From the IMG/VR virus record IMGVR_UViG_3300045988_055356: 40,329 nucleotides of DNA. One strand, given 5' to 3'. The position numbers were made by a program, and so were the translations under genes. Under the pieces are notes generated by a model. The model worked only from the letters and a program-made list of their open reading frames with translations, ran no database searches and had not been told where the DNA came from. How positions within the stretch are numbered: position 1 is the stretch's first letter; each line of letters starts with the position of its first letter. Of the stretch, positions 1 to 40,329 are shown piece after piece. The stretch comes from a virus.

Positions 1-84
1 TTTTTTTCCGCTTTCACGGGATTTTTTTCCGCTTTCACGGGATTTTTTTCCGCTTTCACGGGATTTTTTTCCGCTTCATCGGAT
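1..84. repeat. 21-bp tandem repeat (tttttttccgctttcacggga), three perfect units (1-63) plus one degenerate unit with a 1-nt deletion (64-83). Iteron-like.
   Basis: Read directly. Units at 1-21, 22-42 and 43-63 are identical. 64-83 reads tttttttccgcttcatcgga. The same unit recurs at 40278-40329. Confidence 0.95.
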
Positions 85-401
85 TTATAAACGGTTCCCC
101 AATCTCTTAACATTTGCGACGGGGTAAAATAAATATGATTATCAATCTTAATAATCTCTATCAATCCGATATTTTCCAAACGCTTATAAAGTCTGCGTAA
201 TGTATCGACCTTATCCGGTAAAATAGAACAATAAACAGCTACGTTTTTGTAGTCTGCCATGTAGTAAGGTTTCCCGGCATATTGTATTGGATTTTGCGCC
301 AACAAACCAAATAAGCATGACGCTAAAATACTTTCAGTTGGGTTCAAATCTAAAATATTTGAACGTACTAAATCTAAAATTAAATAGCTTCTTTCATTCA
401 T
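1..401 (-). CDS. N-terminal part (ATG at 401) of a putative replication-initiator-like protein with a winged-helix DNA-binding domain. The ORF runs off the window start and continues in frame at 40277 if the ends are joined.
   Basis: My own translation of the minus strand gives MNERSYLILDLVRSNILDLNPTESILASCLFGLLAQNPIQYAGKPYYMADYKNVAVYCSILPDKVDTLRRLYKRLENIGLIEIIKIDNHIYFTPSQMLRDWGTVYKSDEAEKNPVKAEKNPV... An in-frame stop lies upstream at 459-461. The frame matches ORF 39833..40315 across the 52-nt overlap. This piece is absent from the ORF track because it is truncated by the window edge. Confidence 0.7.
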   Translation of the reverse strand, partial: MNERSYLILDLVRSNILDLNPTESILASCLFGLLAQNPIQYAGKPYYMADYKNVAVYCSILPDKVDTLRRLYKRLENIGLIEIIKIDNHIYFTPSQMLRDWGTVYKSDEAEKNPVKAEKNPVKAEKNPVKAEK

Positions 402-408
402 ATTAAAT

Positions 409-430
409 AAAAAAAACCCGCAATCCGGGC
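409..430 (-). terminator. Short GC hairpin followed by a U8 tract, lying between a promoter-like site and the initiator ATG. Terminator or attenuator candidate.
   Basis: The minus strand reads GCCCGGATTGCGGG followed by TTTTTTTT. The stem is only 4 bp (CCCG/CGGG) with a 5-nt loop, so it is weak. Confidence 0.35.
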
Positions 431-509
431 TACCACACACCGGAAAACGGGTTTTGTGCTAATATTAGCAAATATCTTTCAAACGGTGGTAGTCGTTTGT
501 TTTACGCTG

Positions 510-541
510 CAAATATAATAATTTATTTCTTTTCAAGCAAA
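510..541 (-). promoter_or_regulatory. Bacteroidota-type promoter candidate: TTTG (541-538), 20-nt spacer, TATATTTG (517-510).
   Basis: Matches the published Bacteroides -33 TTTG / -7 TAnnTTTG consensus. It sits just after the stop of CDS 523..1245 and about 110 nt upstream of the ATG at 401. The identical -7 octamer occurs at two other intergenic sites. Confidence 0.5.
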
Positions 542-1245
542 TTTATTGGCTTTAATGCTTCTGAAACTTTATACAAATTTCCCTCGCTTTCATTCGGAAC
601 AATTGTAACAACCGGATAACGGGATTGGTCGCCGGGCTTTTGCGAAACGGCAAATTGTACATTCATATCAAAGATAATTCCCTTTACAAATCCCTTTTCT
701 TGCAATATTGCGTCGAATGTATCACGGATATTAGGTATTGTTGACGCTGTTCCCTTGGTCGTAAATTGCCATACCCCACCGACGCCACGAACCAATGGGA
801 TAATGAACGTTACCGTTAAAATTACCGTCCATCCGTCACCGCCGTTTTTTACGGAACGGTTGGGGCGCTTTTCAGCAACCCCCGACATTAAATTTGGATA
901 ATCCTTTGTGCTGTATTGGCAATATTGTTTCCCATTCCACACAAAGAACGTTTCGCCATCTCCGTATGCTATTCGTCGCCCGTCGTCGTCCCGGTATTCA
1001 TACATTTCATTGCAAACTTTCTCCGGGTCGTCGTCCGGAAAAACAATCTGTATTGTTTGCGGCTTTTGGCCATAAGCCTTTGTAAACAATCCGGCATACT
1101 TTCCGGTTGGCATGAAATAATCAACACTTTTAGGATATTCCTTGCCGTTAGCCGCTTTCTCCTTGTACCCTACTTTAATGAAACCGACACGTGGTAATAC
1201 AACACGTTTAACGCCGGGCGTGGGTCTGTTTATTCGTCCTTTCAT
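523..1245 (-). CDS. Conserved phage protein of unknown function, tightly coupled to the upstream exonuclease. Possible ssDNA-binding or annealing partner (inference only).
   Basis: 240-aa ORF that starts 3 nt after the exonuclease stop. I recognise no catalytic motif. The functional guess comes only from gene adjacency. Confidence 0.6.
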   Translation of the reverse strand: MKGRINRPTPGVKRVVLPRVGFIKVGYKEKAANGKEYPKSVDYFMPTGKYAGLFTKAYGQKPQTIQIVFPDDDPEKVCNEMYEYRDDDGRRIAYGDGETFFVWNGKQYCQYSTKDYPNLMSGVAEKRPNRSVKNGGDGWTVILTVTFIIPLVRGVGGVWQFTTKGTASTIPNIRDTFDAILQEKGFVKGIIFDMNVQFAVSQKPGDQSRYPVVTIVPNESEGNLYKVSEALKPINLLEKK

Positions 1246-1247
1246 GT

Positions 1248-2576
1248 TCAGATCTCCATTTCATCATTTAACAACTCTGTTTTCTCTGTCTTGCAAACGT
1301 CTTTCCGTGCATTGCCCACGTTTTCGGGCTGTTTTGTGGCTTTTCCCGGCGTTTTTTCTTTTTTTTGTGCAATTACACGTTTTTCGGTTTTTTTCGCCTT
1401 GACGGGCTTATTTCCCGCCTTTTTTACCGTTTTACGTGTGGTTTTCTTTATATCCGGTTCCGACTTATTCTTTTCCGCCGGGGCTTTGCTTTTAACAAGT
1501 TCCGCCAACGTCAGCGAAACAATATTGTTTGTCAAATCCGGTTCATTATCCAATGATATTTCCCCGAAAACTGCTGTGAATGTGTTATCTCTCTTCGCAT
1601 CCTCAACGGCCGCTAATCCTAACAGATACGGAATTTTATCTGCGTTAGGGCTGTTTGTTTGATCTTTCAAATTGTATGTCGGTTTTTTGCGCCAATCTTT
1701 CGGGCTGAAATTGTAAATACGGGTAATCGGCATGTCCGGGAAATTCTCCTCCCACATCATCTTATACATGTACAATTGTATCTCCATTTCCTCATAAAAT
1801 CCTTTGCGGCCGCTTTTGAAATCGACAATTGCGTTTATTCTTTCTTTGGCACCCGGTTTAGCCAACATCGTACACGGCAAATCAATCATTCCGGCATAAT
1901 TATAGATAGGATGTACCAACGCAATTTCAACAGCCAAAGGCCTTACATTATAATCCATGACAAATTGAGCAAACGCCAATACGTCTTTTTTAAGGTCGTC
2001 GGCATAATAAATAAAATCTGCGGGCAATCTGTTTATTTCAATATAATTTTTCAATTTGTCTTTCAGACCGTCTAAATCATAATTGCGATTGATTATAAGT
2101 TCCTCAAATTGTGCGTGCATAAATGTTCCATACGCTGCCCGTTCTGCCTTGTATCTCTCTGCCTCTTCAATACCTTTGTCGGCAATCCATTTAATAAGAA
2201 ATTCTGATTTAGTCAAAGTCTGTGACAATATGGTTGTAACTGACGGATAAAATTCCGGTGTTCCATCATCGCCAAACTTGTAATAATAGCGGTGCCCCTT
2301 GCTGTTTAACTGCCAAACCTTATAAGGTGGTTCTATCAATGCGCCATTAATGAATATTGCCGTCATTTCCTCAACGGTCATTCCGGGTGCAATTTCATAA
2401 GTTCCTACGGGTTGTAATCCGGACATAACGTTTTGTCCCCCATTTGTTCCCGGAATATTATCTCCGGGGATCTGTCCCATGACTTCGCCTATTTTCTTGA
2501 CTGCATTTTCTGCATTGCCAATTGCATTAACAATGCTTTTTTCCGGGTTCTCCGGATTTTTCATTTTCGCTCTCAT
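1248..2576 (-). CDS. PD-(D/E)XK family exonuclease (RecB/Cas4/YqaJ-like) with a lysine-rich C-terminal tail.
   Basis: Motifs in order: GMIDLP (Asp), IVDFKSG (D-x-K), and QLYMY (the QxxxY typical of RecB-family nucleases). The last ~85 aa are a K-rich low-complexity tail. Confidence 0.7.
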   Translation of the reverse strand: MRAKMKNPENPEKSIVNAIGNAENAVKKIGEVMGQIPGDNIPGTNGGQNVMSGLQPVGTYEIAPGMTVEEMTAIFINGALIEPPYKVWQLNSKGHRYYYKFGDDGTPEFYPSVTTILSQTLTKSEFLIKWIADKGIEEAERYKAERAAYGTFMHAQFEELIINRNYDLDGLKDKLKNYIEINRLPADFIYYADDLKKDVLAFAQFVMDYNVRPLAVEIALVHPIYNYAGMIDLPCTMLAKPGAKERINAIVDFKSGRKGFYEEMEIQLYMYKMMWEENFPDMPITRIYNFSPKDWRKKPTYNLKDQTNSPNADKIPYLLGLAAVEDAKRDNTFTAVFGEISLDNEPDLTNNIVSLTLAELVKSKAPAEKNKSEPDIKKTTRKTVKKAGNKPVKAKKTEKRVIAQKKEKTPGKATKQPENVGNARKDVCKTEKTELLNDEMEI

Positions 2577-2577
2577 A

Positions 2578-2661
2578 TTACTTTAATTTTAATTGATAAA
2601 TGATTAATCTACACATTGCCGCAAAAAGAAAGTTTACGTAATTCCAAAATCCGACAATCAT
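2578..2661 (-). CDS. Possible 27-aa hydrophobic micro-protein (MIVGFWNYVNFLFAAMCRLIIYQLKLK).
   Basis: My own translation of the 132-nt gap. Its stop lies 2 nt before the exonuclease ATG. It is too short to support strongly. Confidence 0.2.
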   Translation of the reverse strand: MIVGFWNYVNFLFAAMCRLIIYQLKLK

Positions 2662-2708
2662 ACATATTGTTTCTAAAACATATAGTATTGTTATGATGTT
2701 TATTTTTT

Positions 2709-2942
2709 TCATTTGTCGGACAATCCAAATAAGTAATCGGCGGAACAACCGCACATTTCACATATTATTACCACCCATTCCGGCACAATTCTTTTTGTCG
2801 TGCCGTTGCAAAGATTTGTCATGTTTACTTGCTGTGCGCTCTCACTTGCGCTCTCAAACAGACGTGCTGCAATGTCTTTTTTAAACACCTTTTTTCCATT
2901 CATCGCCGAACGTGCGATTGCTTCATTTACTTTTAGTTTCAT
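2709..2942 (-). CDS. XRE/Cro-family helix-turn-helix transcriptional regulator.
   Basis: 77 aa with an HTH_3-like pattern (KKDIAARLFESASESAQQVNMTNLCNG...) and the typical ending ADYLFGLSD. Confidence 0.75.
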   Translation of the reverse strand: MKLKVNEAIARSAMNGKKVFKKDIAARLFESASESAQQVNMTNLCNGTTKRIVPEWVVIICEMCGCSADYLFGLSDK

Positions 2943-2945
2943 ATC

Positions 2946-3413
2946 TTATAAATTATAACTATATCCACAATTATTACATTTCATCGTTTCCCATATTGGG
3001 TCATATTCGTAGGGTGTAATATATCCGTCGCCACCACAACATATATATTCGCCGTCCACAACTTCCATGTCTCCGCCACATTCCGGGCAATCTCCGCATC
3101 CAATTAATACGCAATTCATAAATGCGTCAAACAGACTTGCAGTAATATTGAATATACCTATATGGTGCATTACTTCAATAACATTCAAGACGGGGACGTC
3201 TGTATTGATACAATCAAATATACTATACCCCCAATTTTCCCGGTCGTCGCAAATAATATCATGTTGCACCAATTCGCAAACAATCTGTTTGCTAATTTCA
3301 TTTGCTGTTTTTCCGGCAGCAATGGCCAAAATGGATAATTCGTTGTTTTGCTTTATTTTCATACATTTTCGCACTATCCCCGTGCGTGGGCTTTTACTTC
3401 TGCAAAAGTACAA
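2946..3413 (-). CDS. Hypothetical protein with a C-terminal Cys-rich zinc-ribbon region.
   Basis: CGDCPECGG...CCGG...CNNCG cysteine pairs. The alternative start ATG at 3362 (MKIKQNN...) is plausible, because the first 17 aa look non-native. Confidence 0.6.
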   Translation of the reverse strand: MYFCRSKSPRTGIVRKCMKIKQNNELSILAIAAGKTANEISKQIVCELVQHDIICDDRENWGYSIFDCINTDVPVLNVIEVMHHIGIFNITASLFDAFMNCVLIGCGDCPECGGDMEVVDGEYICCGGDGYITPYEYDPIWETMKCNNCGYSYNL

Positions 3414-3429
3414 TTATTTTTTTAATTAC

Positions 3430-3437
3430 CAAAGATA
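3430..3437 (-). promoter_or_regulatory. Isolated -7 box (TATCTTTG) upstream of the Zn-ribbon/HTH pair. No correctly spaced -33 TTTG was seen.
   Basis: The plus strand reads caaagata at 3430-3437. An 8-bp AT-only inverted repeat (attattat 3441-3448 / ataataat 3453-3460) lies next to it. Confidence 0.3.
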
Positions 3438-3472
3438 ATTATTATTATTTTCATAATAATATTAGAAAATAT

Positions 3473-3503
3473 TTTGCGATTTAACTATTTATCAATAACT
3501 TTG
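3473..3503 (+). promoter_or_regulatory. Plus-strand Bacteroidota-type promoter candidate: TTTG (3473-3476), 19-nt spacer, TAACTTTG (3496-3503).
   Basis: Direct motif match with canonical spacing. This is the only convincing plus-strand signal in the window, and it is divergent from the minus-strand -7 box at 3430-3437. Confidence 0.4.
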
Positions 3504-3507
3504 TTAA

Positions 3508-3576
3508 CCGCATTAACCAATATCGCTCTCGGTTACTACCGCCCCGGATCACATTTTGTGTGATCGGGGCTTTTTG
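3508..3576 (+). ncRNA. Candidate ~65-70 nt small RNA bounded by the plus-strand promoter and a strong intrinsic terminator.
   Basis: Promoter at 3473-3503, then a 12-bp hairpin plus T5 at 3541-3575. There is no ORF and no tRNA cloverleaf. The call rests purely on structure. Confidence 0.25.
3541..3575 (+). terminator. Rho-independent terminator oriented on the plus strand.
   Basis: gccccgGATCACA / TGTGATCggggc forms a 12-bp stem with one bulged G and the loop ttttg, followed by ttttt (3571-3575). In the minus orientation there is no U tract. Confidence 0.6.
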
Positions 3577-3611
3577 TTATAATACGACCATCTGTAAATC
3601 TCGCCATAATA

Positions 3612-3701
3612 TCAATTGAGTGCTATTTGTCCGCAACTCATACCATCAAATAAAGATAATACTTTCATATATTTAATAATTTTATTATAACTAAATTTCA
3701 T
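3612..3701 (-). pseudogene. 5' remnant of a DNA (cytosine-5) methyltransferase gene. Only the motif I region survives.
   Basis: My own translation gives MKFSYNKIIKYMKVLSLFDGMSCGQIALN*. The MKVLSLFDGMSCGQIAL stretch matches the N-terminus (AdoMet-binding motif I variant LFDGxSCG) of a common phage/bacterial C5-MTase subfamily. A stop follows after 18 homologous residues, and no continuation appears in the other two frames. Confidence 0.5.
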
Positions 3702-3711
3702 GTGCATATTA

Positions 3712-4104
3712 TCACATTACTAATATTCCTATTTGTCTTGCAATATCCAAAACTTCTATTTTGCTCTTAACGTCCTTTGGTATTATTGTTCCATTTAATG
3801 ATTTTGTAAATGTCAGATTGGTTTCAACCCAAAGGTATTTCTTTTTTCCGCTCTTGTCAGTCCGAACTACCCATTTTATTTTACCGTAGGATATACGCCA
3901 ATATGTCCCGCCTCCATATATCATATTTCCTGCACTTTTCTTAGACCATGAAACATAAGTTCTTTTGGCTCTAAAAAACCGTGTTCCGTCCGGATTAGTG
4001 AAACATATATCATTTTTTTCATTCTGTTTCCAATCCTCACAAAGTCTTTTGCGTTTTTTAATTAGTTCATTACGAACATTTGCGGCTAGATCTCTTAAAT
4101 TCAT
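3712..4104 (-). CDS. Hypothetical protein (accessory cassette, gene 2).
   Basis: 130-aa ORF with no recognisable motif. The local sequence is visibly AT-richer than the neighbouring modules. Confidence 0.55.
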   Translation of the reverse strand: MNLRDLAANVRNELIKKRKRLCEDWKQNEKNDICFTNPDGTRFFRAKRTYVSWSKKSAGNMIYGGGTYWRISYGKIKWVVRTDKSGKKKYLWVETNLTFTKSLNGTIIPKDVKSKIEVLDIARQIGILVM

Positions 4105-4115
4105 ATTGTTTGGTT

Positions 4116-4505
4116 TTAGGCCGGAAGTTGTTCCCCGGCGGATTTGACATTTTTATCTAATAAATTGTTTATTAATTCTGCCTTACGTCTATTCTTTGGC
4201 GTATTGTCTGAAAATATGCTTTTGTTATAATCCTTATGTCCGTAGTAAGGTGACGCCCAATATATGTGAGTGTGTCCAATTATCAGCCTTTTTGTATATT
4301 GTCCGGCATTTCGGTAAAATGTGATGTCTCGCTGTAATTCCTTGATTGGCTCATATTTTGGGATATAGTTTTTACTGATACGCTCTATATACTTATCGCT
4401 CATTTCTTTAAATTCCTTACGTGTAAAATTTTTAAATATGGTTTTACGGCCATCGTATTTTTTCAAATACCAAAAGTCATTTTTAAATAGTTCAAAATTT
4501 TTCAT
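4116..4505 (-). CDS. Hypothetical protein (accessory cassette, gene 1).
   Basis: 129-aa ORF located directly downstream of a consensus promoter. No recognisable motif. Confidence 0.55.
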   Translation of the reverse strand: MKNFELFKNDFWYLKKYDGRKTIFKNFTRKEFKEMSDKYIERISKNYIPKYEPIKELQRDITFYRNAGQYTKRLIIGHTHIYWASPYYGHKDYNKSIFSDNTPKNRRKAELINNLLDKNVKSAGEQLPA

Positions 4506-4557
4506 GATGTTTATAATTTATTCCGGGGAAAACGCCCCGCCGTTTTGTTTGACAATG

Positions 4558-4588
4558 CAAATATACAAACTTTCTTTTAAATACCAAA
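4558..4588 (-). promoter_or_regulatory. Bacteroidota-type promoter candidate: TTTG (4588-4585), 19-nt spacer, TATATTTG (4565-4558).
   Basis: Direct match to the -33/-7 consensus, about 50 nt upstream of the ATG at 4505. A GGGGCGTTTTCCCC hairpin lies in the leader. Confidence 0.55.
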
Positions 4589-4750
4589 AATTTTTCTTTT
4601 TATTTTTCACAAAAACAATAAAAAAATTTTCTTTTGGTTCAAAATGGCCTTATTTTATGCAAATTTTCGTTTTAAGGCGTTTTCTGGGGCTACATGTACA
4701 ATTTACCCGGACGTCAGTTTAAAGGCTGTCAGACGCAAAATAAAACGGCA

Positions 4751-4778
4751 AAAACAAAAAAGCCGGGCAAAACCCGGC
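4751..4778 (-). terminator. Rho-independent terminator ending the late (structural/lysis) transcription unit.
   Basis: The minus strand reads GCCGGG-TTTTG-CCCGGC followed by TTTTTTGTTTT, about 55 nt downstream of the stop at 4834. Confidence 0.7.
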
Positions 4779-4833
4779 CTATCCATGAAAACAATCTTAT
4801 ATAATTATATATATATATTTGATGCAAAGATAA

Positions 4834-5454
4834 TCATTTTTCTATTTCAACATATTCAACCCCGATTATTTTTGTGTGGGGATTTTTGCAGACAATATCA
4901 ATTTCCCGGTTCTTGACTTTGTTTGTTTTCCAAAGGAAATTAAGAAACCTTTTATATTGTACGGTTGCAACAATTAAAATGCTGTCACGATTTACAAATG
5001 TCCCGGAAAACGTGCCATCCGGTGCCGTGCATCCGTTTAACGAAAACCACGGGTCGGCAATATCAACGCATTTCAAAATGGTTGTTGTCGTGTCTCCCGG
5101 CAAATAAACAATGCTGTCCCGGACGGTTCCCCGTAATTGGGTTATTGTTTCCATCTGCGCTGTTGTGACGCTCTGCAACTCCCCGTTCTTGGTCTGCAAT
5201 GTCTTTATCAATTCTGCATCGCTTGCCCGGTATTTTTCAAACTCTGACAATTTCAGTTCCAAAACCCCAACTTTGGCGGCGTTCAAACTATCTGTTGTTT
5301 GATACACGGAAACGTCCTGCAATAACGTTTCCGTGTTGGTTCTGTATTTGTCCCTTTCCCCGGTTAACTCATTAATCCGGGTATGTTGCACCCATATAGT
5401 GACAACGGCGGCAACCGCCAAAGCAATTGCCGCAATTATAATGTACTTTCTCAT
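4834..5454 (-). CDS. Membrane-anchored coiled-coil protein in the last position of the lysis cassette. Spanin-like candidate.
   Basis: An N-terminal TM helix (IIIAAIALAVAAVVTIWV) is followed by a coiled-coil-like region. The gene overlaps the upstream gene by 4 nt and sits downstream of the amidase. Confidence 0.45.
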   Translation of the reverse strand: MRKYIIIAAIALAVAAVVTIWVQHTRINELTGERDKYRTNTETLLQDVSVYQTTDSLNAAKVGVLELKLSEFEKYRASDAELIKTLQTKNGELQSVTTAQMETITQLRGTVRDSIVYLPGDTTTTILKCVDIADPWFSLNGCTAPDGTFSGTFVNRDSILIVATVQYKRFLNFLWKTNKVKNREIDIVCKNPHTKIIGVEYVEIEK

Positions 5455-5840
5455 GGCTCATCCGCTGTGTAAACTAATTGGCTGCTTTCCTCCGTTGTAC
5501 TTAACGTTAGTATGTACTTGCCGCCATCAACAAAGATCAATCCGTTTATTTCGTCCTCTGACACCTCAATTTTGGTAAATGTCAAAACGACACCATCAAT
5601 AAACACTTTCGGCGTGTTGTGCAATGGGTCTGCATTTGCCGCCGTGATGAAATTGTTTATATCATCCTGCGGGTTGGTTGCTTTCTTTGTGTTTTCTGCG
5701 TTGTCCTCAACGGTAACAACGAAAATATCATCATTCCCGTTTATTATCGCCTCCAACAACGGCGTAATACTTAACCCGGCTCGCATGCCTTGACTTGCAA
5801 CATACTTTTGCAAGTATTCTTTTTGTTCCTGCTTTGTCAT
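5451..5840 (-). CDS. Hypothetical protein between the endolysin and the spanin-like gene.
   Basis: 129-aa ORF with 4-nt overlaps on both sides (translational coupling). Confidence 0.55.
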   Translation of the reverse strand: MTKQEQKEYLQKYVASQGMRAGLSITPLLEAIINGNDDIFVVTVEDNAENTKKATNPQDDINNFITAANADPLHNTPKVFIDGVVLTFTKIEVSEDEINGLIFVDGGKYILTLSTTEESSQLVYTADEP

Positions 5841-6427
5841 TTCAAAATCTGTTTAATGGTTAAATAATGAATTTTGGCGATACGGTCACGTCCGGCGTCC
5901 GACAACATCATACGGCAGTCCTTTTCATTGTCAAAAAAGAAATTTTCAGATAATACGGCGGCGCAAGCCGTATGTTTCAGAATGTAGAATTGGCTTTCCT
6001 TGTCCGGGTCTCCGTCTGAATAATCAAAACGCATTTTCCATCCATCCGGGGCAAACTCTTTTTCCGCCTCCTTACAAAGAACGGTTGCGATTGCATCCGC
6101 CTTTGTATTACCCTTGCTTGTGTAACATTCCCATCCAGTTCCGCCTCCGGCGTTTCCGTGTATGCTAAACAAAACGGCATTGTTTCCGCAATCAGCATTG
6201 ATAACATTTGCCCGGCGGCAACGCTCGGATAATGATATGTCTTTGTCCTCCGGAACCAATATTTCAAACTTTATTCCGTCGGATTTTAACATCGCCGCAA
6301 TACGGCGTACAATGTCACGGTTAAACTCCCATTCAAACAATTGGGAACCATCCCCCCAAATGGGGGAACGTTTCCCGGCACAATCTACGCCGTGCCCTCC
6401 ATCAAGAATAACAACTTTCTGTTTCAT
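5837..6427 (-). CDS. N-acetylmuramoyl-L-alanine amidase (Amidase_3 type) endolysin.
   Basis: VVILDGGHG...E...FSIHGNAGGG...VLSENFFFDN matches the zinc-amidase layout. I place the start at ATG 6427 (MKQKVV, preceded by GGAG). The ORF-track version extends to 6544 and would overlap ORF 6402..6605. Confidence 0.85.
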   Translation of the reverse strand: MKQKVVILDGGHGVDCAGKRSPIWGDGSQLFEWEFNRDIVRRIAAMLKSDGIKFEILVPEDKDISLSERCRRANVINADCGNNAVLFSIHGNAGGGTGWECYTSKGNTKADAIATVLCKEAEKEFAPDGWKMRFDYSDGDPDKESQFYILKHTACAAVLSENFFFDNEKDCRMMLSDAGRDRIAKIHYLTIKQILK

Positions 6428-6605
6428 AACTCCATTTAAATTTTTTATAGGTTTTTCTTTCGCCTCTGCATACCCTCGCAATACAACTAAAATTAAAATC
6501 GTTTTTCCTTGCTGCTTGGTGTACGCTGTTATATTTCGCCACAATGTTATTTTTCATATCATATTGAATTACTGCTTTTGCGTCCGGGCTTTTCCCCTCA
6601 AACAA
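6402..6605 (-). CDS. Free-standing NUMOD1-like DNA-binding domain of the kind found in homing endonucleases, with no nuclease module.
   Basis: VIQYDMKNNIVAKYNSVHQAARKNDFNFSCIARVCRGERKTYKKFKWSY fits the xQYDxxGxxIxxYxSxxEAARxxGxxxSxIxxxCxGxxKTxxGFxWxY pattern seen at the C-termini of GIY-YIG/HNH homing endonucleases. Confidence 0.5.
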   Translation of the reverse strand: MFEGKSPDAKAVIQYDMKNNIVAKYNSVHQAARKNDFNFSCIARVCRGERKTYKKFKWSYETESCYS

Positions 6606-6636
6606 TGGATTTTCTTTACCTTTTATTCTTGGTATA

Positions 6637-7167
6637 TTACGTATTTTTTCCTTTGTCTTTTGAATTGTTACTTATTTTGTCCGGATCGTCCCCAAACTCT
6701 TTTTCCAATCTGTTTATAATCGGCTGCAAATGCGACGGCATGGCACGGGCAAACTCAAATCTGATAACATGGTATATTATGCGCAATGCCAATTTCCGGG
6801 GGTACGCAACAATCAGATTGCGAAACGCATTTTGCAAATAAACATACATGAAAACATACGTCAATGACTTAACGGCAATAATTGCCGCTTGGTCGTCCCC
6901 GCAATTTTTCATGATTACAAACATCAATTCCACGATAAACAGATACAAGATCAATTCGCATAATGCGTTTTTAAACTTCCGGAACGAAAAGTTCTTGCAT
7001 CGCACGATCGCCACTCCGTCCGCCCTCATTCCTGCCCAAATGTTGAAAGCGAACATTATAACCAACGCAAACACAAACCCCTTTGTCGGGGTTAAATAGC
7101 CCAATATAGGGCTAAACGTCGAAACGGCAATGATACGCCATTGCTCCCAATTAAAAATTCTTTCCAT
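6637..7167 (-). CDS. Multi-pass membrane protein, putative holin.
   Basis: 176 aa with several hydrophobic helices and a charged C-terminal tail. It lies immediately upstream of the amidase region. Confidence 0.5.
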   Translation of the reverse strand: MERIFNWEQWRIIAVSTFSPILGYLTPTKGFVFALVIMFAFNIWAGMRADGVAIVRCKNFSFRKFKNALCELILYLFIVELMFVIMKNCGDDQAAIIAVKSLTYVFMYVYLQNAFRNLIVAYPRKLALRIIYHVIRFEFARAMPSHLQPIINRLEKEFGDDPDKISNNSKDKGKNT

Positions 7168-7181
7168 GACATTATTAAAAA

Positions 7182-9962
7182 TTAATATACCGGGAAATTC
7201 ATTTCGCCTTCATATCTAAATAAATTATATCCTAATTCTTTAAATCTTTCAGTTATAGCGTCCGTTAATATATCATACCCATATTTATTGAAATGTACAT
7301 TATTAGCATTAATATAAAAGCAATTCGGCGTAATTCCATTTGATGCGTCCTTTTCATCTTGTTGTGCAACTACAAACGATGGGTCATTTTCAAATATTTT
7401 TTTAGCTTTTTCAAATCCGTATGTACACATATATTGTCTTGTGTTAAAAAACATTAAACCAAATTCATCATACAATGCGGTTTCTTGCTCTTGTAAATAG
7501 CTCAATTTGGGTTGCGTAATTTCTCTACCATTTGCAACTCTGTGTCTTCCTAATATCAAAACTTTCTTGCTTTCGGATTTCTCATAACATTTTTGATATA
7601 ATTCAACAAGTTCATTTATTGAGGATTCTCCGCCACCAAAATGACAAGCTAAGAACCAAACACTATCTCTTGTTTGCTGAAATCCGTATGTATATATCGG
7701 TTCATAAGTATTTGTCGTTATTTCTTCTCCTGCTTCTAATCTTTGGAAACCTAAAGTAACATCGCTATTCGCACCCTTACCAACTAAATTACCTTTAACC
7801 CCTGCTATATAACATGGATTTACAAGTAATTTATAATCTTGTGCCGTCGAACTTGCCCAAATAACTACATCTTTATCTTGTCCTTTCCATCTAACAGAAA
7901 ACTTGTAATTATCCGGAAATTCTACTTTATCAGTTGTTGCAGGTATAGTTATACTTTGTTTTAATCTCAAAGGCAAAACTCCCATTCTTCCCAATATGGA
8001 AAACATATTTTCTCCTCCTACTCCTCCCCAATAGTAATTCATATTTAGATTTGACGCAACCGTTTTAATCCAATCTGCCTCTGTAGACGAACTACCCCAA
8101 AAGGCAATTCCGCTTTGTACTTTTCTTTTTAATACACCTAAATCATCGGATAATTTATTTTTAATTCCTTGCATGAAACTCTCACTTGGGACTGAAATTT
8201 TGATTATACTATCCCAAACGCTATCTGATATGGCATCTGAAATAAGTATATTTTCATAATTAACCTCCCATTGTTCTATTTCACACATATACATTTTGGA
8301 AATTCCGAATGTTATGCCGTTTGTGTCTCCGCTTACTCTTATATATCCGGTTGTTGGCAGACTGTAACTTCGATTTGCAATTCTCCCACTTAAACAATAC
8401 AATAGAAATACCCCATCATTTATTTTTATTGCACCCCTTTTTATTACATTTTGATAATTAGCGTTTAATCCAAAATTCAATTGGGGTGTAACATTACCGC
8501 TGCTTGGGGCTATAAAACTTTCATCATTTATTCCATATAGAATTGCTGCAAACAAAACATAATTATATGTATTTTGCCAACTTTTACTGCTCAATAAATA
8601 ATATACACTACGTTGAGATTTATTAGATTTATCACCAACTGCAACGCCGACATTATTATCAGATAATTTGCTTACGTTCTGATATGCTATACTTTTTGGC
8701 GGTACGCCGTTTATTTCTTCACTTGAAAAGGTTCTGTTTAGGCTTGACACGTCAGCGTTTAGGCTTGACACGTCAGAGTTTAGGCTTGACACGTCAGAGT
8801 TTAGGCTTGACACGTCAGAGTTTAGGCTTGACACGTCAGAGTTTAGGCTTGACACGTCAGAGTTTAGGCTTGACACGTCAGAGTTTAGGCTTGACACGTC
8901 AGCGTTTAGGCCATATTCTACTTTATCAAAGGAAATTTCAGACGGCAAAATATTTTGTGTATCATCTTCCTTGCAAAAACTTATTTTATAAAAATAATTA
9001 TCTTTATCCAATGACACGTTTTTATCATTTATCGCTTGCCCCGAAACAAAACTTCCATTTTTTTCGTACTTTACAACCGCTTTTATATTAAATCCTTGCG
9101 AACATATTATATTTATTGGCGTTTCAATGAATTTTTTATTTCTTAATCTGTTTTTTAATTCATCTTGTAATTCTCCATTTGAGGCGTTTATACCACCTAC
9201 TTCTAAAATCAAACGTTTACCTATATCATTTGTATTTTGAATAATATCATTTGTATTTTGAATAATATCATTTGTATTTTGTGACACTTGCGATTCAACG
9301 CTACCTTTATATAGATATATTATATCTTCACTTTCATTTATTTCACTATCATTTATATTTCCAAGAGAAATTCTGTATATATAATCTTGGTCTGAAATTT
9401 CCATTTTTTTTGTTGGTACTCTAAACGAAATAGTACCTATATGTCTTTTATTTTCTATATCGTACTTACATATACCAATAATTTTATAATTTGTATTTAG
9501 TTCTATTGTAAATGGTGCTTTTACAAAACCATTTGTTCTTACTCTCAAATTGCTGTCTTCATTTACACCCGTAATTAAACTAACACCGCCGTTTTCCAAA
9601 AATAAGAAACTTGTATTATTTAATTTACCTTCTAAATCTGATATTTTTTTATTTGATACAATTCCGGTATCAAAACTTTCCCAATTTCCATCTTTGTTTG
9701 TAATAATTAAAACTTGGTTTTTAATTTCTATTCCACCAAAGTTTGAATAAATACCCGGCCGTGATGCCAAATAAAACACATTTTGGTCGGGCGTTCCCGG
9801 ATTTGTGTCCGGCGTTGCTATGCCTGCAAATGTCGCATTTGCACCAACGGTTGAAATAATAGCCAATAATGAATTTTGCAAAATCGCACCCGTAATCTCT
9901 TGGTTGCCGTTAGTCTTGATAACGTCTGCAACCGCTTGTTTTAGCCGTTTGTAATTTCCCAT
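7182..9962 (-). CDS. Tail fibre / receptor-binding protein with two paralogous internal domains, two tandem heptad arrays and a C-terminal SGNH/GDSL-like esterase-like domain.
   Basis: 926 aa, the last large gene of the tail module. Repeats (QNTNDII)x3 and (LNSDVSS)x8 are present. The C-terminal ~309 aa carry FWGSSST, GGVGGEN, HFGGGES and NNVHFNKYGY blocks resembling SGNH blocks I, II, III and V. Confidence 0.7.
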   Translation of the reverse strand: MGNYKRLKQAVADVIKTNGNQEITGAILQNSLLAIISTVGANATFAGIATPDTNPGTPDQNVFYLASRPGIYSNFGGIEIKNQVLIITNKDGNWESFDTGIVSNKKISDLEGKLNNTSFLFLENGGVSLITGVNEDSNLRVRTNGFVKAPFTIELNTNYKIIGICKYDIENKRHIGTISFRVPTKKMEISDQDYIYRISLGNINDSEINESEDIIYLYKGSVESQVSQNTNDIIQNTNDIIQNTNDIGKRLILEVGGINASNGELQDELKNRLRNKKFIETPINIICSQGFNIKAVVKYEKNGSFVSGQAINDKNVSLDKDNYFYKISFCKEDDTQNILPSEISFDKVEYGLNADVSSLNSDVSSLNSDVSSLNSDVSSLNSDVSSLNSDVSSLNSDVSSLNADVSSLNRTFSSEEINGVPPKSIAYQNVSKLSDNNVGVAVGDKSNKSQRSVYYLLSSKSWQNTYNYVLFAAILYGINDESFIAPSSGNVTPQLNFGLNANYQNVIKRGAIKINDGVFLLYCLSGRIANRSYSLPTTGYIRVSGDTNGITFGISKMYMCEIEQWEVNYENILISDAISDSVWDSIIKISVPSESFMQGIKNKLSDDLGVLKRKVQSGIAFWGSSSTEADWIKTVASNLNMNYYWGGVGGENMFSILGRMGVLPLRLKQSITIPATTDKVEFPDNYKFSVRWKGQDKDVVIWASSTAQDYKLLVNPCYIAGVKGNLVGKGANSDVTLGFQRLEAGEEITTNTYEPIYTYGFQQTRDSVWFLACHFGGGESSINELVELYQKCYEKSESKKVLILGRHRVANGREITQPKLSYLQEQETALYDEFGLMFFNTRQYMCTYGFEKAKKIFENDPSFVVAQQDEKDASNGITPNCFYINANNVHFNKYGYDILTDAITERFKELGYNLFRYEGEMNFPVY
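8736..8911. repeat. 21-bp tandem repeat, eight full units plus a partial one, in frame within the tail-fibre gene (heptad LNSDVSS / LNADVSS).
   Basis: Units gtttaggcttgacacgtcag[a/c] start at 8736, 8757, 8778, 8799, 8820, 8841, 8862 and 8883. Only the first and last units differ, by 1 nt. Confidence 0.95.
9223..9281. repeat. 21-bp tandem repeat, about 2.8 units, in frame within the tail-fibre gene (heptad QNTNDII).
   Basis: atatcatttgtattttgaata occurs at 9223-9243 and 9244-9264, with a partial unit at 9265-9281. Confidence 0.9.
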
Positions 9963-9973
9963 AATTAATAAAA

Positions 9974-10837
9974 TTAGTCGTTGTCAAAATCGTTATTAAA
10001 ATCGTTGTTAAAATCTCCCTTGTTGCTTAAAATATAGCCACGTCCTATTTTCTTGACGACGGTATTTGTCTTAAACTCAATTTCCACGCTTGCCAAATCT
10101 CCCTGCGTCTGCCATTTCGGCGTAATTAGGAATGTGTCACAATCATATTGTCTGCAATATTTGTCAGTTATATGCACATAATCAGCCATTCGGATAAATC
10201 GCATAACGTCGCAAAGGTATTCCGGGGCTAATATTGTACATTTATAAGTTTTTACCGATATTTGTTTTTCCGGGAAAAAATATCCATCTCTTTTCTCTCC
10301 ATCCTCTTCAAACTCGTAATCCGGTTTCCCTAATTCGGTACAAAGATACAACGTATTTTTGAACTTTGGTTCTGTGTAAACAATTTGTCCGGCGTCAAAT
10401 ACCAAATTTTCAATGTCCCACCATTCAATTTTAAGATAGCCGGAAACGTCCTGCACGACGGTAAACATTTCGGAATACCACGTTTGAACGCCGTCGGATA
10501 ATGTCATGTAATATATACCGTCCAATTGGTTTAACGTCATGGGTAATATTGCCGGGTACAATATAACATCATATCCCAACGGCTGAAACCGGACAACTTG
10601 CAGTCCGGTTTCAAACATATTTGTTGTTAAATTGGCGACTTGTTGCCCTTTCTTGTCGAATAATATTACTGACGTAACATTATTTGCACGTGTGTTACGC
10701 AATATCTGAAATGGCAATAATCTATCTGCCGGGGCAAACAACGGATAGATTGCGCCGTATGCGAAACTCTTGCGGTGGTTCTGTTCATTTATCGACGTGT
10801 ACCACGGCAAAACACTTATATTGTTATTCTGTGTCAT
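9974..10837 (-). CDS. Tail/baseplate-associated protein (by position), with a C-terminal DFNN repeat.
   Basis: 287-aa ORF between the 733-aa tail protein and the fibre. It ends GDFNNDFNNDFDND. Function is inferred from synteny only. Confidence 0.5.
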   Translation of the reverse strand: MTQNNNISVLPWYTSINEQNHRKSFAYGAIYPLFAPADRLLPFQILRNTRANNVTSVILFDKKGQQVANLTTNMFETGLQVVRFQPLGYDVILYPAILPMTLNQLDGIYYMTLSDGVQTWYSEMFTVVQDVSGYLKIEWWDIENLVFDAGQIVYTEPKFKNTLYLCTELGKPDYEFEEDGEKRDGYFFPEKQISVKTYKCTILAPEYLCDVMRFIRMADYVHITDKYCRQYDCDTFLITPKWQTQGDLASVEIEFKTNTVVKKIGRGYILSNKGDFNNDFNNDFDND

Positions 10838-13025
10838 ACTTCAATTCTGCCTTTACATATCTACTGCACAAATTTACGGAAAATTTTTCGACTTGCCCAT
10901 TGCCGATATATGTTTTAACTAACTGCATAGGGTTGGGGTCTGTATCTCCGGCGAGGAAATTCACGGTCTGTTTTTTTTTCCGCTCTATTCCAATAGCTTC
11001 ATGATCTGTATCATTTATCAGTAACTTACGTGCGGGCATGTCATACAACCAATATGTCGGTTGCAAATTAATGTATGCCAATAAACCGTTCTGTAAGTAA
11101 TATTCAATGCCCTCAACTCGCTGTTGCGTAAATGGTAATTCCAATTGGCCGCCTCCCTCCGGTACGACTGCCGCAAACAACGCAAATCCATCTGAACTAA
11201 TAGCATTTGGATTTAGCAACATCAAATCAATGTCAGATGTAAAGTTAGATATATTTATTTCCTCAATCTTACCCGCCGTAACATACTTAGATGTAACTTC
11301 AATTGGCAAGCCCTCAAATGGCGTTGTCACATCATCCATCCACTCGAATTGATAACGTTCCGCCATATCTACCTTGTCAAACGAATATTCAGATGTCGCA
11401 AAGGCTAATTTCTTGCCATTTCTGATATTCTCCAATTGCGTTAAATCATACCCGATTATTGGTACATAGCCGTATGAACCGCCGTTTCTAAACCAATTTA
11501 TCTGCTCAATTTTAAATTTCCCGTCCTCAATATACCAATAGCATTTGTAAACATCACGTAACATTGTCATGATTTGTTGTAATGTAATTGGTGCTTTTTG
11601 CGCCGGGGTCTGATATTCGCCGTTAACTATATTACTTTTTTGACTGATTAACAATTTGAATGATTGCAAAGAAATTGGGTTTGTGTCGTCATATAAAAAA
11701 TGGCTGTATTCCGGCGTGTCCTCATGCGTTATGCCGGGCGCAATTTTTTTAAGCAACACATTTATACACGACGACAATTTGAACGTATCACGCGATGTGT
11801 ATTCCTTTCGTGCGGCCTCGTCCAATACCCAATCAAACAGCGCAAATCCAAACCATAATGACGCATAACGCCATGTTGACTGCGCTATTGGGTAATATGC
11901 TTGTCCATATATGGAAGATGGAGGCGCAAAATACTTGCCGTTGTCGGCTAATCCATATTCTGTTGGCTCATCAGAAAATATATTGGATATGTACGCCACA
12001 TTAACTGCATAACCAATTGCACGTCGGTAATTTCTGTTATTCCCGACAATATCATCCGTTGGTAACGGATATGTGTTTACGTCGTTAATTTTCTCGACGT
12101 CGCAAAGATAGCGTGCATAAATATTGTAACTCTTCATGTTAGCATGCAATGTTCCGGTCGCCCCGCTTCCGCCAACTGCTGCCATATCAAACTCCAATGT
12201 ATCAAATGGCTTTCCAAATGCTTTCGTTCTTGTGTATCGGAATAAAGCCACATCATCCGCAACACGTCTTATTTCAACCAACACATTTCCCCACGGTGTT
12301 CCGGAAACTTGTTGCTGCGATATGTATATGTAATACATATTGTTTTCCGTGGAATATAATTTGCCTCGAAATTCACTTTGTTGCGCATTATCATTCATCT
12401 TTCCGGTGTATAATGCGACAATATCATTTGGCTTTCCATCCCCCGTTATATTAATTTCTTTCAGAATATTGCACAACGAGAAGTAATATGTGTTGATTAG
12501 TGCCTTTTGGTCGTCAACGACGTTAGCCTCTTGTTCCCAACTTGTGCCGCCCAAAAAACATGAAACAATACTATCTCCGGGGACGTATATTTGTATAAGC
12601 GGACGTTTGCGTATTGTCAAAAACTCAATTTCGGGTGCCAACTCAACCAAATTATATTCATTTTCCAATCCAGCCAATACATCGTTATATTCGTCCAATG
12701 TTTCGGGCTGTACAGATATTATCATATCATCATCATTAATTATGCAGTCCGTTTTCATGAATTTTGCCTTGTAATACTGATTATAAGTTTGCCCCCAATC
12801 GTCGCTTTTCTCTATATACAGATAGAATGTTGAATCAAATGGAGCGTTGTTTATTAAATTGTAATCATCACGGATAAAGTTTATTTTACCGGACAATTTC
12901 GCCCGGTAAAATTTTTGGTTTGTCTCCAGCTCATAGTCCAATGTCAAATCAGACTTATAATTTGGGTAAACAATTTGTTTTTCCCCGCTATCTATTTGCA
13001 GATAAAATCTGTACAATGGTGTCAT
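10824..13025 (-). CDS. Large tail protein immediately downstream of the tape measure (distal-tail / baseplate hub position).
   Basis: 733-aa ORF that overlaps the TMP stop by 4 nt. Assignment is by synteny only. Confidence 0.55.
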   Translation of the reverse strand: MTPLYRFYLQIDSGEKQIVYPNYKSDLTLDYELETNQKFYRAKLSGKINFIRDDYNLINNAPFDSTFYLYIEKSDDWGQTYNQYYKAKFMKTDCIINDDDMIISVQPETLDEYNDVLAGLENEYNLVELAPEIEFLTIRKRPLIQIYVPGDSIVSCFLGGTSWEQEANVVDDQKALINTYYFSLCNILKEINITGDGKPNDIVALYTGKMNDNAQQSEFRGKLYSTENNMYYIYISQQQVSGTPWGNVLVEIRRVADDVALFRYTRTKAFGKPFDTLEFDMAAVGGSGATGTLHANMKSYNIYARYLCDVEKINDVNTYPLPTDDIVGNNRNYRRAIGYAVNVAYISNIFSDEPTEYGLADNGKYFAPPSSIYGQAYYPIAQSTWRYASLWFGFALFDWVLDEAARKEYTSRDTFKLSSCINVLLKKIAPGITHEDTPEYSHFLYDDTNPISLQSFKLLISQKSNIVNGEYQTPAQKAPITLQQIMTMLRDVYKCYWYIEDGKFKIEQINWFRNGGSYGYVPIIGYDLTQLENIRNGKKLAFATSEYSFDKVDMAERYQFEWMDDVTTPFEGLPIEVTSKYVTAGKIEEINISNFTSDIDLMLLNPNAISSDGFALFAAVVPEGGGQLELPFTQQRVEGIEYYLQNGLLAYINLQPTYWLYDMPARKLLINDTDHEAIGIERKKKQTVNFLAGDTDPNPMQLVKTYIGNGQVEKFSVNLCSRYVKAELKYDTE

Positions 13026-16000
13026 AATCTCTTGATTTTACGTTTCAAATTCTTGTAACTCTCAATTGTATTTCCGTCGCCATCCACATAAACACGTCGT
13101 CGGTTCTGCTCCTTTATCTCTCGCACATCATCCGACAAATTGCGTAAATCCGGGCTTTGGTCTCTAATATTCAGCGTTAACCCATCCGCTCCGGAAAATG
13201 AATCCAAATACTTGTGCGCAAATGTACCATTATTCAGCGAATTTATGACGTCCGGAATTATCTTTCTGAAACGCCGTGAACTACGCTTATTTATCACTGC
13301 GAAAAACTCGCCGCCCTCTGCACGCCTCCGGGTGCCGTCCGACTTGGTTCCCAAATCAATATCATTTCCGGATTGGTGGGAACCGCCCTGCAACAATTCA
13401 ACGGTACCGTCGCCGTATGTTTCCATCCCCCGGGTGCCTCCGGTCTGTTTCGCCAATTGCGCCGCCTTGATTTTAGACGCTGCGAAACTCGCCCACATTA
13501 CGGCAATAGCCGGGATTGCAAGCGGGAAACCTAACTGCGACCATATCAACGCCGACGCCGTTACCATGTTCCCGATTTGCTGTAATGTCTGAATGGCTGC
13601 TTGTTGTTTCTGCGCTTTCTGCTGCTCTTTCAACGCCTTTTCTTGATTTTTCTTAGCCATGTCCAATTCCTTTTGCGCCTGCACAACATTATTTGCGTAG
13701 CCGTTTGCCCTTGCCTCCAATTCTGCATCTAATGCCGATTGGGCTGCAGAAACTTCCTTATCTGCTTGCTCAACGGCTGCATCTGCTGCGGCAACTCGTG
13801 CTTCTGTAAATGTATTTAACGCATCCAATGCGTATTCCATCGACGTATTTATTGCCTCCTTTTGGTTTTCATCCAAATTAAGACCAAACAAACCGTATAT
13901 ATCTTTGCCCCTTTCCTCTCCTTTGGATTGCTCTATTTCTTGGTCTATTTTTGCAATTGTATTCTGCATTGTTTGCACTTCAATATCAGACAATTTATTT
14001 GATGCTTGTTGATTTAATTCTAATATTTTTTGCAAACGTTCTTTTTCCGCTTGCAACCGGAATTGAGTTTTTCGGGCTTCTGAATTTCTCAACAAATCAA
14101 ACTCCAATTGTGACAACGCTTGTTGTTGGTCAAAAATCTGTAATTGCGCTTGCAGATATTCGTCTGCAATTCCGCTTTTTTTGACATCAAATCCGGCGTT
14201 TATCAGCCCGGCATCTTGCTGTTGTCCAGTTGGCTTTTGCTGATTTTGCAATAATGCGGTTTGTCGTTCATTCTCCAATAGCTGCATACGCAATTCCTTT
14301 TCCTGCTCACTTCCTGCCTTGACTGCCTGCAAACGTAATTCAATACTTTCTTTTTGCAAAGCCAATTCCTGCAATTGTCTGTCTTGCTCAATTTTCAGCA
14401 ATTCGGCCGTCTGCCGCTGCTCTAATGCCGTAATCGTGGCGTTTATTGCTTGACGTCCGGTTTCGTTCAAATCCTTTTCAGTCTGCAATTGGTGTTGCAA
14501 ATCCTCTATCTGACGACTATGCTCATATTGAGTTTGTTTGCGGCGTTTTTCCCATTCGTCAGTCTCTAATTGCAATTGTGCATCCTGCAATTTACGTGTT
14601 GCCTCTAAATTCTTTTTGTAAGCCTCTTCAATTTGTTTTGCTTGGTCTGCCGCCGTGTCTCTCTTGCCTCCGCCCGTTGACTTTATTTGCGGCGTATTGG
14701 TTGTAATAGGCTTATTTTGGCTTATTTGTGGCGTCCCTCCGCCACTTACTGCAATTGGTATTGTAATAGGCTTAATTTTTTTCTGCATGCCATTTAATCC
14801 CTCTTGCACATTATCCGCAATGTCCTTAACTTGCGCTTTCAACAAATTGCCGTATGCGTGGACGTAATCGGATAATCCTTTTTTAACTTCGTCAAAGTCT
14901 AACGTAAATGCCCCTTTTAAGGCGGTTCCAGTTGCCTTGACTATATCAATAAAGAATCCAAAAACATTTCCCAATGTATCTAATGATGTTTTAAAACCCG
15001 TTACTATTGCATTCCATATTGCACGTATCAATACACTCTCATTATATAATTCAATAAAGTAATTGGTTACATCAATAACCCCCTTGATTATTGCTGTTAA
15101 TCCTTGATTTACAAAAACCTTAGCTTTTGTCGTTAGCGTTTCAAAATTACCTCCGGTTAAATCAAACAGACCGGACAAAGCGTTCTGCAATTCTATTTGA
15201 CTTTGCAATTGTTCCTCCTGCAATTTGCCCAACTCTCCGGCTTTGCCCTTGACATCATCCATGTTTGTTGATATATCTTTCAATGTGCGCAAATATTGCA
15301 AACCCGCATCCTCTCCGGGGCCGCCGAATATATCAGCAATTGCCGTTCCGACAGCGGTTGCACTATCCGGTAACTCTGCCAATTTTGCGGAAACTTCTTG
15401 TATGACATCAAACGTTGTTTTGGTTCCGCTCTGCAAGTCCTTTTGCACTTGCTCCGACGATATGCCGATACCCTCTAATGCTGCTGCCGTTGCTGTTGTC
15501 ATTTCACGCAAACGCAAATTTGCCTCCTTGATGGCATCAACGCCTTTGTCTGAAAATATACCCATCTTATTTGTTTGGGTAACAATTGCAACAAATTGGT
15601 CTGCCGATATTCCCGCTTCCTTGAAATATGCCGGATATTCTTTCAGCGTGTCCAAAAATTCGCCGTTTGCATCGCCCCCGGCGACAAATCCATCCTTAAC
15701 CAACTGCAATGCTTCATTTGCTGATATTCCGAACTGCTGCGATAACGCATTTGTCGCAATCAATGTTTCTTTGAGATCTGCGTTAAATGCATCCGCAACG
15801 GCTTGAACTTCATTTCTGAAATTCTGCAAATCGTCTCCGGTCTTGCCCGTAAATTGCTGCGTCAGTCTCGTTGCCTCTACAACTCCGGCGTTGTAATCAT
15901 ACCACCATTTGAAAGCTGCACCCGTGGCCGCAATTCCGGCAATAGCCAAAAAAACCGGATTAGACAATAAGGACAATAATGTTTTGCCCAATGCCTTTGC

Positions 16001-16738
16001 ACCGTCTCCCATCGCTGTAAAAACGGCCTTGCTTTCCATTCCTCCACGGCCTAACGCCAAAAGACTTTCGCCGAATGAATTATTCAAACCCAACGTCTCT
16101 TTTAATTTGTCGCCATACGCAATTATTGCGTCGGACGCCTCCGTATAATTACCAACATTCAATTGATATTTTCCTGTTGCCTCTTGCAAACGTTTCATTT
16201 CCTCATATATTTCACGGGTTTGCTCAACTAATTTTCGCCCCTCCTCGGTGTTCTCTCGCTCGGCTTTCGTCATATTGTTGAGATAGATTTTATTAAGCGA
16301 ATATTGAGCTGATAATCTGTTATAACTACCCTCGGCGGATTGATTTATTTTTACAATAAGTTTGTTTATTTGGTTCGCCTCCTGCTGCGCCAACTTCAAT
16401 TCCGCCAACTTCTTTGCGTTTTCACTCTCCGCAAATGCCAAATCACGTTGCGCACGTGCCAAACGTTCTGCATCGTCTGCGGCTTTTTTGGTTGTGTTTC
16501 TGCCATCCTCGGTTGCTCCGGACACTTTTTGCAATATGGCCGTTAGTTGTATAGCTTCCGCCTTTATATTCCGTAATGCATTTGTGTATGTATCTGACAA
16601 TTCATCCAATTGCTTAATCAACTCAGTTATTGAATTATCCGGGCTAACAAGGTCGCTGTATTTTATCGGGTTATTGTTGTCTGCCATATCATTGTTATTT
16701 ATGTGTAATTTTATTTGTATTCGATTATTTTGTCGCAA
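13022..16738 (-). CDS. Tail tape measure protein.
   Basis: 1238 aa with long Q/E/K/A-rich coiled-coil stretches and hydrophobic segments (PVFLAIAGIAATGAAF, LGFPLAIPAIAVMWASFAA). It is the longest gene and sits upstream of the tail tip genes. The start may instead be ATG 16687 (MADNNNPIKY). Confidence 0.85.
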   Translation of the reverse strand: MRQNNRIQIKLHINNNDMADNNNPIKYSDLVSPDNSITELIKQLDELSDTYTNALRNIKAEAIQLTAILQKVSGATEDGRNTTKKAADDAERLARAQRDLAFAESENAKKLAELKLAQQEANQINKLIVKINQSAEGSYNRLSAQYSLNKIYLNNMTKAERENTEEGRKLVEQTREIYEEMKRLQEATGKYQLNVGNYTEASDAIIAYGDKLKETLGLNNSFGESLLALGRGGMESKAVFTAMGDGAKALGKTLLSLLSNPVFLAIAGIAATGAAFKWWYDYNAGVVEATRLTQQFTGKTGDDLQNFRNEVQAVADAFNADLKETLIATNALSQQFGISANEALQLVKDGFVAGGDANGEFLDTLKEYPAYFKEAGISADQFVAIVTQTNKMGIFSDKGVDAIKEANLRLREMTTATAAALEGIGISSEQVQKDLQSGTKTTFDVIQEVSAKLAELPDSATAVGTAIADIFGGPGEDAGLQYLRTLKDISTNMDDVKGKAGELGKLQEEQLQSQIELQNALSGLFDLTGGNFETLTTKAKVFVNQGLTAIIKGVIDVTNYFIELYNESVLIRAIWNAIVTGFKTSLDTLGNVFGFFIDIVKATGTALKGAFTLDFDEVKKGLSDYVHAYGNLLKAQVKDIADNVQEGLNGMQKKIKPITIPIAVSGGGTPQISQNKPITTNTPQIKSTGGGKRDTAADQAKQIEEAYKKNLEATRKLQDAQLQLETDEWEKRRKQTQYEHSRQIEDLQHQLQTEKDLNETGRQAINATITALEQRQTAELLKIEQDRQLQELALQKESIELRLQAVKAGSEQEKELRMQLLENERQTALLQNQQKPTGQQQDAGLINAGFDVKKSGIADEYLQAQLQIFDQQQALSQLEFDLLRNSEARKTQFRLQAEKERLQKILELNQQASNKLSDIEVQTMQNTIAKIDQEIEQSKGEERGKDIYGLFGLNLDENQKEAINTSMEYALDALNTFTEARVAAADAAVEQADKEVSAAQSALDAELEARANGYANNVVQAQKELDMAKKNQEKALKEQQKAQKQQAAIQTLQQIGNMVTASALIWSQLGFPLAIPAIAVMWASFAASKIKAAQLAKQTGGTRGMETYGDGTVELLQGGSHQSGNDIDLGTKSDGTRRRAEGGEFFAVINKRSSRRFRKIIPDVINSLNNGTFAHKYLDSFSGADGLTLNIRDQSPDLRNLSDDVREIKEQNRRRVYVDGDGNTIESYKNLKRKIKRL

Positions 16739-16782
16739 ACGTATAATTTACCACAAAGAATATTTAAACGCCTTAGACGGCT

Positions 16783-17556
16783 TTATTTTGCCGTTTTTCG
16801 CTTGTTTGCTTTTTTTGCTTGCTCTTTCATGTATTCAAAGGCATTGTAATACTCTAATGTGGTAAATTTTTTTGGCTCAACGTGCAAGTTCTGTGATAAT
16901 ATCAGACACATATTTTCAAATTGTCGGTCTTGCCTCACTTCTACGCTGTCAGACCCGCTGAATATCTGCGGGTTGAAATACGTTATCAGTTCCGCCGTGA
17001 TGTCGTCAATCTCTTTTGCGTCCGCCTCGGTTGCCCGACCGCCTATTATTGTGCGTAATACAACAATGGTTCTCTGCTTTAATTTGTCGTAATACTCTTT
17101 TAACGTCGCATCATCAAACAACCGGGGAAAATACAAACGCAATTCATCGTCTATTTTTTTTTTAACCACCTCCAATTGGGCGGTTATCTCCGAATGTGGC
17201 ACGTTTGCAAATAGGTTGATTATTTTCTGCAATCCGTCGTCTGACAAATCATCACATGGCTTTCCGTCAATAGAATTTACCAATACGGCAAATGCCATGT
17301 ACCGGGGCGAAATCTCCAACTGAATGAGATAAACGTTTTGTCGCAAATTCTGCAACTCTGCAATTGCTAAATCCGGCGTCTTTGCACCCGCATATCTCAT
17401 TGCCTTTTCAATATGTCTGTCAAAGTCTGCCAAATCGGAACCAACCCCGGCGTCAACTAACAACATTTTATTGTATTTATGGAACCTAATAATTGGCAAA
17501 TCCTCGATTGAATCATACAACTCAACGTTCATTCCTTTTATCTGTACCGTTTTCAT
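16783..17556 (-). CDS. Hypothetical protein in the tail assembly chaperone position.
   Basis: I chose the start at ATG 17556 (MKTVQIKG) because it forms an ATGA overlap with the stop of the upstream ORF. The ORF track extends to 17586. No frameshift partner ORF was seen. Confidence 0.45.
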   Translation of the reverse strand: MKTVQIKGMNVELYDSIEDLPIIRFHKYNKMLLVDAGVGSDLADFDRHIEKAMRYAGAKTPDLAIAELQNLRQNVYLIQLEISPRYMAFAVLVNSIDGKPCDDLSDDGLQKIINLFANVPHSEITAQLEVVKKKIDDELRLYFPRLFDDATLKEYYDKLKQRTIVVLRTIIGGRATEADAKEIDDITAELITYFNPQIFSGSDSVEVRQDRQFENMCLILSQNLHVEPKKFTTLEYYNAFEYMKEQAKKANKRKTAK

Positions 17557-17807
17557 AGCAACCCCCTTGTTATCATCGTACTGCAAAACGGAACCCCCAA
17601 AAATACGGTGTTCCCGGTCAACACAAACGCAATAAGGCTAATCAATACACATGTCCACCACGACAAACAAAAATCACAATTGAACATCTTTGCGAAAAAT
17701 TCGTTTCCATGAACTTGGACCCATTCAATTACGCCCCATTTACGCAATAAAGTTAACAGAAATGCTGCTAACAATGCTACTACTATAATGTAATCAATAT
17801 AATTCAT
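17553..17807 (-). CDS. Small two-TM membrane protein with an FNCDFCLSWW motif, embedded in the tail morphogenesis module.
   Basis: 84 aa with two clear hydrophobic helices and a CxxC motif at the start of helix 2. Its stop is coupled to the next gene by an ATGA overlap. Confidence 0.5.
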   Translation of the reverse strand: MNYIDYIIVVALLAAFLLTLLRKWGVIEWVQVHGNEFFAKMFNCDFCLSWWTCVLISLIAFVLTGNTVFLGVPFCSTMITRGLL

Positions 17808-17818
17808 AATTATTTAAT

Positions 17819-18397
17819 TTATAATTTACATGTTTCGCCAATACTCAATTCGCCTTCAAAACGGAATCCGCCGAACGGGTGCATTAAGAATTGATTATCG
17901 ATTTCATCTAACGAAAAGCCACGGTAAATATTTTCCGCCAATTCGTAAACCTTATTTATCTTATATCCCCCGTTACGCAACCAAAAACCGCCATTCAAAA
18001 CGTCTAATATTTGTCGTTTCAGATCCTCCTTGTTGCGGTTGTTTGCATCATTGTGTATTTTTCGGTAATCAAACCAAAAGATAATCGAAAACGCCGTTTT
18101 TATCCCAATATCAACACCGGGTTCCCAACTTATGTCTTGCGGGTCGTTAACCCAAAAAAAACAGAAATTACCAATATTTGCATCCGGCGTTACTTCCATA
18201 TAATCGTTATTGCCGGAATAAACATTTGGCGTATAATATCGCTTTTGGTTCCCGTCGTATTTAACAAGTCTTTCAGCCCTGCCAAATGCAAAGTCCAACC
18301 ACGGCAAATTATCAACCAATCCATTTTGTATATTCCCAATTATCCGGTCTAACAATTCCGGGTTGTCAATAACCGGGGCTTTTACGCTATCTGCCAT
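17819..18397 (-). CDS. Virion structural/neck protein (by position).
   Basis: 192-aa ORF that overlaps the upstream gene by 11 nt. No motif recognised. Confidence 0.45.
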   Translation of the reverse strand: MADSVKAPVIDNPELLDRIIGNIQNGLVDNLPWLDFAFGRAERLVKYDGNQKRYYTPNVYSGNNDYMEVTPDANIGNFCFFWVNDPQDISWEPGVDIGIKTAFSIIFWFDYRKIHNDANNRNKEDLKRQILDVLNGGFWLRNGGYKINKVYELAENIYRGFSLDEIDNQFLMHPFGGFRFEGELSIGETCKL

Positions 18398-18854
18398 AAA
18401 TTTGTGTTTTAGCTTCGTTAATCAAATCCGGATAAATATATTGCCATATCAATATTGCAATGTTTTCATCCGTTAATCCTAATATCTGACGTCCGTATTT
18501 CCTTATCAAATCTTCGGTCTTAAAGTCAGACGCCCTTATTTCAAATTGCTTGTCTCCGACTTCCAAAAAAAAGCTACTTTCAAAATCGCCCTCATCCCTT
18601 AACGTTACCCGGTTTGTCGGCTGTCCCTTGGCCTCCTTTATCGCTATTGTAACCGGGCTATAAGGCGCATAATCCGCAATTTCGACGCCCAAACGGTTAA
18701 TTCCTTGTTCATACAATTGTTCCTCTGCGTTTAAATCTACAATATACGCTTCGTTGTCCCATATAATATTTTGGATTAGCCGTCCGGACGTCAAAGCCTC
18801 GTTGAAATTCGCAACCCTATTTCGCAAGTCGGTTATTTGCTTCATAATGTACAA
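18387..18854 (-). CDS. Putative head-tail joining / virion morphogenesis protein.
   Basis: 155 aa. The RVTLRDEGDFESSFF segment resembles the (L/T)LRDTGxLxxS signature of the virion-morphogenesis/tail-completion families. This is a weak assignment made by eye. Confidence 0.4.
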   Translation of the reverse strand: MYIMKQITDLRNRVANFNEALTSGRLIQNIIWDNEAYIVDLNAEEQLYEQGINRLGVEIADYAPYSPVTIAIKEAKGQPTNRVTLRDEGDFESSFFLEVGDKQFEIRASDFKTEDLIRKYGRQILGLTDENIAILIWQYIYPDLINEAKTQIYGR

Positions 18855-18898
18855 TTTTTGCGTGAAATTATATACAACTTTCCCTTTGAATTATATAA

Positions 18899-20239
18899 TT
18901 ACACTGTTCTGTACCTCACACCTCTATTGTTGCAACTTAAACATATACGGTCTAACCCCTGCGTGTCAATGTTCAATGCTTGATATGCCTTTTTTAAGTC
19001 ATATCCCAATCCGCCGGGACGTACTCCGGACGTGTTTCCGTCTAGCTCATACAATATGTCTGTACGGCTTGCGTTAGACTGATTGCGGTTAATCCTTACA
19101 TTTGGGTTCATCGCTAATGTTCTTAACGCAATTGCGGCTACTTGTCTTTGTATGACGGTTTGAAATATATTCTTTTGCGAAATTATAAAGTCTGTCAAAT
19201 CGCAACCAATAGTAAATTCGCAATTCAACCCGTAATTTTGTGTACGAGTATACATCATGTATGCAATATCCCATAACTCCGGATATTCTGCGAACGTTTC
19301 CGCTGCATGATACATAAATGGCGTTACTTGCAAATACTTAGTCAATTCACGCCACAATTGTACGGAACCAATGTTGCATGTGCCACACGGTTCTCGGCTC
19401 CAATCTTTTGACACATTTATTGCCTCCATGCCTGCGGGTAACTCGTCTTGGTTATAACATAGATACCACGCCCCCCCGGCGTTATTCCCGTCGCTGATAT
19501 AAGGCAAATAGCAATCAGTCACCGGGAACCACTGAAAGCCTCCATTTGTGACGGTAAAATCTAAATCAAACGTCTTTATTGGGTCTATCTGTGACGAATG
19601 AAATAGGTACATCTTTACAATTCCAGTTCCTCCGGTCATTTGCAAACCAATACGTTCAATTTTCATGGTTACGCCCATTGAGCGCACCGGGACAATTTCG
19701 AAGCCAACCAATTTATGATTGTTGCGTAACGTTGCCCGTATGCGTCCGGCACCATCAAAAAATGTCTTACGCTCCAATAAATTACGTGTTTCCTTGTCTA
19801 ACTGCTTTATCTGCGTAAATGTCTGTATGGCTGTCGCAATTCCGTTTCGGCTCATTCTCTCCAAATAGTCCGACAACATATTGTATGGTTTCCAATATGG
19901 GTCCCCGTAATCCTCACGGCTGTAATCGTTATTAGAATTGCTCGCCGTCGGTTCCTCTCCGGTATTATCAATCTTTGCAATCCAAACAATATTATTATGA
20001 CGTACTTTTTGCCCTGCTTTGTATGGTATAATGATATTCCATTCCGGGTATTGCAACCCCCAATCATCCGGCATAATCGACGACATGTTATCTAACGTCA
20101 AAAGCGGGTGCGCACCTTGAAAGTACAACCCGCTCTCTGTTTGTGTCAGATCTGCGTCAATTGCTTTTGCCGGGTCAAAAGATTGTTCCCACCCGACAAC
20201 GTGCAACAATGCATCTTGTATCTCTTTAATTCTGTACAT
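18899..20239 (-). CDS. Large conserved structural-module protein of unknown function.
   Basis: 446-aa ORF directly after the MCP terminator. It is Cys-containing (CGTCN, CLSCNNRG). No family recognised. Confidence 0.55.
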   Translation of the reverse strand: MYRIKEIQDALLHVVGWEQSFDPAKAIDADLTQTESGLYFQGAHPLLTLDNMSSIMPDDWGLQYPEWNIIIPYKAGQKVRHNNIVWIAKIDNTGEEPTASNSNNDYSREDYGDPYWKPYNMLSDYLERMSRNGIATAIQTFTQIKQLDKETRNLLERKTFFDGAGRIRATLRNNHKLVGFEIVPVRSMGVTMKIERIGLQMTGGTGIVKMYLFHSSQIDPIKTFDLDFTVTNGGFQWFPVTDCYLPYISDGNNAGGAWYLCYNQDELPAGMEAINVSKDWSREPCGTCNIGSVQLWRELTKYLQVTPFMYHAAETFAEYPELWDIAYMMYTRTQNYGLNCEFTIGCDLTDFIISQKNIFQTVIQRQVAAIALRTLAMNPNVRINRNQSNASRTDILYELDGNTSGVRPGGLGYDLKKAYQALNIDTQGLDRICLSCNNRGVRYRTV

Positions 20240-20284
20240 AATTATTGATTTTCTACTGCAAATGAAATTCGTGTAATGCTGTCT

Positions 20285-20309
20285 ACCGTAACAACCAAAT
20301 TGTTACGGT
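20285..20309 (-). promoter_or_regulatory. 9-bp stem-loop in the 178-nt gap between the MCP gene and the 446-aa gene.
   Basis: accgtaaca / tgttacggt with a 7-nt loop. No U tract follows it on the minus strand. Confidence 0.3.
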
Positions 20310-20364
20310 CTTGTTTGCCGCGTCTGTCTTGATTGATACCAACGTTTCCATAGTTCTATAAATT

Positions 20365-20395
20365 AAAAAAGGGACGGGGGATTTTCCCCGCCCCC
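20365..20395 (-). terminator. Strong rho-independent terminator just downstream of the major capsid gene.
   Basis: The minus strand reads GGGGCGGGG-AAAATC-CCCCGTCCC (9 bp including one G-U pair) followed by TTTTTT, 23 nt after the stop at 20418. Confidence 0.75.
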
Positions 20396-20417
20396 ATGTG
20401 TTAAACTTAACTGACAA

Positions 20418-21530
20418 TTACGCGGTCTGTGTAAAGATTGGCGTCTTTTCCGAATTGGTGACATATACGGGCATACCCAATGGCACATTTTCGGCACGTG
20501 CGGCAATCTGTGCTTTGATAATCGGATTTGCTACGGTTTCCGTGTCGCTGTTGTATGCGATAATAAACGCGACGTCAACGCTGAATCCGAAATACTCCTT
20601 AACGTTACATGTCATGTCCGCACTTGCTGCGCCCGCAATCTGCGATTGGTCGCCTACAGCTGTGTAATAATGCGAACCAACGGGCAAATCAATGTACGGC
20701 AAACGTACAACGTCCCATTCGTGGAAATTGGCACGTGTACGGCGCAATGCCTCACGGTCAACACGTGTTAACACGCCAACATTTCCGTCCTCTACGGCAA
20801 AGAATGTGCCGTTTTTGCCCACTTCGTTAACAACGTTATTTGTGTAATGGAACACCTTGTTGTCATACTCCATGCGCTTGTTGACGTCGTTGTAAATTCC
20901 GTGCTGTGCCAATTTATTAATTAGGCTATCAATGCCCGCATTACCGACAATATGCACCATACGTGGGTAACAATTCGCCCTCATCATCGGGTTAATGTCG
21001 CCCATAATCTCGGTTGCCATCTGTGTTGGCACCTCAATAACGTTTGTAGTGAAATTGTAATTCAATTTGTCTTTCAGCAATTGAGTTTTCCCAGCTTCCA
21101 ATGCCGTAACGGCTGCTTTGTCGAGAGAATCCGCCAATGCACGGCAATTCTTTTCCATCTTACGGTTGAAGTCATGTTCATACGATATTTCGTTGTTCAT
21201 ATACAACGACGGAACCATTGTAAAACCGATTGCGTATGTTGCCCATACAACCGTGTAAAGTGCTGACGTGTTTTCATCATCCGCAATAACACACGAACGA
21301 ACGTTGCTAACGGTAACATCGCTATCATAATTGATAACTGGAACTTGTACCGTATTGCCAATTGAGGCAAACGCACGTTCACGCAATTTTGGCGACAATA
21401 TAGAATTTGCGGCGTTGGTCTGTTCAATGAAAAAATCCAATGCGCCATACTCACACGGGCGGGTCATGTTACGGTCTAGCTCCGGGTTTTCAACTCGCCA
21501 ATTCTGTAATCTTGTTGCAATTAAACTCAT
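20418..21530 (-). CDS. Major capsid protein (HK97-fold expected).
   Basis: 370 aa, immediately after a scaffold-like gene and followed by a strong terminator. The size and position are typical. No motif-level proof. Confidence 0.7.
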   Translation of the reverse strand: MSLIATRLQNWRVENPELDRNMTRPCEYGALDFFIEQTNAANSILSPKLRERAFASIGNTVQVPVINYDSDVTVSNVRSCVIADDENTSALYTVVWATYAIGFTMVPSLYMNNEISYEHDFNRKMEKNCRALADSLDKAAVTALEAGKTQLLKDKLNYNFTTNVIEVPTQMATEIMGDINPMMRANCYPRMVHIVGNAGIDSLINKLAQHGIYNDVNKRMEYDNKVFHYTNNVVNEVGKNGTFFAVEDGNVGVLTRVDREALRRTRANFHEWDVVRLPYIDLPVGSHYYTAVGDQSQIAGAASADMTCNVKEYFGFSVDVAFIIAYNSDTETVANPIIKAQIAARAENVPLGMPVYVTNSEKTPIFTQTA

Positions 21531-21560
21531 AGTTAATTAATTTTTAAATTGTTATTAAAT

Positions 21561-21580
21561 GCGGGTGTCCCTTGCCCGTG
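21561..21580 (-). promoter_or_regulatory. Conserved stem-loop motif, copy A (CGGG-CAAGGGACA-CCCG), about 30 nt upstream of the MCP ATG.
   Basis: Shares GGGCAA(A)GGGACA with copy B at 25861-25883. Both copies can fold into a 4-bp GC stem with a 9-nt loop. Confidence 0.4.
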
Positions 21581-21581
21581 A

Positions 21582-22532
21582 TTATCTTTCCGGTAATTTG
21601 GATATGTTATTGTCTTTCCACGCTTGTTTCATCGCATCGTCAAACTCCTTTGAACCATTCAACATGCCTTGCTGCATAAGTGATTTGGCAATAATTTCAT
21701 AGGCTTCATCCCTTGTTTTGGCACCGCTGACTTCAAAGGTAACATCCTTTCCGCCTCCATTTCCTCCCACGGGTGGATTTGTTCCAGCTCCCGTCTGCTG
21801 CCTTGGCTTCTCCAATACTCCCATGCTGTCCAATTCCTTTGTCAGCAATTCAGCGGGCGTAAACGGGTTTAACTGATTATTCGGGTTGCGCATAATTGCG
21901 CCGCTCGCATCTTTAAACGCCAAAATCTTTCCGCCGTTGCCGTCGTCTATATATTCCGGGTCCATACCTTTTACTTTCTCGGTTGCCTGCGCCAAAATAA
22001 CCTTTGTGACGCTGCCCGGAAAACCGGATTTGAATTTAATCCCGGCGGCTGCTGTCTGCAATGCGTTGTCAATTCTTACTCCGAACAACTCTTTTTCGTG
22101 GTTTGCCTTTTCCGTATCATACTTGGTTGTCAACTCGGTAAACTGCGTTGTTACGTTTTGCAAATCTGCCTTTGCCTGCTTCAATGCTTTCACGGTCTCT
22201 GCATCTGCCGCACCATCGGCAATAGCTTTTTCCAAACGTGTTTTTTCCTTGGTCAATGAATCAATCTGCGATTGCAGCCCGTTTGCGCTATCGGCTTTTG
22301 TTTTCATTTCGCCCATTACACGTTTTGCGTAATCATACGTTTTTTCAGTTCCGTTTTTGGTAATACCGGACACTTCCAATATGTCGGCGTCTAACGCTCC
22401 GTATATTTCGCCCGTTTTCTTGGCAATGACGCTGTTTTCGTCGTTCTGTGACAATGTTGTAATCGCTGTTATCTGTTCATCCGTCAGACCGGATAATGCC
22501 GCATTTGCTGTTAAGATCTCTCTCGTTAACAT
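21582..22532 (-). CDS. Scaffolding-like coiled-coil protein (GP20-like).
   Basis: 316 aa with a long alpha-helical, coiled-coil-type sequence (QSQIDSLTKEKTRLEKAIADGAADAETVKALKQAKADLQ). It sits directly upstream of the MCP gene. Confidence 0.55.
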   Translation of the reverse strand: MLTREILTANAALSGLTDEQITAITTLSQNDENSVIAKKTGEIYGALDADILEVSGITKNGTEKTYDYAKRVMGEMKTKADSANGLQSQIDSLTKEKTRLEKAIADGAADAETVKALKQAKADLQNVTTQFTELTTKYDTEKANHEKELFGVRIDNALQTAAAGIKFKSGFPGSVTKVILAQATEKVKGMDPEYIDDGNGGKILAFKDASGAIMRNPNNQLNPFTPAELLTKELDSMGVLEKPRQQTGAGTNPPVGGNGGGKDVTFEVSGAKTRDEAYEIIAKSLMQQGMLNGSKEFDDAMKQAWKDNNISKLPER

Positions 22533-22550
22533 AATTCTTTCCCTTTGAAT

Positions 22551-22823
22551 TTAATTAAGTGCAATTGCTTCAATTGACGCACTATTTGCGTTTACAATGT
22601 AGATTGTGTATTTCGGCGCATCCTCGCTTGTTGTATCTACTAACCAACTAACGACCTTTGCATGGCTGATTTTGTTTTCAACTTCTTTTGTTACCAACAC
22701 GACGTCGGCAATTGTGCCGCCCTTAATACATTCAATCAACTTGTTCTTTGTGTCGCCGTCTAATGTTGCGGCGGTCGTGGTTACTTCAATAACCAAATTG
22801 TCCTGCTGTGCAATCTGTGCCAT
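22551..22823 (-). CDS. Hypothetical head-module protein.
   Basis: 90-aa ORF between the portal-proximal and scaffold genes. Confidence 0.5.
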   Translation of the reverse strand: MAQIAQQDNLVIEVTTTAATLDGDTKNKLIECIKGGTIADVVLVTKEVENKISHAKVVSWLVDTTSEDAPKYTIYIVNANSASIEAIALN

Positions 22824-22840
22824 AATTGTATTTTTTATTG

Positions 22841-23341
22841 TTAAACTTTCTCGTTACTTTCCGGTGTTTCGGTTGCCGTTTCTTCTGTCTTTTCGGCTTT
22901 CGGTTTTCGTCCGGGTCTCTTTGTCTCTTCCGGGATAACTCCGGCGGCTTTCAGTTCTGCAATAATTTCCGCTTTCATTTGCTCAAGTTCTGCCGCTTTT
23001 GCTTCTGCTGCCGCCTTTGCCTCTGCCTCTGCCTTGGCTCGTTTGTTTGCCTCAATCTTTTCTTTGTTTGCTGCCTCCCAAACGTTCGGGTCATGTAAGA
23101 TGTCTACTCTAAAACCCTGCTTTCTCAAATCATGCAAACCAAATGTCTCAAAGTATTTCTTTCCGAAAACTTGAATACGTGGTTTGGATAACCTTTCCCC
23201 GGTCTCTCCGTGGAATTTGACGACCTCAATTCGGCAATGATAACAATTTTCTTCCCCTTTTGGGACAATGAAGTTTTCCGGGGTAACGTCCAATAATCCG
23301 ACGTCCTTAGTCTTACCCTCAATTTCTGTTTTCACTCGCAT
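22841..23341 (-). CDS. Hypothetical head-module protein with an (A/E/K)-rich low-complexity segment.
   Basis: 166 aa with an AKAEAEAKAAAEAKAAELEQMKAE segment. It overlaps the portal 3' end by 23 nt. Confidence 0.5.
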   Translation of the reverse strand: MRVKTEIEGKTKDVGLLDVTPENFIVPKGEENCYHCRIEVVKFHGETGERLSKPRIQVFGKKYFETFGLHDLRKQGFRVDILHDPNVWEAANKEKIEANKRAKAEAEAKAAAEAKAAELEQMKAEIIAELKAAGVIPEETKRPGRKPKAEKTEETATETPESNEKV

Positions 23342-25043
23342 AATCTCTAAATTTATTGGTTATAATTTCAATTTTCTGTTTAAAAGGAATGTTACTTCCA
23401 AACTCAATGATATTAGTGTTTTCTCGTTCGAATCTGCGGACAAAGTTAGCAAAATTCAATTTAACTTTCAAATCATCTTCCGAAATTAAATTCTTAGAGT
23501 ACAAATCTAACACTTCATTACGGCACCAATGTCTGTATGGCTCCAATTCCGCCAATACTAACATACGTTGTAATTGCGTCGGGTCATGTCTGTACTCCGT
23601 TTCGATAATCTGATTTTGCAGTGCGTCCAATTCCGCCTCGCTTGCTCCGTTATCCTTTGCAAGCTTGTATCTCTCACGTAATTTATTTACATCGTACAAA
23701 TAAAATTCCGTGCCGTAATTTATCTTTGCGGATATAAACATATTACCATATCGCAAACGGCAAACGGTTTCATCAACAAATTGCTGTGCCTCTTCAAATC
23801 CCTTTTTAACTCGGTTAAGAATTGTGCTTTGGCTCTCGAAATTCGCTTGTATTTGCTGCTCATTCAGCGCATCCCGTGTGGTTATCTCTTCATTGGTGCC
23901 GACAACTGACGTTATGATATTTGTCCGCAAACGCTCTTCCTCGGCAACATTGTAGTCCAAACTGCTACGGTCAACCGTTAACATCTGTATTGGGTTGCGC
24001 AAATCCGGCTGTTTATCGCCATCCGGTACGGGTATTTCAATGTATGTTCCGGCTCCGGCAATTCGCTTGTCCCCACACTTAGGACATGGAACCAATAATC
24101 CCGCTTGGTCAAACTTATAATGTCCTTCTTTGTCTTTCAAAAATCCGCCGTCGCAAAAATCGCCATTCTCGGCGTTAGTGAAATCGCAATTTTGTTCATA
24201 ACCGGAATAAATAGGGTACGACCCATACAAATCCAATATGCGCTTTGAAATATGATAAAACAAAAACCAATCCAAAGCCTCTAATTCATCAGTCAACGGC
24301 GACGCCTTGACATCGGGTTCGCATAAATTCAACGGTTCATTCCAAAAGAAACGTGCCGGACAATACCCCAAATCATGCGGCGCATCAATCAGTAATTCCT
24401 TAATATTGCCGCTCTTAGCCGCAAACACTCTATAACGTTCATCATCAATGACAACAATTATATCATCTTTTTGCTTAAAGATAATCCAATCCATGTTACC
24501 CGTTTTGTCATTCACTTCATAAGTAACGACTTGACTTATTGGCAACCAATAGAAATATGGCTCGGGATAATAGGTTGTTTGTTCCTTGGGCACATCAACA
24601 ATCAAAACGCTGTTTATTTCGGTTTTGAAGTATTCCCAACCCTTTGTCGACCAAACTTCGGGTTCATGCAATACATTTTGTCGGTAATACTCCCAATCAT
24701 CCCGTTGCTCACTATTCATGAATTGATAATTGAACGCCGGGTTGCGTCCGTCAAAAATGCGGCTTAGTTTATCAAAACAAACGCCCGTTACCTCGTTCGT
24801 ATTGACGGGGTAACGGAACATGGTTTTAAATAATTTGAGTTTGTCTGCGGGTAATATGTTAGATACAAAGGCCAAAAAATCGGTTATTGGCTGCATGACG
24901 TAAGGCGTCAACATTTTTTGAGCATGAAATCTTATGCGGCTTTGATGGCATAACGCTCTATCAATCGCCGTTTTCTTTTTCCGCTCCGTTATCGCCTTTT
25001 TTATCTGTATTATATCTAATCCCATTTTCTTTGTCAAATTCAA
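23319..25043 (-). CDS. Portal protein (by size and position).
   Basis: 574 aa, downstream of TerL. The start is uncertain, because the annotated start overlaps ORF 24961..25182 by 83 nt. Confidence 0.6.
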   Translation of the reverse strand: MNLTKKMGLDIIQIKKAITERKKKTAIDRALCHQSRIRFHAQKMLTPYVMQPITDFLAFVSNILPADKLKLFKTMFRYPVNTNEVTGVCFDKLSRIFDGRNPAFNYQFMNSEQRDDWEYYRQNVLHEPEVWSTKGWEYFKTEINSVLIVDVPKEQTTYYPEPYFYWLPISQVVTYEVNDKTGNMDWIIFKQKDDIIVVIDDERYRVFAAKSGNIKELLIDAPHDLGYCPARFFWNEPLNLCEPDVKASPLTDELEALDWFLFYHISKRILDLYGSYPIYSGYEQNCDFTNAENGDFCDGGFLKDKEGHYKFDQAGLLVPCPKCGDKRIAGAGTYIEIPVPDGDKQPDLRNPIQMLTVDRSSLDYNVAEEERLRTNIITSVVGTNEEITTRDALNEQQIQANFESQSTILNRVKKGFEEAQQFVDETVCRLRYGNMFISAKINYGTEFYLYDVNKLRERYKLAKDNGASEAELDALQNQIIETEYRHDPTQLQRMLVLAELEPYRHWCRNEVLDLYSKNLISEDDLKVKLNFANFVRRFERENTNIIEFGSNIPFKQKIEIITNKFRDYASENRN

Positions 25044-25182
25044 ATTTACTATTTTTGGGCAACTGCCATCCGCCGTTATTTTGCATCCTCAACAATCTTT
25101 CGGCGTGGCTAACTTCAAATTCACGTGTCGTGCCTAATGTCAGACATTCTAACAACACGGTTGTTTTCTTAGGCTTCGCCAT
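24961..25182 (-). CDS. Small hypothetical protein.
   Basis: 73-aa ORF with a 14-nt overlap with the upstream gene. It conflicts with the longest portal start. Confidence 0.35.
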   Translation of the reverse strand: MAKPKKTTVLLECLTLGTTREFEVSHAERLLRMQNNGGWQLPKNSKFEFDKENGIRYNTDKKGDNGAEKENGD

Positions 25183-25819
25183 TCTTCAAATCAGTTAGTG
25201 GGTTGAAATCCTCCGGTGCGACAATAGCCAAATCATCAGACCAATTCGGCAAGAACGACCATTGTATGGCGTTGCTGTCGGGTGCCTCATATCCGCCCAA
25301 TGTCTTGTCTCCAATGAAAAGGGAACGAATCGGTATCGGGTAATATGTCGTTTCTGTCTTCGTGTCTCTGATTGCGCCGATGTTTCCGTTTTCATCAAAC
25401 AGATATATGCCCAAATTCTGCGAATCACTTTCGCACTGCAATTCTTTCAATGATTTTATTATTGATTGGGGCATTTTTCGCATAACTCCGGTAAACGGCG
25501 TTGGCTCCCTACCGACAATCTCCTCTATACCGCCCAATGTCTCATTTCCGCCGCCAAATGTTCGTGCGGCTCCAGCCTCTGCCGTTGGTGCTTGTATGTA
25601 TGGAGACACAACAACCTTTGTGTCGTCACTTGCTGATAACAACGGCGTCCATGACGCTTTTTTCTCTATACCCGCATCAGTCGCAAACGAATTTTTCTGG
25701 GCCGCACTCTTGTAAAGACGCTGAAACGCTACTTTTTGAATCTGTCCGAAGCTCTCGGCACACATGAAGTTTGGAATGTTTGGCAACGCTGTTGCTGCCG
25801 GGCATTTACAAATAGCCAT
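25169..25819 (-). CDS. Putative abundant virion protein (possibly tail-tube-like) located between TerL and portal.
   Basis: 216-aa ORF preceded by a -7 box and the same stem-loop motif found upstream of the MCP gene. The sequence looks beta-rich. The family assignment is not secure. Confidence 0.5.
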   Translation of the reverse strand: MAICKCPAATALPNIPNFMCAESFGQIQKVAFQRLYKSAAQKNSFATDAGIEKKASWTPLLSASDDTKVVVSPYIQAPTAEAGAARTFGGGNETLGGIEEIVGREPTPFTGVMRKMPQSIIKSLKELQCESDSQNLGIYLFDENGNIGAIRDTKTETTYYPIPIRSLFIGDKTLGGYEAPDSNAIQWSFLPNWSDDLAIVAPEDFNPLTDLKNGEA

Positions 25820-25860
25820 AATCTAAAAATTTTTAACGTTAAAACTAAAAAATTAATTAT

Positions 25861-25883
25861 CTCCGGGCTGTCCCTTTGCCCTT
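25861..25883 (-). promoter_or_regulatory. Conserved stem-loop motif, copy B (GGGC-AAAGGGACA-GCCC), about 45 nt upstream of the ATG at 25819.
   Basis: See copy A at 21561-21580. Confidence 0.4.
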
Positions 25884-25890
25884 ACTTTTG

Positions 25891-25898
25891 CAAAGATA
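25891..25898 (-). promoter_or_regulatory. Isolated -7 box (TATCTTTG) upstream of the 216-aa gene.
   Basis: The plus strand reads caaagata. The nearest TTTG is only 9 nt upstream, so the -33 element is not canonical. Confidence 0.3.
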
Positions 25899-25930
25899 TA
25901 TTTTTTTCAAAATATCCGCAATTAAAAATG

Positions 25931-27487
25931 TTAATTTCGGCGTCTTATGCCCTTATGTACTGCATTATACGGCCTAATATCGCCATCCGCCAATTCTTTT
26001 TCATATATTCCGGTCAAACCGTCCTCCGGGTCGTCGTGCTCATTTGCTGAAAAATCACGCAAAAACCCGGTTACGTGTTCATATACCTTTGGAAAACGCT
26101 CCTGCCATCCTAACGGCATTATGATTTGTGCGTTTACACTTGCGGAATTGGTTATTATACGGCTTTCCTTGTTGGCTCCTTGGTAAAATGGTTCTGAAAT
26201 AGCCTTAATCTTTTTTCTTATCAACTTTTCAAATCCGGAACCGCCGTTATTACTTTCAATCCATGCTTTCTGCGTGCCGCATCTGTTAATCATGTCCGGT
26301 ACGGTAACGGCTGTTACATCTGTGTTTTCCTGCGTAAATACCATATCAGTAATTAGCGCATACAGAATAGGCTCAAATCGTTTCTTTTGTTCGTTCCATG
26401 CCTCATTGCCGGACTTGAAAATATCATAACACGCCGAAAACGTATAGTCATCGCCCTCGTCTGCCACGTCTGTATAATTGCCGCTACGTATATATGTGCC
26501 CCACTCTGATTTATCAACGTATGTTCTAAACGGGTTGCGATACAACCTACCCTCTGCGCTTCCGGGGTTTCCTTGATATAGACATTGAAATTGGATAGGG
26601 TCTAATGATCTTTGTAACTCCAATTTTTCCCGGCTGTGCCTTTTGTCCCATAAAGCCTCTCCGGGCTGCCTTGGATCGACCTCCGTAGGTTCTCCGGTTT
26701 TTAGTCCCTCGAAATTAATTCGTACCCATGCCCCGGCAGGAATATTCTTAACATCATCCCAACTCTTTATATCAATGACGGTTTCGCCGCTCTTTTCAAT
26801 ACGGCCTATCAAATCATCATCATGCCAACGTGTAAAAACAATTAATTCTTGCGAATCATTGTGTAATCGGGTACGTACCACGGTTGTGTACCATTTCCAT
26901 GCTGCATTTCGTACAATCGGGCTGTTACCCTCGGCGTAATCCTTGTAAACGTCGTCTAATATTGAAACATCAACCGTCTTTGATGTCAGCGAACCGCCAC
27001 GACCAACGACACGTAACGAACCCTTATGTCCGACAATTTCTATTACATCAGAATTTCGTAAGTATGTATTAGCCATTGTTACAACGTTAGACCCATTTAG
27101 ATATATTTCCGGAAATATCTCCCGATAACTCGCCGTGTCAATTATCCTTTGAACGTCTCTGTTAAAATCTCGTGCAATTGTGGCCGCATACGAACCGATA
27201 CATACTTTTGTATCGGGATTTAATCCTAACATAAATGCGGGCAGGCTCCTACTTGAACCCTCACTCTTGCCATGCTGCGGCGGCATTTGCACAATCATTT
27301 TTCGTATGATACCATGCGCAAACATATCTAACAATGTATAATATACTTGATGGAATGGTTCTAATACTAAATCCGGTTTCATATACCGGGCAAAATTTAT
27401 AAGACGCCGACGTGCTGCACTTCTCACTATCTCGCCCGGATTATTCTTTATTGCGGCATACATTTTTAGCAATTCTGCGTTATTCAT
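25931..27487 (-). CDS. terL: Terminase large subunit.
   Basis: Walker A-like MPPQHGKSE, Walker B VSILDDVYKD and the coupling motif FTRWHDDDL, in the order typical of Terminase_6-type TerL. 518 aa. Confidence 0.9.
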   Translation of the reverse strand: MNNAELLKMYAAIKNNPGEIVRSAARRRLINFARYMKPDLVLEPFHQVYYTLLDMFAHGIIRKMIVQMPPQHGKSEGSSRSLPAFMLGLNPDTKVCIGSYAATIARDFNRDVQRIIDTASYREIFPEIYLNGSNVVTMANTYLRNSDVIEIVGHKGSLRVVGRGGSLTSKTVDVSILDDVYKDYAEGNSPIVRNAAWKWYTTVVRTRLHNDSQELIVFTRWHDDDLIGRIEKSGETVIDIKSWDDVKNIPAGAWVRINFEGLKTGEPTEVDPRQPGEALWDKRHSREKLELQRSLDPIQFQCLYQGNPGSAEGRLYRNPFRTYVDKSEWGTYIRSGNYTDVADEGDDYTFSACYDIFKSGNEAWNEQKKRFEPILYALITDMVFTQENTDVTAVTVPDMINRCGTQKAWIESNNGGSGFEKLIRKKIKAISEPFYQGANKESRIITNSASVNAQIIMPLGWQERFPKVYEHVTGFLRDFSANEHDDPEDGLTGIYEKELADGDIRPYNAVHKGIRRRN

Positions 27488-27531
27488 CTTTTAATCCTCC
27501 GTCAGTTATTAAGTATTATTTAAATACTGAA

Positions 27532-27729
27532 TTATTTTTTACCGACATAATGCGAACATGCTATGTGCCCCCTCACAATGAAATATTTTTCATGTGGGCA
27601 TGTCAGACATATAGGTTTGCCGTTCAAATCCAAATGTCGATGTAAATGTGTTACCCATTCGGCCAACGCACAATTATCACATATCAGCCTTTCGGGTTCC
27701 TTTTTATTTGCTTTCTTGCGTGCTGCCAT
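27532..27729 (-). CDS. Small zinc-binding protein between TerS and TerL.
   Basis: 65 aa containing CDNC...CLTCPH...H..C..H. It overlaps the TerS 3' end by 26 nt. Confidence 0.4.
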   Translation of the reverse strand: MAARKKANKKEPERLICDNCALAEWVTHLHRHLDLNGKPICLTCPHEKYFIVRGHIACSHYVGKK

Positions 27730-28399
27730 TTGTGCCCTCCTTTTCTGCTAACACTTTTTGATATTCCGCTGACTGCAATTTATCGGCTACGGCAAACAAC
27801 AAATCATCCGGTATTGCACTAACATCATACTGCGGCGCATCACTTCTTACACTCTCTTTTAATCCGGGAATATCAACCTTAATTGGCGCATCAAATCCCA
27901 ACATCTTTGCACGGCGTTGTTGCACATTCAGCAACAAATCTAAATAACGGGGATTACCGGACGAAGTTTCAACCATTTTTTCCTCATAACCGTAATATTC
28001 CGGGTTGTCTTTGTCCTCTAACACTTTGCGTAGTTTGGCATTTTGTCGGTTTTTCTCTCTCAACTTGCTTTTTTTTGAACGCTCCCACGCTTCCCACAAC
28101 TCAACCTCCATTTTATCTAATTTGCGCAATTCTTGCGTGACGTAATCGTCGATATTTTCCAAACGCTCACGTTTCCACTCTATCAACAAATGTTGCATGT
28201 CCCAATATACCATTTGTTTTGTTATGGTATATCCGACACCACGCCGGGCGTTTTCCTCATTCAATCGCTCTGAAATCTCTTTATATGTGTAACCACGCAA
28301 AAACAGATTTGAACAAAACGCCAAATCAAATTCCCTTTGATCTTTTGTTCTCTTGCACATTTTCGGGCGTCCGCCCCTTTGTCTTTTACTCTCTTCCAT
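27704..28399 (-). CDS. Terminase small subunit (putative).
   Basis: 231 aa immediately upstream of TerL, with a basic N-terminus, an HTH-like segment (YTYKEISERLNEENARRGVGYTITKQMV) and then a coiled-coil-like region. Confidence 0.55.
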   Translation of the reverse strand: MEESKRQRGGRPKMCKRTKDQREFDLAFCSNLFLRGYTYKEISERLNEENARRGVGYTITKQMVYWDMQHLLIEWKRERLENIDDYVTQELRKLDKMEVELWEAWERSKKSKLREKNRQNAKLRKVLEDKDNPEYYGYEEKMVETSSGNPRYLDLLLNVQQRRAKMLGFDAPIKVDIPGLKESVRSDAPQYDVSAIPDDLLFAVADKLQSAEYQKVLAEKEGTNGSTQESK

Positions 28400-28599
28400 T
28401 TTTTAAACCTTTTTATAACGGCAAATTATATACACTTGCTTTCCTCTCAAACGCTGCTTTCCCTTTGCTTGTTATTTTCGGGGAATTTTCGTTTTAAGCG
28501 GGTTTTGTTTATTCCTTGATAACTTTATCGTCTTTTATATTTTCGTAGCCCTACGGGGCTAAATTAGGCCTCATTCGGGTTTCTTTACTATACGGCAAA

Positions 28600-28621
28600 G
28601 CCCCGGTTATTGTTCCGGGGC
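28600..28621 (-). terminator. 7-bp GC stem-loop overlapping the stop codon of CDS 28607..28924. Possible early/late boundary terminator.
   Basis: gccccgg-ttattgtt-ccggggc. On the minus strand it is followed only by TTTG. A second hairpin (agccc-tacg-gggct) lies near 28546-28561. Confidence 0.35.
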
Positions 28622-28924
28622 GTTTTTAACCTTGTTTATCGGTTTGCGGTCGAACCAAAAGATGTTGAAATAGATGTTTGTCATATTTCCGTTCTTGCCG
28701 ACCTTTTGAACGTAGTAATTATATCGTCCGTCATCCGTCGGGGTAATGTCTTGTATAACTCCGACTTTGCAGTCATGCTTTATTTTGTCCCCAATTTTAA
28801 ACGGGCAACTCTCACGGATATACTCTGCGTTGATTTCCTCCAATTTTTGGTTGTACCTAATCAATGCATCGTTTCTTTTGTTGTCAATCTTTTTTCGTTT
28901 TTTCAAATATGTTTTCTTATCCAT
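28607..28924 (-). CDS. Hypothetical protein.
   Basis: 105-aa ORF in a tightly packed array. Confidence 0.5.
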   Translation of the reverse strand: MDKKTYLKKRKKIDNKRNDALIRYNQKLEEINAEYIRESCPFKIGDKIKHDCKVGVIQDITPTDDGRYNYYVQKVGKNGNMTNIYFNIFWFDRKPINKVKNAPEQ

Positions 28925-28928
28925 AACT

Positions 28929-29171
28929 TTATCTTTCTGTTGGTAAATCTACGGTTAACAATACGGGTTGCAATGGTTGGTTAAATGTCAGCATTGACAA
29001 ATGTATTGTTCCGGTTTCTTTTACTCTCTCCAATTCCTCCGGGGACAACTGCCATTTGGTAATTATAAGCCCCTGCGGGTCATTCGGGATTTTCATCGCG
29101 GGTAACGGCATATATTCCAGTTGGTCTTTTGCAAAGACTACATTCACGCCGGGAAATTCAATTGGTTTCAT
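28929..29171 (-). CDS. Hypothetical protein.
   Basis: 80-aa ORF in a tightly packed array. Confidence 0.5.
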   Translation of the reverse strand: MKPIEFPGVNVVFAKDQLEYMPLPAMKIPNDPQGLIITKWQLSPEELERVKETGTIHLSMLTFNQPLQPVLLTVDLPTER

Positions 29172-29376
29172 TTTTCTTTTCCTTTCTTTTTAAAACTACT
29201 GCATCCCATTTTTCAAAAATATAGATTACAACATCTACAATTAATGCAACCCACGACAAAAGACTAAGCCCTAATATTGTAAATACGTCGCATAGTTTTA
29301 TATCTGAAAATTCTCTTTTTTGTGTATCATAGCAATATATGACAATACTAAGCCCACTAAATAAACAATTATCCAA
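29158..29376 (-). CDS. Small membrane protein.
   Basis: 72 aa with two hydrophobic helices. Confidence 0.45.
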   Translation of the reverse strand: MDNCLFSGLSIVIYCYDTQKREFSDIKLCDVFTILGLSLLSWVALIVDVVIYIFEKWDAVVLKRKEKKNETN

Positions 29377-29387
29377 ATCATTTGCTT

Positions 29388-30380
29388 TTATCCTTTCTGC
29401 TCATTGCAAAATCCGTCACCCTCAATGTTCTCATTTTCAAAGTTACTGCAATTTCCACAAACCGGGCTTTCCGGCTCTTCGTGCGGGTGTCTGCGCATGA
29501 AATCCGGGTTTTTCTCTCTACCCGTTATTTTCTTGTATGCCATTTCCTGCAATTCTCTTTGGGAATATCCAAATAACGCCGCAATATGGAATAACACTGC
29601 GTTCAAATCTGCCAACTCGTCTATAATTTCAGACGTGTTTTCCGGCATTATTCCATTTACCGACATGTCATCAGCAGCAACAAACAATTCGTGGTATTCC
29701 TCTGTAAGTTTTGAAAATCTACGTTGAAAGTTCTTTCCAAAAAGTTTGTTCATTTTCTCAAACGATCTTTTTTCGGCGAAATCTAAAACTGCTGCGTTGT
29801 CGTCCTTTTCCTCAAAGTTTGCTATAAATGTCGGCGCATCCATTTTTCCAAACTTTCCTTCCGGTGTCAATACGATATAATATCTTTCCGGGACATCTAA
29901 CATTAAGCCATTTTCGGTTGGGAATGAATAAACAGCTACGCCGCCCGGCTTTACGGGAATCCTCATAATTCCTCCCCCGGTAAACTCATTCAGTCTTTCA
30001 AAATTATCACGTGATACCGGAATAGCTCGCACTTCCATTAATTTACGGCAATACAAATATCCGGCATTTTCGTTTGGCTCTTTCAACTCTGAACGTATTT
30101 CGTTTGGCAAATTCTCCGCCCCTTTTTCGTATTCGACATAAAATGTTGAGCCATTCAACAATGCATGTTCTTTAATTAATCTTATGTCTTTTATTCTTTT
30201 TCCATATCTACCTTTTACGGCATATATTGCGGCCTCAATAATCTTTTCATCTTTATGCGGGGCGTACATTTTAATTGTAAAAAAATTGTCAGCCTCTTTA
30301 ACTTCCAGTTCTGAATCCGTTATGCTTTTAATCATCAAAAAGACTTCCGCATCAAACGGGGTTAATCTACTTTCACTCAT
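29388..30380 (-). CDS. Fusion protein: unknown N-terminal ~200 aa domain, a MazG-like all-alpha NTP pyrophosphohydrolase domain, and a Cys-rich tail.
   Basis: KLTEEYHELFVA...IIDELADLNAVLFHIAALFGYSQRELQEMAYKKITGR matches the EExxE...ExxD MazG helix pattern. The C-terminus contains CGNCSNF...GFC. Confidence 0.6.
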   Translation of the reverse strand: MSESRLTPFDAEVFLMIKSITDSELEVKEADNFFTIKMYAPHKDEKIIEAAIYAVKGRYGKRIKDIRLIKEHALLNGSTFYVEYEKGAENLPNEIRSELKEPNENAGYLYCRKLMEVRAIPVSRDNFERLNEFTGGGIMRIPVKPGGVAVYSFPTENGLMLDVPERYYIVLTPEGKFGKMDAPTFIANFEEKDDNAAVLDFAEKRSFEKMNKLFGKNFQRRFSKLTEEYHELFVAADDMSVNGIMPENTSEIIDELADLNAVLFHIAALFGYSQRELQEMAYKKITGREKNPDFMRRHPHEEPESPVCGNCSNFENENIEGDGFCNEQKG

Positions 30381-30651
30381 CGCTCTTGGTTTTTAAATTA
30401 TACAATTTTCTGAAATAAATTCTTTTATTATCAGTCCGTCCGTATTCATCGCAAAATTTTGAACAATCCATTCCATCCATTATGCAAATATTGCAACGCA
30501 ACAAAGGAAATGGACATCTATTTTTACTCAACAATATTTCCGCTTTTTCATTCCATCTCTCGGCAACTATTACCATCCCCCGGTAAACGGAACGTTCGCC
30601 GGGGTTGTATTGTTTTTCCGGGTCAAACGGTTGCGGTTTCTTGGTTCTCAT
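30373..30651 (-). CDS. Cys-rich small protein.
   Basis: 92 aa with multiple cysteines (CPFPLLRCNICIMDGMDCSKFC). Confidence 0.45.
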   Translation of the reverse strand: MRTKKPQPFDPEKQYNPGERSVYRGMVIVAERWNEKAEILLSKNRCPFPLLRCNICIMDGMDCSKFCDEYGRTDNKRIYFRKLYNLKTKSDE

Positions 30652-30835
30652 TGCCTAACTGAATATTGAAATCATCAAATAGCTTTTTCAAATTCTCGTC
30701 AGCTCCGGCCACTGATATACGGACATTCAATCCGCCAACAACGGCCAAATCAGTAATTCTACAATCGTAATTTCCTGCGTTTTCCTGCAATTTTACGGCT
30801 GTTTTGCCGGGCAAGATCTTAGTAATTTCTTTCAT
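30623..30835 (-). CDS. Hypothetical protein.
   Basis: 70-aa ORF. Confidence 0.4.
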   Translation of the reverse strand: MKEITKILPGKTAVKLQENAGNYDCRITDLAVVGGLNVRISVAGADENLKKLFDDFNIQLGNENQETATV

Positions 30836-31067
30836 TAATGATTTTCTTTAACGTGCTTACAAATATACTACTTTTTTTCTTAATCCATATAAGGCGCAAA
30901 CCAATAGACATGAAAAATAATTTCAATTCAAAATCAACATAAGCATCATTGCCATTTACACCCTCAACCACCAATCCGGGCAATAGAAATATTTGTCTGA
31001 ATTTCCAATTGTTCTGCAAATATATAAATGCGCCGATACGCCAAACGTGGAATCCTATTTTTTTCAT
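30819..31067 (-). CDS. Small hydrophobic protein.
   Basis: 82-aa ORF. Its ATG forms an ATGA overlap with the stop of the ASCH gene. Confidence 0.4.
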   Translation of the reverse strand: MKKIGFHVWRIGAFIYLQNNWKFRQIFLLPGLVVEGVNGNDAYVDFELKLFFMSIGLRLIWIKKKSSIFVSTLKKIINERNY

Positions 31068-31570
31068 TTTATCTGTTTTTTAATCTGCAACCAACTTTTT
31101 TTATCAATTACCATTTTTCGGGGATATTGCATTATTTCGCCCTTTGTGTAAACTAAATTATAAATACCTAATTGCCCTTTAATTGGCATTTCTACAACTC
31201 TACGTGGGTTGCGCATCATCCATCCGAAACCCTTTGTTGTTTTCGCCCTCTTTTCCTTTGGGATCCGGGTGTTTTCCCAATCCTCCGGCGTGAACTCTTT
31301 TATAGGCTTTACGTCGTACAATTCAACCAATCCCAACGTAACGCCGCTTTCCATTCCCGGATAAACCGGGGACGCTGCGGAACATATCAGTACGTCGCCA
31401 CGATATGACGTGTTTTTGCTCCGAACTTCAATTGATTTCTGCCCGTAGATAACGCCGCTTTCGTCCTTGTATGCCTCCGTTACCAAATCATTTGCATAAG
31501 GCTGTTTAACGGTTAATGCGCGCCAACGGTCGTGTTTTTCCGGGTCATAATCTTTATTCATGTACTGCAT
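31064..31570 (-). CDS. ASCH (PUA-like) domain protein.
   Basis: ALTVKQPYANDLVTE...GQKSIEVRSKNTSYRGDVLICSA fits the ASCH N-terminal beta-barrel pattern (xxSIxQPWAxLIxxGxKxIExRxWxTxYRGxLLIHA). Confidence 0.6.
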   Translation of the reverse strand: MQYMNKDYDPEKHDRWRALTVKQPYANDLVTEAYKDESGVIYGQKSIEVRSKNTSYRGDVLICSAASPVYPGMESGVTLGLVELYDVKPIKEFTPEDWENTRIPKEKRAKTTKGFGWMMRNPRRVVEMPIKGQLGIYNLVYTKGEIMQYPRKMVIDKKSWLQIKKQIK

Positions 31571-31578
31571 AATTCATT

Positions 31579-31746
31579 TTATTTTTGGCGGGTGTCATTT
31601 ATTGCAAATCCAATAGGTCTATTTGGTCGTGGCTGCTGTATTTTTGGCTGCACAAACTCACATACTGCTATAACCTTATTACCTTTTGTCCGGGTTCCAA
31701 TAAGACGGGCACCCGCCGGAATTATAATTTCAATTTCAAAACTCAT
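31579..31746 (-). CDS. Small hypothetical protein.
   Basis: I chose the start at ATG 31746 (MSFEIEIIIP), 2 nt after the SSB stop. The ORF-track start at 31815 would overlap ssb by 68 nt. Confidence 0.4.
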   Translation of the reverse strand: MSFEIEIIIPAGARLIGTRTKGNKVIAVCEFVQPKIQQPRPNRPIGFAINDTRQK

Positions 31747-31747
31747 T

Positions 31748-32152
31748 TTAGAATGGTAAATCATCAGCTGGGTTTGGCGTTGGTGCCGTTTGTCTTGTCG
31801 CGTTCTTTTCTCCATCTTTTTGCGGCGTCAGCATTTCCATGTCATAACCGTATACCTCGGTAATATAACGTTTAACCCCGTTGCTGTCCTCATAACCTCT
31901 TGTTCTCAACTCACCCTCAATATATAGTTTGTCGCCTTTTTTGACATATTGCTCTGCAACTTTGGCCAATCCATTTGACAATACGATATTATGCCATTCG
32001 GTGCGTTCCGGAACTTCCTTTCCATCTCTTGTCTTATAGCCCTTTTTTGATGTTGCTAACGAAAATTGAGCAACGGCTCCGCCATTTTCAAATGTCTTTA
32101 TATCGGGGTCTTTGCCAACATGTCCCATTAAAATAACTTTGTTTACGCTCAT
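31748..32152 (-). CDS. ssb: Single-stranded DNA-binding protein.
   Basis: MSVNKVILMGHVGKDPD...TEWHNIV...GDKLYIEGELRTR is an OB-fold SSB signature, and the protein ends in the acidic tip DDLPF. Confidence 0.95.
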   Translation of the reverse strand: MSVNKVILMGHVGKDPDIKTFENGGAVAQFSLATSKKGYKTRDGKEVPERTEWHNIVLSNGLAKVAEQYVKKGDKLYIEGELRTRGYEDSNGVKRYITEVYGYDMEMLTPQKDGEKNATRQTAPTPNPADDLPF

Positions 32153-32274
32153 AATGATAATGATTTAAAAATCCATGATATTATACAAAACAACGTCCAT
32201 ATATAAGACACAACCGTAAATGTCAAGAACGTAAAGAAAACAATTTTATATCCGGTTTTAGATTTTATTTTCAT
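32149..32274 (-). CDS. Possible 41-aa transmembrane micro-protein (MKIKSKTGYKIVFFTFLTFTVVSYIWTLFCIISWIFKSLSL).
   Basis: My own translation. It fills the gap exactly, with a TGATG overlap upstream and an ATGA overlap with the ssb start. Confidence 0.4.
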   Translation of the reverse strand: MKIKSKTGYKIVFFTFLTFTVVSYIWTLFCIISWIFKSLSL

Positions 32275-32621
32275 CACTTAAATTTTACGCAATCCAACAA
32301 ATAAGTATTTTTCAATTCAGACCATCCAGCCGCATGATTTATTGCTTTCCTGTCGTCGTCATACACAAACTCACAAACCCAACCGCCGACGCTTGACAGC
32401 TCCGCCAATCGCACTAATTTTCCTACTAAATACGAACGCAATTTGTAATAACTTGAATTTTCGCCAACAAATAACACACGTCTTTCAGAATTTATTTCGG
32501 GCGATTTTTCGATTTGCGGGCGTTTCCCACGTTCCGGATACATTTGTACTCTCTTATAATCTCTTTTGATTGAACGGCGTGAAATAGCCCCGTAATCGGG
32601 TGTTTTCTGTTTTGTCCTCAT
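32274..32621 (-). CDS. Hypothetical protein.
   Basis: 115-aa ORF with a 4-nt overlap with the upstream gene. Confidence 0.5.
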   Translation of the reverse strand: MRTKQKTPDYGAISRRSIKRDYKRVQMYPERGKRPQIEKSPEINSERRVLFVGENSSYYKLRSYLVGKLVRLAELSSVGGWVCEFVYDDDRKAINHAAGWSELKNTYLLDCVKFK

Positions 32622-33064
32622 AATCTTAATTTCTGATATTCATTTTTTAATAACTGAATAATTCTAACATTTCCGGGATATATACGCATATTCTCACGGT
32701 CGCCATTCTCCCAACGGTTATGCATTTCAAAACAAAGTATATTTATGTTCCTCGGGTCGTGCGCCATTTCCGGGTATGCTCCACGTGTCAATATATGCGA
32801 ACAATAGGTTGCCGAATAATTATGTAACGGCCGCAATGTTTCCTCGCATCTGTGCGGTTTATGCTCCCATACCCACCGGAAAAATCTTTGGTTGGCAACG
32901 GGAATGTTACCACGTCCAAACACACAATGTCCGAACAATTCCCGTTGCAAATCAGCCCTTAATCGTATGTCTAACCGAAAATTGCGAATATCCAATAACG
33001 GCTCATATCCATGCAACACGCAATAATCATATTCGTAACGTTCTGTTAACAATATAGGCTCCAT
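32618..33064 (-). CDS. HNH-like endonuclease-fold protein (putative).
   Basis: CSHILTRGAYPEMAHDPRNINILCFEMHNRWENG shows His ... Asn ... His spacing consistent with an HNH (beta-beta-alpha-Me) motif. Confidence 0.45.
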   Translation of the reverse strand: MEPILLTERYEYDYCVLHGYEPLLDIRNFRLDIRLRADLQRELFGHCVFGRGNIPVANQRFFRWVWEHKPHRCEETLRPLHNYSATYCSHILTRGAYPEMAHDPRNINILCFEMHNRWENGDRENMRIYPGNVRIIQLLKNEYQKLRL

Positions 33065-33807
33065 TACTTATTTCCCGGATCTGTGTCGGACATGTAGACC
33101 AAAGGATTTGCTTCTCCGTTTGCTCCGAACAATTCCATTTGTGCCTTTTTGCCCTCAAACAGAAATTCGTAAACTTCATTTTCAATGTTCCAAACGATAT
33201 TTTCCAAATCCTCCTCAAAGCCAAATGTTTCAGTATTATATTTCAGTCGTGGCGAATTAATCGCCGTTTTCTGATTATTAGAAACCGTAAACAATCCGGT
33301 CAATACGACACCGACATTATCATCCTGCCCGGATAGCGAGACACCACGAACTTCAATGTTTGCCAAACATTTGTCTGCGAAATCCTCTGATAATTCAATT
33401 TGTTTTTTTGTCGCCTTAAATTCCGGCGTGGCCATCAATGTTTTAAATGATGTTATGTTGAATATCCGTCCCATTATCGGGCAAAGGTCTTTGAATAAAG
33501 ACCTCAAATCCGGGTGTATATCCTTAGCACTCATTACATGATATTTATTCACGTAAACTTCATTTGCGACGGTTTCCGTTACTTCATAATGTACGTCTAA
33601 TCCGCCATCTTTCAGCAATTTAACCTTTGACAAAGAAAATTTATCCTTTGACGGTACGGGTATTACATTTTTTTTATCGCTCATAATTTTATTTATTATT
33701 TTTTGTTTCCGGGCTCCTCCCGGTTGGTTGTAATTCAAATTTCTCACATATAACATCATCGGCGTAAACGCCATTATCAGCGCATTGCTGATAATAGATG
33801 CAATCAA
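33064..33807 (-). CDS. Hypothetical protein with a hydrophobic N-terminus.
   Basis: 247-aa ORF. An alternative start at ATG 33684 (MSDKKNV) is possible, but it would leave an unusually long gap. Confidence 0.5.
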   Translation of the reverse strand: MIASIISNALIMAFTPMMLYVRNLNYNQPGGARKQKIINKIMSDKKNVIPVPSKDKFSLSKVKLLKDGGLDVHYEVTETVANEVYVNKYHVMSAKDIHPDLRSLFKDLCPIMGRIFNITSFKTLMATPEFKATKKQIELSEDFADKCLANIEVRGVSLSGQDDNVGVVLTGLFTVSNNQKTAINSPRLKYNTETFGFEEDLENIVWNIENEVYEFLFEGKKAQMELFGANGEANPLVYMSDTDPGNK

Positions 33808-33819
33808 TACATAAGTTCA

Positions 33820-34425
33820 TTAAAAATCATTTTCGTTCAACAATTCATGTTTCTTATTTTCCGTAGGCTCAACTTCTGGTAATTTTACCGGGGACGGGTC
33901 GCAAAACTCAATTATGCGTTTCACTTTTTTTGTTTTGGCGGGTTCCTTTTTGGATCTGAAATTCAACGTGTTCTCCGGATATTCTTTTTGTTTCAATTCA
34001 ATAATACCATTTTCGACCAAAACCGGAATACAACGTTTGCATGCCCTCACGTCCTCTAACGCATCATGCGCTGGGAATGTTTCGCCGGGGAAACATTTAT
34101 TATAAAGTTCTTCCAACGTCGGATATTTGATACCTTTCCCGTTGCTTTTTTTTGCACCGACAAATTTAATAGTTTTCATCATTGTATCAATACGTTTTCC
34201 CTTAAATAATGCTTTGTCGGCCTTTGCATCATAATATTCACGCCCCATAATTGATAATATCATTGCTTTTACAATTGACGTGTCAAAGTATATATTATGG
34301 CCAATTAACAAGCGGGCTGATGTGCAATCCTCCAAAAATTCATCAATAACAAATTCAAATGGTGCGCCCTCGTTCTGCGCCCTTGGGCGGAATCCCGGTT
34401 GTTTCGCAATCAAAGACCAAAACAT
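33820..34425 (-). CDS. DEDDh (DnaQ-like) 3'-5' exonuclease domain lacking the N-terminal Exo I motif. May be a decaying gene.
   Basis: Exo II is present (LLIGHNIYFD) and Exo III is present (AHDALEDV). No DxE (Exo I) is found, because the ORF begins only ~42 aa before Exo II. An in-frame TGA lies two codons upstream of the ATG. Confidence 0.6.
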   Translation of the reverse strand: MFWSLIAKQPGFRPRAQNEGAPFEFVIDEFLEDCTSARLLIGHNIYFDTSIVKAMILSIMGREYYDAKADKALFKGKRIDTMMKTIKFVGAKKSNGKGIKYPTLEELYNKCFPGETFPAHDALEDVRACKRCIPVLVENGIIELKQKEYPENTLNFRSKKEPAKTKKVKRIIEFCDPSPVKLPEVEPTENKKHELLNENDF

Positions 34426-34436
34426 TTTTCAATGTA

Positions 34437-34649
34437 TTATTCACTCTTTTCATTTTTCTTGTTTTTTATTCTTGTTTCTTTTTCACGAACATTATACCCA
34501 CATTTAAATGCGGTCAAATAAATATAATCGCATGCCTCATACATCGTAGGGCTGCATTTCCCATTTGCGGGGCATTTGTCACACGACAATCGTTTCTCAT
34601 TGTCCCTTGCCTTTTGCCCGATTTTATCCAAATCCCTATATGGTTTCAT
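34437..34649 (-). CDS. Cys-rich small protein.
   Basis: 70 aa containing CDKCPANGKC...C...C. Confidence 0.4.
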   Translation of the reverse strand: MKPYRDLDKIGQKARDNEKRLSCDKCPANGKCSPTMYEACDYIYLTAFKCGYNVREKETRIKNKKNEKSE

Positions 34650-34835
34650 TCAAAATAAACTTTGCTGTTTATCTATATTTTTAGTCAATTCTACATACTT
34701 TGCATGTGCAATCCATACACACCCACATTTTAAACATTTTACACAGCTATACCCATGCGGCGTATATCTGTACCGGATAACCCGCCAATATGACAACGGG
34801 TAACATTTTCGTGGTTGATTACATTTGCAAAACAT
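34650..34835 (-). CDS. Cys-rich small protein (zinc-ribbon-like).
   Basis: 61 aa containing CKC...C...CVKCLKCGC. Confidence 0.4.
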   Translation of the reverse strand: MFCKCNQPRKCYPLSYWRVIRYRYTPHGYSCVKCLKCGCVWIAHAKYVELTKNIDKQQSLF

Positions 34836-34937
34836 TTATCATTTCTTTTTTGAAATATAGTAAAGTATTGCATACATTACAATTGCAATCAAAATTATGA
34901 TAATTGTTAGTATGTCCCATATTGTAATTATAATCAT
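34836..34937 (-). CDS. Possible 33-aa transmembrane micro-protein (MIIITIWDILTIIIILIAIVMYAILYYISKKK).
   Basis: My own translation. It exactly fills the gap between the stop at 34939 and the ATG at 34835. Confidence 0.35.
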
Positions 34938-34938
34938 A

Positions 34939-35370
34939 TCAAATAGTTTTAGGGTCGTCAATAAATATGCTGTATTCCTCTGCTGCAATCTGTTTCAAAT
35001 GCTCAATGTGTTCTATCAATTCAGCATTGTTTAACTCTGCAATTGTCCGCAAGCGTGTTTCGTATTTTCCGGTTGTTATATCCGGTGTTTGCTCATACAT
35101 AACCGGGGACAACTCACGCAAACGACGTTCTGTTTGTTCGTCCGTCAGACGTTCGCCCGCCTCCCATATTCCGCTCTTAAACGCTGGTACAACGTAATTG
35201 AAATAATACCCTTTCAAAGCCTCCGACGAACCGGGCGACGCTACACTAAACTGGGCGATTATTCGACAGCCTTTGTGCATTGCAAAGAATTGATTTAATT
35301 CTCCCATATACATTTGCAATCCGCCGTTATTATTAATCATTCCCGTTGCTGTTATCTCTCTTTTTTTCAT
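34939..35370 (-). CDS. Hypothetical protein.
   Basis: 143-aa ORF. The start is uncertain, with alternative ATGs at 35340 and 35313. Confidence 0.5.
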   Translation of the reverse strand: MKKREITATGMINNNGGLQMYMGELNQFFAMHKGCRIIAQFSVASPGSSEALKGYYFNYVVPAFKSGIWEAGERLTDEQTERRLRELSPVMYEQTPDITTGKYETRLRTIAELNNAELIEHIEHLKQIAAEEYSIFIDDPKTI

Positions 35371-35680
35371 TGTCTTTCTTTTCTTTATCAGCCAATTGTT
35401 TCATTGTCTTATTGAAAGCCTCATTGCCAACTTGCAATATAAAGTTCCTTTCACTGCTTGAATATCCCTGCAACTTCTTATCCATTGCATTTGCATACAA
35501 TACCGTCATTTGCCCCGGATCAAAAACTCCCCGTTCCTGCAAACGGTCTATTGGGTGCCTTTTCAATGGCGCAATGGCATTTCTGCGAACGTTTATCAAA
35601 TCAGTTATAACAACATTCATTTTATGATAAAATTCACGTGTCTTTATAACATCTGAAATTGTCATTTTTTTAATTTCCAT
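35333..35680 (-). CDS. Hypothetical protein.
   Basis: 115-aa ORF. Confidence 0.5.
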   Translation of the reverse strand: MEIKKMTISDVIKTREFYHKMNVVITDLINVRRNAIAPLKRHPIDRLQERGVFDPGQMTVLYANAMDKKLQGYSSSERNFILQVGNEAFNKTMKQLADKEKKDNEKKRDNSNGND

Positions 35681-35724
35681 ATTGTTTTGTTTAAGGGACG
35701 CCGGGGAACCGACGCCCCGGTTAA

Positions 35725-37083
35725 TTACTCGCTTTCTGTGTATTCCTCAATAATCAAATCGTCTTGTCCTCTCTTGACTTCCTCAATAAAGCCTTGGAAT
35801 CCGTTTTTCTTTGCAATCTCAATAATTGCTTGCAATCTCTTTTCGCCCAAACTTTCGCCTCTTGCTATGCGGAACACTTTAACCGTCGGATTGCTCGCAA
35901 TAATCAATTTTGCGGCAACTTCCATTATCTGCGAATCAGACACTTTTCCGGCAACAAATGGGACGTCATTTAACACCAATCCGTCGTCAGTGAATGAAAG
36001 TCCGGAAATAGGCAATTTTGCCGACGAAATAAGTTTCTCACGTTCTGCCGATAATTCCGCAATTTCTGAATCCATCTTTTCGGCCTCTGCCTTTTTGTCG
36101 TCTGCCTGCTTTTTCTTTGTCCGATAATCGGCAACTTTTGCAGCCATCTTATTGTGTTCCTCTGCCTTTCTCAACTGCTCTGCTGTATCTAACTTTTCCG
36201 GGTTGTTTTCCTCATACTTCGCCAACCAATTTTCCGCATTTGCTTTGCGTTTCTCAAAATCGGTTTTTTCTGCCTCAATCTGTGCAACGGTTTCTTTATA
36301 GGTATTTTCTGCCATTTCCATTGCCTTTTTTGCTGCTTCAATAGCTTTTTCGTATGAATCTTTTGCAGCCTCCAAACGTGCCGGAATTTCAGCCAATTGT
36401 GTTTTTCTTTGCGCCAAAGCCGAACGAACGGTTTTTGCTTTTTCAATCAATTGTGCGTTTTCCTGCTGTTCCCGCATCAATTCCGTAATATCCTTTGGTT
36501 TGGCATACATTTTCAAATCGGCTGTTGTCAATCCCTGCCCAGCTGCATCTGATATTGATTTGTAGGTTTTCAAATCCCGGTTTATTCCGGTGCGTTCTGT
36601 TTTCAGTGCGGAAACATTTGTATCAATTTCGGCAATTCTTTTGCGTACATTTTCCGGCAACAATGATTTGACAACTTCAATTTGTTTGCGGCGTCCCTCG
36701 GCGGTTTCCGACCAACGGGAAAATTCCACGGCGTCAAAATCTGTATAACCGAAAATCTTTTGCAGCATTGAAATGTTATCGCTCTTCATTCCGGTTGTCT
36801 TTGATTTTATGGATAACGTTCCACGTGGATTTGCTTTCGTGAATCGCAATTCAACCTCGTATTCCTCGCCGTCGTCGCCGACAATCATTTTTGCAAAGCC
36901 TTTGCTTTCTCCATTTCTTAACACGGCGTCACGGTTCCCGGTCAATAAAGCCCCAATTGCTTTTAAAACGGTTGACTTCCCCAACTCATTATCCCCGGTA
37001 ATGAAATAAACGTTACCGTCAAAATCTGCGTTAAACTCTTTAATAACTTGAAAGTTTACCAATTCTAATTTCTTAACTATCAT
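35725..37083 (-). CDS. SMC/SbcC/RecN-like ABC-type ATPase with a central coiled coil.
   Basis: The N-terminus has LELVNFQ...ITGDNELGKST (Walker A). It is followed by a ~200 aa coiled coil and a C-terminal FQGFIEEV (Walker B-like hhhhDE variant). Confidence 0.7.
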   Translation of the reverse strand: MIVKKLELVNFQVIKEFNADFDGNVYFITGDNELGKSTVLKAIGALLTGNRDAVLRNGESKGFAKMIVGDDGEEYEVELRFTKANPRGTLSIKSKTTGMKSDNISMLQKIFGYTDFDAVEFSRWSETAEGRRKQIEVVKSLLPENVRKRIAEIDTNVSALKTERTGINRDLKTYKSISDAAGQGLTTADLKMYAKPKDITELMREQQENAQLIEKAKTVRSALAQRKTQLAEIPARLEAAKDSYEKAIEAAKKAMEMAENTYKETVAQIEAEKTDFEKRKANAENWLAKYEENNPEKLDTAEQLRKAEEHNKMAAKVADYRTKKKQADDKKAEAEKMDSEIAELSAEREKLISSAKLPISGLSFTDDGLVLNDVPFVAGKVSDSQIMEVAAKLIIASNPTVKVFRIARGESLGEKRLQAIIEIAKKNGFQGFIEEVKRGQDDLIIEEYTESE

Positions 37084-37117
37084 GATGAACTCGGTTTATG
37101 CCTTTCGGCGGTTAATA

Positions 37118-37486
37118 TTATTTTTTCGTTTCTCTCATTCTTTGGTGTATCAACGTTTTAACTTTGACAAACACGTCCCGGTTGTCCTTTGCTTCCTCAA
37201 CCGTGCAATCAGCAATAAAATTGTCCAAACGTTTATATAAGTCGTCCAAATCCTTATAACTCATAGCATGCCTTTTGGCTCCCATATCATCAACAAATTC
37301 AGTAACTTTCACAAAATCAATTTGCTTATTTGCCTTTGCCTCATTTAAGCGGCCTAACTGATAATTATTCACGGTTTCAATATCTCCAACTTTTCTTATT
37401 TTCCGCAAATGTAGGTATGTACCTAAATACCACACAATCGGGTTGTCGCTATATATAGCCGTCAATTTTATTGTCGTTGTTTTCAT
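37118..37486 (-). CDS. Hypothetical protein.
   Basis: 122-aa ORF. Confidence 0.5.
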   Translation of the reverse strand: MKTTTIKLTAIYSDNPIVWYLGTYLHLRKIRKVGDIETVNNYQLGRLNEAKANKQIDFVKVTEFVDDMGAKRHAMSYKDLDDLYKRLDNFIADCTVEEAKDNRDVFVKVKTLIHQRMRETKK

Positions 37487-37487
37487 A

Positions 37488-37697
37488 TTACCAAATCATT
37501 ACGTCGTCTTTTTGTATATCCATTTTCCAACACTCTGAAAAAATATATTGTAGATCAGCATTTGAAAAAATGATTGCACAATCCTTGGTTCTTACCAATT
37601 GGTAATAAAATGATTTTTCCCCATAAGGGCCTACCGGACTAACATATTCAATGAAGTATTTGGTCCCAGTTAACTTAGCTGTATCCTCTGTTGTCAT
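37488..37697 (-). CDS. Small hypothetical protein, the first gene after promoter 37754-37784.
   Basis: The ORF-track start at 37748 is a TTG that lies essentially at the predicted transcription start. ATG 37697 (MTTEDTAKL) is more plausible. Confidence 0.45.
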   Translation of the reverse strand: MTTEDTAKLTGTKYFIEYVSPVGPYGEKSFYYQLVRTKDCAIIFSNADLQYIFSECWKMDIQKDDVMIW

Positions 37698-37753
37698 GAT
37701 GTATATTGTTTCATCCGGGAACCCGCCCGGTCGGTTTGTTGTTATCAACGGTG

Positions 37754-37784
37754 CAAATATACGTATATTTTTTTAATTACCAAA
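37754..37784 (-). promoter_or_regulatory. Bacteroidota-type promoter candidate: TTTG (37784-37781), 19-nt spacer, TATATTTG (37761-37754).
   Basis: Direct consensus match in a 91-nt intergenic gap immediately downstream of a terminator. Confidence 0.55.
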
Positions 37785-37804
37785 ACCTTTCCTTTAATTT
37801 TATC

Positions 37805-37833
37805 AAAAAAAATGCCCCGGACGTATTGTCCGG
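37805..37833 (-). terminator. Rho-independent terminator after CDS 37840..38061.
   Basis: The minus strand reads CCGGAC-AATAC-GTCCGG, then GGCA, then TTTTTTTT. Confidence 0.65.
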
Positions 37834-37839
37834 AACAAA

Positions 37840-38061
37840 TTAAAACAATTCTAATTGTTTGTCAAATATCTTATTTATAATATTATCAACTTGCTTTTCT
37901 AATTTCTTGCAAGTTTCCAATGTCGCCGTATTTCTGTGCGCAAAATATCGGCGTTGGTTAAATCTCATTTCTTTAACCAATCCCGCAAACTCATTTAGTG
38001 TTATTTTTGCGGAATTTTCGTTCTGTGGGCTTATATTCTTTTCCATGTGCAATTTATCCAT
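37840..38061 (-). CDS. Small hypothetical protein.
   Basis: 73-aa ORF. Confidence 0.5.
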   Translation of the reverse strand: MDKLHMEKNISPQNENSAKITLNEFAGLVKEMRFNQRRYFAHRNTATLETCKKLEKQVDNIINKIFDKQLELF

Positions 38062-38087
38062 TTAGTTATTAAAAACGTCCTACGGCA

Positions 38088-38642
38088 TTAAAATAATGCG
38101 TTGTACACTTTACTCGGCAAATTATCCCTAACCCATTGCGGATTATTCTGTAATATATAACGGCCGAAATGCATAATCAATGTTGCATCAGCGTTCCATA
38201 ACGTAGGTTTCAATTCCGGATATAAATTCCCTGCTATCTCCTTGTATCGGCGTTTCCGCTCGCTCTTATCCTCTTTCTTGCGGGTCGCCTTTACTCTCAA
38301 TTTCAATTCATTTTGCCACTTCATGGGGTGTACCATGACAAAAGGAATGTCGCAAACTGAAATGACTGCTTTCAATTGCTCACAATTGGCCATCATTTTT
38401 TGTATTCTGTACAATTTGCCCATATTGACGCCATCGGCACCCGGCATTATATCATCCGGGCGAACGCTCAATTTTTCTAAAAAAACCAAAGGCGAACAAA
38501 TCGACTTCAAATAAGATAAATAATCTTTCAAGTCGTTCAAATCTTTTGGCATTTTTACTGCCTTAATATTTTGGTTTGGCCTCCATGTAACAATTCCGCC
38601 GTTACTTCCGGGGTCTACCCCAACAATGCAATCAATTTTCAT
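38088..38642 (-). CDS. RuvC-like Holliday junction resolvase.
   Basis: The N-terminal IVGVDPGSNGG is the RNase H-fold first acidic motif. It is followed by FLEKL (Glu) and a C-terminal WNADATLIMHFG (Asp). 184 aa. Confidence 0.6.
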   Translation of the reverse strand: MKIDCIVGVDPGSNGGIVTWRPNQNIKAVKMPKDLNDLKDYLSYLKSICSPLVFLEKLSVRPDDIMPGADGVNMGKLYRIQKMMANCEQLKAVISVCDIPFVMVHPMKWQNELKLRVKATRKKEDKSERKRRYKEIAGNLYPELKPTLWNADATLIMHFGRYILQNNPQWVRDNLPSKVYNALF

Positions 38643-38913
38643 TTTCTCCCTCCAATCCTAATTTGTAAATCAGCATTCCAAATCTTAATACTTCTACAAT
38701 TCCTGCATATTTGATATAATCATTCTTTATAGAAACTATTTTGTCAGACAAAGATCTATAATCATCATATTTTTTTAAATCCATGCCAGAAACAAACATA
38801 TCCCATGCCTGCATATCCATGTCATTGTTTAATATAATTTGGCACGCTTCTTTATTGTTCCCGGCGTTTAATGCTTCCACTAATTTTACTTTTTGTTCCC
38901 ATTCCATATTCAA
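38632..38913 (-). CDS. Hypothetical protein.
   Basis: 93-aa ORF overlapping both neighbours by a few nt. Confidence 0.5.
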   Translation of the reverse strand: MNMEWEQKVKLVEALNAGNNKEACQIILNNDMDMQAWDMFVSGMDLKKYDDYRSLSDKIVSIKNDYIKYAGIVEVLRFGMLIYKLGLEGENEN

Positions 38914-39830
38914 AACTTTAAATATTGTTCAACTTGCATTTCCTCGGCAATCATCCGGTCAAACGCTCTGATTATTTCTTTGTGCCGTGCAACTTCATAC
39001 GCTGCGTAATCAATTTCCGGACTTGCAATGCCTTTTTTGCGCACGGCAAAAGCCGTATATTTATTTATCAGTCCATTTGATATGCGCTGCATATATATTG
39101 AATATGCCTTTTTACGGTGGGCGATTGAAACGTTTACATCATCAGCCAATCCGCATTTCATAAGCCAATCATAAACAAACATTTCGTCGCACAATTCAAA
39201 GACTACACGCCCGGTATATTTATAGCGTAAAAATAGTTTTCTCTTGCGCTCCTCGACACGCTTGTCATTGTTTCTGACTTGTTCCTCGCTAATATTTGGT
39301 TTGCCCGTCGGCAATGCCTTATATGCCTTTTCAAAAACTTCATTCTGTTTCTTTATATACGCCTTCAATATCTTTGATATATAGTCAATATTGAATTGTT
39401 GGTAATGTTTCTTGTCAACATTTCCGTGACTATCCCGTGGCAGATAGTCGTCTAATTCTCCTGCCGCCGTCAATTCAAACGCTAATTTTATGTCTGATAA
39501 TGTCAACGTTCCAAAATAGCGTTGCAATATATCAACAAGCCGTGTCTTGATATACGCCCATTCGTTTTCGTCGTTTGGAATATTATAGCCTACATCAATT
39601 GCAATGTATCTAAATATCTGTGACGAAGTTTCAAGCAATGTTTGTTTGTCTATTTCTTGTATTTGCGTTTTGGTTGATGCAACAAATACATACTTCTCAA
39701 CATTACTAAGACAATTGCATATTTCCGGCAACTGCATCATCTTACGCCGTATATCAATTGACTTTATTTCTGTTTGGCTTAATTCTAACGCCAAATCGGA
39801 CATGTTTATTTTATCGGGTAAATGTTTCAT
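38910..39830 (-). CDS. Hypothetical protein adjacent to the initiator-like gene (possible replication accessory factor, by position only).
   Basis: 306-aa ORF. No Walker motif was seen. Confidence 0.5.
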   Translation of the reverse strand: MKHLPDKINMSDLALELSQTEIKSIDIRRKMMQLPEICNCLSNVEKYVFVASTKTQIQEIDKQTLLETSSQIFRYIAIDVGYNIPNDENEWAYIKTRLVDILQRYFGTLTLSDIKLAFELTAAGELDDYLPRDSHGNVDKKHYQQFNIDYISKILKAYIKKQNEVFEKAYKALPTGKPNISEEQVRNNDKRVEERKRKLFLRYKYTGRVVFELCDEMFVYDWLMKCGLADDVNVSIAHRKKAYSIYMQRISNGLINKYTAFAVRKKGIASPEIDYAAYEVARHKEIIRAFDRMIAEEMQVEQYLKF

Positions 39831-39832
39831 AA

Positions 39833-40329
39833 TTAGAAATCGTCATTTAAAAATTTAACCGCATCATATACGTTTATCTTAGATGTGCTTTGTTGATATT
39901 GTAGCTTAACATGTAATTTGTTGCGCTCCACGTCTCCACGGATAAAATTCCGCACGGTCGCCAACCACCCATTTTTTGTGCGTTTCATATTTTTTTGGTC
40001 GCTCCAATCAGCAACGGCATGAAAATAATAGACTAAATCAACTCTTTCAAATTCCGGTGTTGCAAATCTCTTTTCAAACTCTGAATAATCAACACCCGCC
40101 CCGGCTTCATCAAATTTTACTAATTTGTAAATTTCAGAATTGCGGAATAATGTTTTTTTATCTTTGCTTTCCTCCGGTTCTTTAATGGGAATGTTTGCCG
40201 CAAATTCTAATTGCGGCTTAATATTATTATTTATATTATTATTTATATTATTATTTATATTATTTATATAGAGCGGATTTTTTTCCGCTTTCACGGGATT
40301 TTTTTCCGCTTTCACGGGATTTTTTTCCG
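39833..40329 (-). CDS. C-terminal part of the initiator-like protein, the same gene as 1..401. It includes the NNIN and KAEKNPV repeat linkers.
   Basis: The ORF-track M at 40315 is really an internal GTG codon of the repeat. The reading frame stays open to the window end and is continuous with 1..401 after circular closure, giving about 281 aa in total. Confidence 0.7.
   Translation of the reverse strand, partial: EKNPVKAEKNPVKAEKNPLYINNINNNINNNINNNIKPQLEFAANIPIKEPEESKDKKTLFRNSEIYKLVKFDEAGAGVDYSEFEKRFATPEFERVDLVYYFHAVADWSDQKNMKRTKNGWLATVRNFIRGDVERNKLHVKLQYQQSTSKINVYDAVKFLNDDF
40221..40268. repeat. 12-bp pure-AT tandem repeat (atattattattt, about 4 copies), in frame (NNIN)n, directly abutting the 21-bp repeats.
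   Basis: Read directly. About 50 nt with no G or C. Confidence 0.9.
40278..40329. repeat. Terminal redundancy: 52 nt identical to positions 1-52 (two full 21-bp units plus 10 nt).
   Basis: Direct comparison of the two window ends. Offsetting the alignment by one repeat unit fails, because 40257-40277 differs from 1-21. Confidence 0.9.

Follow-up and report, generated by a model that had tools for sequence, protein, structure and literature searches.

A candidate replication origin within the initiator gene of a phiPDS1-like siphovirus of gut Bacteroidales

Introduction

Iteron-type theta origins contain at least three phased direct repeats beside a DNA-unwinding element and are specific for their cognate initiator. 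RepA_N initiators are considered to be nearly confined to the Firmicutes, and the C-terminal domain of the one encoded by plasmid pSK41 contacts host DnaG. The N-terminal domain of pSK41 Rep binds four Rep boxes that lie centrally in rep, the linker that this origin encodes is dispensable as protein, and in pPR9 the N-terminal domain and ori have been swapped as a cassette with the C-terminal domain kept (PMC5703833). In phage lambda the initiator gene (O) likewise has the origin (ori-lambda) at its middle, with the iterons first and the AT-rich tract next along the direction of transcription, and lambdoid/Stx phages have 4-6 iterons whose number varies among relatives and adds residues to the protein (PMC7466680). 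The PLE satellite of Vibrio cholerae, a mobile element of a Gram-negative host, has a RepA_N-like initiator (RepA; PDB 4RO3), an origin that is non-coding and outside repA, and a dependence on the replisome of its helper phage (PMC7145576).

Here we describe a 40,329-nucleotide stretch of viral DNA (IMG/VR record IMGVR_UViG_3300045988_055356; "the window" below), which comes from a gut Bacteroidales phage whose origin lies most likely in the linker-coding region of its own initiator gene. A first-pass annotation made from the letters alone had pointed to an origin-like block at this place and had compared it to phage lambda. The layout is known from lambda and from staphylococcal RepA_N plasmids and is apparently undescribed for this phage group; the literature searched gave no earlier account of this origin, and the description of phage phiPDS1 makes no mention of an origin (PMC10773633).

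Results

Closure of the window and the initiator reading frame

The window termini share 52 nt (the last 52 are the same as the first 52), and closure across this overlap gives a single minus-strand open reading frame of 281 aa with its ATG at 399-401 and its stop codon at 39833-39835, so the claim that the repeats stand in frame in one gene held up. After closure the translation reads MNERS...DEAEKNPV(KAEKNPV)x2 KAEKNPLYINNINNNINNNINNNIKPQ..., and most homologues begin at MNERSY. Because both window ends lie inside a tandem array, alternative terminal overlaps of 31 nt and 10 nt are also compatible, and 4, 5 or 6 iteron units fit these overlaps; the copy number given here is a lower bound (at least 4 units), as short-read assembly may have collapsed the array. 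In 19 of 45 related IMG/VR contigs a contig end lies inside the same array, so an assembly break, not a pair of physical termini, accounts for the window ends, and copy number is uncertain because assemblies break there. Contig ends are expected wherever a perfect tandem repeat exceeds the assembler's k-mer. A 99%-identical protein on a JGI contig of 40,279 bp has one NNIN unit fewer.

The iteron array and the A+T-only tract

Tandem Repeats Finder (TRF) reports a 21-bp unit with 100% matches at 1-76 (3.6 copies) and 40275-40329 (2.6 copies), in agreement with the direct repeats noted earlier. The promoter-proximal part of the array (1..86, minus strand; TRF period 21) reads AAATCCGATGAA and then GCGGAAAAAAATCCCGTGAAA units on the coding strand, and its positions 1-52 duplicate 40278-40329; the distal part (40273..40329, minus strand) includes the terminal dyad unit and adjoins the A+T-only tract. 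The units have the form CGGA-AAAAAA-TCC(C)G, in which inverted half-sites CGGA and TCC(C)G converge on a poly-A tract, and they stand on a 21-bp register (two helical turns) that encodes aa 107-135 of the 281. The terminal unit (40273-40288, minus strand; GCGGA-A6-TCCGC) has full dyad symmetry: its sequence is GCGGAAAAAAATCCGC, with CGGANNNNNNTCCG at 40274-40287. It ends in ...AATCCG in nearly all lineages examined (CCC in L049 and L052), and the one single-copy relative found (n=1) retains the terminal unit alone. Exact copies of the 13-nt core CGGAAAAAAATCC occur, genome-wide, in the array alone, those in the promoter-proximal part being at 19-31, 40-52 and 61-73. A search for DnaA boxes (TTATCCACA, at most 1 mismatch) gave 8 matches against 13.7 expected, none of them near the block; such boxes commonly, though not universally, accompany iterons.

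The tail-protein gene also contains perfect in-frame 21-bp arrays, at 8736-8911 and 9223-9281 (SDVSSLN x8.4 and QNTNDII x2.8). Since this gene has them, a 21-bp period and perfect copies are not by themselves diagnostic of an origin.

The candidate DNA-unwinding element is a 53-bp A+T-only tract (40218..40270; (ATATTATTATTT)x3.7, translated YINNINNNINNNINNNI), in which TRF finds the 12-bp unit ATATTATTATTT x3.7 with 100% matches at 40221-40264, again as first noted. The genome has no other A+T-only run longer than 24 bp, and 200 shuffles gave at most 29 bp. The tract is the least stable 40- and 60-bp window in the genome (z = 4.2-4.5). The order on the coding strand is thus N-terminal domain, at least 4 iterons, 53-bp A+T-only tract, C-terminal domain.

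The initiator protein

An AlphaFold2 (AF2) model of the N-terminal domain (codons 1-106; 84..401, minus strand; ATG at 399-401) has a pLDDT of ~90 for aa 4-105 and a winged-helix fold, apparently of RepA_N/DnaD-like type, which bears out the winged helix that the first-pass annotation had read from the letters. The top Foldseek matches of this domain in the PDB are 4pql, 4pt7, 5kbj and 4ro3, all RepA_N N-terminal domains, the first three being those of pSK41/pTZ2162 RepA (including a DNA complex) and the last that of PLE RepA. RepA-type N-terminal domains take ranks 1-4, 13 and 18 (probability 1.00, target-normalised TM ~0.5), matches that are weak (E ~0.01-0.07) and nearly equalled by generic MarR/ArsR winged helices; a winged-helix centromere binder such as TubR is at rank 9. 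The modelled domain thus weakly resembles the RepA_N initiator N-terminal domains best. Among PHROGs the protein matches phrog_428 (replication initiation protein, 8e-8) and phrog_186 (DnaD-like loader, 9e-6). No Pfam-A family is found by hmmscan at E<=1, RepA_N (PF06970), Phage_rep_O (PF04492) and DnaD included, nor any family in NCBIfam, and a PDB sequence search with a 26-sequence profile gave chance-level matches only. The N-terminal domain of the phiPDS1 type does match HTH_36 (PF13730), the family of pPR9, weakly and below the gathering score.

The iterons and the A+T-only tract are encoded within aa 107-171, a linker of 65 aa that is predicted to be disordered (pLDDT <30), as an inter-domain position of the block had implied. 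The rest of the linker, the C-terminal domain and the stop codon are at 39833..40217 (minus strand), the domain itself (aa 172-281) at 39836-40165. Modelled alone, this helical domain of ~110 aa has a pLDDT of 82.5; a fold search with the model found no match in the PDB, and its fold matches in BFVD are relatives only, among them one under the name 'chromosome replication initiation protein'. It matches phrog_6969. That it is conserved, as first supposed, is borne out by its presence behind other N-terminal domain types, in phiPDS1, BKO1-3, AS73P1, PD491P1 and TCUEAP2. No initiator homologue was found by tblastn in 72,556 plasmid records.

Selection on the DNA in related phages

All 120 relatives listed have repeats (1-10 units) followed by an AT tract rich in N, I and Y codons, and among these 120 no case was seen of the gene kept with its repeats gone, the case by which the proposal was to be refuted. 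The C-terminal domain is of the present type in 62 of them and of a different, PD691P4-like type in 53. As the block is present with both types, the N-terminal domain, iterons and A+T-rich tract form one exchangeable module, whose parts stay together in combination with no fewer than two different C-terminal domains. PD691P4, whose N-terminal domain is homologous, has CGGATTTAAATCCG x2. The N-terminal domain types of phiPDS1/AS73P1, BKO1-3/PD491P1 and TCUEAP2 each have their own dyad repeats at the same position, followed by an AT-rich or N/I/D-rich tract. Across five types, repeat sequence covaries with the type of N-terminal domain and copy number ranges from 1 to 10, as the first-pass annotation had proposed to look for. 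Co-inheritance of the N-terminal domain with its iterons and A+T-rich tract is thus shown by the sequences compared.

The core, GCGGAAAAAAATCC(C/G), does not vary among lineages in which ~57% of N-domain synonymous sites have changed. In six lineages with N-domain identities of 58-79%, identical residues share a codon in 43% of cases (423/988; pairwise same-codon counts approximate synonymous constraint, and significance is rough, as independence of the lineages is incomplete and tandem arrays undergo concerted evolution), and in the same six every canonical unit is GCG GAA AAA AAT CC[C/G]. GAA, AAA and AAT are preferred codons in general. Alanine in the units is never encoded by GCA, GCC or GCT, against a general alanine codon usage of 45% GCA and 25% GCG. 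Where the first codon is replaced it is mostly by ACG (Thr) or TCG (Ser), which preserve the CGGA half-site (exceptions, in single units each, are GTG, CAG and CGG); radical amino-acid substitutions (E to G, P to S, A to T/S) do occur in the units, and the 6-nt spacer is free to vary (GTTGAA, GTGAAA, GTTAAT, AACAGT, ATAAAA). As a control, the codons of the conserved C-domain peptide ATVRNFIR vary freely in the same lineages. Two extra CGGA-N6-TCCG dyads, identical 14-mers, are present at 2244 and 39939; the latter was rejected as a functional site, since it falls on the conserved peptide RNFIR, whose codons vary freely in relatives, and was used as a negative control.

The motif is independent of the reading frame. 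Three CGGA-W6-TCCG dyads, spaced by 22/23 bp and lying in two frames, are present in FCL-2, whose N-terminal domain is 32% identical; BKO1-3 has five TTGGAAAATCCAA-like dyads in all three frames; PD491P1 has four dyads in two frames; and L052 and L058 contain frame-shifted units. The peptide encoded by the AT tract varies among lineages while its AT-richness is retained, and its third codon positions have 15 G/C against 67.5 expected (198 codons, 11 lineages). By these comparisons, purifying selection at the DNA level is shown for the iteron core and for the AT-richness of the tract.

Neighbouring genes and strand composition

Directly downstream of the initiator gene is a gene for a 306-aa protein (38910..39830, minus strand), a candidate partner in a position analogous to that of lambda P. 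The protein matches phrog_34953; it has no Pfam or NCBIfam family and no detectable likeness to lambda P. It is 52% identical to gp17 of phiPDS1, whose initiator has the same C-terminal domain, and 30% identical to its counterpart in PD691P4, whose initiator has a different one, and a gene of this type follows the initiator in every locus inspected. Upstream, a terminator-like hairpin (415..431, minus strand; AGCCCGGATTGCGGGTT then T8) ends ~10 nt before the initiator ATG and is kept in relatives, where it is visible as ...ARITGF... or ...SPDCGFF... extensions of over-called open reading frames. It may control whether transcription enters the initiator gene and so passes through the candidate origin.

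No helicase, primase or polymerase was detected among open reading frames of at least 200 aa, in line with the earlier reading; the replication accessories that the phage does encode are an SSB, a DnaQ-like exonuclease and recombination proteins. GC skew, proposed as part of mapping replication, could be computed and cannot test the model: every gene of the window is on the minus strand, so that the uniformly negative skew, monotonic when cumulated, is uninformative about the origin.

Discussion

The above comparisons argue that the repeats and the tract are functional DNA, but are they an origin? We think it about 75% probable that the block is the replication origin of this phage, embedded in the gene for its cognate initiator. 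There is some chance, a small one, that the repeats are true binding sites of the N-terminal domain with a role in autoregulation, copy control, handcuffing or a partition-like process, and that replication is initiated elsewhere, for example at 3414-3711. Constraint at the DNA level proves functional DNA only, not an origin, TubR-like centromere binders are among the fold matches, and the hairpin just upstream of the initiator gene suggests regulated expression. The array does, however, abut the A+T-only tract that is the most extreme in the genome, where synonymous sites are under selection for AT-richness, a pattern that suits an unwinding element rather than an operator; searches of the open reading frames of at least 200 aa gave no ParA- or TubZ-like gene; and intragenic arrays of this kind are the origin in both pSK41 Rep and lambda O (PMC5703833, PMC7466680). 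The intergenic, AT-rich stretch at 3414-3711 contains promoter-like hexamers as well as a strong hairpin and coincides with the least stable 100-bp window (3407-3750), but it has no iteron array; it was rejected as an alternative origin and judged to be a regulatory spacer (terminator plus promoter).

A quite different reading is that (KAEKNPV)n and (NNIN)n are slippage repeats of a low-complexity linker that set its length and have no role as DNA in cis. Disorder is predicted for the segment, copy number is polymorphic, the tail-protein gene holds other perfect in-frame 21-bp arrays, and the codons GAA, AAA and AAT would be preferred anyway. Against this, the synonymous positions of the core are invariant while the flanking coding sequence is near saturation, radical residue changes are tolerated and yet the first codon is NCG in nearly all units, the sister-clade motifs occur in two or three frames at spacings that are not multiples of three, and the tract preserves base composition rather than peptide. 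The comparative data make such a protein-only linker unlikely, and we give it very little weight.

Still less credible is that the array serves as a signal for packaging (pac) or recombination, or that its units act as antisense transcription terminators or RNA hairpins: many related contigs do start or stop in the array, but such ends are the expected artefact, the terminal overlap lies wholly within the repeat, the terminase gene is 13 kb from the array, and the array is inherited with a DNA-binding initiator domain and not with packaging genes; and although every unit on the plus (antisense) strand fits a weak terminator pattern (TTCCGCTTTCACGGGA then T7) and the single-stranded array folds somewhat better than shuffled controls (z = -2.2 to -2.8), terminators and hairpins were rejected, since the stems have only 5 pairs including one G-T and the sister-clade motifs are dyads with no T-run after them.

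If the block is an origin, dimers of the N-terminal domain would occupy the iterons along one helix face, bend their A-tracts and assemble into oligomers, and the oligomerised initiator would melt the adjacent A+T-only tract. The C-terminal domain, possibly with the 306-aa downstream protein, might then recruit the host helicase/primase and polymerase, and transcription of the initiator gene would pass through the origin, as it does in lambda. Iteron binding, melting, host recruitment and initiation at this site are steps that we infer; recruitment of host machinery is pure inference because no PDB structure is recognisably related in fold to the C-terminal domain.

More tentatively still, the N-terminal domain, iterons and A+T-rich tract could be a specificity cassette that is exchanged horizontally among phiPDS1-like Bacteroidales siphoviruses, with five or more initiator/iteron types and at least 2-3 C-domain partners. 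The in-frame 21- and 12-bp periods might then act as a slippage-prone VNTR in which 1-10 or more iterons tune initiation strength or incompatibility in co-infection, which would make the origin a fast-evolving, dual-coding locus that determines how phages of the gut virome compete in replication, and RepA_N-like initiators might be widespread in Bacteroidota phages.

The locus provides a concrete and testable candidate origin and initiator for the phiPDS1-like siphoviruses, which are common human-gut Bacteroidales phages, as well as a possible rep+ori cassette for building Bacteroidales vectors, and it would extend RepA_N-like origin-within-gene replication to phages of Bacteroidota. It is also a clean natural case of dual coding, in which the same bases are linker peptide and candidate initiator-binding sites, visible as frame-independent motif conservation and suppressed synonymous change. 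Finally, it explains assembly breaks in these phages; since assemblies break at this array, 'DTR/circular' calls and short-read iteron counts need caution.

How does the block compare with the described systems? It has the layout of an iteron origin, with phased 21-bp repeats, the least stable stretch adjacent and covariation with the N-terminal domain. The lambda-type arrangement of the first-pass annotation stands in so far as iterons and AT tract lie in mid-gene in the same order along transcription, with a number of iterons that varies among relatives and adds residues (PMC7466680). Both phages also have iterons with dyad symmetry and a conserved gene directly downstream, in the P position, and lack their own helicase, primase and polymerase (here, none among open reading frames of at least 200 aa). 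The likeness to lambda stops at the protein, which has no Pfam match to Phage_rep_O and an N-terminal domain whose fold weakly matches RepA_N/DnaD-like domains, none of them annotated as O; at the repeats, which differ in sequence and in their 21-bp tandem register; and at the downstream protein, which resembles neither P nor any named family. PLE RepA shares with the phage initiator, as far as weak fold matches show, a RepA_N-like character recognisable through structure and not sequence, residence on a mobile element of a Gram-negative host, iterons with inverted sub-repeats around an A-tract, and the absence of a helicase or primase domain, and it is the third-ranked structural match of the phage N-terminal domain; it differs in its non-coding origin outside repA and its reliance on a helper-phage replisome (PMC7145576).

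The RepA_N plasmids pSK41 and pTZ2162 have, like the phage, a winged-helix N-terminal domain, an ori-encoded linker and a C-terminal domain (PMC5703833, PMC7145576). In the pSK41 type the last is host-restricted, and the three-part layout is common to the phage initiator. Both have semi-palindromic iterons, central in the initiator's own gene, whose inverted half-sites converge on a poly-A tract; the cassette exchange of pPR9 parallels the phage module of N-terminal domain and iterons; and pSK41-type N-terminal domains are the best structural matches of the phage domain, at weak E-values. Unlike these Firmicutes plasmids, the phage is a ~40-kb siphovirus of a Bacteroidota host; its protein has no Pfam sequence match to RepA_N, its C-terminal domain matches no solved structure by fold search, its iterons are a perfect in-frame 21-bp tandem array of polymorphic copy number, and a long pure A+T tract lies inside the reading frame. 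Although Pfam places the protein in neither family, the nearest precedent by fold and by form of the iterons is a RepA_N plasmid initiator, that of pSK41, rather than lambda O.

Anatomy of the repeat block

The first 52 nt of the window (40,329 bp, 39.5% G+C) are identical to the last 52 (1-52 = 40278-40329), and joining the ends at this overlap gives a single minus-strand ORF of 281 aa, from the ATG at 401 to a stop at 39833, with the central peptide ...WGTVYKSDEAEKNPV(KAEKNPV)2KAEKNPLYINNINNNINNNINNNIKPQ.... End overlaps of 31 and 10 nt fit as well because a 21-bp tandem array contains both window ends, and the iteron copy number is thus ambiguous, the true value probably being higher than that counted. 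TRF finds this period-21 array at 1-76 and 40275-40329 (100% matches) and a perfect period-12 array, ATATTATTATTT x3.7, at 40221-40264, and a search of the whole window found the exact core CGGAAAAAAATCC only in the iteron array. These results, with the ORF translation and a search for A+T runs, confirm the repeats, AT tract and in-frame placement described in the first-pass annotation, which had proposed a lambda-like origin within this initiator-like gene. We consider it probable (about 0.75) that the block is the phage's replication origin.

The anatomy of the site is as follows: the units keep a 21-bp register, and within them CGGA half-sites alternate with TCC(C)G half-sites at 10-11 bp around A-tracts; 21 bp is two turns of the helix. 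The unit adjoining the AT tract, GCGGA-A6-TCCGC (40273-40288), has perfect dyad symmetry, and it is the sole unit left in a single-copy relative. The window contains five CGGA-N6-TCCG dyads (0.3 expected). Identical 14-mers of this pattern, CGGATAAAATTCCG, occur at 2244-2257, in the exonuclease gene, and at 39939-39952; the latter encodes the conserved peptide RNFIR with codons that are not conserved in relatives, and was rejected as probably a chance occurrence. DnaA boxes showed no enrichment.

The A+T-only run is 53 bp long (40218-40270), against 24 bp for the second longest in the genome and a maximum of 29 bp over 200 shuffles. At window sizes of 40 and 60 bp it is also the least stable stretch (z = 4.2-4.5). 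For 100-bp windows the least stable stretch lies elsewhere, in the intergenic DNA at 3407-3750, as might be expected if the iterons were N-domain binding sites for autoregulation or copy control and initiation occurred at another place. We think this unlikely, since that DNA lacks iterons and resembles a terminator-promoter spacer: its ~300-bp AT-rich region (3414-3711), in which no repeat array was found, combines a strong hairpin at 3541-3571 (GCCCCGATCACA...TGTGATCCGGGGC) with promoter-like hexamers, and probably joins two gene blocks as a terminator/promoter junction.

Two other perfect, in-frame 21-bp arrays, (SDVSSLN)x8.4 at 8736-8911 and (QNTNDII)x2.8 at 9223-9281, lie in a 926-aa tail protein (minus-strand ORF 7182-9962), so period and perfection alone prove nothing for an origin; in this genome, DNA repeats of heptad length also form away from any replication context.

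Genome and gene neighborhood

The genome is that of a Bacteroidales siphovirus belonging to the phiPDS1/BKO1-3/AS73P1 group (~75% nucleotide identity across the structural genes), and encodes terminase, portal, tape-measure and related proteins. No polymerase, primase or helicase was detected in ORFs of at least 200 aa, in agreement with the first-pass annotation. GC skew is negative in each 2-kb window, and therefore the origin cannot be located from it. Long ORFs are all on the minus strand, and this and the skew indicate unidirectional transcription throughout the genome.

The order of genes around the initiator is a PD-(D/E)XK exonuclease (1248-2576), a Gp3-like protein (523-1245), a terminator-like minus-strand hairpin (AGCCCGGATTGCGGGTT followed by T8, 415-431, 10 nt upstream of the ATG at 401), the initiator-like gene, a conserved 306-aa gene with no assigned function (38910-39830), and then genes for a RuvC-like resolvase, an SbcC/RecN-like ATPase, a DnaQ-like exonuclease and an SSB. 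The hairpin appears to be kept in relatives, where over-extended ORF calls render it as ...ARITGF... or ...SPDCGFF..., and it may act as an attenuator of initiator expression and of transcription through the origin. Some relatives have a small HNH_3 endonuclease gene that lies between the Gp3-like and initiator genes and overlaps the initiator start (2441-2803 in locus L052, 2618-3004 in L059). A homing-type nuclease at the edge of an exchangeable N-domain/origin cassette might promote cassette swapping.

Linkage of the repeats to the N-domain

Units of the form xAEKNPx (1-10, mode 4) followed by a (P/L)YINNINN-type tract are present in all 120 best homologues (49-99% identity), none of which keeps the gene without the repeats. 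The C-domain is of the window's type in 62 of them and of a different, PD691P4-like type in 53, with a further variant in L045 and P0107; N-domain, repeats and AT tract thus form one inherited module, with the C-domain swapped. Related phages with the window's C-domain and another N-domain have other repeats in the same place: ACGGAAAATCCG-like units at ~15-bp spacing in phiPDS1 and AS73P1, four to five copies of TTGGAAAATCCAA in PD491P1 and BKO1-3, and CTAAACGAAAGTTTAG x2 in TCUEAP2; in each case an AT-rich or N/I/D-rich stretch comes next. Distant N-domain homologues retain the window's dyad type, namely PD691P4 (35-45% N-domain identity; CGGATTTAAATCCG x2 plus a half-site) and Flavobacterium phage FCL-2 (32%; CGGA-W6-TCCG x3). 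The comparison of relatives suggested in the first-pass annotation therefore came out as it anticipated: repeat sequence covaries with N-domain type, and copy number ranges from 1 to 10.

Selection on the DNA of the iteron core

Is the array conserved as peptide or as DNA? A purely peptide-level linker made by slippage is contradicted by the codon and frame evidence and is very improbable. In six divergent lineages, N-domain residues that are identical share their codon at 423 of 988 positions (43%), so synonymous sites there are near saturation, and yet canonical units in all six read GCG GAA AAA AAT CC[C/G] without exception. Five lineages and four codons at 0.43 give ~5e-8, a rough figure given that lineages and repeat units are non-independent. 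The Ala codon is GCA, GCC or GCT in 0 of ~220 units (of Ala codons, 45% are GCA and 25% GCG); its replacements are mostly ACG (Thr) or TCG (Ser), which leave the CGGA half-site intact, with single GTG, CAG and CGG units. Radical peptide changes (E to G, P to S) are tolerated, and the 6-nt spacer is lineage-dependent. As a control, codons of the strongly conserved C-domain peptide ATVRNFIR vary freely in the same lineages.

The most telling single result is that motifs in sister clades are independent of frame, their spacings not being divisible by three: 22 and 23 bp in FCL-2 (two frames), 24, 24 and 22 bp in PD491P1 (two frames) and 25, 22, 25 and 22 bp in BKO1-3 (all three frames); frame-shifted units are also present in L052 and L058. 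The AT-tract peptide differs among relatives (YINNINN, IISNIYNIIDNNID, LNIIDNNIDNIRD and others), and AT-richness is retained, with G/C at 15 third codon positions against 67.5 expected (198 codons, 11 lineages); DNA is therefore the selected object. These comparisons demonstrate DNA-level selection on the block.

Contig ends

Nineteen of 45 related IMG/VR contigs, many of ~44 kb, stop within the iteron array (L005, L006, L009, L019, L024, L026, L027, L029-L031, L034, L036, L038, L041-L044, L046 and L047), and the window ends are therefore an assembly break and not termini. Contig ends at the array could suggest a pac or recombination signal, and its hairpins antisense terminators, but assembly accounts for the former and the hairpins are weak; these readings are very improbable. 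In this phage group, assembly from short reads systematically breaks at the array, and neither its terminal-repeat and "circular" calls nor its iteron copy numbers are reliable. The AT tract has three NNIN-type units in a 99% identical initiator from another assembly (P0001, JGI contig, 40,279 bp) and four in the window; either the 12-bp repeat is length-polymorphic even among near-identical genomes or the two were differently assembled.

The initiator-like protein

Pfam and NCBIfam searches assigned the 281-aa protein to no family. In PHROGs its N-terminal half matches phrog_428 "replication initiation protein" (8e-8) and phrog_186 "DnaD-like helicase loader" (9e-6), and its C-terminal half phrog_6969. 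AlphaFold2 predicts an N-domain (aa 4-105, pLDDT ~90) of the winged-helix topology that the first-pass annotation had expected, a disordered segment (aa 107-171, pLDDT <30) that is exactly what the repeats and AT tract encode, and a helical C-domain (pLDDT 82.5 modelled alone). The best PDB fold matches of the N-domain are staphylococcal plasmid RepA N-terminal domains (4pql, 4pt7 and 5kbj, a DNA complex) and 4ro3, at E ~0.01, probability 1.00 and target-normalised TM ~0.5, with generic MarR/ArsR domains close behind. 4RO3 is a RepA_N-type initiator of a Vibrio PLE satellite (PMC7145576). The C-domain fold had no match in the PDB, and matched only relatives in BFVD.

We infer that dimers of the N-domain would bind and bend the phased iterons and oligomerise on them, and that this would melt the adjoining A+T tract. 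The C-domain, perhaps with the downstream 306-aa protein (52% identical to its counterpart with the same C-domain, 30% where the C-domain differs), would recruit host helicase/primase and polymerase. Transcription of the initiator gene would pass through the origin.

Comparison with known systems

Intragenic origins are a well-known kind. This instance appears undescribed. Its phage belongs to a group of Bacteroidales siphoviruses, its initiator is RepA_N-like and occurs outside Firmicutes, its iterons form an in-frame array resembling a VNTR, and its pure A+T tract of 53 bp is translated as poly-(NNIN). No origin is mentioned in the phiPDS1 paper, the literature searches gave no prior description of such an origin, and a search of the plasmid collection yielded no homologue. 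Sequence-profile membership fails for both Pfam families (RepA_N and lambda-O type) and the predicted N-domain fold is only suggestive of RepA_N; we therefore regard the block as working like a RepA_N or lambda-O intragenic origin and do not place it in either family as a demonstrated member.

The likeness to pSK41 and other RepA_N plasmids is even closer than that to lambda. The rep gene of pSK41 has four Rep boxes in its central part, to which the N-terminal domain binds; the ori-encoded central linker is dispensable as protein, and DnaG is bound by the C-terminal domain, which is host-specific (PMC5703833). Plasmid pPR9 carries a swapped N-terminal-domain-plus-ori cassette with a pfam13730 HTH (PMC5703833), and the phiPDS1-type N-domain weakly matches HTH_36, the family of that HTH.
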